From contig CAVZJB010000007.1 of NCBI GenBank assembly GCA_963775425.1, positions 160,001-224,000 on the forward strand: a DNA stretch of 64,000 bases, in the 5' to 3' direction. The stretch's first letter is position 1, and every line of letters begins with the position of its first letter. A model generated the notes under the pieces. It searched no databases, was not told where the DNA came from, and saw only the letters and a list, made by a program, of their open reading frames with translations. Positions 1-64,000 of this stretch are shown here, one piece after another. The position numbers and the translations under genes are program-made. The stretch comes from an uncultured delta proteobacterium. Lineage in GTDB: Bacteria; Myxococcota; UBA727; VGSZ01.

Positions 1-1053
1 GTCGATGCCGTCGTGCATCCGCTGGTGCTTGAGCAGCGGGTGGAAGCGCATGCCGTAGCTCGACGTCACGCGCGTCATCTCCATGGGCGCCTTGAGGAAG
101 GTGCGGCGCAGGCCGTTGCCCTCGTCGTCGTACGTGCCGCTCTGCTTGCCGTCCTTCGAGCTGAACAGGAAGCCGCGGTAGACGGCGCCGGCGTTTCGGT
201 ATTCGGCGGCGAGCACCTTGCCGTAGCCGAGGAAGCGGCCGCCGGCGTAGCGCTTCTCGACGAGGACCTTCCACTGATCGCCCGCGCGCGTCTGGCGGTA
301 GAAGTCGATGTTCCACGCGAACACGTCGACGAAGCGGTTGACGAGGTTGGCGTCCTCCCCCGCCTCGAGCACGGCCTGGTAGAGGCTCGAGCGCACAGCG
401 CCTGAGACGCCCTCGACCTTGGTCTCGATGGGGGCGTCGGTGATGGTGACGTCGAAGGTGGTCTCGGCGTCGTCGACGGTGATGGGCGGGTCCCGCCGCT
501 CGGCGAGCAGGGTGCGCGGCACGCCCCCCGGTGACAGCGTCTTCAGCTCGAACGACGTGAGCGGGCTGGAGCCGCCGGCGACCGCGCGCTTCTTGATCGT
601 GAAGCTCAGGCCCTCGCGCAGCCCGCGCAGGTCGAGCTTCCCCTTGAGGGAGCGCACGAGCGCGGACACGTCGTCGCGGCTGCAGCCGTGGCGCGCGAGG
701 GCGGAGGAGAGCGCCTCGTCGCTGCCGAGCTTGTCGACGATGGTCTCGTCCTTCGGCGTCTCGACGACCGGCGGCGGCGGCGGCGGCGCGACCGCGGCGA
801 CGACCGGCGGCGGCGCGGGCGGCGCGGGCGGCGCGGCAGGCGCGGGCGCGGGCGCGGCAGGCGCGGACGCGACCCGGGCGTGCGACCGGGCGGCGAGCGC
901 GGGAGCGAGCGCGGCGGCGGCCGCGGGGATGAGGCAGGCGGCCGCGACGACGACGACGCGGGCCCGCCCGAGGCCCGGGACCTTGCGACGCGCCTGGGCG
1001 CCTGTCGCCGGCTGGCTCCACCTTCCACCTTGTGCGTACCGGAGGCTCCCCAT
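1..1053 (-). CDS. M23 family metallopeptidase (MepM/Csd3-like murein DD-endopeptidase), runs off the left edge
   Basis: Not in the ORF track; my translation of the minus strand from ATG 1053 gives a hydrophobic N-terminus, a Pro-rich linker, then ...VDVFAWNIDFYRQTRAGDQWKVLVEK...YGKVLAAEY...FLKAPMEMTRVTSSYGMRFHPLLKHQRMHDGID, which includes the M23 HxxxD motif. Confidence 0.9.
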   Translation of the reverse strand, partial: MGSLRYAQGGRWSQPATGAQARRKVPGLGRARVVVVAAACLIPAAAAALAPALAARSHARVASAPAAPAPAPAAPPAPPAPPPVVAAVAPPPPPPVVETPKDETIVDKLGSDEALSSALARHGCSRDDVSALVRSLKGKLDLRGLREGLSFTIKKRAVAGGSSPLTSFELKTLSPGGVPRTLLAERRDPPITVDDAETTFDVTITDAPIETKVEGVSGAVRSSLYQAVLEAGEDANLVNRFVDVFAWNIDFYRQTRAGDQWKVLVEKRYAGGRFLGYGKVLAAEYRNAGAVYRGFLFSSKDGKQSGTYDDEGNGLRRTFLKAPMEMTRVTSSYGMRFHPLLKHQRMHDGID

Positions 1054-1227
1054 GGCGCCACCTTGATCGACCTTCGCACCCCAAGTCAAAAAAACAGCCA
1101 CCGGTCGTGCCGACCGGAGCTCGCGCGCAGCGAGGGGGAGGCGCAGGCGGATACGAACGGACGGGTCTGCGCGCGGTCACGCGCGTTTGAGTTGTCCTTC
1201 ACGGCGCCGCCATGCACGCTCGGGGAG

Positions 1228-4071
1228 ATGACCACGACGACCGAGCCCAAGGAGGTCGGTGAGCCCACGCTCGTGGTGCGGTTCGTCCACGACGACGCCG
1301 ATCGCGTGGCGCAGGTCGCCGAGTGGGCGGCCGGAGCCGTCGCGCGGCGCAAGCGCGTCGTCCTCGTCGCGACGCGGGCGCACCTGGCGGCTTTCGCGGA
1401 AGCGCTGGGGCCGGCCGCCGACGGCGTCCGCCTCCTCGACGCGCACGAGACGCTGTCGTCGATCATGGTGGAAGGTCACCCCGACCGCGCGCGGCTGCGG
1501 CGGGTCATCGGGCCCCATGTCACGGGGGGCGACGGGCGCGCGGTGTGCGTCTACGGCGAGATGGTCGACGTGCTCCTGCGCGAAGGCCGCGCCGAGGCCG
1601 CCCTGGAGCTCGAGGAGGCGTGGGACCAGCTTCGGCGCGCGGCGCGCCTCTCCGTGCTGTGCACGTACGCGACCGCCGAGGCGAACGACGCGCGCGGCGC
1701 GCTCGATCGCGTGCGCGCCCTCAGCGACGAGCTCCTCTCGTTCGTCGACCACGCCGACATCGCCATCCACACCGTCGGCGACGACGGCAGCGTCCTGTTC
1801 GCCAACCGCACCGCCGTCGCGCTCTTCGGCAGGCCCAGGGTGGACATCGTGGGCAAGCCGCTGTCGGCGTTCTTCGACGACGAGAGCATCGCCGGCCGCA
1901 TCGTTCGCGGTGAGACGCTCGTCGAGGTGCCGGCGCGCGTGCGCCGGCCCGACGGCGTCCGCGACGTCGTCATCACCTCGCACCCCCGGCAGCGCGAGGG
2001 CGCGCTCCCCGGCACCGCGTGCTTCCTCCGCGACGTCACCACCGCCAACGCGCACGCGCGGCGCACCGAGACGCTCCTCAGCGTCACCACCGCGCTCGCC
2101 GGCGCCGTCTCCGTCGACGACGTCTTCGCAGCCGTGCTCGAAGGGCGCGCCCGCCTGCACGGCATCGCGGGGGCCGCCGTGTTCGTCAGCGACGACGACG
2201 GCGCCACCGCCGGGCTCGCGCGGGCCTGGGGCGCCCCGCCGGACGGCGCGGCCGCCGCGCGCGCCATGCGCGACCGCCGCGCGTCATGGGTCGACTCGCA
2301 GCCGCGCGTCGCCGCGCTGCCCATCGAAGCGGGCGGGCGCGTCCTCGGCGCCCTCACCGTGCAGCTCGACGACGGGCCGGCGCTCGACGACGACGCGCGC
2401 CACTTCCTCGAGCTGGTCGCGCGCTACACCGGCCAGGCGCTCGAGCGGCTGCGCCTGCTCGAGCGCGAGAAGGCGCAGCGCCGGGTGGCCGAGGCGCGCG
2501 CCGCGCGGGACCGGCTGTTGAGCCGCGCCTCGCTCGCGTTCTCCCAGCCGGGGCACGACGTCGAGGCCACGCTGCAGGCGGCGGTGTTGCACACCATCGA
2601 AGGCTTCGCCGATTCGTGCGCCGTGCTGCTCGTCGAGGGCGAGCACCTCGTGTTGTCCGCGGCCGCGGATCGCGACCCCGCCGCGACGGCGGCCTTGGGG
2701 CCGACCCTTCGCAACACGCCCCTGCGGGTCGGCGAGGGCATCGCCGGGCGCGTGGCGCAGACCGGCGATAGCTCGCTGGTCAACGTCGACGACCCGGCGG
2801 CCCTGGCGCGGCCCGGGGTCGACCCCGCGCTCGCGCGCTACTTCCCGCGGAGCATCCTCACCGCGCCCTTGCGGGTGGAGGGCAGGATCATCGGCGCGCT
2901 GTCGGCCACGCGACGTGCCCTCCCCGCCTTCGACGACGACGACCGGAGCCTCGTCGAGGCGCTGGCGGAGCGCGCCGCCGCGGCCATCGAGCGCAGCCGG
3001 CTCCACGAGGAGAGCCAGCGAGCGCGTGACGTCGCGGAGCGCCTGTACCGGCTGGCCGACGCCATGAACCGCGCCGTGCGGGTCGAAGAGGTCTGCGACG
3101 CGGCGCACGAGGCGCTCGCCGGCCTCGACGGCGTCCGCGCTTCGATCCGTCCGTTGCGCGACGCCGAGCGCCGCTGGCCGCACATGGTCGGCTACGCGGG
3201 GCCCGCGCCCGCCCAGGAGCCGGGGGACGGCGCGTACGGAACCCTCGTGGCGGGCTGCGGCAAGCACGTCGGTGAGCTGTCCGTGCAGCTCGAGGGCGCG
3301 CGGGCGCTCACGCCCGCCGAGAGCGCGATGATCGACGCCGTCGCCAGCCACGCGTCCGCCGCCTTCGCCCGGCTGTCGCTCCTCGACGAGCTCAACGAGG
3401 GCCTTCGCTTCAACGAGATCTTCACCGGGATGCTCGGGCACGAGCTCAGGAACCCGCTCGGGACCATCCTCACGGCGGGGCAGCTCGCCTTGCGCCGCGC
3501 CGACGAGCGCGTGGCGCGCCCGCTCGAGCGCGTCATCTCGAGCGGCGCGCGCATGTCGCGGATGATCGACCAGCTCCTCGACTTCACGCGCGTCCGCATC
3601 GGCGGAGGCATCCCGCTCCACCGCACGCCCACGGACCTCGTGCCCCTCGTGCGCGCCATCTTCGACGAGCACGAGCACGAGCGCGGCGAGCGCGCGCTCG
3701 ACGTCCACGCCACAGGCGACACGTGCGGCGCGTGGGACGCCGACCGGCTCCTGCAGGTGTTTTCGAACCTCGTGGCCAACGCGGTACGCCACGGCACGGG
3801 CGCCGTCCGCGTCGACGTCGACGGCACCGACGCCGCGCGCGTGGAGGTGCGCGTGCACAACGACGGCGCCATCTCCGAGGCGTTGCTCCCCAGGCTCTTC
3901 GAGCCCATGACCGGCGGCGACGCGCGTCGCGACGGCTCGCGCGGGCTCGGCCTCGGCCTCTACATCACGCGGCGGATCATCGAGGCGCACGGCGGGCGCA
4001 TCTTCGTGGACTCGGGCCCGGAGCAGGGGACGCTGTTCACAATCTGGCTTCCCCGGCGCGACCAAGCGTAG
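1228..4071 (+). CDS. Soluble sensor histidine kinase (MEDS-PAS-GAF-GAF-HisKA-HATPase)
   Basis: MEDS-like VYGEMVDVL...ALELEEAW; PAS; GAF segments; H-box GHELRNPL; N-box QVFSNLVANAVRHG; G-boxes GLGLGLYITRRIIEAHGG. Start moved to ATG 1228 by inference. Confidence 0.9.
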   Translation: MTTTTEPKEVGEPTLVVRFVHDDADRVAQVAEWAAGAVARRKRVVLVATRAHLAAFAEALGPAADGVRLLDAHETLSSIMVEGHPDRARLRRVIGPHVTGGDGRAVCVYGEMVDVLLREGRAEAALELEEAWDQLRRAARLSVLCTYATAEANDARGALDRVRALSDELLSFVDHADIAIHTVGDDGSVLFANRTAVALFGRPRVDIVGKPLSAFFDDESIAGRIVRGETLVEVPARVRRPDGVRDVVITSHPRQREGALPGTACFLRDVTTANAHARRTETLLSVTTALAGAVSVDDVFAAVLEGRARLHGIAGAAVFVSDDDGATAGLARAWGAPPDGAAAARAMRDRRASWVDSQPRVAALPIEAGGRVLGALTVQLDDGPALDDDARHFLELVARYTGQALERLRLLEREKAQRRVAEARAARDRLLSRASLAFSQPGHDVEATLQAAVLHTIEGFADSCAVLLVEGEHLVLSAAADRDPAATAALGPTLRNTPLRVGEGIAGRVAQTGDSSLVNVDDPAALARPGVDPALARYFPRSILTAPLRVEGRIIGALSATRRALPAFDDDDRSLVEALAERAAAAIERSRLHEESQRARDVAERLYRLADAMNRAVRVEEVCDAAHEALAGLDGVRASIRPLRDAERRWPHMVGYAGPAPAQEPGDGAYGTLVAGCGKHVGELSVQLEGARALTPAESAMIDAVASHASAAFARLSLLDELNEGLRFNEIFTGMLGHELRNPLGTILTAGQLALRRADERVARPLERVISSGARMSRMIDQLLDFTRVRIGGGIPLHRTPTDLVPLVRAIFDEHEHERGERALDVHATGDTCGAWDADRLLQVFSNLVANAVRHGTGAVRVDVDGTDAARVEVRVHNDGAISEALLPRLFEPMTGGDARRDGSRGLGLGLYITRRIIEAHGGRIFVDSGPEQGTLFTIWLPRRDQA

Positions 4072-4082
4072 CATTCGGCGTC

Positions 4083-4421
4083 ATGGGGATTCTGATCGTC
4101 GACGACGAAGACGGCATTCGGGAATCGCTCGAAGAGCTGCTTCGCGACGAGGGATACGACGTCGAGACGGCGGCCAACGGGCGCGAGGCGCTCGATCGCT
4201 TGAGCCAGGCGCTGCCCTGTGTCGTGATCCTCGATCTGTTGATGCCGGGCATCAGCGGCAACGAGGTCTACGAGCGCATGCAGAAGGACGCCCGTCTCGC
4301 CGCCGTCCCCGTGATCGTGTCCACGTCGGCGCCCGAGCGCGCGCCCCCGGGCTCGCTCATCATGAAGAAGCCCATCGACGTCGACCGCCTGTTGGGGGTG
4401 ATCAAGACCTTCTGCTCGTGA
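4083..4421 (+). CDS. Single-domain response regulator (CheY-like)
   Basis: ILIVDDE...ILDLLMPGISG...KKPID; directly after the kinase. Confidence 0.92.
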   Translation: MGILIVDDEDGIRESLEELLRDEGYDVETAANGREALDRLSQALPCVVILDLLMPGISGNEVYERMQKDARLAAVPVIVSTSAPERAPPGSLIMKKPIDVDRLLGVIKTFCS

Positions 4422-4472
4422 CGGCCGCCCGCGGGCAGTGGCCCGGCCCGGGCGCCGCGCTATAACGCCCGC

Positions 4473-5105
4473 GTGGAAGCAGCATGGGACTACTTCGAGC
4501 GCGGCGGGCCCGTCATGTACGTGCTCGTCGTTTGCTCCATCATCGCCGTCACCATCTTCGTGGAGCGGCTCGTCGCCCTGCGCACCGGACGGGTGGCGCC
4601 GCGGGAGCTGTTGCACGAGGTCACCGAGCTGTTGAAGGGCGACAAGATGGCCGAGGCCATCGGCCGCTGCGTCGGCTCCGCCACGCCCATGGGCGCGATC
4701 TTCGCGGCGGTGCTGCGCAGGAGCGAGCGGCCCGAGGCCGAGCTCAAGGAGGCGGCGCAAGAGATCGGGCGCCGTGAGGCCGCGCGCCTCGAGCGCTTCG
4801 TCGAGGCCATCGGCGTCATCGCCGCCCTCGGCCCGCTCCTCGGCCTGCTCGGCACGGTGCTCGGCATGATCAAGGTCTTCCAGCGCGTGAACGAGGTCGG
4901 CGCCGGCTCCCCGGTGGAGATGGCCGCGGGCATCTGGGAGGCGCTCCTCGCCACCGCCATGGGGCTCCTGGTCGGCATCCCCGCGCTCGTCATGTACCGC
5001 ATCGTCCTCGCGCGCGCCGACGCGCTCGTGCTCCGGCTCGAGGAGGAGGCCGTCGGGCTCGTCGACTTGTTGAAGACCAACAAGCCACCCTCCGCTTCAG
5101 GATGA
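4473..5105 (+). CDS. MotA/TolQ/ExbB proton channel family protein
   Basis: GGPVMYVL...GPLLGLLGTVLGMIKVF...AAGIWEALLATAMGLLVGIP. Confidence 0.93.
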   Translation: MEAAWDYFERGGPVMYVLVVCSIIAVTIFVERLVALRTGRVAPRELLHEVTELLKGDKMAEAIGRCVGSATPMGAIFAAVLRRSERPEAELKEAAQEIGRREAARLERFVEAIGVIAALGPLLGLLGTVLGMIKVFQRVNEVGAGSPVEMAAGIWEALLATAMGLLVGIPALVMYRIVLARADALVLRLEEEAVGLVDLLKTNKPPSASG

Positions 5106-5120
5106 CGCCGCCCCGGTGAT

Positions 5121-6524
5121 GTGGGATGTGAGCGGCCCGGAGGGACTGTGCCGGTGAGGGAGCAGCGCCGCAGCCAGCGGTTCCAGCACGAGCTCCTCGT
5201 CGAGCTGCACGACCGGCGCGGCCCGCGCAAGCTGTACGCCACCGACGTCGCGCGCCACGGCATCTTCCTCGCCACGGACGACCCGCCCCGCGAGCGCCAC
5301 CTCGTGCAGCTCACCGTGCACCTGCCCGGCGGCCCCATCCGCGCGGCGGGCAGCGTCACGCGCACGCTGCGCGGGCAGCGCGACCACGAGGACGGCGTCG
5401 GCATCCAATTCTTCGCGCTCTCCGACGAGGCGAAGGATCGGTGGGACGACTTCATCTTCCAGCTCCAGCGCACCACCCCGCCCCGCGGCGTCCCGCGCTA
5501 CGACCCGAAGAACGACCCGATGAACGCCCGCGCCGCCGGCGCCGACGACAGGCCTTCGGGCGCCGCGACCTTCCTCGTCAAGCTCAAGAGCGTCGAGAGC
5601 CTCCGCGCGTTCGCGCAGTCGCACCTGCGCGCCGGCGGCACCGTGCTGTTCACGCCCGTGCTCCGCGAGGCCGGCGAGGTGGTGACGCTCGTCGTGGTGC
5701 ACCCGAAGACCGACGAGGAGTTCCGGCTGCCGGGCATCGTCCACAAGGCGCACGCCGACCGGCCCAAGCGGCTCGAGATCCACTTCCACGGCGTCACGCC
5801 TGCGCTCTTGAACGGCTTCGCCGCCTATATCGAGAGCGGGCACCCGCCGCGCACGCAGCTCGACCCGCCGGTGCAGCTCGCGGGCAAGGCGGCCCCGGAC
5901 AAGGAGCTCGACCTCGACGTCGACGTCTTCGAGGACGACCCGCTCGAGCTGGACGAGCGGCTCGGCGCGCCCGTGCCCGCGCCCTCCGTCACGCCGACGG
6001 TCACGCCCACGCAGGCGCCGACGCCCACGCGCACGGCTGACGGCGACGGCGCCGCCACCGCGCCCGCGCCGAGCGGGCCCGCGGATCCGAACCTGCAACC
6101 GCGGACGTTCCGCATGCGCTGCAACCGCGACGGCTGCGCGGCGGAGCCCTACGACGTCGAGCTCGGGCCGTGCCGCGGGGTGCTCGGCTTCGTCGCCAAC
6201 CACGCCGCGTTCGTCTCCCCGTCCAACGGCCGCGTGGTGTCGTCGCCGCGGCTGGCCAGCGCCGAGGAGCGGCAGGCGCGCACGCGCAGCTACCTCGACG
6301 CCGGCGGCCAGCTCGACGCCCAGGTCGACCTCACGACGCTGCTCGGCGCGGTGGCGCTCGTCGAGCCCGCCAAGGACGCCGACGGGCCGCTCAAGCACAC
6401 GCGCGCCGTGGAGCGCCTCGAGCACGCCGCCCTGCGACTCGCGGCCGGCGCCACCGCCAGGACCAAAGTGCCGTGCCCCGTTTGCAAAGAGGGCCACGTC
6501 GTGGTCGAACTCGCCGCGAACTAG
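5121..6524 (+). CDS. PilZ-domain protein with a second PilZ-like domain and a C-terminal Cys cluster
   Basis: RRSQR and DVARHGIFL resemble the PilZ RxxxR and D/NxSxxG motifs; GVGIQF; C-terminal CNRDGC...CPVC. Start uncertain. Confidence 0.7.
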   Translation: MGCERPGGTVPVREQRRSQRFQHELLVELHDRRGPRKLYATDVARHGIFLATDDPPRERHLVQLTVHLPGGPIRAAGSVTRTLRGQRDHEDGVGIQFFALSDEAKDRWDDFIFQLQRTTPPRGVPRYDPKNDPMNARAAGADDRPSGAATFLVKLKSVESLRAFAQSHLRAGGTVLFTPVLREAGEVVTLVVVHPKTDEEFRLPGIVHKAHADRPKRLEIHFHGVTPALLNGFAAYIESGHPPRTQLDPPVQLAGKAAPDKELDLDVDVFEDDPLELDERLGAPVPAPSVTPTVTPTQAPTPTRTADGDGAATAPAPSGPADPNLQPRTFRMRCNRDGCAAEPYDVELGPCRGVLGFVANHAAFVSPSNGRVVSSPRLASAEERQARTRSYLDAGGQLDAQVDLTTLLGAVALVEPAKDADGPLKHTRAVERLEHAALRLAAGATARTKVPCPVCKEGHVVVELAAN

Positions 6525-6535
6525 TGGGGCTCTCG

Positions 6536-7324
6536 ATGCGGCTGCGCTTCCTCCTTCCGTCCGCGCTCGCGCTCCTGTGCTCCACGTCCGCGCTCGCGCG
6601 ACACGGCGGTCTGTACCTCGAGCTCGCACCGGCCTGGGGCTTCTACTCGTCCAAGGAAGCCATCATCGAGCAGGGGGACGACAGCTTCGGCAGCGACGTC
6701 CCCGTGGCCACCTTCGTCCCGCAGCTCAAGGCGGGCTTCAACCTCTTCGGCTGGGCCGGCGCCGAAGCACAGATCGCCGGGCAATACTGGGACCTCGAGG
6801 GCGACCCGGGCGGCGGCGGCTACGTCGGCGGCGTCGTGCGCATCACGCCCCTCGAGGCCCTGAGCTACATCCTGCCCGACGACGTCAAGATCCCCTCGCT
6901 GTTCCCGCCGGGCCCGGTGACGTGGAAGGACCGCCCCTTCGACCTCGGCTTCTCCATGGGCGGCGGCTACACCCTCATCGGCGAGGACTACGCATACCAG
7001 GGCGGGTACTTCCAATGGGGCTTCGACCTGAAGTTCTACGTCACGCCCAACTTCGCCGTCGGCCTCGACTTCCCCTTCCGCCACCTGCTCTACCAGCCGT
7101 TCCGCTACTCCAACTACAACAAGAAGCTCGGCTACTGCACGGACCACGAGAAGGCCTTCGTGCCGCTCGGCAACACCACGGTCACCGTCCCCGACACCGC
7201 CGGCGAAGCGGGCCCCGAGATCTCGGCCAAGAACTACGAGTCCGACTGCACCAAGCCGGAGCCCGCGGCGTTCTTCTTCGCGCCCGCGTTCACGCTCACC
7301 GGCGTGTTCGACTTCGGCATCTAG
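6536..7324 (+). CDS. Secreted, probable outer-membrane beta-barrel protein
   Basis: Signal peptide MRLRFLLPSALALLCSTSALA; alternating aromatic/Gly strands; ends in TLTGVFDFGI. Confidence 0.65.
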   Translation: MRLRFLLPSALALLCSTSALARHGGLYLELAPAWGFYSSKEAIIEQGDDSFGSDVPVATFVPQLKAGFNLFGWAGAEAQIAGQYWDLEGDPGGGGYVGGVVRITPLEALSYILPDDVKIPSLFPPGPVTWKDRPFDLGFSMGGGYTLIGEDYAYQGGYFQWGFDLKFYVTPNFAVGLDFPFRHLLYQPFRYSNYNKKLGYCTDHEKAFVPLGNTTVTVPDTAGEAGPEISAKNYESDCTKPEPAAFFFAPAFTLTGVFDFGI

Positions 7325-8104
7325 CTAGCGGTCCTCGACGAGGGCGTTCACCACCTGCGCGAAGCCGTGGCCGCCGTTTCCGTCGACGACGAAGCGCGGG
7401 GCCTCGCCGCGCGCCGTGAGCGCGCTCAGGTGCGGGCGCACGTTGGCCACGCCCACCGAGAGCTTCACGCGCGCAAACAGGGAGCCGTCGTTCATGGAGT
7501 CGCCGACGTAGACGCTGTCGTCGAGCGAGGGGAACAGGCGCGCGACCATGGTGGCCTTGTCGTGGTGTCCCTTCCACGCGTTGATGTGCACGCTCGACTG
7601 CGCGGTCTCGAGCCCCTCCTCGGCGAGGACGCGCCGGATGCGCGCGGCGGCCTCCGGGGGCACGGGGGGACCGCTCTCGACGAGGTCGAAAGCCGAGTCG
7701 TAGACGCGGCCGGGGTTGTCGAGGGCGAGGCGCGCGGTCTTCACCTCGCGCAGGGCGCGCGCGCAGGCCTTGTGGCGCTCGCGGGCGCGGGCGAAGCGCT
7801 CCTCGGCGTCCTCGACCGTGTGCACCACCTCGAGGCGGGCGCCGTCCTTGCGCACGAGCGCACAGGCGCCGGTCTCGGCGACGGCGGCGTCGAGGGGAAA
7901 CAGCCGCAGGAGCATCTCGGCCCAGGAGTAGGAGCGCCCCGTGACGGCGACGAGCGAGAGGCCGCAGGCGCGTGCCTTGTAGAGCGCGGCGGCGGCCACC
8001 TCGGGGAGCTGGCCCCGCCAGGTGATGGTGTCGTCGACGTCGAACATGAGGCGCGTGACGCGCAAGCGCTCCTCGGGATCGGCGTCACTGAAGTCGGCGT
8101 GCAC
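7325..8104 (-). CDS. HAD-IIB family hydrolase
   Basis: Motif I FDVDDTIT, motif II VTGR, motifs III/IV DK...YVGDSMND. Confidence 0.88.
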   Translation of the reverse strand: MHADFSDADPEERLRVTRLMFDVDDTITWRGQLPEVAAAALYKARACGLSLVAVTGRSYSWAEMLLRLFPLDAAVAETGACALVRKDGARLEVVHTVEDAEERFARARERHKACARALREVKTARLALDNPGRVYDSAFDLVESGPPVPPEAAARIRRVLAEEGLETAQSSVHINAWKGHHDKATMVARLFPSLDDSVYVGDSMNDGSLFARVKLSVGVANVRPHLSALTARGEAPRFVVDGNGGHGFAQVVNALVEDR

Positions 8105-8151
8105 GAAGGGGTTCTGTCGGGTACCGTATGCGGCTGCAACACGGAGCGGGC

Positions 8152-9156
8152 ATGCGTGCGTTTCTCTGCATCCTCGGGATCGGCGTCTTCGGTACTCTCG
8201 CGGCGGGCTGCGACCAACGGCTGACGCCGGAAAAGGTGCGCGATCTCCTCGACCACCCGAAGGGCAAGGTGTCCAAGGACACGATGGCCAAGGTGACGCG
8301 CGACCTCTTCCAGGCCGACCGCGCCACCTCCTTCGAGGGCCTCGCGGATCTGCTCAAGGCGAACCAGTCGTCGTCGAGCGGATCCAACGCGGTGCCGGGG
8401 CTGTCGGCGGGCGTGCTCGAGGACACCGCGGACGTCTTCTGCGTCGGCGGGCTCGTCACCGAGATCGCCACGTTCGACGGCTGCGAGGTCGGCGACGACT
8501 GCCACGCGGACCTCACGCTCGACTCGTGCCTGCTGCGCGTGGGCGACCCCGGCTCCGACGAGGACGCCCGCGGCAAGATCCACTTCAAGCTCGACAACAC
8601 CACCGGCAGCGACGCCGACACCAGCGACCTCGCGTTGCAGTTCGACGGCTGGCAGAGCTCCCACGACGACACCAAGCTCGACGCGCTCGACGGCCTCATC
8701 ACGCTGGAGACCGTGCAGAAGCACGACGACAGCCACACCGAGCTCGTGTTCGCCTCCGACGTCGACGCCAAGGTGGTGGACAAGACGCACGGCTTCTTCG
8801 AGGACGGCGTCGACGAGCACACGCACGTGGAGGCGGGGCTCCGCTTCGTCGCGGACAGCACCGACACCTCGGGCTCCGGCAGCCTCGAGATCCTCACCTT
8901 CGTCGACGACGACGGCGGCCACCAGGACAGCGTCTCCATCAAGCTCGCGGCGGAGGGCCACCAGGTGGACGCGCAGACGGCCACCGCCAGCGCCTCGCTC
9001 CAGGTGGTCGGGGCAAACGGCACCTTCGAGTGCACGTGGTCCGCCGCCGACGAAGAGGGCACGCCCGACGGGGAGAAGGTCTCGTCGCAGGGCCAGTGCA
9101 CCGACGAGGACGGCAACACCTTCGACTTCTCCGGCGAGGCTGTTTCGGGCGCCTGA
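8152..9156 (+). CDS. Acidic lipoprotein of unknown function
   Basis: Lipobox LAAGC after a hydrophobic signal; GGAG upstream of ATG 8152; Asp/Thr-rich beta-like body. Confidence 0.75.
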   Translation: MRAFLCILGIGVFGTLAAGCDQRLTPEKVRDLLDHPKGKVSKDTMAKVTRDLFQADRATSFEGLADLLKANQSSSSGSNAVPGLSAGVLEDTADVFCVGGLVTEIATFDGCEVGDDCHADLTLDSCLLRVGDPGSDEDARGKIHFKLDNTTGSDADTSDLALQFDGWQSSHDDTKLDALDGLITLETVQKHDDSHTELVFASDVDAKVVDKTHGFFEDGVDEHTHVEAGLRFVADSTDTSGSGSLEILTFVDDDGGHQDSVSIKLAAEGHQVDAQTATASASLQVVGANGTFECTWSAADEEGTPDGEKVSSQGQCTDEDGNTFDFSGEAVSGA

Positions 9157-9277
9157 GAACCCGCCGCGGCGGCGCGTCCGCGGCTCCCGGCCGACGGGTC
9201 GGCCTCCTCCGTTTCACCTTTGCGCAGGGTCGGCGGCGGGCTATGCCCGGCGCCGGGCGATCCCCCCGGCGGGATCG

Positions 9278-10132
9278 GTGACGAGGGGAAAAGCCGTGAC
9301 ACTTCCGCGCCGCATCCAGCTCGTGAAGCTCCTGCGCGCCAACGGCATGCGCGACGTGGAGCGCATGCGTGAAGAGGAGCTGCGCGAGGCGCTCGGCCGC
9401 CTGCACCTCGTCGTGCCCGACCCGGCCAGCGTGCCCAAAGAGCACCCGTCGTCCGGCGCGTTCCTCGCGCGCCCCGCAGAGCTGCCGCCGGTCATCGACG
9501 ACAGCGACAATCCGTACGCGCTGCCGCGCTTCCGCGAGCCCAAGCTCTTCCTCCCCGACCACGAGCGCACCTTCCTGCGCGCCATCGCGGTCAAGCCGCG
9601 GCTGTTGTTCTGCACGTGGGACGTCGCGCGCCACGAGCGCGAATCTCTCGAGGGGCCCGTCGAGCTGCGCTTGTTCTGGCGCGACTTCCTCGGCGACCCG
9701 CCCGCCCTCGACGAGCTCTTGCGCCAGCAGCCGTCGGCGCGCATCTCCATCGACCTCGGCTCCTCCGGTTGGTACGTCACCGTCCCCGGCGAGCGGCTCG
9801 CGCTCGTGGCCGCGCTCGTCGTCGCCGGCACCGAGCGGCGCCTCGTGAACAGCAACGTCAGCATCACGCCGCCGGCGCGCCCGGCGCCGCCGGGGCCGCT
9901 GTGGCTGGCGACGCTGCCGCCGTCGCTCGACCGCCGCCGCCTGCGCGACCGCAAGCTCTTCGAGGGCGAAGAAGGACGCCTGCAGCGCGTGGGCGAGACC
10001 GACGCGCGCAACGTCGACGTCGAGACGGAGGAGCCGTTGCCGGCGTCGCAGAGCGCGGCGCGCTTGCCGTCGTCGGGGATGCCGTCGTCGTCGGCGTTCT
10101 TGTGGCACTGGCGCCCGCCGGAGAAGTCCTGA
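9278..10132 (+). CDS. DUF4912-like protein, partner of the GH57 enzyme
   Basis: FLRAIAVKPRLLFCTWDV...GWYVTVP...LVNSNVSITP pattern; stop overlaps the GH57 start (TGATG). This pairing is known. Confidence 0.7.
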   Translation: MTRGKAVTLPRRIQLVKLLRANGMRDVERMREEELREALGRLHLVVPDPASVPKEHPSSGAFLARPAELPPVIDDSDNPYALPRFREPKLFLPDHERTFLRAIAVKPRLLFCTWDVARHERESLEGPVELRLFWRDFLGDPPALDELLRQQPSARISIDLGSSGWYVTVPGERLALVAALVVAGTERRLVNSNVSITPPARPAPPGPLWLATLPPSLDRRRLRDRKLFEGEEGRLQRVGETDARNVDVETEEPLPASQSAARLPSSGMPSSSAFLWHWRPPEKS

Positions 10133-11727
10133 TGAGCTACCTGGTCATCGCGCTGCACGGCCACCTGCCGTACATCAACCACCCGGAGCACGAGCACTTC
10201 CTCGAGGAGGACTGGTTCTTCGAGGGCGTCGCCGACTGCTACCTGCCCATCCTCGGCATGCTCGACGGGTGGAAGAGCGACTCGGTGCAGGCGTCCATCA
10301 CCATGGGCCTGTCGCCGCCGCTGTTGTCCATGATGACCGACGGGCGGCTGCGCGATCGCATGGCGCGCTACCTCGACGCCCGGCGCGTCCTCGTCGAGCG
10401 CTACCTGCAGACGCTGCCGCACGACAGCCCCTTCCGCACCGCCGCCGAGTTCTCGCGCGAGGAGACGGGGCGCGCGCAGGCCCGCTTCGACGGCTGCGGC
10501 CGCGACGTCGCGCGCGCCTTCGCCGAGCACCACCACGCGGGCCGCGTGGAGATCATGACGTGCAACGTCACGCACGGCCTGGTCCCGGTGCTGCAGGACC
10601 GTGAGGCCGTGCGCGCGCAGGTGCGCGAGGCCGTGCGCGCCCACGAGCGCATGCTCGGCTTCCGCCCGCGCGGCATCTGGATGCCCGAGTGCGGCATCCA
10701 CCCCGAGGGCCTCGCCGCCTGCGCCGACGAAAACCTCTGCTTCACCTTCACCGAAGATCGCGCCGCCCGCTTCGCCTGGCCGCCGCCGCAGCACGACGTG
10801 TATCGCCCGCTGTGGAGCCCCGAGGGCGTCGGCCTGTTCCCGCGCGATCCGGGGAGCGCCAAGGAGGTGTGGAGCGCCGCCGAGGGGTACCCCGGCGACT
10901 TCCGCTACCGCGAGTTCTACCGGGACCTCGGCTACGACGCCCCCGACGCCATGCTCGACGACGTGCACAAGCAGGGCACGGGCGCGCGCAAGAACATGGG
11001 CGTGAAGCTCCACAAGATCACCGGCCGCGTGAACCTCGACGAGAAGCAGCCCTACTGGCCCGCGGACGCCTTCGCCGCCGTGCAGCAGCACGCCCAACAT
11101 TTCGCTGAGCGCCGCGCGCAGGACGCCGCGGACATCGAGCGCGCGCTCGGCACGGAGCCGTGCATCACGGCGGCGTTCGACTGCGAGCTGTTCGGGCACT
11201 GGTGGCACGAGGGCCCGTGGTTCCTCGATCAGTTCCTGCGCAAGCTGGCGTCGGGCACGGTGAGCGGCATGGCCGCGCCGCGACCGGTGACGGCCTACCA
11301 CTACCTCGAGCTCGAGCCCACACAGCAGGTGAGCTTCCCCGCGGTGTCGTCGTGGGGCGACGGCGGCGCGTTCGAGGTCTGGGTCAACGAGCGCAACGAC
11401 TGGGTGTGGCGCCGCGTGCACGACGCGCAGAAGCGCTTCACCGACGTCGTCTCGCGCGTGGGCACCTCGGACCCGGGCCCCCGCGGCCGCGCGGTGCGCC
11501 AGGCCTACCGCGAGCTGTTGCTCGCGCAGTCGAGCGACTGGCCCTTCATCCTCACCATGGGCACGCAGATGGGCTACGCGCAGAAGCGCCCCGTGGTGCA
11601 TCTGTCGCGCTGCCATCGTTTGTTGACGGGGCTCGAGAGGGACAGCGTCGACGAGGCCGACCTCGCGCAGATGGAAGAGCGCGACGCCGTCTTCCCCGAC
11701 TGCGACCCGGGGAGCCTGCTGAGCTGA
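10132..11727 (+). CDS. GH57 family 1,4-alpha-glucan branching enzyme (DUF1957)
   Basis: LHGHLPYI, EEDWFFE, GIWMPEC (nucleophile Glu), FDCELFGHWWHEG, ELLLAQSSDWPFI. Confidence 0.93.
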   Translation: MSYLVIALHGHLPYINHPEHEHFLEEDWFFEGVADCYLPILGMLDGWKSDSVQASITMGLSPPLLSMMTDGRLRDRMARYLDARRVLVERYLQTLPHDSPFRTAAEFSREETGRAQARFDGCGRDVARAFAEHHHAGRVEIMTCNVTHGLVPVLQDREAVRAQVREAVRAHERMLGFRPRGIWMPECGIHPEGLAACADENLCFTFTEDRAARFAWPPPQHDVYRPLWSPEGVGLFPRDPGSAKEVWSAAEGYPGDFRYREFYRDLGYDAPDAMLDDVHKQGTGARKNMGVKLHKITGRVNLDEKQPYWPADAFAAVQQHAQHFAERRAQDAADIERALGTEPCITAAFDCELFGHWWHEGPWFLDQFLRKLASGTVSGMAAPRPVTAYHYLELEPTQQVSFPAVSSWGDGGAFEVWVNERNDWVWRRVHDAQKRFTDVVSRVGTSDPGPRGRAVRQAYRELLLAQSSDWPFILTMGTQMGYAQKRPVVHLSRCHRLLTGLERDSVDEADLAQMEERDAVFPDCDPGSLLS

Positions 11728-11779
11728 GCGGCGTGACGACATTCACGCTGACGACGACGTCTTGCCCCGCCGCGAATCA

Positions 11780-12067
11780 TCACGACGCGACGCGGAACAA
11801 GAACGCGCGCCGCGCCCCACAGGACCTGCAGCGCGTGAGGACGCGCCACAGTTCGCCCTTGGGCCCCTCGCCCTCGACGACGCGGGCGCCGCCGCACGAG
11901 CAGCGCGCCTCGGCGACGGCGTCGTCGACGGCGGCGTGGGACACCACCAACCGCGGCTCCTTGTCCTCGCTCCACGTCGCCTTGCGCAGCGCGCGGTTGC
12001 GGGCGATGCGCTTGTAACCGAGGGCTGCGGCGGCGATGAAGATGGCGAGGGTGAACAACAGACCCAC
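11780..12067 (-). CDS. Small membrane-anchored zinc-ribbon-like hypothetical protein
   Basis: N-terminal TM helix followed by CSCGG...CRSCG. Confidence 0.6.
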   Translation of the reverse strand: MGLLFTLAIFIAAAALGYKRIARNRALRKATWSEDKEPRLVVSHAAVDDAVAEARCSCGGARVVEGEGPKGELWRVLTRCRSCGARRAFLFRVAS

Positions 12068-12076
12068 GCCGCGACC

Positions 12077-12748
12077 TCAGAGCTCCGGCGCGGGCGGGCG
12101 CAGGCGGGCCTTCAGCATCTCGACGGCGATGGGCATCACGCTGATCATCACGATGATGATGACGACAATCTCGAAGTTCTTCTTCACCCACGGGAGCTGC
12201 CCGAAGAAGAAGCCCGAGAGCGCGCAGATGCTCGTCCACAACAGGCCGCCGGCGGCCGAGTACGCGAGGAAGCGCGCGTACTTCATCTTGCCGATGCCCG
12301 CGACGAAGGGCGCGAAGGTGCGCACGATGGGTACGAAGCGCGCGAGGATGACGGTCTTCGGCCCGTGCTTCTCGTAGAAGCGCTGGGTCTTCATGAGGTG
12401 CTCCTGCTTCACGAAGCGCAGCTTGGTGAAGCCCGGCCCGATGAAGTAGCCCACGCGATAGTTCACCTGGTCACCGGTGAACGCCGCCAACGCCATCAGC
12501 GGCACCACGACGACAATGCTCATCCCCGCGCCGCTCGGCGCGTCGCCGGTCGACGCAGCCGCGCACAGCGCGCCCGCGGCGAACAACAGCGAGTCGCCGG
12601 GGAGGAACGGCGTGACGACGAGGCCGGTCTCGCAAAAGATCACCAGGAACAGGATGCCGTAGATATAGGTGCCGTACTCGGCGGCGAGCCGCGCGAGGTG
12701 GACGTCGACGTGGAGGAACACGTCGATCGCCTGGTGAACCATGTCCAT
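12077..12748 (-). CDS. dedA: DedA family membrane protein
   Basis: FCETGLVVTPFLPGDSLLFAAG...GDQVNY...ARFVPIVRTFAPFVAG. Confidence 0.95.
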   Translation of the reverse strand: MDMVHQAIDVFLHVDVHLARLAAEYGTYIYGILFLVIFCETGLVVTPFLPGDSLLFAAGALCAAASTGDAPSGAGMSIVVVVPLMALAAFTGDQVNYRVGYFIGPGFTKLRFVKQEHLMKTQRFYEKHGPKTVILARFVPIVRTFAPFVAGIGKMKYARFLAYSAAGGLLWTSICALSGFFFGQLPWVKKNFEIVVIIIVMISVMPIAVEMLKARLRPPAPEL

Positions 12749-13046
12749 GCCGGCACGGTACCGGCCCCCCGGCGGCCGGGCAAGGCGCCCTCGGCGCCGC
12801 GCGATGAGCCGCGTCGACGACGACGACGGCGGCGACGCCGAAGACCTCGAGGGCGTCGCTCGAGCGGAACATACGGGACCCGCGGTGACCTGCGGTGAAG
12901 GCGTGAGCGACGCCCCTGCCGATGAGCGGCCGGAAGTCCGCGCCTGCGGACCGCGACGAAGATCACAGACGACCGCATTTCTTGGCTTCTGTCGCAGCCG
13001 GAAACGTGCAAATAGGCGGCGCGCTCACAGCAGCAGCGGAGGCCCG

Positions 13047-13838
13047 GTGCGTCACCATCCTCTCGTCCTTCTCGCGCTCGTCGGCGCGGCGCCGCTCCTG
13101 GCGCAGGAGCCGCCGCCCCCACCGCCGCCCATGGGCGAGGTGCCCGTCGGGCCGCCGGCGGGCGCCAACAAGCCCGAGGAGCCTTTCGAGGAGCTGCCCA
13201 TCCTCACGTGGCAGGAGGAATTCGAGCTGAATTCCACGGTGCGGCAGGTGATCTTCAACGCGTACCTGCCGATGCTCGCGCGCCCCACCTTCTATCGGGG
13301 CGTCCACGACGACTCCATCCCGAACCAGGTCAAGGACTGGGACTACCAGCGCGACGGCGTCAAGAAGCAGCTCCTCGCGCGCCAGGACGTCGTCGATCGC
13401 CAGCGCCGCGCGCACGCGGCCATGCCGTCGCCCGAAGTCGACGCGATGATCTCGCCGCTCAAGAAGAAGGACTTCCGCCCCGAGCAGCTCGAGACCCTGC
13501 TCACCTCCAGCCCGCGCTTCGAGGACCTCGCCGTCACCGTCACCCGCGTGCAGCCGCTCGGCGGAGAGACGTACCGCGTGGACTTCTCGGTGAAGACCAA
13601 GGCCAACGGCACCGTGGAGGAGACCAAGTTCGACTCCATCGACATCGTGCACAAGGGCGGCATCTGGCTGTTGCCGATGAAGATCCTCCTCGACGTCGCT
13701 CCGCAGGCGCGCGCGCAGGCGGCGGTGGCGGCGGGCCAGCCGCTGCCGCCTGGACAGTTCGTCAACAACTTCATCGCCGTCGCCGAGAAGACCCTCAAGG
13801 ACGTCGTGCCCTTCGACATCCCCTTCCTTCCCAAGTAG
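13047..13838 (+). CDS. Secreted hypothetical protein
   Basis: GGAGG before GTG 13047; signal peptide (PLVLLALVGAAPLLA-QE); Pro-rich linker. Confidence 0.7.
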   Translation: MRHHPLVLLALVGAAPLLAQEPPPPPPPMGEVPVGPPAGANKPEEPFEELPILTWQEEFELNSTVRQVIFNAYLPMLARPTFYRGVHDDSIPNQVKDWDYQRDGVKKQLLARQDVVDRQRRAHAAMPSPEVDAMISPLKKKDFRPEQLETLLTSSPRFEDLAVTVTRVQPLGGETYRVDFSVKTKANGTVEETKFDSIDIVHKGGIWLLPMKILLDVAPQARAQAAVAAGQPLPPGQFVNNFIAVAEKTLKDVVPFDIPFLPK

Positions 13839-13858
13839 GGCGGGGGCTCGTCCCCCGC
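13835..13858 (+). repeat. GTAG-type REP palindrome
   Basis: GTAGG-GCGGGGG-CTCGT-CCCCCGC: 7-bp stem; its GTAG supplies the upstream stop codon. Near-identical copy at 30038-30061. Confidence 0.8.
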
Positions 13859-13920
13859 TTCGCGCGTCGCCCTTCCTTCGCCCTTCAGACCGTCATCACC
13901 GCTTTCACCGAGGACCCGCC

Positions 13921-14628
13921 ATGCTTCGCCGTATCGCGCTTCTGTCCGTGCTCGCCACCATCATGATGTCGACCACCGGCTGCTTGACGAGCCTCTTGTC
14001 GGCGCTGCCCATCCCCATCCCGGGCTTCGGCGGTGAGCCGTCGCCCTCGGGCGAGGAGATCCAGCTCCTCTACGCCAAGGGCATCCGCTCGATGATGCCG
14101 GACCCCATCAAGGACCTGAAGATCGCGCCCACCGAGCGCGTGTGGGTCGTCAACGAAAACGGTGGCACCAACAGCGACAGCCCCGTCGACGCCCTCACCT
14201 ACGACGCCATCATCGACGTCCTGCGCGGCAAGGGCGTCTCCGAGGTGGTCGCGCGCGACGACGACATGATGCGCTCGCTCTACGTCGAGTACACGGAGAG
14301 CGCCAAGCTCCAGTCCCGCGCGGACTCGCTGTCGCGTGACGGCCGCATCCAGCCCGCCGACGTCATCCTCGCCTATCGCCTGATGCGCCTGAACACCAAG
14401 CAGCCGGGCTTCATCATCCTCGGCCTGCGCTTCCTCGTGGGCGGCCTCATCGGCCTCGTCGCCGACGCGCAGCCGAACCTCAGCGACGGCGTGCGCCTCG
14501 TGCTCCACCTCGAGGCCATCGACGTGAAGACCGGCACCACGCGCGCCACGCGCATCGCGGAGCACGTCGAGCGCCAGCCGGATTGGTTCGCCGCCGACTA
14601 CGTGTTCGGCGACTTCAACGGCCGCTGA
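13921..14628 (+). CDS. Lipoprotein, possibly CsgG/TolB-N-like fold
   Basis: Signal peptide ending TTGC; EVVARDD...ADVILAY...LEAIDVKTG pattern. Confidence 0.6.
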   Translation: MLRRIALLSVLATIMMSTTGCLTSLLSALPIPIPGFGGEPSPSGEEIQLLYAKGIRSMMPDPIKDLKIAPTERVWVVNENGGTNSDSPVDALTYDAIIDVLRGKGVSEVVARDDDMMRSLYVEYTESAKLQSRADSLSRDGRIQPADVILAYRLMRLNTKQPGFIILGLRFLVGGLIGLVADAQPNLSDGVRLVLHLEAIDVKTGTTRATRIAEHVERQPDWFAADYVFGDFNGR

Positions 14629-14660
14629 CGCCGGGGCTTGTCCCCCGTCATGGACCCCGA

Positions 14661-14669
14661 TGATAGGGT
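14661..14669 (+). promoter_or_regulatory. Extended -10 element of a probable leaderless transcript
   Basis: TGaTAGGGT, 7 nt before ATG 14677. Confidence 0.55.
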
Positions 14670-14676
14670 CCGGGCC

Positions 14677-16185
14677 ATGGCGACGACGCGCCCCCGCATC
14701 GGCGAGCTGCTCCTGGCCCGCGGCGTGTGCACGCGTGAACAGTTGCGCGAGGCGTGGGAGCAGAAGGTCCTGTACGGCGATCGCCTGGGGACCAACCTGC
14801 TCGCGCTCGGGTACGTGCAGGAGCAGGACCTGGCGGAGGCGCTCGGCCAGCAACTCGGGGCCCACAGCGGCCACGGCGGCGTGATCGCTCCCGACAAAAA
14901 CGCCCTCAAGCTGGTGCCCAAGAACCTGGCGGTGAAGCGCATGGTCGTCCCGCACCACGTCGCGGACCGCCAGCTCTTCTTGATGATGCGCGATCCGCTG
15001 GACGCCATCGCCGTCGACGAGGTCGCGTTCGCGTCGAGCATGAAGGTCACGCCCGTCGTGGTCTGCGAGGCGCGCATGTGGCAGCTCCTCGAGGTGCACT
15101 ACGCCGCCGTCACGAGCCTGAGGCCCGTGCCGCTCGACGGCGTGGTGCGCGTGCACCGATCCGCCCTGGAGGACGCCACCTCGAGCGTCGCGCTCGGGCC
15201 GGAGCTCACGAGCGAGGACGACTTTCAGCGGCTCTATGCGCGCGCCCACGGCAACCCCGCCGAGGAGCCCGACGCGGAGCCGGCCGCGGCGCCGCCACCG
15301 GTGCACGCGCCCATCGGCTCCGACGACGAAGACGAAGACGAAGACGACCTCCTCGACAGGACCAGCCCCGCGCGCCCCGCGGCGCTCCTCGCCGAGCGGG
15401 ACCCCGGCGGCGAGCAGGGCGTGCTCGCGCCGCCGCGCGCGAATTTCGAGGAGAACGATTGGCGCGACACCATCGAGCACACGCAGCCGATGATGGCGCG
15501 GCCGCGCTTTCTGCCCTCCGAGCAGGGCGACGAGCCGGAGCAGATCATCGATCTCGTCGAGGTCACCGACTCCTTCTCGCCGGAGATGCTGGAGGCGGCG
15601 CGCGGTGCGCCGGCGGAGGCGACCACGCTGGAGCCGCCGCTGGTGCGGCAGCAGACGCAGGACTTCCACGTCGAGCCCGTCGAGCCCGTCGAGCCCGTCG
15701 ACGACAGCCCGCTGTCCTTCGCCGACGCCACCCGGCTCCTGCACACGGCGAGCGACCGCACCGCCATCGCCCGCATCGTCTTGCGGGCGGCGCGCACGCG
15801 CTTTTCGAGGGCGTGTCTGCTGGCGGTGTACCCGGACCGGCTCGTCGGCTGGGTGGGCCTCGGCGAGGGCATGGAGAGCGAGAGGCTCCGCGACGTCGTG
15901 ATGCGGCGCGATGACAGGAGCGTGTTCTCGCGGGTCGCCGAGAGCCGCTCCCACCACCTGGGGCCGCTGGCGCGCCTGCCCGAGCACGGCGCGTGGGTGA
16001 AGGCCACCGGCCGTCAGATCCCGAAGTCGCTCGCGGTGTTTCCGATCCTGGTGCGCGGCCGCCCCGTCAACCTGCTCGTGGTCGACAACGGGCACGATCA
16101 GAACGTCGACAGCGATGTGGGAGAAGTCCTTATCCTCGCCCAGCAGATCGCCAAGACCTACGAGACCTTGCTCACATCCGCGTAA
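14677..16185 (+). CDS. MshEN/GspE-N-terminal domain protein without an ATPase domain
   Basis: RIGELLLARGVCTREQLREAW...RLGTNLLALGYVQEQDLAEAL tandem motif; acidic linker; GAF-like C-terminus; no Walker A motif. Confidence 0.8.
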   Translation: MATTRPRIGELLLARGVCTREQLREAWEQKVLYGDRLGTNLLALGYVQEQDLAEALGQQLGAHSGHGGVIAPDKNALKLVPKNLAVKRMVVPHHVADRQLFLMMRDPLDAIAVDEVAFASSMKVTPVVVCEARMWQLLEVHYAAVTSLRPVPLDGVVRVHRSALEDATSSVALGPELTSEDDFQRLYARAHGNPAEEPDAEPAAAPPPVHAPIGSDDEDEDEDDLLDRTSPARPAALLAERDPGGEQGVLAPPRANFEENDWRDTIEHTQPMMARPRFLPSEQGDEPEQIIDLVEVTDSFSPEMLEAARGAPAEATTLEPPLVRQQTQDFHVEPVEPVEPVDDSPLSFADATRLLHTASDRTAIARIVLRAARTRFSRACLLAVYPDRLVGWVGLGEGMESERLRDVVMRRDDRSVFSRVAESRSHHLGPLARLPEHGAWVKATGRQIPKSLAVFPILVRGRPVNLLVVDNGHDQNVDSDVGEVLILAQQIAKTYETLLTSA

Positions 16186-16217
16186 CCGTCCCCGCCGCTG
16201 CCTCGTATGGTCCGCAT

Positions 16218-16709
16218 ATGAACCGTCGCGCCTTCGTCTCTACACTGGTCCTGGTCCCGCTGGCCGCCTGCGCGACGCGCGCAGGTGAGCCGCTCAAAGC
16301 GCCGCCGCGGAGGTTCAAGGTGCAGCACACCGACGCCGAGTGGAAGAAGCTCCTGAACGCGGAGCAGTACGACGTGCTCCGCCACAAGGGCACCGAGCGC
16401 GCCTTCAGCGGCGCCTATTGGAACGAGCACAGAAAGGGCGTCTACAAGTGCGCCGGCTGCGCCACGCTCCTGTTCTCGTCCGACACCAAGTTCGAGTCCG
16501 GCACGGGCTGGCCGAGCTTCTGGGCGCCCGCCGACAACAAGAACGTCCTCGAGATCGAGGACCGGAGCTTCGGCATGGCGCGCACCGAGGTCGAGTGCGC
16601 CACCTGCGGCGGCCACCTCGGCCACGTCTTCGACGACGGCCCGCCGCCCACGCACCTGCGCTACTGCATGAACTCCGCCGCTCTGAGCTTCGAGCCCGCC
16701 AAGACCTGA
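16218..16709 (+). CDS. msrB: Peptide-methionine (R)-S-oxide reductase MsrB with a Tat/lipoprotein-like signal
   Basis: GTERAFSG, CxxC pairs, SGTGWPSF, GHLGHVFDDGP, RYCMNS; N-terminus MNRRAFVSTLVLVPLAAC. Confidence 0.96.
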   Translation: MNRRAFVSTLVLVPLAACATRAGEPLKAPPRRFKVQHTDAEWKKLLNAEQYDVLRHKGTERAFSGAYWNEHRKGVYKCAGCATLLFSSDTKFESGTGWPSFWAPADNKNVLEIEDRSFGMARTEVECATCGGHLGHVFDDGPPPTHLRYCMNSAALSFEPAKT

Positions 16710-16784
16710 GCGGCCGGCTCGACGTCACCGCGCCTCGCGCGCCTCGCGGGGGGCGCCTTCCCCCCGGCGCGTCGGGATCATTGT

Positions 16785-16793
16785 TGCTAGCAT
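16785..16793 (+). promoter_or_regulatory. Extended -10 element of a probable leaderless transcript
   Basis: TGcTAGCAT, 7 nt before GTG 16801; no SD sequence. Confidence 0.6.
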
Positions 16794-16800
16794 CGGGGTC

Positions 16801-17565
16801 GTGAAGCGCCGCGATCTCCTCGCCGTCGCGCCCGGCCTCGTCGCCGCGGGCCTCTTTGCGGGGCGCGCGCGCGCCATCGGGCCGCGCAGCGAGGTGAGCG
16901 CCGGCCGCGTCAGGCACGGCGGCACGTGGGACACGCGTCCGGAGGCGCTGCGGCGCATGCTGTGGGAGGCGGGCAAGCGCACCTCGATCAACGTCGCGCG
17001 CGACGCCGTCGTCGTCAGCCTCGAGCCCGACGGCAGCCCGGCGGCGCGAGAGCTGTTCTGGCAGCCGCTGTTGTTCCTGACCGGCGAGGGCGAGATGCCC
17101 GCGTTCAGCGGGCGCGCCCGCGGCCGCCTCGAGCGGCACCTGCGCTTCGGCGGCACGCTCGTCGTCGACACGCCGAGCGCGTCGGATCCGTTCTACGAGA
17201 GCGCCAAGCGCGAGATCGCCGCGTCCCTGCCGCACAGCACCATCCGGCCGCTCGGCGAGGACCACGTCATCTACAAGAGCTTCTACCTGCTCGACGAGGC
17301 GGTCGGCCGCACCAAGGACGACAAGCACCTCTACGGCATCGACATCGCGGGCCGCGCCGCCGTCATCTTCTCCACCAACGACCTCCTCGGCGCCCTCGAG
17401 CGCGACCGCTTCGGCACGTGGCGCTTCGACTGTGAGCCCGACGGCGACTCGCAGCGCGAGATGGCCTTCCGCCTCGCCACGAACATCCTCATGTACGCCA
17501 CGTGCATCGACTACAAGGCCGACCAGGTGCACATCCCGTTCATCATGAAGAAGAAGCGCCACTGA
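16801..17565 (+). CDS. DUF4159 domain protein
   Basis: PLLFLTG...HLRFGGTLVVD...HVIYKSFYLL...NILMYATCIDYKADQVH; twin-Arg signal. Confidence 0.85.
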   Translation: MKRRDLLAVAPGLVAAGLFAGRARAIGPRSEVSAGRVRHGGTWDTRPEALRRMLWEAGKRTSINVARDAVVVSLEPDGSPAARELFWQPLLFLTGEGEMPAFSGRARGRLERHLRFGGTLVVDTPSASDPFYESAKREIAASLPHSTIRPLGEDHVIYKSFYLLDEAVGRTKDDKHLYGIDIAGRAAVIFSTNDLLGALERDRFGTWRFDCEPDGDSQREMAFRLATNILMYATCIDYKADQVHIPFIMKKKRH

Positions 17566-17566
17566 C

Positions 17567-19882
17567 ATGTGGAAGCACTTCCTCCCAGAAGGCTTCAACG
17601 CCGTCGATGTCGTGAGCCTCTCCCGCCTGCCGGCCGTGGTGCTGGTGGTCGTCTCGGTGGCGCTGGCGGCGGCCGTGGTCCTGTCGTTCTTCGCAACCCA
17701 CGGCGCGCCGCCGCGGGTGCGCGCCGGGCTGCTCGCGCTCCGCGCGGGGCTCGCGCTCGCCTTGCTCGCGCTCGTCCTCGAGCCCGGGCTGCGCCTGATG
17801 GCCACGAGCCGCGAGGCCAACCGCGTCGTCGTCGCCGTGGACACGTCGGGCTCCATGGCCGAGACCGACGGCGACGGCGGCACCGCGCGCGAGAAGCGGG
17901 CGGCGCAGGCCGCCGGCGACATCGTGAAGGATCTCCTCGCGCGGGAGCAGCCGTTCGCCCCCGAGGTGTGGCTCTTCGACGACGGTTGGCGCCGCGCAGG
18001 CCCCGAAGAGCTCCAAAAGCTCGCCGTGGGCGAAGAGGCGCCCGAGGGCAAGGGCAGCAAGCTCGCGCTGCCGGTGACCTCGGTGCCGGTGGGCGACAGC
18101 GAGAAGCCGCTGGGCGGCCTCGTCGTCATCAGCGACGGCGCCGACACCACCGGCCTCACCGGCTCGCTCACCGCGGAGCTGCGGGACGCCGCGCGCGCCC
18201 TCGGGGCGCCGGTGCACACCGTCCTCGTCGGAGAGCCGGCGCACTTCAAGGACGTGGCGCTGTCTGCCGGCGTCGTCGACGAGCTGGCGTTCGTGAGGAA
18301 CAAGCTGGTCGTCGACGTCACCGTGCGCCACAAGGGCTACGCCGGGCAGGAGGTGCCCCTGGTCCTGAAGGAAGACGGCCGCGTGGTGTCCACGACGTCG
18401 GTGCTGCTCGAGGGAGACACCGGCGAGCAGAAGGCGAGCTTCACCTACGAGCCGCAGCGCGCGGGAAAGCGCATCTACACCGTGGAGGCGCCGGCGCTGC
18501 CCGACGAGGTGGTCGTCGAGAACAACCGCGTCGACTTCACCCTCAAGCTCATCCGCGATCGCATCCGCGTGTTGCAGGTGGCGGGGCGGCCTTCGTGGGA
18601 CGAGCGCTTCGTGCGACGCCTGTTGAAGGAGAACCCCAGCGTCGACCTCATCTCGTTCTTCATCCTGCGCAGCATCACCGACGTCGCCAACGCCTCCAAC
18701 CGCGAGCTGTCGCTGATCCCGTTCCCCACCAAGGAGCTGTTCACGGAAGAGCTCGGCACGTTCGACGTCGTCATCTTCCAGGACTTCAACTTCCGCCCGT
18801 ACAACATGGGCATCTACCTCGAGAACGTGAAGCGCTTCGTCGAGGACTCCGGCGGCGGCTTCATGATGATCGGCGGTGATCTCTCGTTCTCGGAAGGCGA
18901 GTACGACGGCACCCCCATCGCCGACATCCTCCCGGTGAAGCTCCTCCCGGGGACGGGACACACCTCGACGGAGCCGTTCACGCCGCTCGTCACCGACGCG
19001 GGCAAGAACCACCCGATCACGGACCTCGGCGACGTCACGTCGGGTGAGGGCTACGACGCGCTGCCGCCGCTCGAGGGCGTGAACCTCACGGCGGGCCTCG
19101 CCGACGGCGCGGAGACGCTGCTGGCGCACCCGTTCCTCAACGTCGCCGGCGGGCCGGCGCCCGTGGTGGCCGTGCGCGAGGTGGGCAAGGGCCGGACCAT
19201 GGCGGTGCTGACGGACTCCACGTGGATGTGGTCGCTGCCGCACGTCGGCAACGGCGGCCGCGGCGACGCCCACCGTCGCTTCTACGCAAACGCCCTGCGC
19301 TGGCTCATCCGGGACCCGGAGCTGTCGCGCGCGAAGATCGTCGTGGACCTGCCCGACGCCGCGAAGGGCATCGAGCCGGGCGCTCCGGTGCCGCTCGAGG
19401 TGCGTACGTTCAACGCGAAGTACCAGCCCGAGGGAGCGGACGCGGTGCAGCTCACGCTGACGCCGCTCGACGCGCCGGGGACGACACCGGTGGTCCTCGA
19501 CGGGGTCACGGCGAGCGACGGCACGTATCGCGCGTCGTTCACGCCGCCGACCCCGGGCGCGTGGCGCGCGCGGGTCGAGGCCAAGGCGGCAGACGGCAAG
19601 TCCATCGGCTCCGACGAGGACGCGTTCGTGGTGCGGGCGACGGCCACGGAGAAGCTGCACCGCGAGCCGCGCCCGGACGTCATGCAGGCGCTCGCGCAGG
19701 CCGGCGGCGGCAAGGCCGTCGGCGCCGACGCCGTCGCGGGGCTCCCCTTCATCGACCACGGGGTCGAGCGCGTGCACCGGCAGAAGACGGAGCCCCTGTG
19801 GAACCGCGGCGTCTCCATCGCCATCGTCGTGCTCCTCGGCGGCCTCGAGTGGTGGTGGCGCCGTCGCCGCGGCTTCGCCTGA
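17567..19882 (+). CDS. Membrane protein with vWA-like and glutamine-amidotransferase-like domains
   Basis: Two N-terminal TMs; MIDAS-like DTSGS...SDG; SFFILR; GGGFMMIGGDLSF; C-terminal EWWWRRRRG. Confidence 0.8.
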   Translation: MWKHFLPEGFNAVDVVSLSRLPAVVLVVVSVALAAAVVLSFFATHGAPPRVRAGLLALRAGLALALLALVLEPGLRLMATSREANRVVVAVDTSGSMAETDGDGGTAREKRAAQAAGDIVKDLLAREQPFAPEVWLFDDGWRRAGPEELQKLAVGEEAPEGKGSKLALPVTSVPVGDSEKPLGGLVVISDGADTTGLTGSLTAELRDAARALGAPVHTVLVGEPAHFKDVALSAGVVDELAFVRNKLVVDVTVRHKGYAGQEVPLVLKEDGRVVSTTSVLLEGDTGEQKASFTYEPQRAGKRIYTVEAPALPDEVVVENNRVDFTLKLIRDRIRVLQVAGRPSWDERFVRRLLKENPSVDLISFFILRSITDVANASNRELSLIPFPTKELFTEELGTFDVVIFQDFNFRPYNMGIYLENVKRFVEDSGGGFMMIGGDLSFSEGEYDGTPIADILPVKLLPGTGHTSTEPFTPLVTDAGKNHPITDLGDVTSGEGYDALPPLEGVNLTAGLADGAETLLAHPFLNVAGGPAPVVAVREVGKGRTMAVLTDSTWMWSLPHVGNGGRGDAHRRFYANALRWLIRDPELSRAKIVVDLPDAAKGIEPGAPVPLEVRTFNAKYQPEGADAVQLTLTPLDAPGTTPVVLDGVTASDGTYRASFTPPTPGAWRARVEAKAADGKSIGSDEDAFVVRATATEKLHREPRPDVMQALAQAGGGKAVGADAVAGLPFIDHGVERVHRQKTEPLWNRGVSIAIVVLLGGLEWWWRRRRGFA

Positions 19883-20022
19883 CCCGGCAGCGTGACGACG
19901 TCTCGGCGGCCGGAGGTGACGGTCGCCGTTCGAGCCTTCCCCGGCGCTGATCGCCGTCCGGTTCCTCGACCGAGGCCCGCCTTTGCCCTAGATTGACGGG
20001 GCCACGCACGCGGGGAGAGGCC

Positions 20023-20826
20023 ATGGCGAAGAAGAAGGCCGCAACGAAGAAGCCGGCGAAGGCCGCGAAGAAGAGCGCAGCGAAGAAGAGCGCTGCGAAG
20101 AAGAGCGCTGCGAAGAAGGGCGCTGCGAAGAAGGGCGCTGCGAAGAAGAGCGCCGCGGCGAAGAAGGGCGCTGCGAGGAAGGCGCGGGGGAAAAAGAGCG
20201 CTGCACAGAAGAGGGCGCCGGCGAAGAAGGCGAAGGCCACCGCGAAGAAGAAGAGCGCTGCGAAGAAGAGCGCCGCGGCGAAGAAAGGGCCCGCGGCGAA
20301 GAAGGCGCCCGCGGCGAAGGCGGCGACGGCGGCGAAGAAGGCGCCCGCGGCGAAGGTGGCGGCGGCGGCGGCGCCGGGGAAGAAGGTGGCCAAGGTCGCC
20401 GACGTCGCGAAGGTGGCGAAGATCGGGCCGAAGCCGACGACGACGATCGTGCAGCACGTGTTCATCCAGGCCACGCCCAACGACGTGTTCGACGCGTTGG
20501 TGCAGCCGTCCATCGCCGCCACGGTGATCGGCGGCGAGTGCACGGGGGACGCGCAGGTCGGTGGCTCGTTCACGCATTGGAACGACTACATCCAAGGCAA
20601 GCACCTCGAGCTCGTCCGGGGCGAGCGCATCGTGCAGGAGTGGACGACGACGGAGTGGCCCAAGGGCGCGCCGCCCTCGCGGCTCGAGCTGCAGCTCGTC
20701 GGGACGGGCGGCGGCACGGAGCTGACGATGACGCACTCGAGCGTGCCGTCGGAGCAGGCCGAGGACTATCGCCAGGGCTGGATCGACTACTACTGGACCC
20801 CGATGCGCGCTCACTTCGGCGGCTGA
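20023..20826 (+). CDS. Histone H1-like Lys/Ala-rich region fused to an SRPBCC (AHSA1-like) domain
   Basis: Long AKKSA/AKKAP repeat tract, then VFDAL...VGGSFT...ERIVQEW...QGWIDYYW. Confidence 0.85.
   Translation: MAKKKAATKKPAKAAKKSAAKKSAAKKSAAKKGAAKKGAAKKSAAAKKGAARKARGKKSAAQKRAPAKKAKATAKKKSAAKKSAAAKKGPAAKKAPAAKAATAAKKAPAAKVAAAAAPGKKVAKVADVAKVAKIGPKPTTTIVQHVFIQATPNDVFDALVQPSIAATVIGGECTGDAQVGGSFTHWNDYIQGKHLELVRGERIVQEWTTTEWPKGAPPSRLELQLVGTGGGTELTMTHSSVPSEQAEDYRQGWIDYYWTPMRAHFGG
20065..20160 (+). repeat. 15-bp coding tandem repeat (AKKSA/AKKGA)
   Basis: gcgaagaag(a/g)gcgct-like units, about six in tandem. Confidence 0.75.
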
Positions 20827-20847
20827 AGCTCGCGGCGGCGCGGTCCG

Positions 20848-22347
20848 TCAGCGGGGACGCAGGGCGTCGACGAGCGGGTGCGCTTTCATGCGTTCGACCG
20901 CGGCTTCCCCCTCGCGCGCGGCGAGGCTCTCGACATGGTGATAGAGGGCCGCGCCCTCCTTTTCGTGCAGCGGCAGAGCGCCTGCCTCGAGCAAAAGGTC
21001 GGCGGCGGCGCGCCCGTCGGGGATGCGGTCGCTCGGGTCCATCGCGCACAGCCGGGCGAGCACGCGCTCGATGGCGCGGCGTCGCGGACCGACGGGCAAC
21101 GACGGCAGGCCCGGCGGCTTGCCGTAGGGAGGCAGGCGCCCGTCGATGCACTCGGCGATGACGAGGCCGGCCATGTAGAGGTCCGCCGGAGCGCCGGCGT
21201 GACCCGTGGCGCGATGCTCGGGCGCCATGTACGCGCGCGTGCCGGCGAGCGCGCCCATCTCCCGCATGCCCGCCGTGCCGAAGTCGCACAGCATGAGCTG
21301 GCCCTCGTGAAAGAGCAGGTTCGAAGGCTTGATGTCGAGGTGGACGTGACCCGCCTCGTGGATGTCTGCGAGCGTACGCAACAACACGGCCCCGAGCTCC
21401 ACGGCGTCGCTGTGGCGCAGCTTCTTCTCGGTGGCGATGCGCTTTTGCAGCGAGCCGCCGTCGCACAGCGCCATGACGAGCAGGTCGCGGCCCTCGTCGA
21501 GGTCGAGGATGGGCACGATGTGCGGGTGGTCGAACGAGCCCGCGATGCGCGCCTCCTGCACGATGCGCGCGCGCCGCTCGGCCGCCGCGCCGCGCGCGTG
21601 GAAGATCTTGAGCGCCACCTCGCGCCCGATCACCCGATCGCGCGCGCGAAACACGGTGGCAGCGCCGCCGCGACCAATCTCGTCGACGACGGCGTAGCGC
21701 GAGCCCGCCGCGCGCGCGCCGAGGAAGCGCGCGAGCACGCGGCGCGCGTCGTCGCCCTTGTGCAGCTCATTGCCCGCGCGCATCCGCCGGGCGCGCGCCT
21801 TGGGCTGCGCGAGGGTGATGTCGACGGCGAGCACCTGCTCGTAGCGCAACAGCGCCGTGTCGATGTCGCCCTCGGCCTCGGCGATCTCCGCCAGCGCCGT
21901 CAGCGCGAACGCCGCGTGCTCGCCGCAATCGACGGCGCTGAAGTCGACCAGCTTCTCGAGCAAGGTCCTGGCGCGCGCGCGATCGCCGCGGTGGAGCAGG
22001 CGCTCGGCGAGCACGCGCCGCAGCGCCTTCGACGGCGTCACCAACAGCGCGTCGGCGAGCAACGCGTCCGCCGCCTTGCCGCGGCCGCCGGCGTCGAGCG
22101 CGGCGAGCTCCACCGACAGCTCCGCGCTCTCCGCGTAGGCGCGGCCCGCGGCGTCGGCGGTGAGGCGCGCCCGCGCGCGGCGCAGGTTGTCGTCGAGGGG
22201 ATCGGTGAGCCGCGGCGGCGCCCCGTCCCCGGCCGAGCCGTCTCCGGCCGAGCCGCCACCGTCGCCGTCGGGGCGTGGCGGCAGCGGGGGGGCGGGCTTG
22301 TCGTCCTCCTTGAGGAACCCCTTCAGCCAGCGATCGAGCATGCCCAC
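20848..22347 (-). CDS. Ser/Thr protein kinase with an N-terminal TPR-like helical region
   Basis: IGRGGAATV, VALK, HLDIKPSN, DFG, GTRAYMAPE. Start may be GTG 22347, ATG 22341 or ATG 22356. Confidence 0.9.
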   Translation of the reverse strand: MGMLDRWLKGFLKEDDKPAPPLPPRPDGDGGGSAGDGSAGDGAPPRLTDPLDDNLRRARARLTADAAGRAYAESAELSVELAALDAGGRGKAADALLADALLVTPSKALRRVLAERLLHRGDRARARTLLEKLVDFSAVDCGEHAAFALTALAEIAEAEGDIDTALLRYEQVLAVDITLAQPKARARRMRAGNELHKGDDARRVLARFLGARAAGSRYAVVDEIGRGGAATVFRARDRVIGREVALKIFHARGAAAERRARIVQEARIAGSFDHPHIVPILDLDEGRDLLVMALCDGGSLQKRIATEKKLRHSDAVELGAVLLRTLADIHEAGHVHLDIKPSNLLFHEGQLMLCDFGTAGMREMGALAGTRAYMAPEHRATGHAGAPADLYMAGLVIAECIDGRLPPYGKPPGLPSLPVGPRRRAIERVLARLCAMDPSDRIPDGRAAADLLLEAGALPLHEKEGAALYHHVESLAAREGEAAVERMKAHPLVDALRPR

Positions 22348-22354
22348 GCCCGCC

Positions 22355-22360
22355 ATTGTA
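22355..22360 (-). promoter_or_regulatory. -10 element of a probable leaderless transcript
   Basis: TACAAT, 7 nt before in-frame GTG 22347. Confidence 0.55.
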
Positions 22361-22576
22361 CAACGTCGCCGTGCGCCCGGCCGGCCCCTCCCCGCTCCGC
22401 GCCGCCGCCGCCGCCGCCGTCGTCGTCGCCGGGGTCGCCGGGGTCGCGTGCGCGAGGCGGCCGGCGCCGGCGCGCGTCGAGGCGGCGCCGCGGCACCGGG
22501 GAACGCGCGCGGCGTGCTCGAGGTGCACTGCGGGCTGTGTCATCTGCGGCCCGGGATCGGCGGGCCGTGACGCGCG

Positions 22577-24241
22577 TCAGCGACGGCGCAACCGGCGAAC
22601 GACCCCGCCGAAGAGCGCGCGCGCGTGCGGCACCCCCGCGGCGCCGGTGACGGCGAAGTAGACGACGCCGTAGGCGCCGAGCACCAGCGCCGCCACGAGC
22701 TGCGGCTGGCCGCCCGCGACGAGGAGCTTCACGCCGAAGCCGGCGGCGGCGGCGGCGAGCGCGGCGGCCCACAGCAGCGCGAGCGCCTTGAGCGGGACGC
22801 CGGTCGTGCCAATTCGACGATTGAGCGCACGTCGAAGCAAGACGAACTCCACCCAGCCCGCGGCGCCCGCCGACGCCGTCAGGCCGGGCAGGCCCCAGGC
22901 GTGGTCGACGCCGAGCAGGTCCGGCAGCACCAGCGCGGCGAACGCGCCGAGCCCGGTGGTGAGCGCCACGCGGATGACGGCGAACCACAACGGCGTTCGC
23001 GTGTCTTTGAGCGCGTAGAACGCCGACGCGTACAGCCGGCCGAGCGTGGACGCGAGGAGCCCCACTGCGGAGCCGGCGAGCGTGGCCCACACGTGCAGCG
23101 CGTCGTCGTGGCTGAAGCGGCCGGTCTGAAAGAGCGCCTGGGCGACGACGTCGCCCAGCGCGAGGAACGCCACCGCCGACGGCACCACGAAGAACGCGAT
23201 GCGCCCGAGGCCGGCGTCGAGCCGCGCGCGCAGGGCCTCCCGGGCGACCGCGGGGAGCGGCGCCGTGGGATCGGCCTCGGCGTCGCCGGACATGGCCGGC
23301 AACGCGGCCGCCGACACCGCGATACCGAACAGGCTCACCGGCAGCGTGTACAGCGTCTGCGCGTACATCAACGTGGCCACGGAGCCGGTCGGCAACCACG
23401 AAGCGAGCACGGTGTCGACGTAGGCGCTGATCTGCACCACGCCGCGGCTCACGAACGCGGGGCCGAAGTTGCGCACCGCGGTGCGCACGTTTTCATCGGC
23501 GACGTCGATGACCGGACGCAGGTGCCGGGCGAGCGTCAACACCGTCGGCATCTGCACCAGCAGTTGCAGCGCGCTGCCGACGACGCTGGCCCACGCGAGG
23601 AGGACGGCGAGGTCGGCGGGCGCGTTGTTCGGACCGAAGCCGATGAGGGCGGCGATCATCGCGGCGTTCCACGCCACCGGCGCCGCGTACGACAGCAAGA
23701 ACCGCCGGTGGCTGTTGAGGACGCCCAGGCACCACGCCGACAAGACGAGCAGACCGGCGCCGGGGAAGAGCACGCGCACCAGGCGGATGGTGAGCGCCTC
23801 GGTGTCGCCGGAGAAGCCGGGCGCGAGCACGGCGACGAGCCACGGCGCGGCGAGCACGCCGACGAGGACGAGGGCGGTGGTGGCGAGCGCGAGGATGGCA
23901 CCGACGGCGCCGGCGACGCGGTCGGCCTCCTTGTTGTCGCCCTTCTTGAGCAGCCCCGCGTACACCGGGATGAACGACGCCGACAGCGCGCCCTCGCCGA
24001 AGAGGTTCTGCAGGAAGTTGGGGATGCGAAACGCGGCGTTGAACGCGTCGGCGGCGGCGGCGGTGCCGAAGAAGTGCGCGAACGCCGTCTGCCGCACGAG
24101 CCCGGCCACGCGCGACAACAAGATGCCCGCCGCGACGAGGACGGCGTGGCGCCCGGAGCCGTCGCCGCTCGCCGCGGCGCCCGCGTCGGGGGCGCGCGCG
24201 GCGGCGGCGGTGTCTTCGCGCATAGACGGCGGAGCGCTCAC
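22577..24241 (-). CDS. murJ: Lipid II flippase MurJ (MviN)
   Basis: SRVAGLVRQ, AFRIPNFLQNLFGEGALSASFIPV, FYALKDTRTP; many TMs. Start approximate. Confidence 0.95.
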   Translation of the reverse strand: MSAPPSMREDTAAAARAPDAGAAASGDGSGRHAVLVAAGILLSRVAGLVRQTAFAHFFGTAAAADAFNAAFRIPNFLQNLFGEGALSASFIPVYAGLLKKGDNKEADRVAGAVGAILALATTALVLVGVLAAPWLVAVLAPGFSGDTEALTIRLVRVLFPGAGLLVLSAWCLGVLNSHRRFLLSYAAPVAWNAAMIAALIGFGPNNAPADLAVLLAWASVVGSALQLLVQMPTVLTLARHLRPVIDVADENVRTAVRNFGPAFVSRGVVQISAYVDTVLASWLPTGSVATLMYAQTLYTLPVSLFGIAVSAAALPAMSGDAEADPTAPLPAVAREALRARLDAGLGRIAFFVVPSAVAFLALGDVVAQALFQTGRFSHDDALHVWATLAGSAVGLLASTLGRLYASAFYALKDTRTPLWFAVIRVALTTGLGAFAALVLPDLLGVDHAWGLPGLTASAGAAGWVEFVLLRRALNRRIGTTGVPLKALALLWAAALAAAAAGFGVKLLVAGGQPQLVAALVLGAYGVVYFAVTGAAGVPHARALFGGVVRRLRRR

Positions 24242-24335
24242 ATCCGTTGCGTACCACGCCGGCCCCGGCGTGGCGCGTGCGGCGTGGGGCGCGCCCGACG
24301 ACGGGGCCGCGCCGGGCGGCCCCGCCGGCGGCCGC

Positions 24336-25630
24336 TCACGGCGACGACGTCAGGTAGCGCAGCTCGAACGCCGAGTCGATCGACGCGCCGGCCATGTTGG
24401 TGCAGCCGACCGAGATCGCGGTGCGGTCCGAGTAACGGCCCCAACCCTTCACGCGACAGCGCGCCGCCGTGGTCCCCGTCGCCGTCACCTGCACGTGATC
24501 GTTCGTCACGCTCGAGCTGCGAGGGACGTTCACCACGTAGTTGCCGGCGGACGACGTCGTCGCGTAGACCGCCGACGACGACAGCGCGTTGTACTGCCAG
24601 TTGAGCGGGACCGTCGCCTGCCCGTCGTGGATCGTGACGCGCGCGTACGCGCCCTTCCTCCTCGCCGCGCCCGCCGGCGACGGCACCGCCTGCTGCGTGA
24701 GGCTCAGCGTGAACATCGAGTCGGCCGGCGCGCCGGCCGGGGTGAAGCACGCGACCTCGAGGAGCGCCGCCCCGCCCATGGACCGCCAGCGGCGGAGCTG
24801 GCAGCGCTGGTTCGACCCGCCGTAGGCGCTCACCTGCGCGCTCGCGCCGGTGCTCGACTGCCCCGGCAGCGTCACCTGATAAACGCCCGTCGCCAGCCGG
24901 CGGATGGTGCTCGGATCGCCGCCGTCGTTGAAGGCGTAGCTCGCGCTCGGCGTGTAGGCAGCCGTCGTCGGGCTGTGCGCCCACAAGTACGCGAGCTCCG
25001 GCGTGTGGTCCTGCGGCGCGGGCGCGACGAGCGCTTCGCGGTGGAACTGGACGTCGTAGCGCGCGTCGGCCGCGGCGCCCGCGCCGTCGTAGCAGCGCAC
25101 CGACGTCATCAGCGCACCGCCGCTCGACCACCAGCCGCCCACCTTGCACGCGCGATCGTCGCCGTACGCGCTCACCTGCACGTCGCCGCCGGAGCCGCCG
25201 AGGCCGGCGAACGACACCGTGTAGCTGCCCACCCCGCCGCGCGTGATGGTGATCGGCTGCCCGCTCGACGACCAACTGTAGGCGGACGAGGCCGTATAGC
25301 TCGACGTCGTCGGCGCGTACGCCCACGCGAACCCGCTCGCGCCGGTCCGCTGGGGCTCGGGCCACGGGCCGGTGGCGCGGGAATTCTCGTGGCCGTCGCC
25401 GTCGGTGACGGTGACGACGAGCGGGAAGCGGCTCGGCTCCCCGGGGATCTCGTAGATGTTGTCCGCGTAGAGGATGGCGTCCGTGCCGAGGAGCCTCCCC
25501 TGGGCGTCGGTCCTGACGGTGAAGTCCCCGAGCTGCACCGAGAGCCCGTCGAGCAACTGCCGCCGCCGGTGAAGATCGACGATCCGACCAGGGCGAGCAC
25601 ATACGGCAACGGCGCCTTCTTGTTCTGCAT
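24336..25630 (-). pseudogene. Secreted protein with three ~95-aa Cys-containing repeats; signal peptide out of frame (frameshift or assembly error near 25560)
   Basis: GAGGAGG precedes ATG 25630 (MQNKKAPLPYVLALVGSSIFTGG), but the repeat body (GxYxVxxxG...VQVSAYG...CxVxxW...VxC...D) is in another frame. Confidence 0.6.
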
Positions 25631-25717
25631 GGGAGACCTCCTCATGCACCAAGCGGTACCGCGCGCGCCGGCCGCGGCGTCAGGGCAAGAGTTTTTGCAT
25701 GCGGCGGCGGCGCTCTC

Positions 25718-26878
25718 TCAGGCGGCGTCGAGGGCGCGCGTGAGGTCGTCGACGAGGTCCCGGGCGTCTTCGATGCCGATCGACAAGCGCAGCAGATCCG
25801 GCGGCGTCGGCGAGCCCGGCGGCTCCACGCTCGCGCGGTGCTCGACGAGGCTCTCCACGCCCCCGAGCGACGTCGCCCGCGCGAACACCTCGAGCCGCGA
25901 CGCCACCGCCAGCGCCCGCGCCGCCCCGCCCTTCACGCGCACGCTCACGAGCGCGCCGAAGCCGCCGCGCATCTGCGCGCGCGCGACGTCGTGATTCCTG
26001 TGACTCGAGAGGCCCGGGTAGAGCACCTCCTCGACGTCGTCCCGGCTGGCGAGGAGCTCGGCGATGCCCGCGGCGGTGCCGCTCGCGCGCGCCACCCGCA
26101 AAAACAGCGTGCGCAGCCCGCGCTGCAGGAGCCAACACTCGAACGGTCCGGGGAGCGCGCCCTGGTCGTGGCGGTGGGCGCAGACGGCGGCCCAGCTCTC
26201 GTCGAGCGCGCGGGTGACGACGGCGCCCGCGAGGACGTCGCTGTGGCCGTTCAAGGACTTGGTCGCCGAATGCATCACGAGATCGGCGCCGAGGGCGAGC
26301 GGCTGCGTGTGCACCGGCGTGGCCGCGGTGTTGTCGACGCACAGGAGCGCGCCCACGGAGTGGGCGGCGACGGCGGCGGCGGCGATGTCGACGACGTCGA
26401 GCGTGGGGTTGCCCGGCGTCTCCACCCACACCACCCGCGGCCTGGCGTCGGCGACGGCGGCGGCGAGCGCGGCGGCGTCGCGGCCGTCGGCGAACACGAC
26501 GCGCACGCCGAAGCGCGCGCCGAACTGCGTGAGCCAGTGGCGCACCCCGAAGTACATCACCGAGGTGGCGACGACGGCGTCGCCGGGGCGACACAAGGAG
26601 AGGAACACCGCGGCCGCCGCCGACAGCCCCGACGAGAACAGCCGCGCCTCGCGCCCGCCCTCGAGCGCCGCGATGACGCGCTCCGCCTGCGCGGCGTTTT
26701 CGTGGTCGTCGCGCAAGTAGAGCCGGCGGTCCGCGAGCGCGTAGTCCGTGTCGCGCACGAACGTCGTCGACGGCGCGATGCCGGGGACGAGCGGGCCCGG
26801 GCGCGGGGCTTCCCCGCCCTGTGCGCAGAGCGTCTCGAGCGTGACGTCGCGGCCTGCGGTGTTGTCCGTCGCCGTCAC
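25718..26878 (-). CDS. PLP-dependent transsulfuration enzyme (cystathionine gamma-synthase/lyase family)
   Basis: WVETPGNP, VDNT, HSATKSLNGHSD (PLP Lys), ATSLGGVESL, LRLSIGIED; GTGA overlap with the upstream gene. Confidence 0.92.
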   Translation of the reverse strand: MTATDNTAGRDVTLETLCAQGGEAPRPGPLVPGIAPSTTFVRDTDYALADRRLYLRDDHENAAQAERVIAALEGGREARLFSSGLSAAAAVFLSLCRPGDAVVATSVMYFGVRHWLTQFGARFGVRVVFADGRDAAALAAAVADARPRVVWVETPGNPTLDVVDIAAAAVAAHSVGALLCVDNTAATPVHTQPLALGADLVMHSATKSLNGHSDVLAGAVVTRALDESWAAVCAHRHDQGALPGPFECWLLQRGLRTLFLRVARASGTAAGIAELLASRDDVEEVLYPGLSSHRNHDVARAQMRGGFGALVSVRVKGGAARALAVASRLEVFARATSLGGVESLVEHRASVEPPGSPTPPDLLRLSIGIEDARDLVDDLTRALDAA

Positions 26879-28200
26879 TTCGCGGCCCCCATGCGCTCCT
26901 TGCGCAGGCGCTCCTCGGCGTCGAGCCTGTCGTCGGCGCGGCGCACGCGCCCGGCGACCACGCCGCCGCAGCCCGGGCACGTGGACGCCCCTGGCGGGAT
27001 GCGCGCGGCGCAACCCGTGTCCGCGCAGACGTCGAACGCCGCGCGCCGGCCCGCGAGGAAGCCGGCGCAGGCGCACGCCACGGGAACGGCGGCGAGCACC
27101 GGTGCGGTGCCGGCGATGCGCGCGGCGACGAGGGCGGCGGCGACGCCCGCGAAGAAGGCGAGCGCACCGTAGTAGACGGCGCGTGTCCGGCGCAGGCGAA
27201 ACACCGGCTGACCGGTGTTGTCGCGGCCGCCGAGCCGGCGCAGCGCGGCGTCGAGCGGCTCGTCGGGATCATGGACGCCGAGGGCGCCGCCCTCGGGCGC
27301 TCCGTCGTCGTCGTCGGCGTAGATGCCGTCGTCGGGGAGCGGGGCGAGCAGCGCCCCGAAATTCACCGCGGCGCGCGCCGTCGACGAGGGCGGCAACCCG
27401 AGGCGCGCGGCGACGTCACCTTCGGCCGCGGCCGCACGTGTTGCGGCGAGGCGCTTGTGCGCTTGGGCGAAGAACGCCGCCTGGTTGGTCTCGAGCGCCG
27501 AACGGATCGGCTTGTCGTCGAGGCCGCGCGCCGCACACAGCGCCGCGAGCGCGAACGACGCCGCCCGCGGGCCGAGCGCGCCCGCCTCGACGCGGCTGTG
27601 CTCCGAGTGCCACACGGAGCCGCGGATGTCGCCGCGCGAGCGGATGCGCAGCGCGTCGTTGGTGGTGAAGACGCCGAAGCCGAGTGCGACGGCGGTGAGG
27701 TCGACGAGCTTCTCCTCGAGCGCGCGCTCGGTCGCGCGCAGGCCCTCGAGGGCGCGCACGGCCTTGGCCACTTCGCGCGCCGTAGCCCCGACGACGAGGT
27801 CGGGATCGTCGAGGTAGCCCGGGTCCACCGCGAACACCAACGCCGTCCCCTCCGCGGCGCTCACGCCGGCGAACGACACCGGCGCCCCCACCGTGCGCCA
27901 CGCGTTGGGCTGCAGCGCCACGCCCCACGCCGCGGTGCGCTGCTCCACGAGCTCCTCGGTGGTGCCGATCACGGCGACGTCGGGCGCGACGCCGGCGAAG
28001 CGCATCAGCCGCCGGGCGATGCGCGCCACGCCCAGCGACGTCGGCGACCACGCGTCCGGGAAGTGCCGCTCGTCCGGGAGCACGACGGGCCGCGTGAGCA
28101 CGCGCTCGACGCCGAGGGCGCGCACGACGTCCGCAAGCGCGTCGAGGAGCGCCCGCTCTTCGTCGTCGCCGAGCCGCGTGGCGAGCGTTCCCCCCGTCAT
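26875..28200 (-). CDS. Hypothetical membrane protein: degenerate zincin-like domain, two TMs, C-terminal zinc ribbon
   Basis: FPDAW...GATAREVAKAVR...EEKLVDLTAVALGFGVF; CADTGC...CPGCG. Confidence 0.65.
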   Translation of the reverse strand: MTGGTLATRLGDDEERALLDALADVVRALGVERVLTRPVVLPDERHFPDAWSPTSLGVARIARRLMRFAGVAPDVAVIGTTEELVEQRTAAWGVALQPNAWRTVGAPVSFAGVSAAEGTALVFAVDPGYLDDPDLVVGATAREVAKAVRALEGLRATERALEEKLVDLTAVALGFGVFTTNDALRIRSRGDIRGSVWHSEHSRVEAGALGPRAASFALAALCAARGLDDKPIRSALETNQAAFFAQAHKRLAATRAAAAEGDVAARLGLPPSSTARAAVNFGALLAPLPDDGIYADDDDGAPEGGALGVHDPDEPLDAALRRLGGRDNTGQPVFRLRRTRAVYYGALAFFAGVAAALVAARIAGTAPVLAAVPVACACAGFLAGRRAAFDVCADTGCAARIPPGASTCPGCGGVVAGRVRRADDRLDAEERLRKERMGAAK

Positions 28201-28325
28201 GCGACGACGGATCGGGCCCGCGGGCGTCGGCGTCAACCCGGGCCGGCGGGCGACGCACCACAGCGATGCACGGTCGCTCGGGGGCAACCCGCACCTGATC
28301 CGCGCGCGTCGTTAGCTCTTCGAGC

Positions 28326-29861
28326 ATGACCACCGCCCCCTGGCCGCTCCCGGTGCGACCGGACTTCCCGAAGCTCCTCGACGACACCCACGCCGACGTC
28401 GTCGTCATCGGCGGTGGCATCGCCGGCGTCACCACCGCCTTCTGCCTCGCGCAGGAAAGCGCCCTGCGAGGGCGCGTGATCCTGCTCGAAGGCGGGCTCG
28501 TCGGCTCCGGCGAGACCTCGCGGACCACCGCGCACCTGAGCGCCGTCGTCGACGACGGCTTCGTCGCCGTCGAGGGCATGCACGGCGAGCGCGGCGCGCA
28601 GCTCGCCTGGCAGAGCCACGCTGCCGCCATCGACTTCATCGAGGAGCTGGTGCTCACCCACGGCGTGGACTGCGGCTTCGAGCGCGTCCCCGGCTACCTC
28701 TTCCTCTCTCCCGGCCGGCGCGCGCGCGTGCTCGACGCGGAGCTCGCCGCCTGCCGCCGCGCCGGCATCCCCGGCATCGAGCGCATCGCCCAGGCGCCGC
28801 TCAGGGGCGTGGACACCGGGCCGTGCCTGCACTTCCCGCGGCAGGCGCAGCTCGAGCCGCTGCGCTACCTGCACGCGCTCGCCGACCTCTTCCTGCAAAG
28901 CGGCGGGCGCATCTACGAGCGCTCCCACGTCGAGTCCGTCGAGACGGGGGAGCGCGTGCGCGTGCGGGTGGAGCGCGGCGGCACCGTCTCCGCCGGCGCC
29001 GTCGTCGTCGCCACCAACGCGCCCATCGTCGGCAACCTGCGGATGCCGATGCGCGAGTACGCCTACCGCAGCTACGCGGTGGCCCTCGAGCTGCCGCGCG
29101 GGATGGTGCCGGCGGCGCTCCTGTGGGACACCGCCGAGCCCTATCACTACGTGCGGGTGCACGACGTGCCCGGCGCCGAGCCCCTGCTCCTCGTCGGCGG
29201 CGAGGACCACAAGGTCGGGCAGGCCGGCGACGGCGAGGCGCGACACAACCGCCTCGAGGCCTGGGCGCGCGCGCTGTTCCCCTACGCCGGCGGCGTGCGG
29301 CACCGCTGGTCCGGTCAGGTGCTCCAGCCCGCCGACGGCCTCGCGTACATCGGGGCCTACGGCGCCGCCGACCGCCACGTCTTCATCGCCACCGGCGACG
29401 CAGGCCAGGGCATGACGTACGGCACCATCGCCGGCCTCCTGTTGCGCGACCTCATCCTCGGGCGCGACAACGCCTGGTCGCGGCTGTACGACCCCGAGCG
29501 CACCACGCTCGGCGCGCTCGGCGAGGTCACCGCGGAGAACCTCAACGTCGTGTCGCAGTACCGCCGCTGGCTCACCCGCGGCGACGCCGGCAGCCCCGAC
29601 GAGCTCCGCCCCGGCGACGGGCGCGTCCTGCGCGACGGACTGCAGAAGCTCGCCTGCGCCCGCGACGACGACGGCCACCTGCACTGCGTGTCCGCGACGT
29701 GCACGCACCTCGGCGGCATCCTCGCGTGGAACCCGACGGAGAAGACCTGGGACTGCCCCTGCCACGGCTCGCGCTTCGACGTCGACGGCGCCGTGTTGAA
29801 CGGCCCGGCGACGACGCCGCTCGAGCACCGGCTGCTGCCGCGCCACCGGCGCGTCGGCTGA
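28326..29861 (+). CDS. FAD-dependent oxidoreductase with a C-terminal Rieske [2Fe-2S] domain (YhfW-like)
   Basis: VVIGGGIAG; GETSRTTAH; CTHLGG...WDCPCHGSRF. Confidence 0.93.
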   Translation: MTTAPWPLPVRPDFPKLLDDTHADVVVIGGGIAGVTTAFCLAQESALRGRVILLEGGLVGSGETSRTTAHLSAVVDDGFVAVEGMHGERGAQLAWQSHAAAIDFIEELVLTHGVDCGFERVPGYLFLSPGRRARVLDAELAACRRAGIPGIERIAQAPLRGVDTGPCLHFPRQAQLEPLRYLHALADLFLQSGGRIYERSHVESVETGERVRVRVERGGTVSAGAVVVATNAPIVGNLRMPMREYAYRSYAVALELPRGMVPAALLWDTAEPYHYVRVHDVPGAEPLLLVGGEDHKVGQAGDGEARHNRLEAWARALFPYAGGVRHRWSGQVLQPADGLAYIGAYGAADRHVFIATGDAGQGMTYGTIAGLLLRDLILGRDNAWSRLYDPERTTLGALGEVTAENLNVVSQYRRWLTRGDAGSPDELRPGDGRVLRDGLQKLACARDDDGHLHCVSATCTHLGGILAWNPTEKTWDCPCHGSRFDVDGAVLNGPATTPLEHRLLPRHRRVG

Positions 29862-29968
29862 GAGGGTGTTTACAAATTGGCACCGCGGTCGATGGACGCA
29901 CGGCGGAAGGGCGACGGCCGGCGCCGTCGTCGCCGCACACGTCGACACGGCACGCACGGCATCGAGAC

Positions 29969-30061
29969 GTAGGGCGCCTCCTTGTGGGGCGCGTCGGAGG
30001 GCGCCGGCGACGTCCACGGCGCCGGGGTGTTTCCGACGCGGGGGACAAGCCCCCGCCCTAC
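29969..30061. repeat. Inverted pair of GTAG-type REPs (REPIN/BIME-like) between convergent genes
   Basis: 29969-29992 (+): GTAGG-GCGCCTC-CTTGT-GGGGCGC. 30038-30061 (-): GTAGG-GCGGGGG-CTTGT-CCCCCGC. Confidence 0.8.
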
Positions 30062-30068
30062 GAGCGGG

Positions 30069-31181
30069 TCAGTTGTGTTGGTTGAAGAGGGTGCGGATCG
30101 CGTTCTTCCGCGAGTGGTTGGCCTGCCAGAAGGTGTACGTCGAGTGGCTCACCAGGCCGTTCCTGCCGTTGAGCCAGTCCTGCACCTGGGCGCGCAGCGA
30201 CGCCTTCATGTGGACGCCGACGTAGATGGCGTGGATGTGGCGGATCTCGCTCGAGGGCCAGCCGTCGTGGCCGGGGTTGCGGAAGAAGGCCGCGAAGCCC
30301 TGGTCGGCGAGCCGCGTGAGGAGCGCGCGCACCTGCGCGTTGCTCATGCCGGCGGTCCGCAGGTCCGTCGCCGCGCAGTAGGCGAAGCCGCCGGCGGTGC
30401 CGTCCTGCGCGTGCGTGCCCGCCGACGCGGCGGCGTTGCCGATGGTCTGCGAGATCCCGCTCGCGCTGATCCCGGCGCAGCGCAGGTGATCGGACTGCCT
30501 CGGCGCCAAGCCCCACCGCAGCTGGCTGTGGTGCGCGCAGGTGTCGGTGCTCTCGCAGCGATCGTCGTGACCCGGCGCCGCCACGATGCACGACGCGTCA
30601 CAGCGCTGCGCCACCGCCGCCGGCCCGGGGCCGTTGCACTGGTACAGCACGTTGGCGTTGGCGTGCGTCACCTTGTCGCCGCCGCAGTAGTAGCCGACGT
30701 GGGCGTTGGCGTCGCAGCGCGGCGGCGGCGGCGCGCTGCAGTAGTCGTCGTGGCCCGCCGCGGCGACATGGCAGCCGTTCGCGCACGACCTGACCACGGT
30801 GGCGGGGCCGGGCCCGTGGCAACGGTAGAGGGTGTTGCGGTTGCCGTTGTTGACCTTGTCGCCGCCGCAGTAGTCGCCCGTATGCGCGTTCGATGCGCAC
30901 CTCGCGCCGGTCGAGAACGCTTGCACGTCGGTGTCGCCGCCGGCGTCGTCGTAGGGGACGTCCTCGTCGTCGACAGGCGGCGGCTCCTCCTCGCCCTCGT
31001 ACCCGGGGCCCTCCTCGCCGACCCCATTGTCCACGAGCGACATGCCGTCGTCGGCGGGCTCGTCATCGGGGGGCGCGACCCCGTCATCCAGCTGTCCGTG
31101 CACGGTTACGACGGTCGGCCCGCACGCGGTGAAGACAACGACGAGCGCGCCGACGAGGGGGGCGAGGAGTGGTTTCGTCAT
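30069..31181 (-). CDS. Lipoprotein: acidic linker, two six-Cys modules, endolysin-like zinc peptidase domain
   Basis: Lipobox FTAC; two 54-aa repeats; C-terminal ASAGTH...AATDL...GFAAFFR...HIHA...QVQDWLNGRNGL, recalling LAS/M15-type phage lysin domains. Confidence 0.72.
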   Translation of the reverse strand: MTKPLLAPLVGALVVVFTACGPTVVTVHGQLDDGVAPPDDEPADDGMSLVDNGVGEEGPGYEGEEEPPPVDDEDVPYDDAGGDTDVQAFSTGARCASNAHTGDYCGGDKVNNGNRNTLYRCHGPGPATVVRSCANGCHVAAAGHDDYCSAPPPPRCDANAHVGYYCGGDKVTHANANVLYQCNGPGPAAVAQRCDASCIVAAPGHDDRCESTDTCAHHSQLRWGLAPRQSDHLRCAGISASGISQTIGNAAASAGTHAQDGTAGGFAYCAATDLRTAGMSNAQVRALLTRLADQGFAAFFRNPGHDGWPSSEIRHIHAIYVGVHMKASLRAQVQDWLNGRNGLVSHSTYTFWQANHSRKNAIRTLFNQHN

Positions 31182-31217
31182 GGGCGGCACTATGGAGGCT
31201 CGCCGGCGCGCGCGTCG

Positions 31218-31243
31218 TGGGTCGCGTGGTGTCCTGTGGTGTC
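31218..31243 (-). promoter_or_regulatory. Three 10-bp-phased GACACC-like direct repeats upstream of the peptidase lipoprotein gene
   Basis: Minus strand GACACCacagGACACCacgcGACCCA, ending 23 nt before a -10-like CATAGT (31189-31194). Confidence 0.7.
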
Positions 31244-31290
31244 TCCCCGGATTCCCTCGGTCGAACGCGTGGTTGCGTGTGCTCCTGGCT

Positions 31291-31299
31291 TGCTAACGT
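31291..31299 (+). promoter_or_regulatory. Extended -10 element of a probable leaderless transcript
   Basis: TGcTAACGT, 6 nt before GTG 31306. Confidence 0.55.
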
Positions 31300-31305
31300 G
31301 ATGTC

Positions 31306-31785
31306 GTGATGACGGCGCTGGCCCGCTTGATCGTCGCGGCGCTCCTCGCGCAGGCCGCGGCGTGCTCGCTCTTCTCCTCCGACGTCGCCTGCGACGACCG
31401 CACGCCGTGCCCCGTCGGCGCCTGTGCCCCGAGCGGCTTCTGCGCGGCCGGCGAGGGCAAAGGCGAAGGTGAAGGTGAAGGTGAAGGCGAAGGAGAGGGC
31501 GAGGGAGAGGGCGAAGGAGAGGGCGAAGGAGAGGGCGAGGGAGAGGGCGAAGGAGAAGGTGAAGGTGAAGGTGAAGGAGAAGGCGAAGGAGAGGGCGAGG
31601 GCGAGCCTGCGGCGACGTGCGACGCGGACGCCGTGCTCGGCGACTACTGCGCCGGCGACAAGATCACCAACGGCGCACCGGGCATCCTCTATCGCTGCCA
31701 GGGGCCGGGGCCCGCCGAGGTGCACGAGACCTGTGCCACGGCCTGCGTGATCGCGGCGGCTGGGCAGGACGACTTCTGTCGATGA
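31306..31785 (+). CDS. Small lipoprotein: Cys knot, (GE)n linker, one six-Cys module
   Basis: Lipobox AAAC; CDDRTPCPVGACAPSGFC; 26 G-E/K dipeptides; module homologous to those of the divergent gene; ATGA overlap with the kinase. Confidence 0.8.
   Translation: MMTALARLIVAALLAQAAACSLFSSDVACDDRTPCPVGACAPSGFCAAGEGKGEGEGEGEGEGEGEGEGEGEGEGEGEGEGEGEGEGEGEGEGEGEGEGEPAATCDADAVLGDYCAGDKITNGAPGILYRCQGPGPAEVHETCATACVIAAAGQDDFCR
31450..31605 (+). repeat. (Gly-Glu)26 coding hexanucleotide repeat
   Basis: Mixed synonymous units ggcgag/ggtgaa/ggagag/ggcgaa; one unit is GK. Confidence 0.9.
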
Positions 31786-33473
31786 GCGATCGCCCGAAGC
31801 GCTTCGGCGACTACACGCTGCTGACGAAGCTCGCGGAGGGGGGCATGGGCTCCATCCACCTCGCGAAGCGCGTCGGCTTTCGCGCGGACATCCAACGTTT
31901 TCTCGTGGTGAAGAAGCTCCTGCGCGGGCGCGCCGGCCCGCGCGATCTGCGCCGCTTCGAGGACGAGGCGCGCATCGCGGTCACGCTCAACCACCGCGCG
32001 CTGTGCCAGGTCTTCGACGTCGGCATCGTCGACGACGAGCACTACCTCGCGATGGAGCTCGTCGAGGGCGTCACCCTCCAGCGCGCCGCCGCCGCCGCGC
32101 GCTTCAGCGCCGCAGTCGCCCTCTACGTCATCGACGAGATGCTCGACGCGCTCGACTACGCGCACAACCTCAGAGACCCCGCCACCGGCCAGGCGCTCCA
32201 CATCGTCCACCGCGACGTCTCGTCGCACAACGTGATGCTCTCGTTTTCGGGCGCGGTGAAGCTCATCGACTTCGGCCTCGTGTCGTCGACGCTGAAGCAA
32301 GAGAAGACCGTGGGCGGTGTCGTCGTCGGCAAGCTCGAGTACATGTCGCCGGAGCAGGCGCGGGCCGAGCCCCTCGACGCGCGGTCCGACGTCTACGCCG
32401 CCGCCGTCATCGCGTACGAGCTCCTCAGCGGCCGGCGCTTCTATGAAGGGCTCTCTGCAGGCGCGGTGATGACGGCCGTCGTCGACGGCAGCTACCTGCC
32501 TTCGTTCGACGGCGTCGATCCCACCCTCGTCGGACCGCTCACGCGCGCGCTCACTGGCGAGCGAGAGGAGCGCACCCCGTCCTGTGCCGCTCTGCAAGCC
32601 GAGCTCGCCGCGGCGGGGCTGCCGCGCGGGTCGAGCCGCGACCTGCGCGACGCGCTCCAGCAAGCGCTCCCCGAAGAGCAAGCGCGGCTCGAGGCGCTGA
32701 TGCGGAGCTTCCGCGACGTCGGCGTCGAGCCGCCGCCCGACGTCGCCACCAGGGTCAGGCACATCGCGCGCTCCGACGAGGACGTCAGCGCCGCTCCCCC
32801 TGCGCAGCCCGCGGTGACGGCAGGGCCCTCGCCCGTCCCGCGGGATCCGTCGATCGCCGCGCCCGACATCTTCACCGAGCCGACGCTCATCGCCCGCGCC
32901 CGCCGGCCCGCGAACGCGCGTCGCGACGGAGCGCCGCCCCGGCTCGCCCTCGGCGCGCTCGCCGTGCTCGCGCTCGGCGTCGTCATCACCCTCGCCTACG
33001 TCGTCGTCGCACCCGCCGGCGAGCAGACCGTCACAGGCGCCACCGCCGACGCAGGCGGCGTGACGGGGCGCGCGCCGCAGGCCGCCGACGCCGGCGACGT
33101 CGCCGCCAGCGCTGTCGAAGGCGACGAAGACGACGTCGCCGCCAGCGCCGTCGAAGGCGGAGGAGACGGAGGCGACGAAGCCGGCGCGGGCGGCGCAGGC
33201 GGCGCGAACGTCGTCGACGCCGGCGGCGCAGGCGGCGCGAAGCTCGTCGACGCCGGCGGCCACCGAGCGCACAAGGCGAGGCGCGTGCGGCCGCCCGACA
33301 CGCCGCTGCCCGACCTCGCCGCGCACCTCGACTACCTGGCGCGCTGGTGCGCGCGGACGCCCTGCGCGCGACGCGTGCTCGCGGCGCGCGGCCGCGTCCC
33401 CGTGCTCGACGTCGCGGGCCTCCACGCCCTGCGCCGCGACGCCGAAACATGCGTGGTAGAGTGCCGCCGTTGA
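31782..33473 (+). CDS. Membrane-anchored Ser/Thr protein kinase
   Basis: LAEGGMG, VVKK, HRDVSSHN, DFG, GKLEYMSPEQ; TM LALGALAVLALGVVITLAYVVVA; acidic linker; small Cys-containing C-terminus. Confidence 0.92.
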   Translation: MSDRPKRFGDYTLLTKLAEGGMGSIHLAKRVGFRADIQRFLVVKKLLRGRAGPRDLRRFEDEARIAVTLNHRALCQVFDVGIVDDEHYLAMELVEGVTLQRAAAAARFSAAVALYVIDEMLDALDYAHNLRDPATGQALHIVHRDVSSHNVMLSFSGAVKLIDFGLVSSTLKQEKTVGGVVVGKLEYMSPEQARAEPLDARSDVYAAAVIAYELLSGRRFYEGLSAGAVMTAVVDGSYLPSFDGVDPTLVGPLTRALTGEREERTPSCAALQAELAAAGLPRGSSRDLRDALQQALPEEQARLEALMRSFRDVGVEPPPDVATRVRHIARSDEDVSAAPPAQPAVTAGPSPVPRDPSIAAPDIFTEPTLIARARRPANARRDGAPPRLALGALAVLALGVVITLAYVVVAPAGEQTVTGATADAGGVTGRAPQAADAGDVAASAVEGDEDDVAASAVEGGGDGGDEAGAGGAGGANVVDAGGAGGAKLVDAGGHRAHKARRVRPPDTPLPDLAAHLDYLARWCARTPCARRVLAARGRVPVLDVAGLHALRRDAETCVVECRR

Positions 33474-33486
33474 CACGAGCCCGCTG

Positions 33487-34476
33487 TTGATCGTCGCCGT
33501 CACGCTGTTCAGCTCCTTGCTCTCGTCCGCGCCGACGCCGGCCGCTCCAGTCGCGCTGTTCGGGTCGTTGCCCGCGGCGACGACGCCGACCGTCGCCGTC
33601 ATGCCCGTGCGCGGTCCCGACCCCGAGCCAGCGCAGGCGGCCATTCGCGGCGCCGTCGCTGCGAGCACCGAGGTGAACGCCGTCGCCACCGACGCCCTCG
33701 GCCACCTCATCGAGCGCGCCGCCGCGAGCGGCATCTCCTGCGAGCCCACGCGTGCCGACTGCGCCACGCGCATCTGCGCCTTCGGCGGCCTCGACTTCGT
33801 GATCGTCGCGCGCCTCGAGGACGCGCGCGCCACGCTCTCCCTGCACGACTGCGTCGACGGCCGCCAGGTGCGCGCCGCCGCCGCCGTCCTCGGCGCCGGC
33901 GCGGCCGCGCGCGACGCCGGGCTCGCCGCGCTGACCCACGCGGTGCTCGGCGAGACCGAGGCGCGCGGGCGGCTCGCCGTCACCGCGCCGGCGGGCGTCG
34001 TCGTCGTCGACGGTGTCCCGGGCGGCCCGGCGCCCATCGCCTTCAGCCTCGTCGCCGGACCGCACGAGGTCGCGTGGCGCCCGAGCCGCGGCGGCGCGCC
34101 GCAGCGGCGGACCGTCGAGGTCCCGGCGGCCGCGACGGTCGACGTCGCGTTCGCCGCCGACGACGGCGAGACCCGCGCGGGCGGCGCGCTCGCGTCGTCA
34201 CCGTCATCGCCGTCGTCGTCATCGTCGTCGTCGTCGCTCTGGCCGCCGCTCGCGCTCGGCGGGCTCGCTGTCGGGAGCGCGCTCGCCGTCGGCGGCGGCG
34301 TGGGCGCGCTGATCGTGGCGCCCACGGAGCGCGCGCGCTACTCCGCGCGCCAGTACAACGACGCCGTCACGCTCGGGCGCGCGTCCCTCGGCGTCGGCGT
34401 GGTCGGCGCCGTGCTCGCCGTCGTCGCCGGCGCCGCGCTCGTGTGGGTGCCCGCGGACGCCGAGGGCTCCCGGTGA
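33487..34476 (+). CDS. Secreted PEGA-like domain protein with a Gly-rich hydrophobic C-terminus
   Basis: Signal-like N-terminus; C-x5-C-x4-C cluster; GRLAVTAPAGVVVVDG...GPHEV. Confidence 0.6.
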   Translation: MIVAVTLFSSLLSSAPTPAAPVALFGSLPAATTPTVAVMPVRGPDPEPAQAAIRGAVAASTEVNAVATDALGHLIERAAASGISCEPTRADCATRICAFGGLDFVIVARLEDARATLSLHDCVDGRQVRAAAAVLGAGAAARDAGLAALTHAVLGETEARGRLAVTAPAGVVVVDGVPGGPAPIAFSLVAGPHEVAWRPSRGGAPQRRTVEVPAAATVDVAFAADDGETRAGGALASSPSSPSSSSSSSSLWPPLALGGLAVGSALAVGGGVGALIVAPTERARYSARQYNDAVTLGRASLGVGVVGAVLAVVAGAALVWVPADAEGSR

Positions 34477-37202
34477 CCTCGCCGCGCGTGCCGTTGCTCC
34501 TGCAGCCCGCGAACCCGCCGGTGCCCTTCGTGGGCCGCGCGGCGGAGAGCGCGCGCCTCGCGACCTTGATCGAGCGCGGGCCGATCGCCATCGTGTGCGG
34601 GCTCTCGGGCGTGGGCAAGTCCGGCGTGCTCACGGCCACGCTGGCGACGCGCTTCGCCGACGAGCGCGAGCGCACCGTCGTCGTCGACGCCAACGACGAC
34701 GGCGGCGGCGTCGCCGGCGCGCTGCGGGCGCTCCAGCAGATCGGTGTGCGGCCGCCGGCGCATGATGCGCCGGCCGCGCGACGGTCTGCGCACGTCGCTC
34801 ACGACCCACGCGCCTCGACGCCCGCCGCTGCGGCCGCGGCCGGCGCTTTGGTCGAAGCGCTCGAGTCGGAGGGGCTCTGGCTCCTCGTCGAGAACCTCGA
34901 GCGGATCGACGACGAGCTGCGCGAGGCCCTCACGCTCGCCCAGCGCCACTGTCGAAGGGCGCGCATCCTCTGCGTCGTCCGCGAAGACCCGCGCGCCCCC
35001 GCGCTCGCCCCTCACACGATCACCATCGGTGCGCTGTCGGCGGCGGAGCTGCGCGCGCTGCTCGACGAGATCGAGCCCGGGCTCTCGGAGACGGAGGCCG
35101 CCGGCATTGTCGCGCACGCCAAGGGCTCGCCGTGGCGTCTGCGGCAGCTCTCGCTCGGCGGCGTCGTCGACGAGGCGGGCCCCGAGAAGTCGTTGCTGAT
35201 GTTGGCGCCGGTGGCGGTCGGGTTGCTGCGGACGCTCGCGCTCCTGCCGTCGAGCGTGCCGCAGCCGGTGCTCGCGCGCGCGACGCGGCTGCCGTCGAAC
35301 GACGCCGTGGAGTCGCTCGCGCGCCGCGGGTACGTCGAGATCTCCGCGCGCGGCGTCCGCTTGCACGACGCCGCCCGCCCGCTCGTCGAGGCGCTCCTCG
35401 ACGCCGACGAGCGCGCCGCGCGCGCGCACAAGCTCGCGCGCGCGATCGCCGACGCCGGCAGCGCCGAGCTCGGCGCGGCCGCCCTCGGCTTGCTGCGCGC
35501 CGCAGGCGACGCGGACGCCGTGCGGATCTTCCTCGAGCGCCACGGCGCCGCGCTGTGCGACGCCGGCCACGCCGCGGCGCTGCTCGACGTCGTCACCCAC
35601 GTCGGCGCGGCCGCGACGGACGGCGCGCCGGCGCTCGAGGCGTGGGCGTGCCGGCTCGCGCTGGACGCCGGCGGCGACGCCCTCGTCCGCGCCGCCGTCC
35701 GCGCCGACGACGCTGACGACGCCGACGCAGCCACGCTCGCGCTCCGCGCCGCGGTGCTCGCCGCGCGGGGCGAGCTCGCCCGCGCGTGCGCCGTCGCCCG
35801 CGCGGCGCTCGCGGCGCGCTCGTCGACGGGCGGGCCGGACGCGGGCACGGCGCTGCGCGCCCTCGAGGTCCTCCTCTGCGCGCGCGACGACGACGGCGAC
35901 CGCGCGATCCTCGCGGGCCTCCGGCAGGACGCGCTCGCGAGCGAGGCCGACGCGGTGCGCCGGGCGGCCTTGGCGCACACGCCCGACGGCGACGGCGACG
36001 CCCTCGTACACCGCTTCGCCCGTCTGCCGCGCGAAGGGCAACACGCGCTCGTCGCGCTCGTCGCCCGCGCGCTGCGCACCGCGGGCGACGCGCGCGGCGC
36101 CCAGGCGGTCCTCGCGATGACGCCGGCAGCGCCGGCGGATGAGCAGCGATATGCGCCGGCGACGGCGAGCGCCCGAGCGGCGGAGCTCGAGCGCGCCCAC
36201 GTCGCGCTCGCGCTCGGGGACCTCGCCGGTGCCGGCGCCCGCTTCGCGCGCGCCGCCGCGGCCGCGGCCACCACGCCGCTCGACAACGCCGAGGCGCGCC
36301 TCGGGGCGCTCGCGGTCCGCCTCGCCCGCGGCGAGCTGCGGGGCGTCGACGCCGAGCTCGCCGCCGTCGTCGCGGTGGTGCAGGAGCGCGAGGCGCCGCC
36401 GGCGCTGGCGCGGATGGCGGACGCGCTGACGACGAGCCTCGCCTTGCTCGCGGGCAAGAGCGCCCACCGCCCGGTGCCGTCGCTCGAGGAGGCGCGCAAG
36501 GCGCGGGCGCGCGCCCGCGACGCGGGGCTGGTCATCGACGCGCTCGACGCCGCCGTCGCCTGCATCGACGCCGCCATCATCGCCGGCGACCGCACCTGCG
36601 TCGCGGTCGAAGCCGAGCAGCTCGCCGCCGCGAGCGCGAGCGTGGGGAGCCGCCGCTACGCGCTGCACGCGCGCTTCGGCGCGCTGGCTGCGCGGGACGG
36701 GGCGGAGGCGAGCGCGTTCGTGCAGCTCGCGCAGGCCATGCAGCACAGCCCGATCGTCGCGCGGAGGGCCACGGCGCTCCTCGGTGAGGCCGTGCCGCTC
36801 GACGACGTCGATCGCGCCGTGCTCGCGGCGATGCCGGGGTACGCCGCGCGACCGCCGCCGGCGTCGGTGGTGCGGCAGGCCGCGGGGCCCGAGTGGACCG
36901 TGGACGCGGCCACCATGCGCATCATCCTCGTCGACGGCCGCACCGTCGAGCTCGCTCACAGGAAGGTGCTCTTCGACGTCCTCGCCACGCTCTGCGCCAA
37001 CGGCGGCGCGGCCACCAAGGAGCAACTGCTCGAGCGCGCGTGGGGCGTGCGCGACTACCACCCGCTCCGGCACGACAACCGGCTCAAGGTGGCCGTGCGC
37101 AAGCTCCGCCGCCTCCTCGAAGAGACGCTCGGCGACGATCCGATCGAGAGCGCCGACGACGGATATCGCCTGCGCGGCAAGGTGCGCTTCCTGCGCGGGT
37201 GA
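34473..37202 (+). CDS. P-loop NTPase (STAND-like)/helical repeat/C-terminal OmpR-type winged-helix regulator
   Basis: FVGRAAE, Walker A GLSGVGKS, WLLVENLE, GSPWRL; C-terminus ATKEQLLERAWG...NRLKVAVRKLRRLL...GYRL; GTGA overlap. Confidence 0.8.
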   Translation: MTSPRVPLLLQPANPPVPFVGRAAESARLATLIERGPIAIVCGLSGVGKSGVLTATLATRFADERERTVVVDANDDGGGVAGALRALQQIGVRPPAHDAPAARRSAHVAHDPRASTPAAAAAAGALVEALESEGLWLLVENLERIDDELREALTLAQRHCRRARILCVVREDPRAPALAPHTITIGALSAAELRALLDEIEPGLSETEAAGIVAHAKGSPWRLRQLSLGGVVDEAGPEKSLLMLAPVAVGLLRTLALLPSSVPQPVLARATRLPSNDAVESLARRGYVEISARGVRLHDAARPLVEALLDADERAARAHKLARAIADAGSAELGAAALGLLRAAGDADAVRIFLERHGAALCDAGHAAALLDVVTHVGAAATDGAPALEAWACRLALDAGGDALVRAAVRADDADDADAATLALRAAVLAARGELARACAVARAALAARSSTGGPDAGTALRALEVLLCARDDDGDRAILAGLRQDALASEADAVRRAALAHTPDGDGDALVHRFARLPREGQHALVALVARALRTAGDARGAQAVLAMTPAAPADEQRYAPATASARAAELERAHVALALGDLAGAGARFARAAAAAATTPLDNAEARLGALAVRLARGELRGVDAELAAVVAVVQEREAPPALARMADALTTSLALLAGKSAHRPVPSLEEARKARARARDAGLVIDALDAAVACIDAAIIAGDRTCVAVEAEQLAAASASVGSRRYALHARFGALAARDGAEASAFVQLAQAMQHSPIVARRATALLGEAVPLDDVDRAVLAAMPGYAARPPPASVVRQAAGPEWTVDAATMRIILVDGRTVELAHRKVLFDVLATLCANGGAATKEQLLERAWGVRDYHPLRHDNRLKVAVRKLRRLLEETLGDDPIESADDGYRLRGKVRFLRG

Positions 37203-37260
37203 CCGCCTCCCGCGCGCCTCGCACCGCCTCGCGTGGTGCGGGCGCGGGCGGCGCGCGGGC

Positions 37261-37286
37261 GACGCCCGAGGACACCGCCCGACACC
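37261..37286 (+). promoter_or_regulatory. Three 10-bp-phased GACACC-like direct repeats upstream of the EEP lipoprotein gene
   Basis: GACGCCcgagGACACCgcccGACACC, ending 21 nt before a -10-like CACAAT (37308-37313). Confidence 0.7.
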
Positions 37287-37319
37287 CCTGCCCTCCTGCG
37301 CGGCGGACACAATGGCGCC

Positions 37320-38435
37320 ATGTGGAACAGCAAGCTCCGCCCGCTCCTCTCGCTGCTCGCGCTCGCTCTCGGCACCGTCGCCTGCGGCGGCCCGCTGGAC
37401 GACGCCGCCCCCGTCGCCGTCTACGCCGACGAGGGGAGCGTCCCCGCAGATGAGCCGCCGGGCGACGACGTCGACGCCGACGACGTCGACGTCGGCCCGA
37501 GCGCGGACGTCGCCGACGACGACGTCGCCGACGACGGCGACGTGGGCGACGTGGGCGACGTGGGCGACGTGGGCGACGTGGGCGACGTGGGCGACGCGGG
37601 CGACGCGGGCGACGGGGGCGATGAGGCGGGTGACGCCGGCGCCGGCACGCTCGGCGGGCAGGTGGCGGCGCTTGGCCGGTGCCCGGCCTACACCACGCGC
37701 CACCTGCAGGCGTCGATGCAGCACACGGACTCCGTGGCGCAACGGCGCGCGGCGATCGACAAGGCCTTTCGCAACCCCGACGGCAACAGCCCGGACACCA
37801 TCAGTTGGACCGAGATCGAGACGCAGGCGCAGATCGATCGCATCAACAACAGGAGCGGGTGGGCGACGTATTGGCCGGTTCACCACAGCCACCCCGTGGT
37901 GAGCGCGCGCAACGCCGTCCCGATCTCGTGGAAGAAGAGCGTCTATCGCTTCATCAGCGGCAGCTCACACAAGGCGTCCGACGGCTTGGCCGGCGTGTCG
38001 CCGAACCGCTACGTCACGCGCGTGCGCCTGCGCCACATCCCGAGCGGGACCATCGTCATCCGCGTCGCGACCCACACGGTCTCCGCCGTCGATCACCCCA
38101 CGAACCACATCGCCTATCGCCTCGCCACGCACCGCAAGGACATCGCGATGTTCAACACGGTGATGGCCGGCGCGGCGTTCCCCGTGATCGGCTCCGGCGA
38201 CTTCAACACGGCGCACTTGCGCAGCAAGCTCCGCGACGAAAACCACGGCGTGCAGCCGTACGTATTCGACGTGCCCGCGCACGGCGGCTCGCACGGCAGC
38301 CACCTGCTCGACTGGATCGTGCGCCGAAAGAGCGACGGCGACGCGTACCGCCTCAGGAGCGTGCGCTTCATCGATCTCAGCCCGTCCGACCACAAGGGCG
38401 TGCGCGCTCGCTACACGTATCGCCCCTGCGGTTGA
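37320..38435 (+). CDS. Lipoprotein with an acidic linker and an endonuclease/exonuclease/phosphatase (EEP) domain
   Basis: Lipobox TVAC; EEP residues WTE, ATH, GDFN, LDW, SDH. Confidence 0.82.
   Translation: MWNSKLRPLLSLLALALGTVACGGPLDDAAPVAVYADEGSVPADEPPGDDVDADDVDVGPSADVADDDVADDGDVGDVGDVGDVGDVGDVGDAGDAGDGGDEAGDAGAGTLGGQVAALGRCPAYTTRHLQASMQHTDSVAQRRAAIDKAFRNPDGNSPDTISWTEIETQAQIDRINNRSGWATYWPVHHSHPVVSARNAVPISWKKSVYRFISGSSHKASDGLAGVSPNRYVTRVRLRHIPSGTIVIRVATHTVSAVDHPTNHIAYRLATHRKDIAMFNTVMAGAAFPVIGSGDFNTAHLRSKLRDENHGVQPYVFDVPAHGGSHGSHLLDWIVRRKSDGDAYRLRSVRFIDLSPSDHKGVRARYTYRPCG
37536..37625 (+). repeat. 9-bp coding tandem repeat (GDV)6 plus four variants
   Basis: Six exact ggcgacgtg units, then ggcgacgcg x2, ggcgacggg and ggcgatgag. 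Confidence 0.9.
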
Positions 38436-38450
38436 GCGCCCGCGAGGGCG

Positions 38451-39506
38451 TCAGGCGATGGTGACGCCCTTGTCGAGGTAGACGTCCTGGATGGTGTGGA
38501 GCAGCTCCACACCTTCCCTGCGCGACTTCTGGAACGCCTTGCGGCCCGAGATGAGGCCCATGCCGCCCGCGCGCTTGTTGACGACGGCGGTGCGCACGGC
38601 CTCGGCGAGGTCCGTGTCGCCCTTGGACTCGCCGCCCGAGTTGATGAGCGGCGCGCGACCCATGTAGCAGCACGCGATCTGGTAGCGGCACAGGTCGATG
38701 GGGTTGTCGCTCGTGAGGTTTTCGTAGACGAGCTTGGAGGTCTTGCCGAAGCCGATGGCGTTGTAGCCGCCGTTGTTGCTCGGCAGCTTCTGCTTGATGA
38801 TGTCCGCCTGCAGCGTGGCGCCGAGGTGGTTGGCCTGACCCGTGAGGTCCGCCGAGGCCTCGTAGTTGACGCCGTCCTTCTTGAAGGCGCTGTTGCGGAC
38901 GTAGCACCACAGGACGGTGACCATGCCGAGCTCGTGCGCGCGGGCGAAGGCGTCGGACACCTCCTGCAACTGGCGGCGCGAGTTGGGGTGCCCCCAGTAC
39001 ACGGTGGCGCCCACCGACGTGCAGCCCATCTCGAAGGCGCGGTCGACGGTGGTGAACATGGTCTGGTCGGGCTCTTGCGGCAGCGACAGCAGCTCGTTGT
39101 GGTTGAGCTTGAGCATGATCTGGATCTTGTGCGCGTACTTGCGGGCGATGGATCCGAGGACGCCGTACGTCGAGCACACGGCGTTGCAGCCGCCCTCGAT
39201 GGCGAGCTCCACGATGTTCTTCGGATCGAAGTACTCGGGGTTCGGCGCGAACGACGCGCCCGCCGAGTGCTCGATGCCCTGGTCCACGGGGAGGATGCTG
39301 ACGTAGCCGGTGCCCGCCAGGCGGCCGTTGTTCATGATCGCCTGGAAGTTCCGCATCACGGCGGGGCCGCGGTCGCTGGAGCTGAAGACGCGGTCGACGA
39401 AGTCGGGGCCGGGCAGGTGCAGGCTCTCCTTCGGGATGGTCTTGCTCGTGTGGTTGAGCAGGCTCTCGTCTTTGCCGAGCAGCGACGTGATCTTCTGAAG
39501 CGACAT
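38451..39506 (-). CDS. fbaB: Class I fructose-bisphosphate aldolase (DhnA/FbaB type)
   Basis: [44 protein letters not shown]; GGAGG before ATG 39506. Confidence 0.95.
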
Positions 39507-39543
39507 CGATCCCTCCGGATACACAAGTCCGGGCGGGGAAGTA

Positions 39544-40686
39544 TCACCGCCTCCGAAGCAGCGCCAGAGCGACCGCGGCCACGGCGACGACCGCAGCGGA
39601 CACGGTGAGCGCCGCACGTCCCGACACCTGCTCCCAGACTTCGCCGATGAGCAGGCCCGACGGCAGGGAGGCGAGACCGGTGAACAGGTAATACGCGCCG
39701 AAGGCACGGCCGCGCGCCTCGTCGGGCGCGGCGTTTCGCACGAGCACCTTCTCCACCGGCTCGCGCGCCCCGTGGCCGACGCCGACGACGACGGCGCCCA
39801 CCCAGATGATGGCGGGGCTCTGGACGGTGAGGAGCGCGAAGCCCGCGGCCACCGCGGCCCACGCGGCGACGACGGCGAAGCGCGAGTGGACGTTGTACCG
39901 GCCCATCTGGCTGGCGGCGATGACCTTGGCGAGGTGCAGGACGCTCCAGAGCGCCGGCAAGAGCGGCTCGGCGAGCCCGAGGTCGCGGCCGCGCACGAGG
40001 AGGAAGCTGTCGCCGGCGACGCCGACGGAGAACAGACCGACGACGGACAGGAGCGCCCACAAAGACGCCGGCAGCTTCACGCGCGGTCGCTTCTCGCCGG
40101 CGGCGGCGGCGGCGGCCTTTCGCGGCTTTTCCTTCGCGAAGAAGAACAGGGTGAGCACGGCGACGGCGCCGGGGATCCAGGCGAGCGCGATGGCCTCGCG
40201 GGCGCTGAGCCCGGCGAAGAGCAGCCCGGACGCGACGAGCGGACCGAAGAACGCCCCCGTGTGGTCCATCATGCGGTGGAACGCGTACGCCTTGGGCGCG
40301 TCGTCGGGGGGGACGGCGTCGGCGATGAGGGCGTCGCGGGGCGCGGAGCGCAGGCCCTTGCCCACGCGGTCGACGGCGCGGACCAGCACGGCGTGCCAGG
40401 GGGCGGTGGCGAACGTGACCAGCGGGCGGACGGCGGTGGACAGCGTGTAGCCGGCGAGGACGAAGGGCTTCCGTTTGGCCGCGCGATCGGAGAGGCCGCC
40501 GAAGACCAGCTTCAAGACCGCGGCCACGGCGTCGGCGATGCCCTCGAGCAGGCCGACGGCGACGGGCCCGGCGCCCATGCCGCCGATGAGCAGGGACGGC
40601 AGCAGCGGGAGGATCATCTCCGACGACACGTCGGTGAAGAGGCTCACGAGCCCGAGCGCGATGACGAGCCGCGGAAGCTTGCGCAC
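39544..40686 (-). CDS. MFS transporter
   Basis: [35 protein letters not shown]; about 12 TMs. Confidence 0.92.
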
Positions 40687-40792
40687 GCGCCATCCTGCGA
40701 ACCCCCGCCCCGCGCGTCAAACGCGGCGCGCTCGGCCATCCCTCGTGGGGCGCATGTGGCGCGCGCCGCCGGGTTCATGCGACGGTCATCCC

Positions 40793-42964
40793 GTGGTGCT
40801 CGACATCGTCGTCGCGCTCTCCGCCGTGGCGAGCGGCCCCGGCTTCCCGGCGTTCGACGCCGGCGTCGAGCGCGTGCTCGCCGGCAGCGGACCCGCGTAC
40901 GCCCGCGGCGGGAGCGAGGACGCCGCCGGCGGGGCCTGCGAACAGGCGCGCACGCACGGCGTCTTCTCCGTCGACGGCGGCGCGCTCCGCTTGCAGGCGC
41001 CCGCGGCGTACGGCGAGAGCACGTGGGTGTGCGACGCCCGCGTCGACGACGGCGTCGCGCGCATGAAGATCCACGCGGGCACGCGCACCGACGTCAGCCT
41101 GCTCCTGCGGGCCAAAGCCGCCGCACCCTGCCGGGGCCCCGCGTCGGCGTGCGCTCACCCCGGCGGACCACGAGCCGGCGAGCTCGAAGAGGGCTACGCC
41201 GTCACCGTCGACGACACCCGCGGGCGCGCGCTCCTCAAGCTCTCGCGCTTCGAGCACGGCGTGCCGCGCTTGCTCGGCGCCGAGGCCCGCATCCCCGGCT
41301 TCAGGAGCGGCGCCGACACGGAGCTCGTCGTCGTCGCCGCCGGGCCGTTCCTGTCGGCGACGCTGTACGACGCCGACACGCTCGCGCCCCGCGCGCACGT
41401 CGAGGTGCACGACGGCCGCGCCCGCGCCGGCGGCGTGGGCGTGCGCTTCGGCAAGAGGAGCGACGCCGCCGTGACGCTCTTGTCCGCGGGCCCGGTGCGC
41501 TCGTCGACGACGGCGGCGCGCGACGGGGGCGGACACACCGGGGGTGCCGGGGACGTCGACGAGGACGCCGGCGCCGGTGCCGAGCGCCTGGTGATCTTTC
41601 CGCCCGCACAGCGCCCGCGCGTCCCCCGGGGGCTCCACGCCTATGCGCGCGGCGACGCCGCCGCCGTCTTGACCGACCCCGTCGGCCTCGAGCGCCTCCT
41701 GCGCGCCGGCGTCGTCCCCCTCGAGGTGCACGCGCAGATCCCCTGGATGGACGAGGACGCGGAGCTGCGCGCCCACCTCGGCCAACCGCCGAAGAAGACG
41801 GCGCGCGGCTTCGTCATCGACGAGAGCTACAAGGACGCGGACATGGTCGCGGCGCTCCTGCACGGCTACGCCGAGCGCTACCCCGGGCTCACCCGCCTCG
41901 AGCAGATCGGCACCACCACCGACGGCCGCGCGCTGTGGGCGCTCGCGATCGGCGAGCACATCGACGGCGACGTCGACACCGTCCTCCTCGACGGCGCCCA
42001 CCACGGCGGCGAGCTCATGTCCATCGAGGTCGTGCTCGACGCCGTGCAACAGCTCCTCGAGCACCCCGGCGACTACGACGACGTCCTCGAGCGCGTCACC
42101 GTGTGGTGCGTGCCCCTCGTCAACGTCGACGGCAACATGCGCTACATCCACGACACGCGCGACTACGACCGCAAGAACGGCCGCGACGTCGACGAAAACG
42201 GCAGGGTCGACGGCTGGGACGGCGTGGACCTCTACCGCAACTACCCCGCCGACTGGGGCGGCCTCGGCGAGGTCGGCTCGCGCTCGAACCCGTTTCACTA
42301 CCGCTACCGGGGGCCGGCCGCGGGGAGCGAGCCGGAGCCGCAGGCGATGATGAAGCTGGCGGCGCGCGAGCGCTTCACGGCGTCCATCGACTTCCACACC
42401 AACGCCACGGCCATCCTCGTGCCCTACACCGATCCGGACATGAAGAGCCCGGAGCCGAACGAGGCCTGGGACGTGGCCGAGGAGGTCGCCCGCGGCCTGC
42501 CTGTGCAAATTAACGGTAAGCGCTACACCGTCCGAAGGAACCTCTACGCCGTCGACGGCACCTTCCAGGACTGGCTGCGCGAGACCTTCGGCACCGTCGC
42601 CCTCCTCGTCGAGGGCCCCGAGAACAACCCCCTGCCCTACGCCCGGCACCGCGGCGCCAACGTCGCCGGCACGCGCGGCACCTGGCAGCACCTGCTTTTG
42701 CGCACCGTCCGCGGGCCCGGCGTCGCCGGCCACGTCCGCGGCGACGACGGCGCGCCCCTCGAGGCGCAAGTCTCCGTCGACGAGCAGCAGGCCGCGCGCG
42801 GCGAGCGCTGGACCTCCCGCCCGCGCGACGGCCGCTTCCACCGGTTGCTGCCGGCGGGCACGTACACCCTGCGCGCCCGCGCCGCCGGCTACGCCGACAA
42901 GACCGCGCGGGTCGTCATCAAGCCCGGCAAGACCGCGGTGGTCGAGCTCGTCCTGTCCCGCTGA
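40793..42964 (+). CDS. M14 zinc carboxypeptidase with an N-terminal beta domain and a C-terminal carboxypeptidase-regulatory-like domain
   Basis: HHGGE (HxxE), RKN, GVDLYRNY, SEPE, IDFH; C-terminus PAGTYTLRARAAGY. Start uncertain. Confidence 0.87.
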   Translation: MVLDIVVALSAVASGPGFPAFDAGVERVLAGSGPAYARGGSEDAAGGACEQARTHGVFSVDGGALRLQAPAAYGESTWVCDARVDDGVARMKIHAGTRTDVSLLLRAKAAAPCRGPASACAHPGGPRAGELEEGYAVTVDDTRGRALLKLSRFEHGVPRLLGAEARIPGFRSGADTELVVVAAGPFLSATLYDADTLAPRAHVEVHDGRARAGGVGVRFGKRSDAAVTLLSAGPVRSSTTAARDGGGHTGGAGDVDEDAGAGAERLVIFPPAQRPRVPRGLHAYARGDAAAVLTDPVGLERLLRAGVVPLEVHAQIPWMDEDAELRAHLGQPPKKTARGFVIDESYKDADMVAALLHGYAERYPGLTRLEQIGTTTDGRALWALAIGEHIDGDVDTVLLDGAHHGGELMSIEVVLDAVQQLLEHPGDYDDVLERVTVWCVPLVNVDGNMRYIHDTRDYDRKNGRDVDENGRVDGWDGVDLYRNYPADWGGLGEVGSRSNPFHYRYRGPAAGSEPEPQAMMKLAARERFTASIDFHTNATAILVPYTDPDMKSPEPNEAWDVAEEVARGLPVQINGKRYTVRRNLYAVDGTFQDWLRETFGTVALLVEGPENNPLPYARHRGANVAGTRGTWQHLLLRTVRGPGVAGHVRGDDGAPLEAQVSVDEQQAARGERWTSRPRDGRFHRLLPAGTYTLRARAAGYADKTARVVIKPGKTAVVELVLSR

Positions 42965-43097
42965 GCCTCCCGCAGACCGGGGGCGCCCCGCCCCCGTCCG
43001 CGCTACGCTTCCGCCCGCGCGCTGTGCTACGGAATTGCGACCCAAGGGAGCAGCCGCGCTCCTCTTCGGCACCGGGCGCCCGCGGAGGTCCCGTCGC

Positions 43098-44825
43098 ATG
43101 CTCATCCCCACCCTCGCCATCCTCGGCCGCGCGCTCGTCACGGTCGCCGCCGCCTCCTCCTCCCCCGCGTCGTTGTCGCCGTGCGCCACGGCGCCGCCGG
43201 GGATGACCTGCGTCGCCGGCGGCGCCGTCACCGTCGGCAGCGACGACGCACCCAACGAGAAGCCACAGCGGAGCGTTCAGCTCTCGACGTTCTACGTCGA
43301 CACGCACGAGGCCACGAACGCGGAGTACGCCGCGTGCGCCAAGGTCGGCGCGTGCCCCAAGCGCAACAGGACAGGCGCCGCCGGCGACGCCGCCACCGGG
43401 CTCGACTATCACCGGGCGCTGCGCTTCTGCACCTGGGCGGGCAAGCGCCTGCCGACGGAGTGGGAGTGGGAGAAGGCGGCGCGCACGGTGAAGCTCGACA
43501 CGGCCGGCCGTCGCGAGTGGACGTCGTCGTGGCTCGGCATCACCGGCAAGCGGAAGGCGCCCGTCGACGCTGCCGCCACCGGCGACGCCGACGTCCTCCC
43601 CGCGAAGAAGAGGCCCGCGTACGTCGGCATCCCGCGCACGAGCAAGGATCCGTGTCAGGACTGCGACGGCGTCGATCCGCGCGGTCCGTGTGACGGCGCC
43701 ATGCCCTGCGTCGACGGCGGCGACGCCAAGATCGTGCGCGGCGGCAAGAGCGTGAGCTGGCGCCGCGGTGAGCCGTTGACGGCGGCGACGCCGAAGCTCG
43801 CCGTGCGCTGCGTGTCGTCGTCGCCGGTGCTCACGCGCTTCCCCGCGAAGATAGCGACGGAGAAGCGGGCGACGCCGCCGGCGCCCACGCCGCCCACGGC
43901 GGAGCAGTTGAAGACGTTCGCCGACGTCAAAGAGGACCCCCTCGATACGCAGGTGTGCGCGAAGAAGGGCCGCTCCTTCCTCGATTGCCGCGACCCCAAG
44001 TCGTACATCAAGTCGAACGAGCCGCGGCAGCAGGTGTGGCGGCCGTACATCGAGAACCTCGGCGGCGGCTACACCGGCGTGGGCATCGACCAGAACTACA
44101 CGTTCATCGCGGCCGCGCACTCGCAGTGGGCGTGGCTGTTCGACTACGACCCCACCGTCGTGCGCCTGCACTGGATCCTGCGCGCCGTGATCCTGCACGC
44201 GGACAACCGCGGGAGCTTCGTGGACGCGTTCCGGCCGAAGAACGCCGCCTCCACCCTGGCCGTCCTCGACGAGGAGTACCGGGGCAACGCCGAGCTGCCC
44301 GCGTACCGCGAGATCTACAAGGTGTCCCGCGCCGCGTTGCTCAAGTACTACGCGCGCCAGCTCGTGGGCGAAGGCGGCGACGCCACGTTCGGTTGGCTGT
44401 CCACCGACGACAACTACGGCTACATCCGCACGATGTACCAGCAGGGGCGCATCCGCGCGTTCAAGGGCAACATGCTCGGCGACAACACGATGCAGGGGAT
44501 CGCGGCGGCGGCCAAGAAGATGGGGGTGACCATCCGCGTCTACTATCCCTCGAACGCGCCGGAGTGCTGGCCGTTCACCCGGTCCTACAAGAACAACGTC
44601 ATCGCGTTGCCCTTCGACGACCACAGCGTCGTCCTGCAGACCGTGTCCGGGCTCGCGCCGGGCTACGTCAAAAAGACAGGTCATTGGCACTACAACGTCC
44701 AGTCCGCTTTGCTCCAGCAGGACCTCATGCGCCGCAAGGGGACGGTGTTGGCCAAGCAGCTCATCGAGGTCCGCAACAAGACGCAGGACCCCGATCTCAC
44801 CATCTCGGGCCTCGCGGGCGATTGA
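43098..44825 (+). CDS. Secreted FGE-sulfatase (SUMF1)-like domain fused to an uncharacterised C-terminal domain
   Basis: PPGMTCVAGGAVTVG, FYVDTHEATN, RLPTEWEWEKAAR; then YIKSNE...GGGYTGVGIDQNYTF...DYDP; GGAGG upstream. Confidence 0.75.
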   Translation: MLIPTLAILGRALVTVAAASSSPASLSPCATAPPGMTCVAGGAVTVGSDDAPNEKPQRSVQLSTFYVDTHEATNAEYAACAKVGACPKRNRTGAAGDAATGLDYHRALRFCTWAGKRLPTEWEWEKAARTVKLDTAGRREWTSSWLGITGKRKAPVDAAATGDADVLPAKKRPAYVGIPRTSKDPCQDCDGVDPRGPCDGAMPCVDGGDAKIVRGGKSVSWRRGEPLTAATPKLAVRCVSSSPVLTRFPAKIATEKRATPPAPTPPTAEQLKTFADVKEDPLDTQVCAKKGRSFLDCRDPKSYIKSNEPRQQVWRPYIENLGGGYTGVGIDQNYTFIAAAHSQWAWLFDYDPTVVRLHWILRAVILHADNRGSFVDAFRPKNAASTLAVLDEEYRGNAELPAYREIYKVSRAALLKYYARQLVGEGGDATFGWLSTDDNYGYIRTMYQQGRIRAFKGNMLGDNTMQGIAAAAKKMGVTIRVYYPSNAPECWPFTRSYKNNVIALPFDDHSVVLQTVSGLAPGYVKKTGHWHYNVQSALLQQDLMRRKGTVLAKQLIEVRNKTQDPDLTISGLAGD

Positions 44826-44910
44826 GCGACCGTCCTCGTCGAGTGAGCACATTTCCCTACTGCGCGCGAGCGAACGAAGCGCGCCCGCGACGATGTGCGA
44901 TAGTCGACGC

Positions 44911-47190
44911 ATGCGCGAATGCACGGAGTGCGGCGCGACCTACGGCGACGAGGTGCTGTTCTGCAGCATCGACGAGTCGCCGACGACGCCGAAGCTTCAG
45001 CCTCCATCGACGCGACGGAGCGTCGCCAAGGCCGGCGACGTGCTCGGCAACTACCAGCTCAAGGAGCTGCTCGGCGTCGGGGGCATGGGCCTGGTGTTCC
45101 TCGCGGAGCACACGCTGTTGAAGCGCAAGGTGGCGCTGAAGCTCCTGCGCCCCGATCTCGCCTACGACCCGGTCGCCATCCAGCGCTTCTTCGCGGAGGC
45201 GCGCGCGGTGAACCAGATCGCGCACGAGAACATCGTCGAGGTCACCGACTTCGTCGAGGAGGGCGACCACCGCTACTTCGTGATGGAGCTGTTGCAGGGC
45301 CACGTGCTCGCGGAGGCGCTGCGCGACGGCCGCCTGCCCCTGCCACGCGCCGTGCACATCGCCCGGCAGATCGCGGCGGCGCTGGGGGCGACGCACGACG
45401 CCGGCGTCATCCATCGCGACATGAAGCCCGACAACATCTTCCTCATCCGCCGCGGCGCGGACCGGGACTTCGTGAAGGTGCTCGACTTCGGCGTCGCCAA
45501 GGTCTCCGGGCTCGAGCGTGACGCCGTGGAGAAGACGGCGGCCGGCAGCCTGCTGGGGACGCCGGCGTACATGGCGCCGGAGCAGCTCTCGCAAAAGCCC
45601 GTCGACCACCGCGTCGACATCTACGCCCTGGGCGTGTTGATGTTCGAGCTGGTCGTGGGGCGGCGGCCGTTTCAGGGCACGAGCATCGGCGAGATCATCG
45701 TGCAGCAGCTCACGCACCCGGCGCCGCGGCCCTCGGTGGTGATGCAGGGCACCGGCGAAGGCCTCGTGATGCCGGAGGCGCTGGAGGCGTTGATCCTGTC
45801 TTGTCTGGAGAAAGACCCGGACAAACGGCCGCAGACCATGCGCGCCATCGTCGACGCGCTCGGCGGGATCGACAAGGCGGTACGCGAGCTGTCGCGGGCG
45901 GGCGCCGACGACGAGGCCGGCGGCGACGGCGGCACCGGCGACTACGCTCTGCCGTCGTCGGGCGGGTGGATCGTGGTGCCCGCGCAGCGCGACCAGCCCG
46001 TGGAGACCTCGGGCGCGAACACGCCCGCGCCCGGCGCGGCGCCGGCGCCCATCGCGCTGCCGGCGACGACGCCCGCGCAGGCGGAGCCGGAGCAGCTCGA
46101 CGAGGTCGAGGACTTCGAGCCCCTCGACGATCCCGCGGAGCAGGGCGCCGCCGCGTTCTTCCCCGCGGCGCCCGCGACGACGGAGGCCCCGGCCGCAGCG
46201 CCGGCGACGAACGACGCGGCGCCTCCCTCGGGCACGGGGACGAACGACGCAGCGCCGCCCCCGGGCACAGGGGCGGCGACGACGAACGGCCCGGCGCCGC
46301 CCTCGAGCACAGGGACGAACGATGCAGCGCCGCCATCGGGGACGGCGAGCAAGGACGCGCCGGCGACGAACGCGGCGGAGACGAACGCGGCGGAGGCGAC
46401 GGCGGGCGACGACATCGCCGAAAAGACCGCGCCGACGGGCGCGCACGACGTGCTCGGCGACCAGGCCGAGGTGCGCTATCCGATCGCGCGCCCCCCGGCG
46501 TCGCGTCAACCCCGGGCGCGCCGCACGCGATCGCTCGCCATCGCCGCCGGCGTCATCGTCGTCGTCGGCGTCGTGGCCGTCGTCGCCGTCGTCGCGCTCT
46601 CGCCGGCGAGCGGGCCGGACACCTCCGCCGGCGGCGCGCACACCGGTGACGCGGCCGCGCACGCCCGCGACGACGGCGCGGGGGCGCGAGCGGACGAGGG
46701 CGCGGCGCACGCTGCGGCGACGCACGCCGACGAGGGCGCGGCGCGCGCTCCGGCGACGCAGGGCGACGAGGGCGCGGCGCACGCTGCGGCGACGCACGCC
46801 GACGAGGGCGCGGCGCACGCTGCGGCGACGCACGCCGACGAGGGCGCGGCGCACGCCGACGAGGGCGCGGCACACCGCGCGGCCGCGAAGGAGCCGGGCC
46901 GCGCCGCCGCCGCGCCGGAGCGCGTGTCGGTGCGGTTCTCGTCGAAGCCCCCGGGCGCCACCGTCGTCGTCGCCGGGCACACGATTGGAAAGACGCCGCT
47001 GTCGGCGCCGGTGCCGGCCGGCCGCCACACGGTGGCCTTCAAGCTCGCCGGCTACGCGACCCGCATGAGCATGACCACGCTCGCCGAGGGCGCCGCCGTC
47101 GACGCCGTCCTCGTCATGAAGCAGCCGAAGGCGGCGCCGGCCGAGGACCTCAAGAGCGGCGGCCTCATCAACCCCTTCAAGAAGAACTGA
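44911..47190 (+). CDS. Membrane Ser/Thr kinase with a C-terminal PEGA domain
   Basis: N-terminal CTECG..C; LGVGGMG, VALK, HRDMKPDN, DFG, GTPAYMAPE; TM; SKPPGATV...IGKTP PEGA pattern. Confidence 0.93.
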   Translation: MRECTECGATYGDEVLFCSIDESPTTPKLQPPSTRRSVAKAGDVLGNYQLKELLGVGGMGLVFLAEHTLLKRKVALKLLRPDLAYDPVAIQRFFAEARAVNQIAHENIVEVTDFVEEGDHRYFVMELLQGHVLAEALRDGRLPLPRAVHIARQIAAALGATHDAGVIHRDMKPDNIFLIRRGADRDFVKVLDFGVAKVSGLERDAVEKTAAGSLLGTPAYMAPEQLSQKPVDHRVDIYALGVLMFELVVGRRPFQGTSIGEIIVQQLTHPAPRPSVVMQGTGEGLVMPEALEALILSCLEKDPDKRPQTMRAIVDALGGIDKAVRELSRAGADDEAGGDGGTGDYALPSSGGWIVVPAQRDQPVETSGANTPAPGAAPAPIALPATTPAQAEPEQLDEVEDFEPLDDPAEQGAAAFFPAAPATTEAPAAAPATNDAAPPSGTGTNDAAPPPGTGAATTNGPAPPSSTGTNDAAPPSGTASKDAPATNAAETNAAEATAGDDIAEKTAPTGAHDVLGDQAEVRYPIARPPASRQPRARRTRSLAIAAGVIVVVGVVAVVAVVALSPASGPDTSAGGAHTGDAAAHARDDGAGARADEGAAHAAATHADEGAARAPATQGDEGAAHAAATHADEGAAHAAATHADEGAAHADEGAAHRAAAKEPGRAAAAPERVSVRFSSKPPGATVVVAGHTIGKTPLSAPVPAGRHTVAFKLAGYATRMSMTTLAEGAAVDAVLVMKQPKAAPAEDLKSGGLINPFKKN
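46690..46875 (+). repeat. 36-bp coding tandem repeat (ADEGAAHAAATH) x4 plus two truncated units
   Basis: Read directly, in the extracytoplasmic linker of the kinase. Confidence 0.85.
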
Positions 47191-47193
47191 CCC

Positions 47194-47718
47194 ATGCGCT
47201 CCCTCGTCGTCATCGTCCTCCTCGCCGGCGCCGCGCGCGCCGGCGACGCCGAGGTCAAGGCGCAGGCGCTCTACAACGACGGCGAGGCCGCCTACGCGGC
47301 CGGCCACTACGACGAGGCCCTCGGCAGGTTCCAGGCCGCCTACGACGCGGCCCCGGTCCCCGCGCTCCTGTTCAACATCGGCCAGTGCCACCGCCAGCTC
47401 AAGCACCACGACAAGGCCGTCGAGTACTTCCAGCGCTACCTCGACGAGGCCGCCGACATCAAGAACCGCGGCGAGATCTCCGAGATGATCGCCGACGAGA
47501 AGGCCCTCGCCGCCGCCGAGAAGCCGCCCCCGCCCCCGCCTGCGCCGCCCGCCGACGAGCCGCCCGCGATCTGGCAGCAGCCGCTGTTCTGGGGCGTCGC
47601 CGGCGGCGCCGCGCTCGCCGTCCTCGCGGGCAGCACCGTCGCCGTCGTCATCGCCACGCAGCCGCCGCCGCCCTCGCCGACGGGATCCCTCGGCACGTTC
47701 GACTTGAGGGCGCGGTGA
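47194..47718 (+). CDS. Secreted TPR protein
   Basis: AQALYNDG..AYAAGHYDEAL..F; LLFNIGQCHRQL...AVEYFQRYL; C-terminal hydrophobic segment. Confidence 0.85.
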   Translation: MRSLVVIVLLAGAARAGDAEVKAQALYNDGEAAYAAGHYDEALGRFQAAYDAAPVPALLFNIGQCHRQLKHHDKAVEYFQRYLDEAADIKNRGEISEMIADEKALAAAEKPPPPPPAPPADEPPAIWQQPLFWGVAGGAALAVLAGSTVAVVIATQPPPPSPTGSLGTFDLRAR

Positions 47719-49814
47719 CGGCGGTGGCCCGCCGCTCCCTCCCGGCGCCGATCGCCCTCGCGGCGCTCGCCCTCGTGGCCGCGTGCGCGCCGGCGGTCAC
47801 CGGCGTCGAGGTCGAGGTCACCTTCGACCCCTCGCTCGCCGTCGATCAGCTCGTGTTCACGTTGTCCGCGGACGGCGCCGCCGCCGTCGATCCCGTCAAG
47901 GCGCCCGCGGAACCGACGCTCCTCACGAGCGGCGACGAGAGCGCGGGCTTCATCGTCCCCGACGACATGGCCGGCAAGTCCGTCACCGTCTCCGTCGAGG
48001 CCGACGACAACGGCGTCCCCGTCGCGCGCGGCTCCGCCAAGGTGCTCACCAAGGCCGGCGACATCGTCACCGTCGTCGTCGACGCCGCCCGGATCGCCGG
48101 CTGCGGCGACGGCGTCGTCGACGCGCCCGAGGCCTGCGACGACGGCAACACCGGCGCCGACGACGGCTGCGACGGCGCGTGCGAGGTGGAGCTCGGGTGG
48201 GACTGCGCGGGCGAGCCCAGCGTCTGCCAGCGCTGCGGCGACGGCATCACGGAGGGCACCGAGGGCTGCGACGACGCCAACTTCGACGACGGCGACGGCT
48301 GCAGCGCCTGCCACGTCGACGACGGCTTCACCTGCGACACCGGCGCCGTCCCCTCCGTGTGCGCTCCGCCGTGCGGCGACGGCATCATCGGCGGTGCCGA
48401 GACCTGCGACGACGGCGGCAACGACGACGGCGACGGCTGCTCGAGCGCCTGCGCGGTCGAGGCCGGTTGGACGTGTGACGGCGCCGAGCCCACCACGTGC
48501 ACGCCCGTCTGCGGCGACGGCCTCGTCGTCGGCGGCGAGGCCTGCGACGACGGCGGCACCGACGACGGCGACGGCTGCTCGTCCGCCTGCACCGTCGAAG
48601 GCGGCTTCGCCTGCGTCACCGACGATGGCGCCGCGCCGCAGAGCACGTGCGCCCCCGTGTGCGGCGACGGCCTCGTGCGCGGCGGCGAAGAGTGCGACGA
48701 CGGCGCAGACGCGGCCACGGGCAACAGCGACACCCGGCCGAACGCCTGCCGCACCGACTGCACCGGTCCGCGCTGCGGCGACGGCGTCACCGACGACACC
48801 CTCGGCGAGGAGTGCGACGACAACGACGCCAACACCGACAACGCCGACGGCTGCCTCACCGGCTGCCGGCTCCCCTCCTGCGGCGACGGCTTCCTCGAGG
48901 GCGGCGAGGCGTGCGACGACGGAAACGGCGCCGACCTCGACGGCTGCTCGTCGTCGTGCGCCGTCGAGGGCGGCAGCACCTGTGGCGGCGCGCCCAGCTT
49001 CTGCGTCCCCTCGGCGCGCGCGCACAGCGTCGGCGCCGGCGGCGACTTCGCCACCGTCGGCGCGGCCGTCGCCTCCGCGGCGGTGCTGGACGGCGACACG
49101 CTCTTCCTCGCGAGCCAGCGCTTCGACGAGGGCACCGTCGACGTCGCCAGCAAGGACCTCGCCATCGTCGGCGTCCCCGGCACCGTCATCGGCTTCGCCG
49201 GCGGCAACGGCGAGACCATCCGCATCACCAACGGGAGCGACGTGCTCTTGCAGGGGGTCGCCGTCGAGGACGACAGCAACAACCGCTCCGCCATCCGAGT
49301 GGAGGACGCCGGCACCAGCCTGACGATCGTCGGCTGCACCATCGGGCCGTCGAGGAACCTGGGCGTCGACGCGCGCGCGGGAACCAACGTCGTCATTCGG
49401 CGCTCGCTCGTGACGCAAAACAGCGGAGGCGGCATGAGCATTGCTGGCAGCTTCACGGTCGAAAACACCGTGGTGCGCGACAACGGCTCCGCGGGCGTCA
49501 CCCTCGCCGGCGCAGGCACGCTCCGCTTCGACACCGTCACGGCGAACCAGGGCGGCGGCGTGACGTGCGGCGCCGCCACGGAGGTGACGTCCTCCATCGT
49601 CTTCGGAAACGGCGGCGCGCAGGTGTCGAGCGGGTGCGACGCGTCCACGAGCGACACCGGCCAGGAGCCGCTCTTCGAGGCCGACGGCGTGCACGTCGCC
49701 GCGGGCTCGCCCGTCGTCGACGCTGGCGGCGGCGACTGCCCCGCGCTCGACTTCGACGGCGACGCGCGGCCCATCAACGGCGCCTGCGACGCCGGCGCGG
49801 ACGAGCGGCCATGA
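47715..49814 (+). CDS. Lipoprotein with Myxococcus Cys-rich (DUF4215-like) repeats and a right-handed beta-helix
   Basis: Lipobox VAAC; seven CGDG...E.CDD...C units; beta-helix-like region; terminal DFDGDARP...CDAGADE. Confidence 0.88.
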   Translation: MTAVARRSLPAPIALAALALVAACAPAVTGVEVEVTFDPSLAVDQLVFTLSADGAAAVDPVKAPAEPTLLTSGDESAGFIVPDDMAGKSVTVSVEADDNGVPVARGSAKVLTKAGDIVTVVVDAARIAGCGDGVVDAPEACDDGNTGADDGCDGACEVELGWDCAGEPSVCQRCGDGITEGTEGCDDANFDDGDGCSACHVDDGFTCDTGAVPSVCAPPCGDGIIGGAETCDDGGNDDGDGCSSACAVEAGWTCDGAEPTTCTPVCGDGLVVGGEACDDGGTDDGDGCSSACTVEGGFACVTDDGAAPQSTCAPVCGDGLVRGGEECDDGADAATGNSDTRPNACRTDCTGPRCGDGVTDDTLGEECDDNDANTDNADGCLTGCRLPSCGDGFLEGGEACDDGNGADLDGCSSSCAVEGGSTCGGAPSFCVPSARAHSVGAGGDFATVGAAVASAAVLDGDTLFLASQRFDEGTVDVASKDLAIVGVPGTVIGFAGGNGETIRITNGSDVLLQGVAVEDDSNNRSAIRVEDAGTSLTIVGCTIGPSRNLGVDARAGTNVVIRRSLVTQNSGGGMSIAGSFTVENTVVRDNGSAGVTLAGAGTLRFDTVTANQGGGVTCGAATEVTSSIVFGNGGAQVSSGCDASTSDTGQEPLFEADGVHVAAGSPVVDAGGGDCPALDFDGDARPINGACDAGADERP

Positions 49815-50488
49815 GCGGCTTGCGCGGCGTCCGCAACAACGTCGGTGGTGGCGGCAACGCCGTCGGCGGCCGCGGCATGGGCGACGCCCCGGCGCGCGTG
49901 TCGCTCAAGGACCTGCCGCTCGAGGAGCAGCACGCCTGGGAGATCATCGAGTCGTTGAAGTCGATGAGCGAGACGGAGCTGCGCGACAAGATCGTCGAGG
50001 CGGCGGGGGCCACGGAGCCCGTCGGCGCCGGCGGGCTCAAGGCCATCGCGGAGCTGTACGAGTCGCTCGACATGACGCTGTCGGCGCCGGGCGTGCAGCG
50101 CTTCAAGCAGGACCGCGGCCTGGTGGGCGGGACGTCTTTGAGCGGCGCGGTGGCCAAGGCCTACGCGCGCGCGCTCGACGGTGACGAGGTGATTGTGCGC
50201 GTGAACCGCCGCGAGGAGTCCGCGCTGCGGCCGAGCGAGCGCGCCTGCCTCCAGTTCCTGCGTGAATTCGGCAAGCGCTTCGGCGCCCACGAGCTGACGC
50301 CGGTGAAGCGCGGCCTCGGGCTCGGCAACCCGCCGCTGCCGGAGGCGGCGCAGGAGCTCGCCAACGAATACGTCGGGGTGACCACCGTGCAAGAGATCGC
50401 CAAAGCAACCACCATGCGCGAGATCCCTCTGACGCGCGCCGGCCTGCGCGCGCTCGCCGCCGCGCTGCGCGAGGAGGGCGGCCGATGA
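49811..50488 (+). CDS. Hypothetical cytoplasmic protein
   Basis: ATGA overlaps at both ends; normal globular composition; no signal peptide. Confidence 0.65.
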   Translation: MSGLRGVRNNVGGGGNAVGGRGMGDAPARVSLKDLPLEEQHAWEIIESLKSMSETELRDKIVEAAGATEPVGAGGLKAIAELYESLDMTLSAPGVQRFKQDRGLVGGTSLSGAVAKAYARALDGDEVIVRVNRREESALRPSERACLQFLREFGKRFGAHELTPVKRGLGLGNPPLPEAAQELANEYVGVTTVQEIAKATTMREIPLTRAGLRALAAALREEGGR

Positions 50489-51414
50489 GCCCGCTCGTCG
50501 TCGCGCTCGTCGTCGCGGCCGCCGCTCCCGCCGCTCCCGCCGCTCCCGTCGCTGGGGCCGCCGGTGACGCCGCGGCCCCGGCGGCGCCGGATCCGGGCCA
50601 CGCGTTCAAGCGCATCGCCGTGATGAAGACCGACGTGGTCGGCGCCGTCGACGCCGCGCTCGCGCCGCAGATCACCTCCAAGCTCGCGGAGGAGGTGCGG
50701 GCGCAGACGCACGCGGAGGTCATCTCGTCCGACGAGATCATCGCGCTCCTCAAGCACGAGAAGGAGCGCGCCATCGTCGGTGAGTGCAAGGAGCAGGAGA
50801 GCTGCCTCGCGGAGCTCGCCAACGCGCTCGGCGCGGAGGTGGTCGTGTCGGCCAGGCTCACGTCCACGCCGGGCAAGGGGGGCGCCGGCGGGTACGCGCT
50901 CGCGGTGAGCGCCGTCGACGCCACCAGCGCGTCGGTGGTGGGGCGCGTGAACGAGTCCTGGGGCGGCGACGCGCTCGGGCTCCTCGCGCTCGTGCGGCCG
51001 GTGGTCACGCGCTTGTTCGCCACCACGTCCATCCCCAAGGGCTCCATCGAGGTCGTCGGCGCGCTGCCCGGCAGCAAGATCCTCGTCGACGATCAGGTGC
51101 GCGGGTCCGCGGAGCTGCCCACGGTGGCCGGCCTCCTCGTCGGCGGCCACCACGTGGTGGTGCAGCACGACGACATGAAGCCGGTGGACAAGTGGGTGAT
51201 CGTCGAGGACGGCAAGCTCGCGTCGCTGGCGGTGACGCAGGAGTCCGTGAGCGGCCCCTTCTACACGTCGTGGTGGTTCTGGACCGCCGCCGGCGCGGGC
51301 GTCGCCGTCGCCGGCGCCACCACCGCCGGCATCGTCCTCGCCCTCGGCGGTGGCGGCAAGACGGGCGTGAACGTCCAGCTCAACGCCGACAACACGCTCG
51401 GAGGCTCCCGATGA
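50485..51414 (+). CDS. Secreted PEGA domain protein
   Basis: C-x4-CLAELANALGAE..V; GSIEV...GSKILVDD...GGHHV; PFYTSWWFW tail. Confidence 0.78.
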   Translation: MSPLVVALVVAAAAPAAPAAPVAGAAGDAAAPAAPDPGHAFKRIAVMKTDVVGAVDAALAPQITSKLAEEVRAQTHAEVISSDEIIALLKHEKERAIVGECKEQESCLAELANALGAEVVVSARLTSTPGKGGAGGYALAVSAVDATSASVVGRVNESWGGDALGLLALVRPVVTRLFATTSIPKGSIEVVGALPGSKILVDDQVRGSAELPTVAGLLVGGHHVVVQHDDMKPVDKWVIVEDGKLASLAVTQESVSGPFYTSWWFWTAAGAGVAVAGATTAGIVLALGGGGKTGVNVQLNADNTLGGSR

Positions 51415-53441
51415 CCCCGACGCCCCCGATGCCCCCGATGCCACCGATGCCCCCGATGCCACCGGGGCCCCCGATGCCCCCGGGGACGCCGCGGATCCCG
51501 CGCGCGGCGGCGGTCGCCCTGGGCGCGCGCGCGGCGGCCCTCGCCGGGCTCTTCGCGCTCGCGCTCTGCGGCTGCCTGCGGCCCGCGATCAGCGTGCGCG
51601 CCCCCGGCCGCATCGCGAGCGCGCTCTCGGTGGTCTCCGATCTCGAGGCGTCCGCCGTGCTCGTCCCCGCGAAGGGCGGCGCGCTGCCGGCGGTGGACCT
51701 CGCGCGGGGCAAGGACGGCGTCACCTTCTCCGGCTTCCTCGCCGCCGACCCCGGGCAGTACACGCTCGAGGTCACGTTCACCGGCGTCCCCGCCGGGGGC
51801 GCGCGGCACTTCCTCGGCCGGCTCACGTCCGACTCCTTCACCGTGACCCAGGGCGACGCCGCCACGCCGGCGTTCGGCTCGCCCGTGGACACGCTCGGGC
51901 GCGACGGCGACCACGGCGACGACGACGGCGACGGCCTCGGGTTCCTCGACGAGCTCCTGCTCGGCACCGACCTCGAGTCCGCCGACAGCGACGGCGACGG
52001 CGTGGACGACGGCGCCGACTGCCGCCCCACCGACGATCAGGACGCGTTCACCATCGTCGACGGCGGCACCTTCGAGGACTGCGACGGCGACGGCTTCCGC
52101 GCGGTGACCTCGCCGCTCGGCGAGCCCGGCCAGGACTGCGACGACGAAAACGGCGGCGTCCACCCCGGCGTCCACGACGACTGCACCAACTCCGTCGACG
52201 AGGACTGCAACCCGCAGACCTGCCCCATCGCCGACTTCGAGGGGCCCGCCGTGGAGGTGGTCTCGCCGGCCGACGGCGCCACCATCGGCTGCAACACGCC
52301 GTTCGTCGTGCACGCCACCGATCCGTCGGACGTCGCGTCCGCGTTCATCACGGCGCCCGACGCGCCGCTCGCCGGCGGAACGCAGCGCACGGTGGCGCTC
52401 CTCGCGGACGACGACGGCGTCACCTTTCGCGCCGAAAACGGCTTCGGCTTCAGCGGTGGCGGCATGAGCGACGGCGCGTTCGCCGTCGACGTCACCGCCG
52501 CCGACAACGCCGCCAACTCCAACACCGTGCACGCCTCGTACACGCTGGCGCTCGGCTTCCCGTCGGTGACCATGAGCGGGCCCGACACCATCACCGACGG
52601 CGCGCCGGTCGACGTCACCATCACGCCGACGGGTCCGCGGCCGCTGGCGTCGCTGGAGCTGCGGGCCGCGCCGTTCAACGCGTCCACCACGCTGCTCGAT
52701 CTCGACAACGAGATCACGCTCGGCGCGGTGGCGGCCACGGGCGGCACGCTGAGCGTCGACCCGGGCGATCTCCCCGGCGACTTCGTCGTCTACCCCGTCG
52801 CCGTCGACGACGTCGGCAACAAGGCGGCGCCGTCGGTGTCCGCGAGCTTCGTCGCCTCGTTCGGCACCGTGAACACCGGGTACCTGTGCGACGGCGTGAG
52901 CCACTCCGTGCCCGGCATCGCGCGGCGCCAGAACCTCGGCCCCGTCACGATGCGCGACCACCTCCAGGAGGCCATCGACGCCGCCCACGCCGTCGACCCC
53001 GCGGCGTTCCTCGTCATCATCATCGGCTTCGGCGCCGCCGCCGACGGCACCATCGACCTCGCGAGCACCGACTTCCTCCGTTGGACCTACGGCTTCGCCG
53101 TGCCGAGCCGTATCCAACAGCTCGGCGACAACGCCGACGGGATCTCGGTGAATTGGTACTCCGCCGGCTTCGGCGACATCCCGCAGGTCAACGAGCAAGA
53201 CGGCAGCGTCTTCGAGCAGGACGCCATCGTGAACGTCGACGGCATGATCGACTCCGACGTCGTCGCCGCGGCGTACCCGTGCGGCGGCGTCGGCTTGCAG
53301 GGCACGTCCGACGACTACATCCAGTACATCCGCATCACGAGCGACAACGCCGATCAGGTGGCCGTCACGCCCGTCAGCGGCGCCGACTGGGGCGTGCACG
53401 CCGACGACCTCAGCCAGGAGACCTTCGGATGCCTGCAGTGA
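51411..53441 (+). CDS. Acidic lipoprotein with TSP3-like Ca-binding and MopE-like repeats and Ig-like domains
   Basis: LCGC lipobox; DDDGDGL, DSDGDGVDDGAD, DCDGDGF, DCDD...HPG...C..VDEDC; N-terminal (PPM)n. Confidence 0.75.
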   Translation: MTPTPPMPPMPPMPPMPPGPPMPPGTPRIPRAAAVALGARAAALAGLFALALCGCLRPAISVRAPGRIASALSVVSDLEASAVLVPAKGGALPAVDLARGKDGVTFSGFLAADPGQYTLEVTFTGVPAGGARHFLGRLTSDSFTVTQGDAATPAFGSPVDTLGRDGDHGDDDGDGLGFLDELLLGTDLESADSDGDGVDDGADCRPTDDQDAFTIVDGGTFEDCDGDGFRAVTSPLGEPGQDCDDENGGVHPGVHDDCTNSVDEDCNPQTCPIADFEGPAVEVVSPADGATIGCNTPFVVHATDPSDVASAFITAPDAPLAGGTQRTVALLADDDGVTFRAENGFGFSGGGMSDGAFAVDVTAADNAANSNTVHASYTLALGFPSVTMSGPDTITDGAPVDVTITPTGPRPLASLELRAAPFNASTTLLDLDNEITLGAVAATGGTLSVDPGDLPGDFVVYPVAVDDVGNKAAPSVSASFVASFGTVNTGYLCDGVSHSVPGIARRQNLGPVTMRDHLQEAIDAAHAVDPAAFLVIIIGFGAAADGTIDLASTDFLRWTYGFAVPSRIQQLGDNADGISVNWYSAGFGDIPQVNEQDGSVFEQDAIVNVDGMIDSDVVAAAYPCGGVGLQGTSDDYIQYIRITSDNADQVAVTPVSGADWGVHADDLSQETFGCLQ

Positions 53442-54387
53442 GTCGCGCGGCGAGCGCGCGCCACTCCTCGGGACGCAGCGCGCACGCGTAGAGGGCGAGC
53501 GACGCGCCGGTGAAGGCGCCGATGTCCATGGTGGCCTCGATGCCGAGGTGCATGGCCAGACCGAACAGCAGGTACAGCTCGCGGAAGCGGACGCGGTCGA
53601 GGAGGCGCTTGAGGCGCGACGTCGACGACGCGCGCTCGCGCAGGAACACCGACAGCACGAAGAGCGGGCCGAGCGCCTCGAAGCACCACACCGCCGTCGT
53701 GGCCACCTGTGTGAGCGGGAAGGACCACGCGGGCAGGCCGCCGCCGAAGCGCGCCCACATGGGTTGGTGCAGGATGTTCCACAAGGCGTCGGCGCTGCCG
53801 CCGGGCACCCAGCCGGACGACGCCTTCATCATTGCGGTGCCGCCGTACAACAGCCCCATCTGGAGCACGAGCAACATGCGCGGCCAACGCGACGCCTCGA
53901 GAGGGGGACGCCCACGTCGCCGGCGCAGCCACGCGTCGACGGAGAGCGTGCGGCCGCAGCCCGACAAGAGCAGAAGGAAGAGCGTGTCGACGAGGAGGTT
54001 GTCGTACGCGGCGCGCGCGTCGTACGCGGTGCCGATGAGCGCGCGGAAGGTGAGCCACGCGACGAGCAGCATCGGCCTCGTCAAGAGGCCGGCGCAGGCG
54101 CACAACGACGCGAGCGCGCACACCGACGCGACCACCACCACGCTCGCCTCGGTGTTGCCACCGACGAGGTCGAAGAGCCAATCGCTGTGCTGCCCGATGC
54201 CGCCGTGTGCGGGGCTCGTCCAGGAAAACACGGCCGAGCCGTTCAAGAGCATGCGCAGCACGTGACCGCCGAGCGTGCCGGCGGCGACGACGCGGCAGAG
54301 CGCGAGCGAGAGCGCGTCCTCGCGCGCGCCCACGAAGGCGACGAGCCCGCCCCACGCCCGCGCGGGCCCTCTGGCCGCGGGGCTCAC
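53410..54387 (-). CDS. HTTM-domain membrane protein (SdpB / vitamin K-dependent carboxylase-related)
   Basis: SLALCRV, GLLTR, LSVDAW, WPRMLLVLQ..LYGGTAMMK...W..G, FE, MHLGI..MDIGAF. Confidence 0.82.
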   Translation of the reverse strand: MSPAARGPARAWGGLVAFVGAREDALSLALCRVVAAGTLGGHVLRMLLNGSAVFSWTSPAHGGIGQHSDWLFDLVGGNTEASVVVVASVCALASLCACAGLLTRPMLLVAWLTFRALIGTAYDARAAYDNLLVDTLFLLLLSGCGRTLSVDAWLRRRRGRPPLEASRWPRMLLVLQMGLLYGGTAMMKASSGWVPGGSADALWNILHQPMWARFGGGLPAWSFPLTQVATTAVWCFEALGPLFVLSVFLRERASSTSRLKRLLDRVRFRELYLLFGLAMHLGIEATMDIGAFTGASLALYACALRPEEWRALAARLTAGIRRSPG

Positions 54388-55079
54388 GGCGTCACCGGTG
54401 GCAGCGCGTCCCGGAGCACGGTGACCTCGCGGCCGTACGACGGCGGCGGCGCCGTCCAGCCCGGCGGGGCGTGTCCGGGCGGAGACGCGACGCGGGCGAA
54501 GCGGCACTGGACGACGGCGAGGGCGGGTCGCGCGGCGAAGGCGCGGCGGGCGACGGCGGTGCAGCCGCGCGTGTACGCGGTCCTGTCGAGGGGCCAGCCC
54601 CACTTGAAGACGGCGGAGCGGATGCGCGAGGCCTCGAGCACGGTCTTCATGAACCCGTGCGCGGGATCGCCGCGGCGGTAGAGGAGCTCCCAGTCGCAGG
54701 CGTCGTCCCTGACGGGGCAAGCGCGCGCGCGCACCTCGAAGGTGTCGCTGGTGGTGGTGCCGGCGACGAACATCGCCCACGACTGGTGTTGGCCGGTGAG
54801 CGCCAGGTACGGGCGAAACGGCGACGAGATCGCGCGCCGCGTGTGCAAGAGGAGCCGCGCGGCCTGGTAGAGCCGATCCTCGAACACCGGCAGCGGCATG
54901 CCGAGCCGCTCGGCCCACGCCTGCAGCTCGCGCTCCACCCGCGGCTCGGACCAGCGCCGGCGGTTCATGCCCATGCTGACGTCGGGGATGACGTCGGCGC
55001 AGCTCGCCGCGACGTGGAACACCACGAACACGGCGACGACGTGGGTCCAGATGCGGCGCACGCCTCGTCTGTACCGCAT
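54384..55079 (-). CDS. HTTM partner protein (DUF5819/SdpA-like)
   Basis: N-terminal TM (AVFVVFH); PYLALTGQHQSWAMF motif; GTGA overlap with the HTTM gene. Start may be GTG 55061. Confidence 0.65.
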   Translation of the reverse strand: MRYRRGVRRIWTHVVAVFVVFHVAASCADVIPDVSMGMNRRRWSEPRVERELQAWAERLGMPLPVFEDRLYQAARLLLHTRRAISSPFRPYLALTGQHQSWAMFVAGTTTSDTFEVRARACPVRDDACDWELLYRRGDPAHGFMKTVLEASRIRSAVFKWGWPLDRTAYTRGCTAVARRAFAARPALAVVQCRFARVASPPGHAPPGWTAPPPSYGREVTVLRDALPPVTP

Positions 55080-55140
55080 GGCGCGCGCCCGCGCGACGCG
55101 TTCGGAGCGACGGCGAAGCCGCCTCGAACGCAGGGGCGGA

Positions 55141-57037
<1,897 letters not shown>

Positions 57038-57064
57038 GTTGACCTCGTGACCTGCTGGTCCGGC

Positions 57065-57520
57065 TTAACGCACCACGTCGCCGCCGTCATTCCGCCCCGC
57101 CCCGCGCGCACGGCCGCGCAACGCCGCCACCGCCCGCGCGCCGTCCGTGCCGAGCGCCGTGGCCGCCCCGAACAGCACGCTGACCGCGCCGCCGATCTGC
57201 GTCACGGCCCACGACGACGACGACGACGGCAGGCCCGCTCGCGCGGCCGCCACCAGGGCCAGACCGCACAGCACGCTCGTGGCCGGGCCCGCCGCGAAGA
57301 ACGCCGCCGCCCGCGGATCAGCGGCCGGGGGGCGCGGCCGCGCTCGATCTTCCAGGTCGGCCTCGACGACGACGCCGAAGAACCCGCGCCGCCGCTCGAG
57401 CCGGACGCGCACCGCGCGCGCCCCCAGCGCCCGCGCCGCCAGCGCGTGCCCCGCCTCGTGCAGCGCGAGCGCCGCGGGCAGGCTGGCGACGACGACAAAG
57501 ACGACGGCGAAGACGCTCAC
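57065..57520 (-). CDS. Small M50 (site-2 protease)-like membrane protein
   Basis: LALHEAGHALAA (HExxH in a TM), AAGP, TDG. Confidence 0.6.
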   Translation of the reverse strand: MSVFAVVFVVVASLPAALALHEAGHALAARALGARAVRVRLERRRGFFGVVVEADLEDRARPRPPAADPRAAAFFAAGPATSVLCGLALVAAARAGLPSSSSSWAVTQIGGAVSVLFGAATALGTDGARAVAALRGRARGAGRNDGGDVVR

Positions 57521-57542
57521 GCCCCGATCTTGACCCGCCGCA

Positions 57543-60500
57543 TCACGGGCAGGTGACGTTGGTGGAGATGTCGTACGTGTTTTCGGCCTGGCCGAAGCCG
57601 AACACCTTCACCTGGAAGGTGCCGCCGGCCGTACCGATGGCCTTGTTGATGATCTCGTCGTTGGTGGTGCCCGTCGACGAAGCGATCGCCGTCGTCCCGG
57701 TGTCGTCGTCGTTGTTCTCGTTGAACAAGAGCATGTCGACGTCGCCCTCCGCGTGGACGAAGTGGATGTGCGCGTGCACCGTGCAGCCGCTCGCGTTCGC
57801 CGGCGCGGTGATCTGGTAACGGTCGGGGTCGTTCCGGCAGACGATGGCGTTGAGCCCGGCGCCGCTGTTCATCGGCGTCGCCGTCGCCTTCGAGTCGTTC
57901 TCTTCGTAGATGTCGTCCTGCGGACAACGCAAGCGCGTCGGCCCCGGGTTGACGAAGTCCTGCGGCAGGTCGGGCTCGACGCCGAAGTAATACTTGTCGA
58001 TGTCGTCCTTGAAGACCTGGGCGGTGGTCACGCCGTAGGCGAGGACGTCGCCGTCGATGCTCACGCCGTCGTCGGCGTCCGCCGACTTGCTCAACACACG
58101 CACGCTGAGATCGGCCAGGTCGCCGACGGCGACGCGCTGGGTCTGGGAGCGCGTGTCGATCCATGCGACGCGGTCGCCGGAGAGCGACAGGTGCTCCTGG
58201 ACGGACACACCGGACGGTTGGAAGAACCGGCGGGTGACGTTGTCCGACGTCGTCGCCAGCTTGTGATCCGCGCCCGCCTCGATCACCTCGACGTCGCTGC
58301 TCGCGAACGCCACGCGCTCCCCGTCGAGCGCCGCGCCGCCCGCCGAAGCGACGAGCTGGGTGACGGTGGCGCCGCTGGCGCAGGGATCGGCGCCGCTCAC
58401 CTCGCGCACGAACAGGCTCTCGGTGGTGCTGTTGCAGGCCACGTCGGGGCACGTCTGGAACAGCGCGCGGTTCTTGGACAACACGAGGTTCTGGTAGTTC
58501 GGCCCCGGCGACGCCCCGGCGACCTCGAGCTCCGGATCGTCGGCGGTGCCGAGCGTGCCGTCGGCGCCGACGCAACGAAGCACGGGCACCACGGTGGAGA
58601 GGCTCGGCTGCACGCCGGCCCACAGGACCGCGTTTTCGTCGACGTCGAACGACGGCCCGCCGTTCGCCGTCGAGCTGTTGTTGTTCATCTCGAGCAGGTG
58701 TGTGCCGGTGACCGTGCGCTCGACGTCGTCGGCGGTGCCGAAGATCTCGTCGACGGCGCGGTCGCGCACGAAGAGCGTCGTGGTGCCGCCGCCGAAGACG
58801 GCCCCTTGCGCATAGGCCCACCACCGGTCGAACGCCTCCACCTCGAAGCTGGCCGTCCGCGGCACGCGCATGGTCCGTGTGGCCAGGTCGTAGAAGCCGA
58901 TGCCGCCGAAGGCCACGCCGAAGCGGTCCGTGTCGAGGTTGTTGGTGTTCAAGCCCTCGCTCCGCGGCCACAGCGGGCGGTCGGAGCCGAGCTCGAGGAC
59001 CGAGACGTCGGGGGTCGGCGACAGCACCTCGGAGACGATGGTGTTTTGGTAGACCTCGCCGTAGTTGCCGAAGATCTGGCTGTCGAAGACCACGTTGTCC
59101 GCCTTCCGGGTGAGGCAGCCGTCCGGCCCGCCGGTGGCGACCTCGATGCGCGGAGGCGCGAAGCCGTCCGACGACAGCGCCACGTTGTCCCACAGCGAGA
59201 AGTAGCGCTCACCTCCCGGCGTGAGCGCGTCGGCCACCATCACCTGCACCGGCACGTCCGAGGCGACGAACTTGCCGTCAGGCTCCGTGGCGATCACCTG
59301 TACGCCCTTGTTCGGGCCCGCCCTGCCCGCGTACGCGACCACGTTGCGGCAGGCGGCGCGCCCCGTGGTGCCCGGCGTGAACAGCTCGATGCGCATGGCG
59401 TCGATGTCCACGGCCTGGGTGAGCGTGACCGGCGCGAGGTCGTCGCCGGTCCCGAAGCGGTGATCGGGCCCCGCGTTCACCACCACGAGCTCGAACGGCG
59501 TGGTGGAGGGACACGCGGAACGATTGGAGCTGTTGCACAGGAGGAACGCGAGGTTGTCGCCGCTCACCGCCGGGAACAGGCGGTGCTGGCCCGCCGCGCC
59601 GATCTTGGCGAACGTGTCGTCGAGGTCGCCGAACACGCCGTCGCCGCCGTCCTGGCGAACGATGACGTCGGTCTCGCTGCTGGACGTCGCCTGCTTCCAC
59701 GCGAGCGAGTCCCTCCAGAACGACGGCTGCGACTGCTCCTTGGTCTCGTCGACGACCGTGCCCGCGCCGTCGCTGGACACGACGACCGGGCCCGTGTTGT
59801 CACCGGTGCTCGCGAACAGACCGTCGGCCCCGGCGGTGCGCATCAGGATCGCCCGCGCGCCGCTGTTCCTCTCGTAGAAAAGCATGTTCGGGCCCATCGC
59901 GAGCGAGCGCGCCGGGGGCCCGTCGTCGAAGCTCTCGATGGCGGCGGTGTCGGGGGCGAAGTCACCGTCGTCGCTCGTTCCCCAAAGCGCGTCGCCGCCC
60001 GCCTCGGCCACGTGCACGAGGCTCGTGGTGTCGTCGATGTAGGCGATCTTGTCGCCGAACGCGACGATGCCCGACTCCCTGGCGGCGTTGTTGGTGACCC
60101 GCTGCGACGTGACGTCCCGGGTGAACACCGTCGTCTCCAGCGAGACGTTGCCGGCCTTGTCCACGCTCCTGAGCGTGAACGTGTTGGTCTCGCCGGGGAC
60201 CGCCGGGATGCGGAAGCCCGCGATGTTGTCTCCCGAATGAATCGCGATGGTGGTCTGGTCGACGACGTCGCCGGTGTCACTCGTGAACGGGATGGGGCAC
60301 AGGGCGGTGGGCGCGTCGCAAACGGGGACGAAGCCGACGAACGCGCCGACCGCTCCACGGATCTCGAAGTGATCGAAGTTCGGATCGATCTGCGCCGGCG
60401 CGATGTTCGTCTCGCTGCGCGCGAGCATGACGTCCACGTACGGCCCGCGCGATCCTGAGGCCGTCACCGGCGGGCCCGCCGTCACCACCGCCGGCAACGG

Positions 60501-63500
60501 CTCGAGCTGCACGGGCCGCGGGTTGTGGGAGTCCTCGACGACGACGATCTGCGCCGCGCCCGACACGTTCCCCGCCTTGTCACGGCCGCGCACCGCGAAC
60601 GTGGTGGACTGATCCTGCGCGAGGTTGAAGGTGAAGACGCCGTTCCCGGGGTTCGCCGAGAACGCGCCGACGATGCAACCGCTCCCCGTGCAGCTCGCGG
60701 TCTCGTAGGTCTCGAAATTCGCGTCGAACGCCGTGGGCGAGCTCGGATCCAGGGAGAAGGTGAACGTGTCGGCGTTGACGAAGTGCGTGGTGCCGCCGCC
60801 GAGGATGATGGGCGCCTGTGGCGGCGTGGTGTCCTTGGTGATGGTCACCGCCACCTCGGGGCTCAGGTTGTCGGCGAGGTCGACGCCGCGCACGCGCACG
60901 ATGTTGGCGCCGTCGCCCGCGGACAGGGGCACCGAGAACGACAAGCCGGCGAACGGGGTGAACGACGACACGGTGCCGCCGACGAACTCGTGGTGATCGA
61001 AGTTGGTGTCCGACGAGCCCGACGTCAAAGACACCGTGAACGCCGCCTGGTTGGTGAACGTGTTCTGGGTGGCGAGGATGGGCGTGGTGGGCGCCACGGT
61101 GTCGACGGAGATGCTGTTGTCCACCGTGGCGCTCTTGTTGCCGGCGGCGTCGCTCACCACGGCCGCCACCGTGTGCGCGCCCTGACCCGGGGGCAACACG
61201 CAGGTGCTGACGTTCGCGAACGAGACGAAGGGCTTGCCCGTCGGATCGCCGTCGCAGCCGATCTGCATGAGGCTCGGGTTGTCACCGATGCACTGCAGTT
61301 GCACGGTGACGACGGAGCTGTTGGTGAAGCCGTTGGGCGTGCCGCTCGCGCCGACGAGATCGATCTGCGAGCTCACCGAGCACGGCGCCACGGTGTCATT
61401 CAAGAACGTAGCCGTGGTGAAGGCGCTCTGGTTGCCCAGCGCGTCGATGGCGGCCACGCGGAAGATGTGCCGCACGGCGGCGCCGTCGACGAGGTCTCCC
61501 TTCACGTCGATGGTGGTGGCGCCCTGCGTGACGGCCACCAGCGGCGCGCCGAAGCCGAGCGAGTCGGTGGTGAGCTCGAAGCGGTAGGTGAGCGCGCCGG
61601 TGCCGCCCTCGTTCGTCCACTTGAGCGGGATGGTGGACGCGAGCGTCTGGGACACCGGGTCCTGGGGCGGCACGATGGTCGGCGGCGTCGGCGGCGCGCG
61701 GTCCACCTGGAAGTTGCTGGTGGCCGAGGTGGTGCTGTTGCCGGCACCGTCCACGGCGCGCACGCGCCAGTGGTACACGCCGTCGCCGAGCGAGAAGGGC
61801 ACGTCGAACGCGCTGCCGTCGGGGCGGGGCAACGAGAACAGCGGCGACGTGAACGCCACGTCGGTGCCGAGCGCCACGTCGACGAACTGCGTGACGCCGG
61901 TGCCCGTGTCGGTGCCGGGGGTGAACGACAGCGTGGGGAAGGGATCGTTGATGCACGGCTGCGCCACCGTGCACGGCGGCGGCGTGGTCACGAGCGCGCT
62001 CCCGCTGTGGATGGCGACGGTGAGGCCCGTGGGCGCGCTGGGCGCGGTGGCGTCCGGCGTCACGCGCGGCGCGTCCGTGAACGTGACGACGCTGGTGCGC
62101 CCCGACGCCTTGCGCGCCACCACGATCCACTCGAGCGGCACCTCGGGCAGCGCCGCCGACGGCGTGAAGCTCAGCCCCGTGACGCCGGCCTGCGACAGCA
62201 CGGTGCTCTGGTCGCTCACCTTGCGCACGATGAGCGTGTAGCTGACGGCGCCGTTGACGGCGGCCCAGGAAAACGCAGGCTTGCGCGTGCTCACCAGGGC
62301 ACCGCTCTGCGGCGCCAGCGGCTGCGCGAGCGGCGGATCGGTGGGATCGACGAACACGGTGTCGGTGGTGGACGTCAACAGGCCCGACTGCGCCTTGAAG
62401 CAGCCGGTCACCGAGCGCGTGCCCTCGCCGTCGGCGACGGTGACGTCCTGCACGGAATTCGTAGACACGGCCAGCGGCACGAAGGACGCCGCCGGCACCG
62501 ACGCGCAGTCGAGCGGCGCCTGGCCGAACGCGAGCGCCGCGATGGACGGATCGTCGCTGCGGAACGTGGTGGACAAGACGCCGTTGCCGGCGGTGGAGAA
62601 GTTGCCGACGGCGCGGGCGATGGCGACGGTGCCGGTGGGGCCGACGAGGTCGAGGCTGATGTCGGTGCAGGTGCTGGCGGTGCGGCCGGCGGCGTCGGTG
62701 ACCTCCACGCACACCGTCTTCAGCTCCTCGGTGGTGGGCGCCGCGAGCGTGGTGGTGCGCTGGGTGGTGAACGGCTCCTGGGCGCCGGTGAAGGTGGCGG
62801 TGGTGTTGGCGATGCGCATGGAGACCACGCCGCCGAGCGGCGACGTGAGGTCGTCCGACGCGCCGACGGTGAGGCTGACGGTGGCGTTGGTGGTGAAGGC
62901 GTCCCCGTTGTTGACCGCGAGGGTGACGCTGGGCGCGGCGGCGTCGAACACGATGGTGTCGCTGACGGGCGCGGGGTTGCCGCCGGCGTCGGTGCTCACG
63001 TTGCCCGCGCTGTCCTTCAGGCACACCTGCGCCGTGTACAGGCCGGCGCCCGCGCTGCCCGTGCCGGGGATGGTGAGCGTGACGTCGGGCGGGCTCGGCA
63101 GCGCGACGTAGCCGGTGGCGGACGCGCAATCGAGCGGCGTCACCGTGCCCGGCCCCGACAGCGACGACTTGATCAGCGCCGTGTCCGCCGGCGCCGACAC
63201 CGTGGCGGTGAGCGCGCGCGTGGTGGTGAAGGTGGCGCCGCCGTTGAGCGTGACCGAGCCGGTGGGGAATTCCTCGTCGAGGACGGTGGTGGCCGTGGCG
63301 AGCGCGGTGTTGTCCGCGGCGTCCCGCGTGCACACCGACACCGTGCGCGCCTCGGGCCCGCCGCTCGTCGACGCGAACGTCACCTGCGACGGGAACGCGC
63401 TGCCGCTCGTGAACGTGACGCCGCCGCAGTCGGCGGGGAAGCCGCTCGCGGCCGTGGTGACGGCGAAGGCGGCGACGTCGCTCAAGGTGTACGCGTAGCT

Positions 63501-64000
63501 GACGTTGGCCACGGTGCTGTTGATGCGCGCGGCGCCACCCTCGATGCTGACCGTGCCCGTGGGCGAGGTCTTGTCGAGGATGATGGAGCGGCTCGTGACG
63601 CCGACGTTGCCGGCGGCGTCGGTGGCCTCGAGGAACACGAGCTTGTTCTCGTCGACGGCGGGGTTGGCGAGCTGCCACTGGAGGTTCGGCACCACGGGCT
63701 GCGGCAGGCCGCTGAAGGTGGCGGCCGTGTTCTGCACGCGGATGCCGGTGATGGGGGCGGTGGACGCGCCGCCGTCGATGGTGAGAGACACGTTCTCGCT
63801 GCGGGTGAACGCGGCGCTCGCGCCGATGGCCCCGTTGATGGCGAGGGCGGGCGCCGGCGCCGTGGTGTCGAGCGTGATGGGCAGCGACACCGGCGCGCTG
63901 TCGTTGCCGGCCTCGTCGGTGAAGACGACGTCGACGACGTAGTCGCCGTCGTCGGAGACGGCGCCGCCGCCGGCGTCGAGCACGCTGAGCGTGACCGTCT
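57543..64000 (-). CDS. Giant extracellular protein: tandem Ig-like domains, propeller-like region, C-terminal PPC-like domain; start lies beyond the right edge
   Basis: More than 2140 aa open to the window end; repeated D.AGN.S / D.T.P Ig-like motifs; C-terminal EENDS...ATP...DRY...DVDMLLF...NTY. Confidence 0.85.
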   Translation of the reverse strand, partial: TVTLSVLDAGGGAVSDDGDYVVDVVFTDEAGNDSAPVSLPITLDTTAPAPALAINGAIGASAAFTRSENVSLTIDGGASTAPITGIRVQNTAATFSGLPQPVVPNLQWQLANPAVDENKLVFLEATDAAGNVGVTSRSIILDKTSPTGTVSIEGGAARINSTVANVSYAYTLSDVAAFAVTTAASGFPADCGGVTFTSGSAFPSQVTFASTSGGPEARTVSVCTRDAADNTALATATTVLDEEFPTGSVTLNGGATFTTTRALTATVSAPADTALIKSSLSGPGTVTPLDCASATGYVALPSPPDVTLTIPGTGSAGAGLYTAQVCLKDSAGNVSTDAGGNPAPVSDTIVFDAAAPSVTLAVNNGDAFTTNATVSLTVGASDDLTSPLGGVVSMRIANTTATFTGAQEPFTTQRTTTLAAPTTEELKTVCVEVTDAAGRTASTCTDISLDLVGPTGTVAIARAVGNFSTAGNGVLSTTFRSDDPSIAALAFGQAPLDCASVPAASFVPLAVSTNSVQDVTVADGEGTRSVTGCFKAQSGLLTSTTDTVFVDPTDPPLAQPLAPQSGALVSTRKPAFSWAAVNGAVSYTLIVRKVSDQSTVLSQAGVTGLSFTPSAALPEVPLEWIVVARKASGRTSVVTFTDAPRVTPDATAPSAPTGLTVAIHSGSALVTTPPPCTVAQPCINDPFPTLSFTPGTDTGTGVTQFVDVALGTDVAFTSPLFSLPRPDGSAFDVPFSLGDGVYHWRVRAVDGAGNSTTSATSNFQVDRAPPTPPTIVPPQDPVSQTLASTIPLKWTNEGGTGALTYRFELTTDSLGFGAPLVAVTQGATTIDVKGDLVDGAAVRHIFRVAAIDALGNQSAFTTATFLNDTVAPCSVSSQIDLVGASGTPNGFTNSSVVTVQLQCIGDNPSLMQIGCDGDPTGKPFVSFANVSTCVLPPGQGAHTVAAVVSDAAGNKSATVDNSISVDTVAPTTPILATQNTFTNQAAFTVSLTSGSSDTNFDHHEFVGGTVSSFTPFAGLSFSVPLSAGDGANIVRVRGVDLADNLSPEVAVTITKDTTPPQAPIILGGGTTHFVNADTFTFSLDPSSPTAFDANFETYETASCTGSGCIVGAFSANPGNGVFTFNLAQDQSTTFAVRGRDKAGNVSGAAQIVVVEDSHNPRPVQLEPLPAVVTAGPPVTASGSRGPYVDVMLARSETNIAPAQIDPNFDHFEIRGAVGAFVGFVPVCDAPTALCPIPFTSDTGDVVDQTTIAIHSGDNIAGFRIPAVPGETNTFTLRSVDKAGNVSLETTVFTRDVTSQRVTNNAARESGIVAFGDKIAYIDDTTSLVHVAEAGGDALWGTSDDGDFAPDTAAIESFDDGPPARSLAMGPNMLFYERNSGARAILMRTAGADGLFASTGDNTGPVVVSSDGAGTVVDETKEQSQPSFWRDSLAWKQATSSSETDVIVRQDGGDGVFGDLDDTFAKIGAAGQHRLFPAVSGDNLAFLLCNSSNRSACPSTTPFELVVVNAGPDHRFGTGDDLAPVTLTQAVDIDAMRIELFTPGTTGRAACRNVVAYAGRAGPNKGVQVIATEPDGKFVASDVPVQVMVADALTPGGERYFSLWDNVALSSDGFAPPRIEVATGGPDGCLTRKADNVVFDSQIFGNYGEVYQNTIVSEVLSPTPDVSVLELGSDRPLWPRSEGLNTNNLDTDRFGVAFGGIGFYDLATRTMRVPRTASFEVEAFDRWWAYAQGAVFGGGTTTLFVRDRAVDEIFGTADDVERTVTGTHLLEMNNNSSTANGGPSFDVDENAVLWAGVQPSLSTVVPVLRCVGADGTLGTADDPELEVAGASPGPNYQNLVLSKNRALFQTCPDVACNSTTESLFVREVSGADPCASGATVTQLVASAGGAALDGERVAFASSDVEVIEAGADHKLATTSDNVTRRFFQPSGVSVQEHLSLSGDRVAWIDTRSQTQRVAVGDLADLSVRVLSKSADADDGVSIDGDVLAYGVTTAQVFKDDIDKYYFGVEPDLPQDFVNPGPTRLRCPQDDIYEENDSKATATPMNSGAGLNAIVCRNDPDRYQITAPANASGCTVHAHIHFVHAEGDVDMLLFNENNDDDTGTTAIASSTGTTNDEIINKAIGTAGGTFQVKVFGFGQAENTYDISTNVTCP

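Follow-up and report, generated by a model that had tools for sequence, protein, structure and literature searches.

Six genes, A to F, lie at positions 30069–38435 of the 64,000-nucleotide stretch of DNA analyzed here (the window), which belongs to an 8.26-Mb genome of an uncultured Myxococcota family. Their positions and parts are as follows.

Gene A, 30069–31181, minus strand: lipoprotein of 370 aa, called from the open reading frame and GC3; lipobox FTAC, acidic linker, six-Cys modules at about residues 92–150 and 153–212, C-terminal domain at about 215–370.
Gene B, 31306–31785, plus strand: lipoprotein of 159 aa; lipobox AAAC, (GE)n spacer, one six-Cys module.
Gene C, 31782–33473, plus strand: 563 aa, ATGA overlap with B; Hanks-type Ser/Thr kinase, one transmembrane (TM) segment at about 392–410, acidic/Gly-rich outer linker, C-terminal 4-Cys domain of about 60 aa.
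Gene D, 33487–34476, plus strand: 329 aa, 13 nt after C; exported or membrane protein; conserved 2-Cys N-domain, PEGA-like stretch, Ser-rich linker, pair of TM segments at the C-terminus.
Gene E, 34473–37202, plus strand: 909 aa, GTGA overlap with D; N-terminal STAND P-loop NTPase (Walker A GLSGVGKS), helical middle, C-terminal OmpR/PhoB-type winged helix.
Gene F, 37320–38435, plus strand: lipoprotein of 371 aa; lipobox TVAC, acidic linker at about 25–120, EEP-fold domain at about 123–367.

The overlaps at the B/C and D/E junctions and the short C–D gap make B-C-D-E a tightly coupled core, as the first-pass annotation had described it, and the common layout that it gave to A and F also holds: a lipobox, a D/E-rich linker recognized by pattern match and composition, and then a C-terminal domain. 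The lipoboxes of A, B, and F, called by pattern match, follow a hydrophobic N-terminal segment and fall within residues 1–22, and the fraction of Asp plus Glu in the richest 40-aa window is 0.43 in A, 0.50 in B, and 0.45 in F. A GTG at 31190 is an alternative start for gene A. PADLOC matched C to generic kinase models and found no match for A, B, D, E, or F.

The kinase C matches Pkinase (E 6.8e-29) and has the expected Lys (LVVK), HRD, DFG, and SPE motifs, with a catalytic loop, HRDVSSHN, in which Ser takes the position where most Hanks kinases have Lys. Its C-terminal 4-Cys domain is 56–67% identical among orthologs. Orthologs of B with one or two six-Cys modules are found in all six of the cassettes described below, and alignment by eye places A-V-V/L-G ahead of the second Cys in the B modules, a stretch missing from the A modules. 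The earlier description of D as PEGA-like is at best suggestive, as D itself has no Pfam PEGA match and the sole match among its orthologs, in L052, has an E value of 0.082 and 13.3 bits against a cut-off of 20.8. A predicted complex of the periplasmic part of D, the outer domain of C, and the module of B scored 0.01 against a mark of 0.32, a value that speaks neither for nor against binding.

The six-Cys module is common to A, with two copies, and B, with one. The copies are plainly homologous, with an inter-module identity of 55–65% by tblastn, in line with the shared module first noticed at this locus, and the A and B modules, compared by eye, may have diverged long ago. A has 455 homologs, every one of which is unnamed or called "hypothetical." The six-Cys module acts like a targeting module for wall hydrolases; homologs carry four to five copies ahead of Peptidase_M23. 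The catalytic domain of A is found elsewhere in combination with SH3_3 or Tachylectin.

The C-terminal domain of A is probably a LAS-type Zn peptidase, judging from low-scoring matches of a predicted model together with conserved residues. When residues 219–348 of the AlphaFold model (pLDDT 81) were compared with 48,161 chains by VIA-align, the best structural matches were LAS metallopeptidases (VanY/VanX M15, phage L-Ala-D-Glu peptidases, VldE, MepA, Hedgehog N-domain) with Z scores of 3.4–4.7; LAS enzymes filled 14 of the top 23 rows, and none reached Z ≥ 5. Near-invariant positions in 52 sequences are H257, D260 (invariant), D273, E312, H315, and H317, candidates for the His/Asp/His zinc ligands and the catalytic Glu or His of a LAS enzyme. 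The order of the conserved His, Asp, and E-x-x-H-x-H is the one expected for the LAS group, whereas the His-to-Asp spacing is unusual for it. No Pfam, NCBIfam, or PHROG model matched the domain, which leaves it without a Pfam model, and a profile search of PDB sequences gave no match. A tblastn search of 50,697 phage records stayed at chance level (best E = 1, to RecA-like genes), and 22 VanY domains from the family genomes gave no significant hhalign match (Prob 0.15%, E 0.39). Foldseek with the whole-A model against the PDB and a viral library returned nothing at E ≤ 0.001, the multi-domain query probably diluting the score, and the language-model leads, Peptidase_M15_3 (0.87) and VldE (0.85), both fell below the 0.9 mark. 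The endolysin-like Zn peptidase proposed earlier thus survives in a weaker form, with LAS folds heading the VIA-align list but at low Z scores and with no Pfam, PDB-sequence, or Foldseek match.

F adopts, in its predicted model, the four-layer alpha/beta sandwich of the EEP superfamily. The AlphaFold model has a pLDDT above 90 over residues 123–367, and a Foldseek search of the PDB returned 296 matches at E ≤ 0.001. The rows listed (E 3e-14 to 1e-11/2e-11, prob 1.00) are all EEP-type proteins, namely Bacteroides EEP proteins, TDP2, nocturnin, CNOT6L, and a mannose-6-phosphatase, which confirms the fold first assigned to F. All 30 sequences compared keep E165, D294, N296, D357, and H358; by motif rather than by superposition, we take E165, D294/N296, and D357-H358 to be the putative EEP metal-binding and catalytic residues. 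F itself has no Pfam match, and PF03372 (Exo_endo_phos) appears only in P0148, a distant homolog (E 1.9e-12 to F); the F profile reached 3g6s among PDB sequences at an E value of 0.21. Among the family genomes searched, F is specific to the present genome. An ortholog is absent from the 10 other genomes, and F is missing beside E in every other cassette; both findings speak against a fixed version of the module bracketed by two hydrolases that was first described.

Direct repeats with a GACACC core precede both hydrolase genes, each set followed by a putative -10-like hexamer.

Promoter repeats of A, 31218–31243, minus strand: GACACC-acag-GACACC-acgc-GACCCA, three units in 10-bp phase.
Putative -10-like hexamer of A, CATAGT, 31189–31194, minus strand: separated by 23 nt from the third unit and by 7 nt from the ATG at 31181.
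Promoter repeats of F, 37261–37286, plus strand: GACGCC-cgag-GACACC-gccc-GACACC, three units in 10-bp phase.
Putative -10-like hexamer of F, CACAAT, 37308–37313, plus strand: separated by 21 nt from the last unit and by 6 nt from the ATG at 37320.

The exact pattern GACACC-N4-GACACC occurs twice in the window, at 31228–31243 (minus strand) and 37271–37286 (plus strand), in both cases about 35–55 nt upstream of the A or F start, with distance and orientation the same for the two genes. The mean in 100 window shuffles was 0.02, and none reached 2, which corroborates the phased repeats that had been reported ahead of the two genes. The whole genome holds three exact copies against about 3.3 expected from hexamer density; the third lies in an unrelated dispersed repeat, and the other two are 6 kb apart in matching promoter positions. 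The CATAGT of A occupies the position of GACACT in the promoters of relatives, and its distance of 7 nt from the ATG would imply a very short or absent leader.

The repeat is kept upstream of the A ortholog in all five A-bearing cassettes (G000, G002, G004, G010, and L054), whose proteins are 40–70% identical, with a family layout of GACACC-N4-GACACC-N4-GACCC(G), 22–23 nt, GACACT, SD, and ATG. In total, it is found in register in twelve promoters from five genomes and three metagenome or MAG contigs. G010, which represents another genus, has this promoter ahead of two further lipoprotein genes, one for a CHAP+Golvesin_C+SH3_3 protein and the other for an Exo_endo_phos protein that has an acidic linker and is an EEP protein different from F. 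As judged from sequence, the GACACC repeats are a conserved promoter element that ties the flanking hydrolase genes to the cassette, and the three 10-bp-phased units reach the predicted -35 position. A one-mismatch site at C14:20131, before a DUF2341 lipoprotein gene, was rejected as a regulon member for its different geometry, the repeat being no more than about 21 nt away from the start codon.

E is the sole DNA-binding protein encoded in the cassette. Its earlier reading as a P-loop/winged-helix regulator is sound, since both nSTAND1 (31.6 bits; cut-off 27.1) and Trans_reg_C (26.8 bits; cut-off 26.2; residues 833–892) exceed the Pfam cut-offs. The Trans_reg_C region, of a class that binds tandem direct repeats, is the best-conserved part of the E family. 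Relatives carry AAA_16 or NB-ARC in precomputed Pfam assignments, and the orthologs in G002 and G004 are without the middle 450 aa. The family comprises 560 representative clusters at E ≤ 1e-3, with members unnamed or mis-named in the sources. Pfam detected no BTAD, no Response_reg (that is, no receiver domain), and no FHA domain in E. With a winged helix that is C-terminal, not N-terminal, and no BTAD, E is not a member of the SARP/AfsR family, though AfsR-like in outline. We infer that E is the most likely binder of the GACACC repeats.

B, D, and E occur together in six cassettes (G000, G002, G004, G010, L052, and L054), with A adjacent in five and the kinase present in five. In the G010 cassette, the order is A-B-D-E and D follows B without an intervening kinase gene, so the kinase is not obligatory; elsewhere, the G010 genome (76% complete) has one 33%-identical match to the kinase outer domain. 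The L052 cassette has neither A nor the repeat. The conserved neighborhood predicted for the regulator thus holds for these six cassettes but not for the wider E family, in which about 60 loci at 30–50% identity, gathered with an alignment of nine closer E sequences, have no A, B, D, or F neighbor. A kinase lies within the fetched flanks of 11 of these loci, about the chance level for kinase-rich myxobacterial genomes. The recurrence of B, D, and E supports the cassette locus as a functional unit.

The promoter element follows E across genomes. We counted zero-mismatch 23-nt sites over 11 family genomes, leaving out a dispersed AATT-type element and the tandem arrays of G007, and found them in 4/4 genomes in which E is matched over its full length or at its N-terminus (G000, G002, G004, and G010) and in 0/5 without any E match; orthologs of A are limited to the same four of the 11. 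Exact repeats also lie about 70–250 nt from two distant E-like genes, L039 and L071, and begin about 60 nt before a lipoprotein start codon; the L071 gene keeps the TPR and winged-helix parts alone. Across 809 kb of E-family loci, there were four exact sites against none in the reversed control and about 0.3 expected, and one-mismatch sites were not above the reversed control (10 vs 9). Minicystis rosea, a Sorangium, and two other genomes whose E homologs are distant had exact repeats at chance level (0–3 per genome) and not near E, indicating that the motif belongs to a subfamily rather than to all E-like proteins.

The comparison with AfsK/AfsR of Streptomyces drawn in the first-pass annotation is apt in logic. 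The SARP domain of AfsR binds two 11-bp direct repeats overlapping the -35 element, and its NOD and TPR parts, ATP, and phosphorylation partner AfsK, a kinase, modulate it (PMC10936776). AfsR and E both have a STAND-type NTPase and helical repeats fused to an OmpR-type winged helix, and the AfsR sites resemble the GACACC repeats as one-turn-phased direct repeats that reach the -35 position, with a weak -10 (PMC10936776). A Hanks kinase gene is nearby in both systems. In contrast to AfsR, E has the reversed domain order, with a C-terminal winged helix and no BTAD detected, the repeats here are 10-bp units built on GACACC rather than the 11-bp afs box, the putative targets are exported hydrolases in a different phylum rather than antibiotic pathways, and the kinase is missing from one cassette (G010).

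Class II activation by PhoB and OmpR offers another parallel. The pho box consists of tandem direct repeats whose proximal unit replaces the -35 element, and the cassette repeats are likewise tandem and direct, in about one-turn phase, with the proximal unit in place of -35. Unlike PhoB, E is without a receiver domain, and an NTPase switch rather than Asp phosphorylation would set its activity. In Mycobacterium, the OmpR-like winged-helix regulator EmbR is controlled by the adjacent-encoded transmembrane Ser/Thr kinase PknH; EmbR has an N-terminal winged helix, BTAD, and FHA and no NTPase, whereas E has an NTPase, a C-terminal winged helix, and no detected FHA. In Firmicutes, WalRK with PknB/Stk1 is reported to place an OmpR-family regulator on direct repeats, with control of autolysin genes and added input from a membrane Ser/Thr kinase (PMC13689823). 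The cassette shares with that account the type of regulator, direct repeats to which binding would be expected, wall hydrolase genes, and a membrane Ser/Thr kinase. WalR, however, is a classical, essential response regulator that acts on growth of the own wall, whereas the cassette is accessory, has no histidine kinase, and includes a putatively co-regulated phosphoesterase. No title or abstract describing such a system was found in the literature searched, whose coverage did not extend to subscription journals.

The juxtaposition of a signaling set and a regulator with lytic-enzyme genes that share a promoter repeat makes the cassette look like a lytic-release switch. We lean slightly toward an accessory cassette in which E activates exported lipoprotein hydrolases through the three GACACC units, with envelope input through B, D, and possibly C. 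E would bind the three units in 10-bp phase, with centers near -60, -50, and -40 and the proximal unit over -35, and from that site would switch on the genes for exported lipoprotein hydrolases. In the present genome, the putative targets are A, with two six-Cys wall-binding modules and a probable LAS-type Zn peptidase, and F, an EEP phosphoesterase; in the related genus, they would be A, a CHAP peptidase, and another EEP enzyme, through the same promoter. Input would most likely come from the envelope through co-inherited proteins. B carries, on a long (GE)n tether held by a lipid anchor, the wall-binding module that the enzyme A also has, D is a periplasmic protein anchored in the membrane, and C, present in most cassettes, is a membrane Ser/Thr kinase whose small outer domain is Cys-rich. 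B, C, and D may act as the sensor, the kinase may modify E, and the enzymes may act on other bacteria.

The same circuit could instead serve the producer's own envelope through wall remodeling, envelope-stress repair, developmental autolysis, or a change of spore coat or cell shape, a reading that we regard as possible though rather unlikely. WalR/PknB is a known case of OmpR-type control of autolysins with Ser/Thr kinase input (PMC13689823). All products are lipoproteins that may remain in the producer's envelope, where B, with the same wall-binding module, would sit beside the producer's own wall. However, the cassette is patchy, occurring in 4/11 family genomes, a pattern more in keeping with an accessory trait than with core wall growth. 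Additionally, the putatively co-regulated set comprises three wall-peptidase types and EEP phosphoesterases and varies between genomes, more like a lytic cocktail, and combinations of M23, SH3, and lectin modules are typical of bacteriolytic enzymes.

Binding of the repeats by a regulator encoded elsewhere, with B to E as co-regulated cargo or an unrelated pathway, appears distinctly improbable. Myxobacteria, presumably G000 and its relatives among them, have many OmpR-family response regulators, and in G002, G004, and G010, the repeat precedes the A-B-(C)-D-E gene string, so that E could be a target and not the binder. Against this, the motif tracks E across the family genomes and adjoins the two distant E-like genes in other lineages, including L071 with TPR and winged-helix parts only. 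We give next to no credence to the view that the repeats and the gene adjacency are functionless products of chance or of compositional bias in DNA of 72% G+C. The exact pattern is indeed not over-represented genome-wide, yet the placement of two of its three copies, the shuffled windows, and the register kept in twelve promoters all run counter to it.

Activation of the hydrolase genes by E, the reading we prefer, admits a more specific and clearly doubtful extension, a "bait-and-lyse" feedback. B would display the module that aims A at its substrate, and foreign wall material, or fragments freed by A, CHAP, or related enzymes, would engage this module and signal through D, with C where present, to E, which would use GACACC promoters to boost a changeable set of exported lytic lipoproteins. 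Gaining the repeat would be enough to bring a new enzyme, F for example, into the regulon.

How myxobacteria time the release of lytic enzymes is poorly understood. The cassette offers a compact, testable regulon with a 10-bp-phased motif, one candidate activator from a large uncharacterized family, and clear putative target enzymes, and it brings to light the six-Cys module and the catalytic domain of A as two domain families that no Pfam model covers. It would also exemplify a regulon that recruits members through promoter gain. If the enzymes are bacteriolytic, they may be a new source of lysins, and the bait-and-lyse feedback, if true, would give predatory bacteria a dedicated switch for sensing prey or competitors.

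The sequence from 30069 to 38435 of this window (72–80% G+C) is filled by six genes, with coding frames chosen by GC3 analysis, one per stretch. The A-F layout, the ATGA and GTGA overlaps and the domains of C, E and F agree with the first-pass annotation, and so does the six-Cys module linking A (two copies) to B (one copy).

Genes of the cassette locus (window coordinates)
A, 30069–31181, minus strand: 370-aa lipoprotein with lipobox FTAC, acidic linker, two six-Cys modules (54 residues each) and a C-terminal domain (155 residues)
B, 31306–31785, plus strand: lipoprotein of 159 aa that has a single six-Cys module and a (GE)n spacer
C, 31782–33473, plus strand: Hanks kinase (Pkinase, E 6.8e-29), ATGA overlap with B
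D, 33487–34476, plus strand: exported N-terminal part (two invariant Cys), PEGA-like stretch and, at the C-terminal end, two TM segments
E, 34473–37202, plus strand: nSTAND1 and C-terminal Trans_reg_C domains, GTGA overlap with D
F, 37320–38435, plus strand: lipoprotein of 371 aa; its linker is acidic and its C-terminal domain has 245 residues

The flanks are unrelated. One side holds a DAO/Rieske oxidoreductase gene, the opposite side genes of the DeoC aldolase, MFS and Peptidase_M14 families, and these neighbors are not common to the cassette of G002, another family genome. The Peptidase_M14 gene, 2 kb away (40475–42964), encodes an 829-aa protein that also carries CarboxypepD_reg, and no GACACC repeat precedes it.

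The window holds exactly two copies of the promoter repeat GACACC-N4-GACACC, one before A (31228–31243, minus strand) and one before F (37271–37286, plus strand), compared with a mean of 0.02 in shuffles, which bears out the sharing of this element by the two genes. Both sites include a third in-phase unit (GACCCA at A, GACGCC at F). The whole genome holds three exact copies, about the number expected from hexamer density; the remaining one is part of a dispersed element found at two more places. This element, CCCCATTGTnCTGACACCAATTGACACCAATTGACGGGACGC, has GACACC units with an AATT spacer, occurs in at least three family genomes and has no relation to the cassette promoters.

Occurrences of the dispersed element
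Window genome (G000), contig C18, 274910–274932, minus strand
Window genome, contig C3, 253849–253871, plus strand
Window genome, contig C9, 61591–61613, plus strand
Other family genomes: G002 contig C223 and G006 contig C1

A GACTCC-N4-GACACC site before a 521-aa DUF2341 lipoprotein of the window genome (C14:20131; locus L171, 269–1834) is probably unrelated as well, because it lies only ~21 nt from the start codon, a geometry unlike that of the cassette promoters.

At the level of sequence, the comparative evidence is decisive for the reality and conservation of the repeat. It precedes the A orthologs of G002, G004, G010 and metagenome contig L054, and thus stands in 5/5 A-holding cassettes (the window's included), and both GACACC units are invariant in an alignment of twelve such promoters. 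The family layout is fixed as GACACC-N4-GACACC-N4-GACCC(G), 22–23 nt, GACACT, GGAGG and ATG. In the window genome, −10-like hexamers (CATAGT for A, CACAAT for F) end 6–7 nt before the ATG and a Shine-Dalgarno sequence is absent before both genes, so their mRNAs may be leaderless. If GACACT (here CATAGT/CACAAT) is the −10 element, the repeat units would centre near −60, −50 and −40, and the proximal unit would cover the −35 position. Family genome G007, which has only a weak E-like match, carries two tandem arrays of 4–5 GACACCGTGC units with a 10-bp period (L101, G007:C684, 484–526; L096, G007:C329, 382–417). One lies directly 5′ of a gene for a 295-aa membrane protein whose N-terminal part looks D-like by eye (C-x-C stretch, C-terminal TM segments), and the other ~150 nt ahead of a pyruvate-kinase-like gene.

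The conserved neighborhood proposed for regulator E holds for the cassettes but not for the wider E family. The B-D-E core was found in six places (G000, G002, G004 over two contigs, G010, L052 and L054), with A present in 5/6 and the kinase in 5/6, in the orders A-B-C-D-E, A|B-C-D-E, A|C-B-D-E and A-B-D-E. G010 is without the kinase, and L052 is without both A and the repeat; upstream of the L052 cassette (1–2733) lies the gene for a large protein with many Cys-rich repeats of ~22 residues (G-F-x-D-D-G-x-G-x-C). A further locus, L016 (G003:C53, 9562–10661), holds a 98-residue match to the E winged helix only, with an internal frame change; this piece and an open frame that starts midway through a CHAP-like sequence are arranged back to back, a match to the kinase outer domain lies 8.5 kb away, and the locus looks like a decayed cassette. 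Across ~60 loci of the wider E family, no A, B, D or F neighbors were found, and a kinase lay inside the fetched flanks of 11.

The presence of the repeat goes with that of E among the 11 family genomes surveyed. Zero-mismatch 23-nt sites, with the AATT-type dispersed element and the arrays of G007 left out, occur in 4/4 genomes whose E match is full-length or N-terminal, the same four that hold A orthologs, and in 0/5 without any E match; G003 and G007, whose E matches are C-terminal or weak only, were omitted, and the genomes are kin, so these counts are not independent. More telling are two distant E-like genes on other contigs, each with an exact repeat alongside that stands ~60 nt ahead of the start of a lipoprotein gene. 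The L039 repeat lies 67 nt after the E stop and before a lipoprotein with an acidic D/S linker, and the L071 repeat separates an E-like gene of TPR-plus-winged-helix type from the gene for an adhesin-like lipoprotein of 1623 aa. Exact sites numbered 4 in 809 kb of E-family loci versus 0 for the reversed control. In four genomes with distant E members, the repeat was at chance level and none lay near E; hence, the motif is a property of an E subfamily.

E is the sole DNA-binding protein of the cassette, and winged-helix domains of its class bind tandem direct repeats; we consider it likely that E binds the GACACC repeat. The nearest worked example is AfsR. The AfsR study (PMC10936776) describes a winged-helix dimer bound to a pair of 11-bp repeats that overlap the −35 element, in a protein restrained by its NOD and TPR parts, released by ATP and phosphorylated by AfsK. 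The cassette is alike in logic to AfsK/AfsR and WalR/PknB, but E is a member of neither family; domain order, motif and targets differ, and E is without a receiver or SARP domain. No published description of such a cassette was found in literature titles and abstracts.

Both domain calls for E exceed their cut-offs (nSTAND1, 31.6 bits with a cut-off of 27.1 and Walker A GLSGVGKS; Trans_reg_C, 26.8 bits with a cut-off of 26.2). The orthologs of genus g3 (L018/L019; G002, G004) are ~440–475 aa long and keep the NTPase and winged helix without the ~450-residue helical middle part, the presumed sensor region. The E family comprises 560 representative clusters, whose members are unnamed or misnamed in the sources. 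Kinase C has a single TM segment, an outer linker that is acidic and, at its C terminus, a conserved 4-Cys domain of ~60 aa. Hanks kinases usually carry Lys in the catalytic loop where C has Ser (HRDVSSHN; HRDISPQN in the L052 and L054 orthologs). The Gly-rich loop of C is also degenerate (EGGMGS). A PEGA-like stretch is present in D as proposed, although the domain assignment is weak.

The C-terminal domain of A is probably a LAS-type wall peptidase, judging from modeling and residue conservation. The model is good (pLDDT 81, >90 in folded parts), and an exhaustive VIA search with residues 219–348 ranked LAS-type Zn peptidases at the top (Hedgehog N-domain, Streptomyces DD-peptidase, VanXY, Ply500, LysB4, VldE, LdcB, T5 and RB49 endolysins, VanX and MepA), yet with Z of only 3.4–4.7. 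Atlas leads point in the same direction (Peptidase_M15_3, 0.87; VldE, 0.85), both under the 0.9 mark. Across 52 sequences, H257, D260, D273, E312, H315 and H317 are conserved, and the order His...Asp...Glu-x-x-His agrees with the M15 motifs. Foldseek returned nothing significant, hhalign against 22 VanY domains from family genomes was not significant, and Pfam, NCBIfam, PHROG and PDB sequences gave no match covering either the six-Cys module or the C-terminal domain. All 455 homologs (E ≤ 0.001) are annotated as hypothetical, and by source name most are Myxococcota. Some carry 4–5 six-Cys modules ahead of Peptidase_M23, and others join the A C-terminal domain to SH3_3 or Tachylectin domains. 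These combinations lend independent support to a wall-lytic role, and the six-Cys module accordingly behaves like a targeting domain of wall hydrolases.

F is, by its predicted structure, an EEP phosphoesterase, in line with the fold assigned to it in the first-pass annotation. The AlphaFold model, built on its 29 homologs (all without a name), is confident over the C-terminal domain and matches EEP proteins in Foldseek (E 3e-14 to 1e-11, prob 1.00), and E165, D294, N296, D357 and H358 are invariant. The structural neighbors, which comprise TDP2, nocturnin, CCR4-type nucleases and a sugar phosphatase, do not single out a substrate. No F ortholog was found in the 10 other family genomes searched, where weak matches were confined to the acidic-linker region (residues 54–142); F apparently joined the regulon in the present lineage only. 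G+C drops to 0.66–0.70 over F and the neighboring DeoC gene (37500–39500), versus 0.75–0.80 nearby, which together with the absence of F orthologs in the family may indicate a recent insertion.

The regulatory link of the hydrolase genes to the cassette is well supported by these sequence comparisons, while the sensing half of the "sense-and-lyse" proposal and its prey context are what we infer. G010 has two further lipoprotein genes behind the same promoter, one with CHAP (E 1.8e-11), Golvesin_C and SH3_3 and the other combining Exo_endo_phos (E 1.4e-14) with an acidic linker; tblastn did not match the latter to F at E ≤ 1e-4, and a second contig carries a near-duplicate of promoter and gene start. 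Judged from these genes, a second genus too links wall peptidases with an EEP enzyme by way of the GACACC element, although the genes differ.
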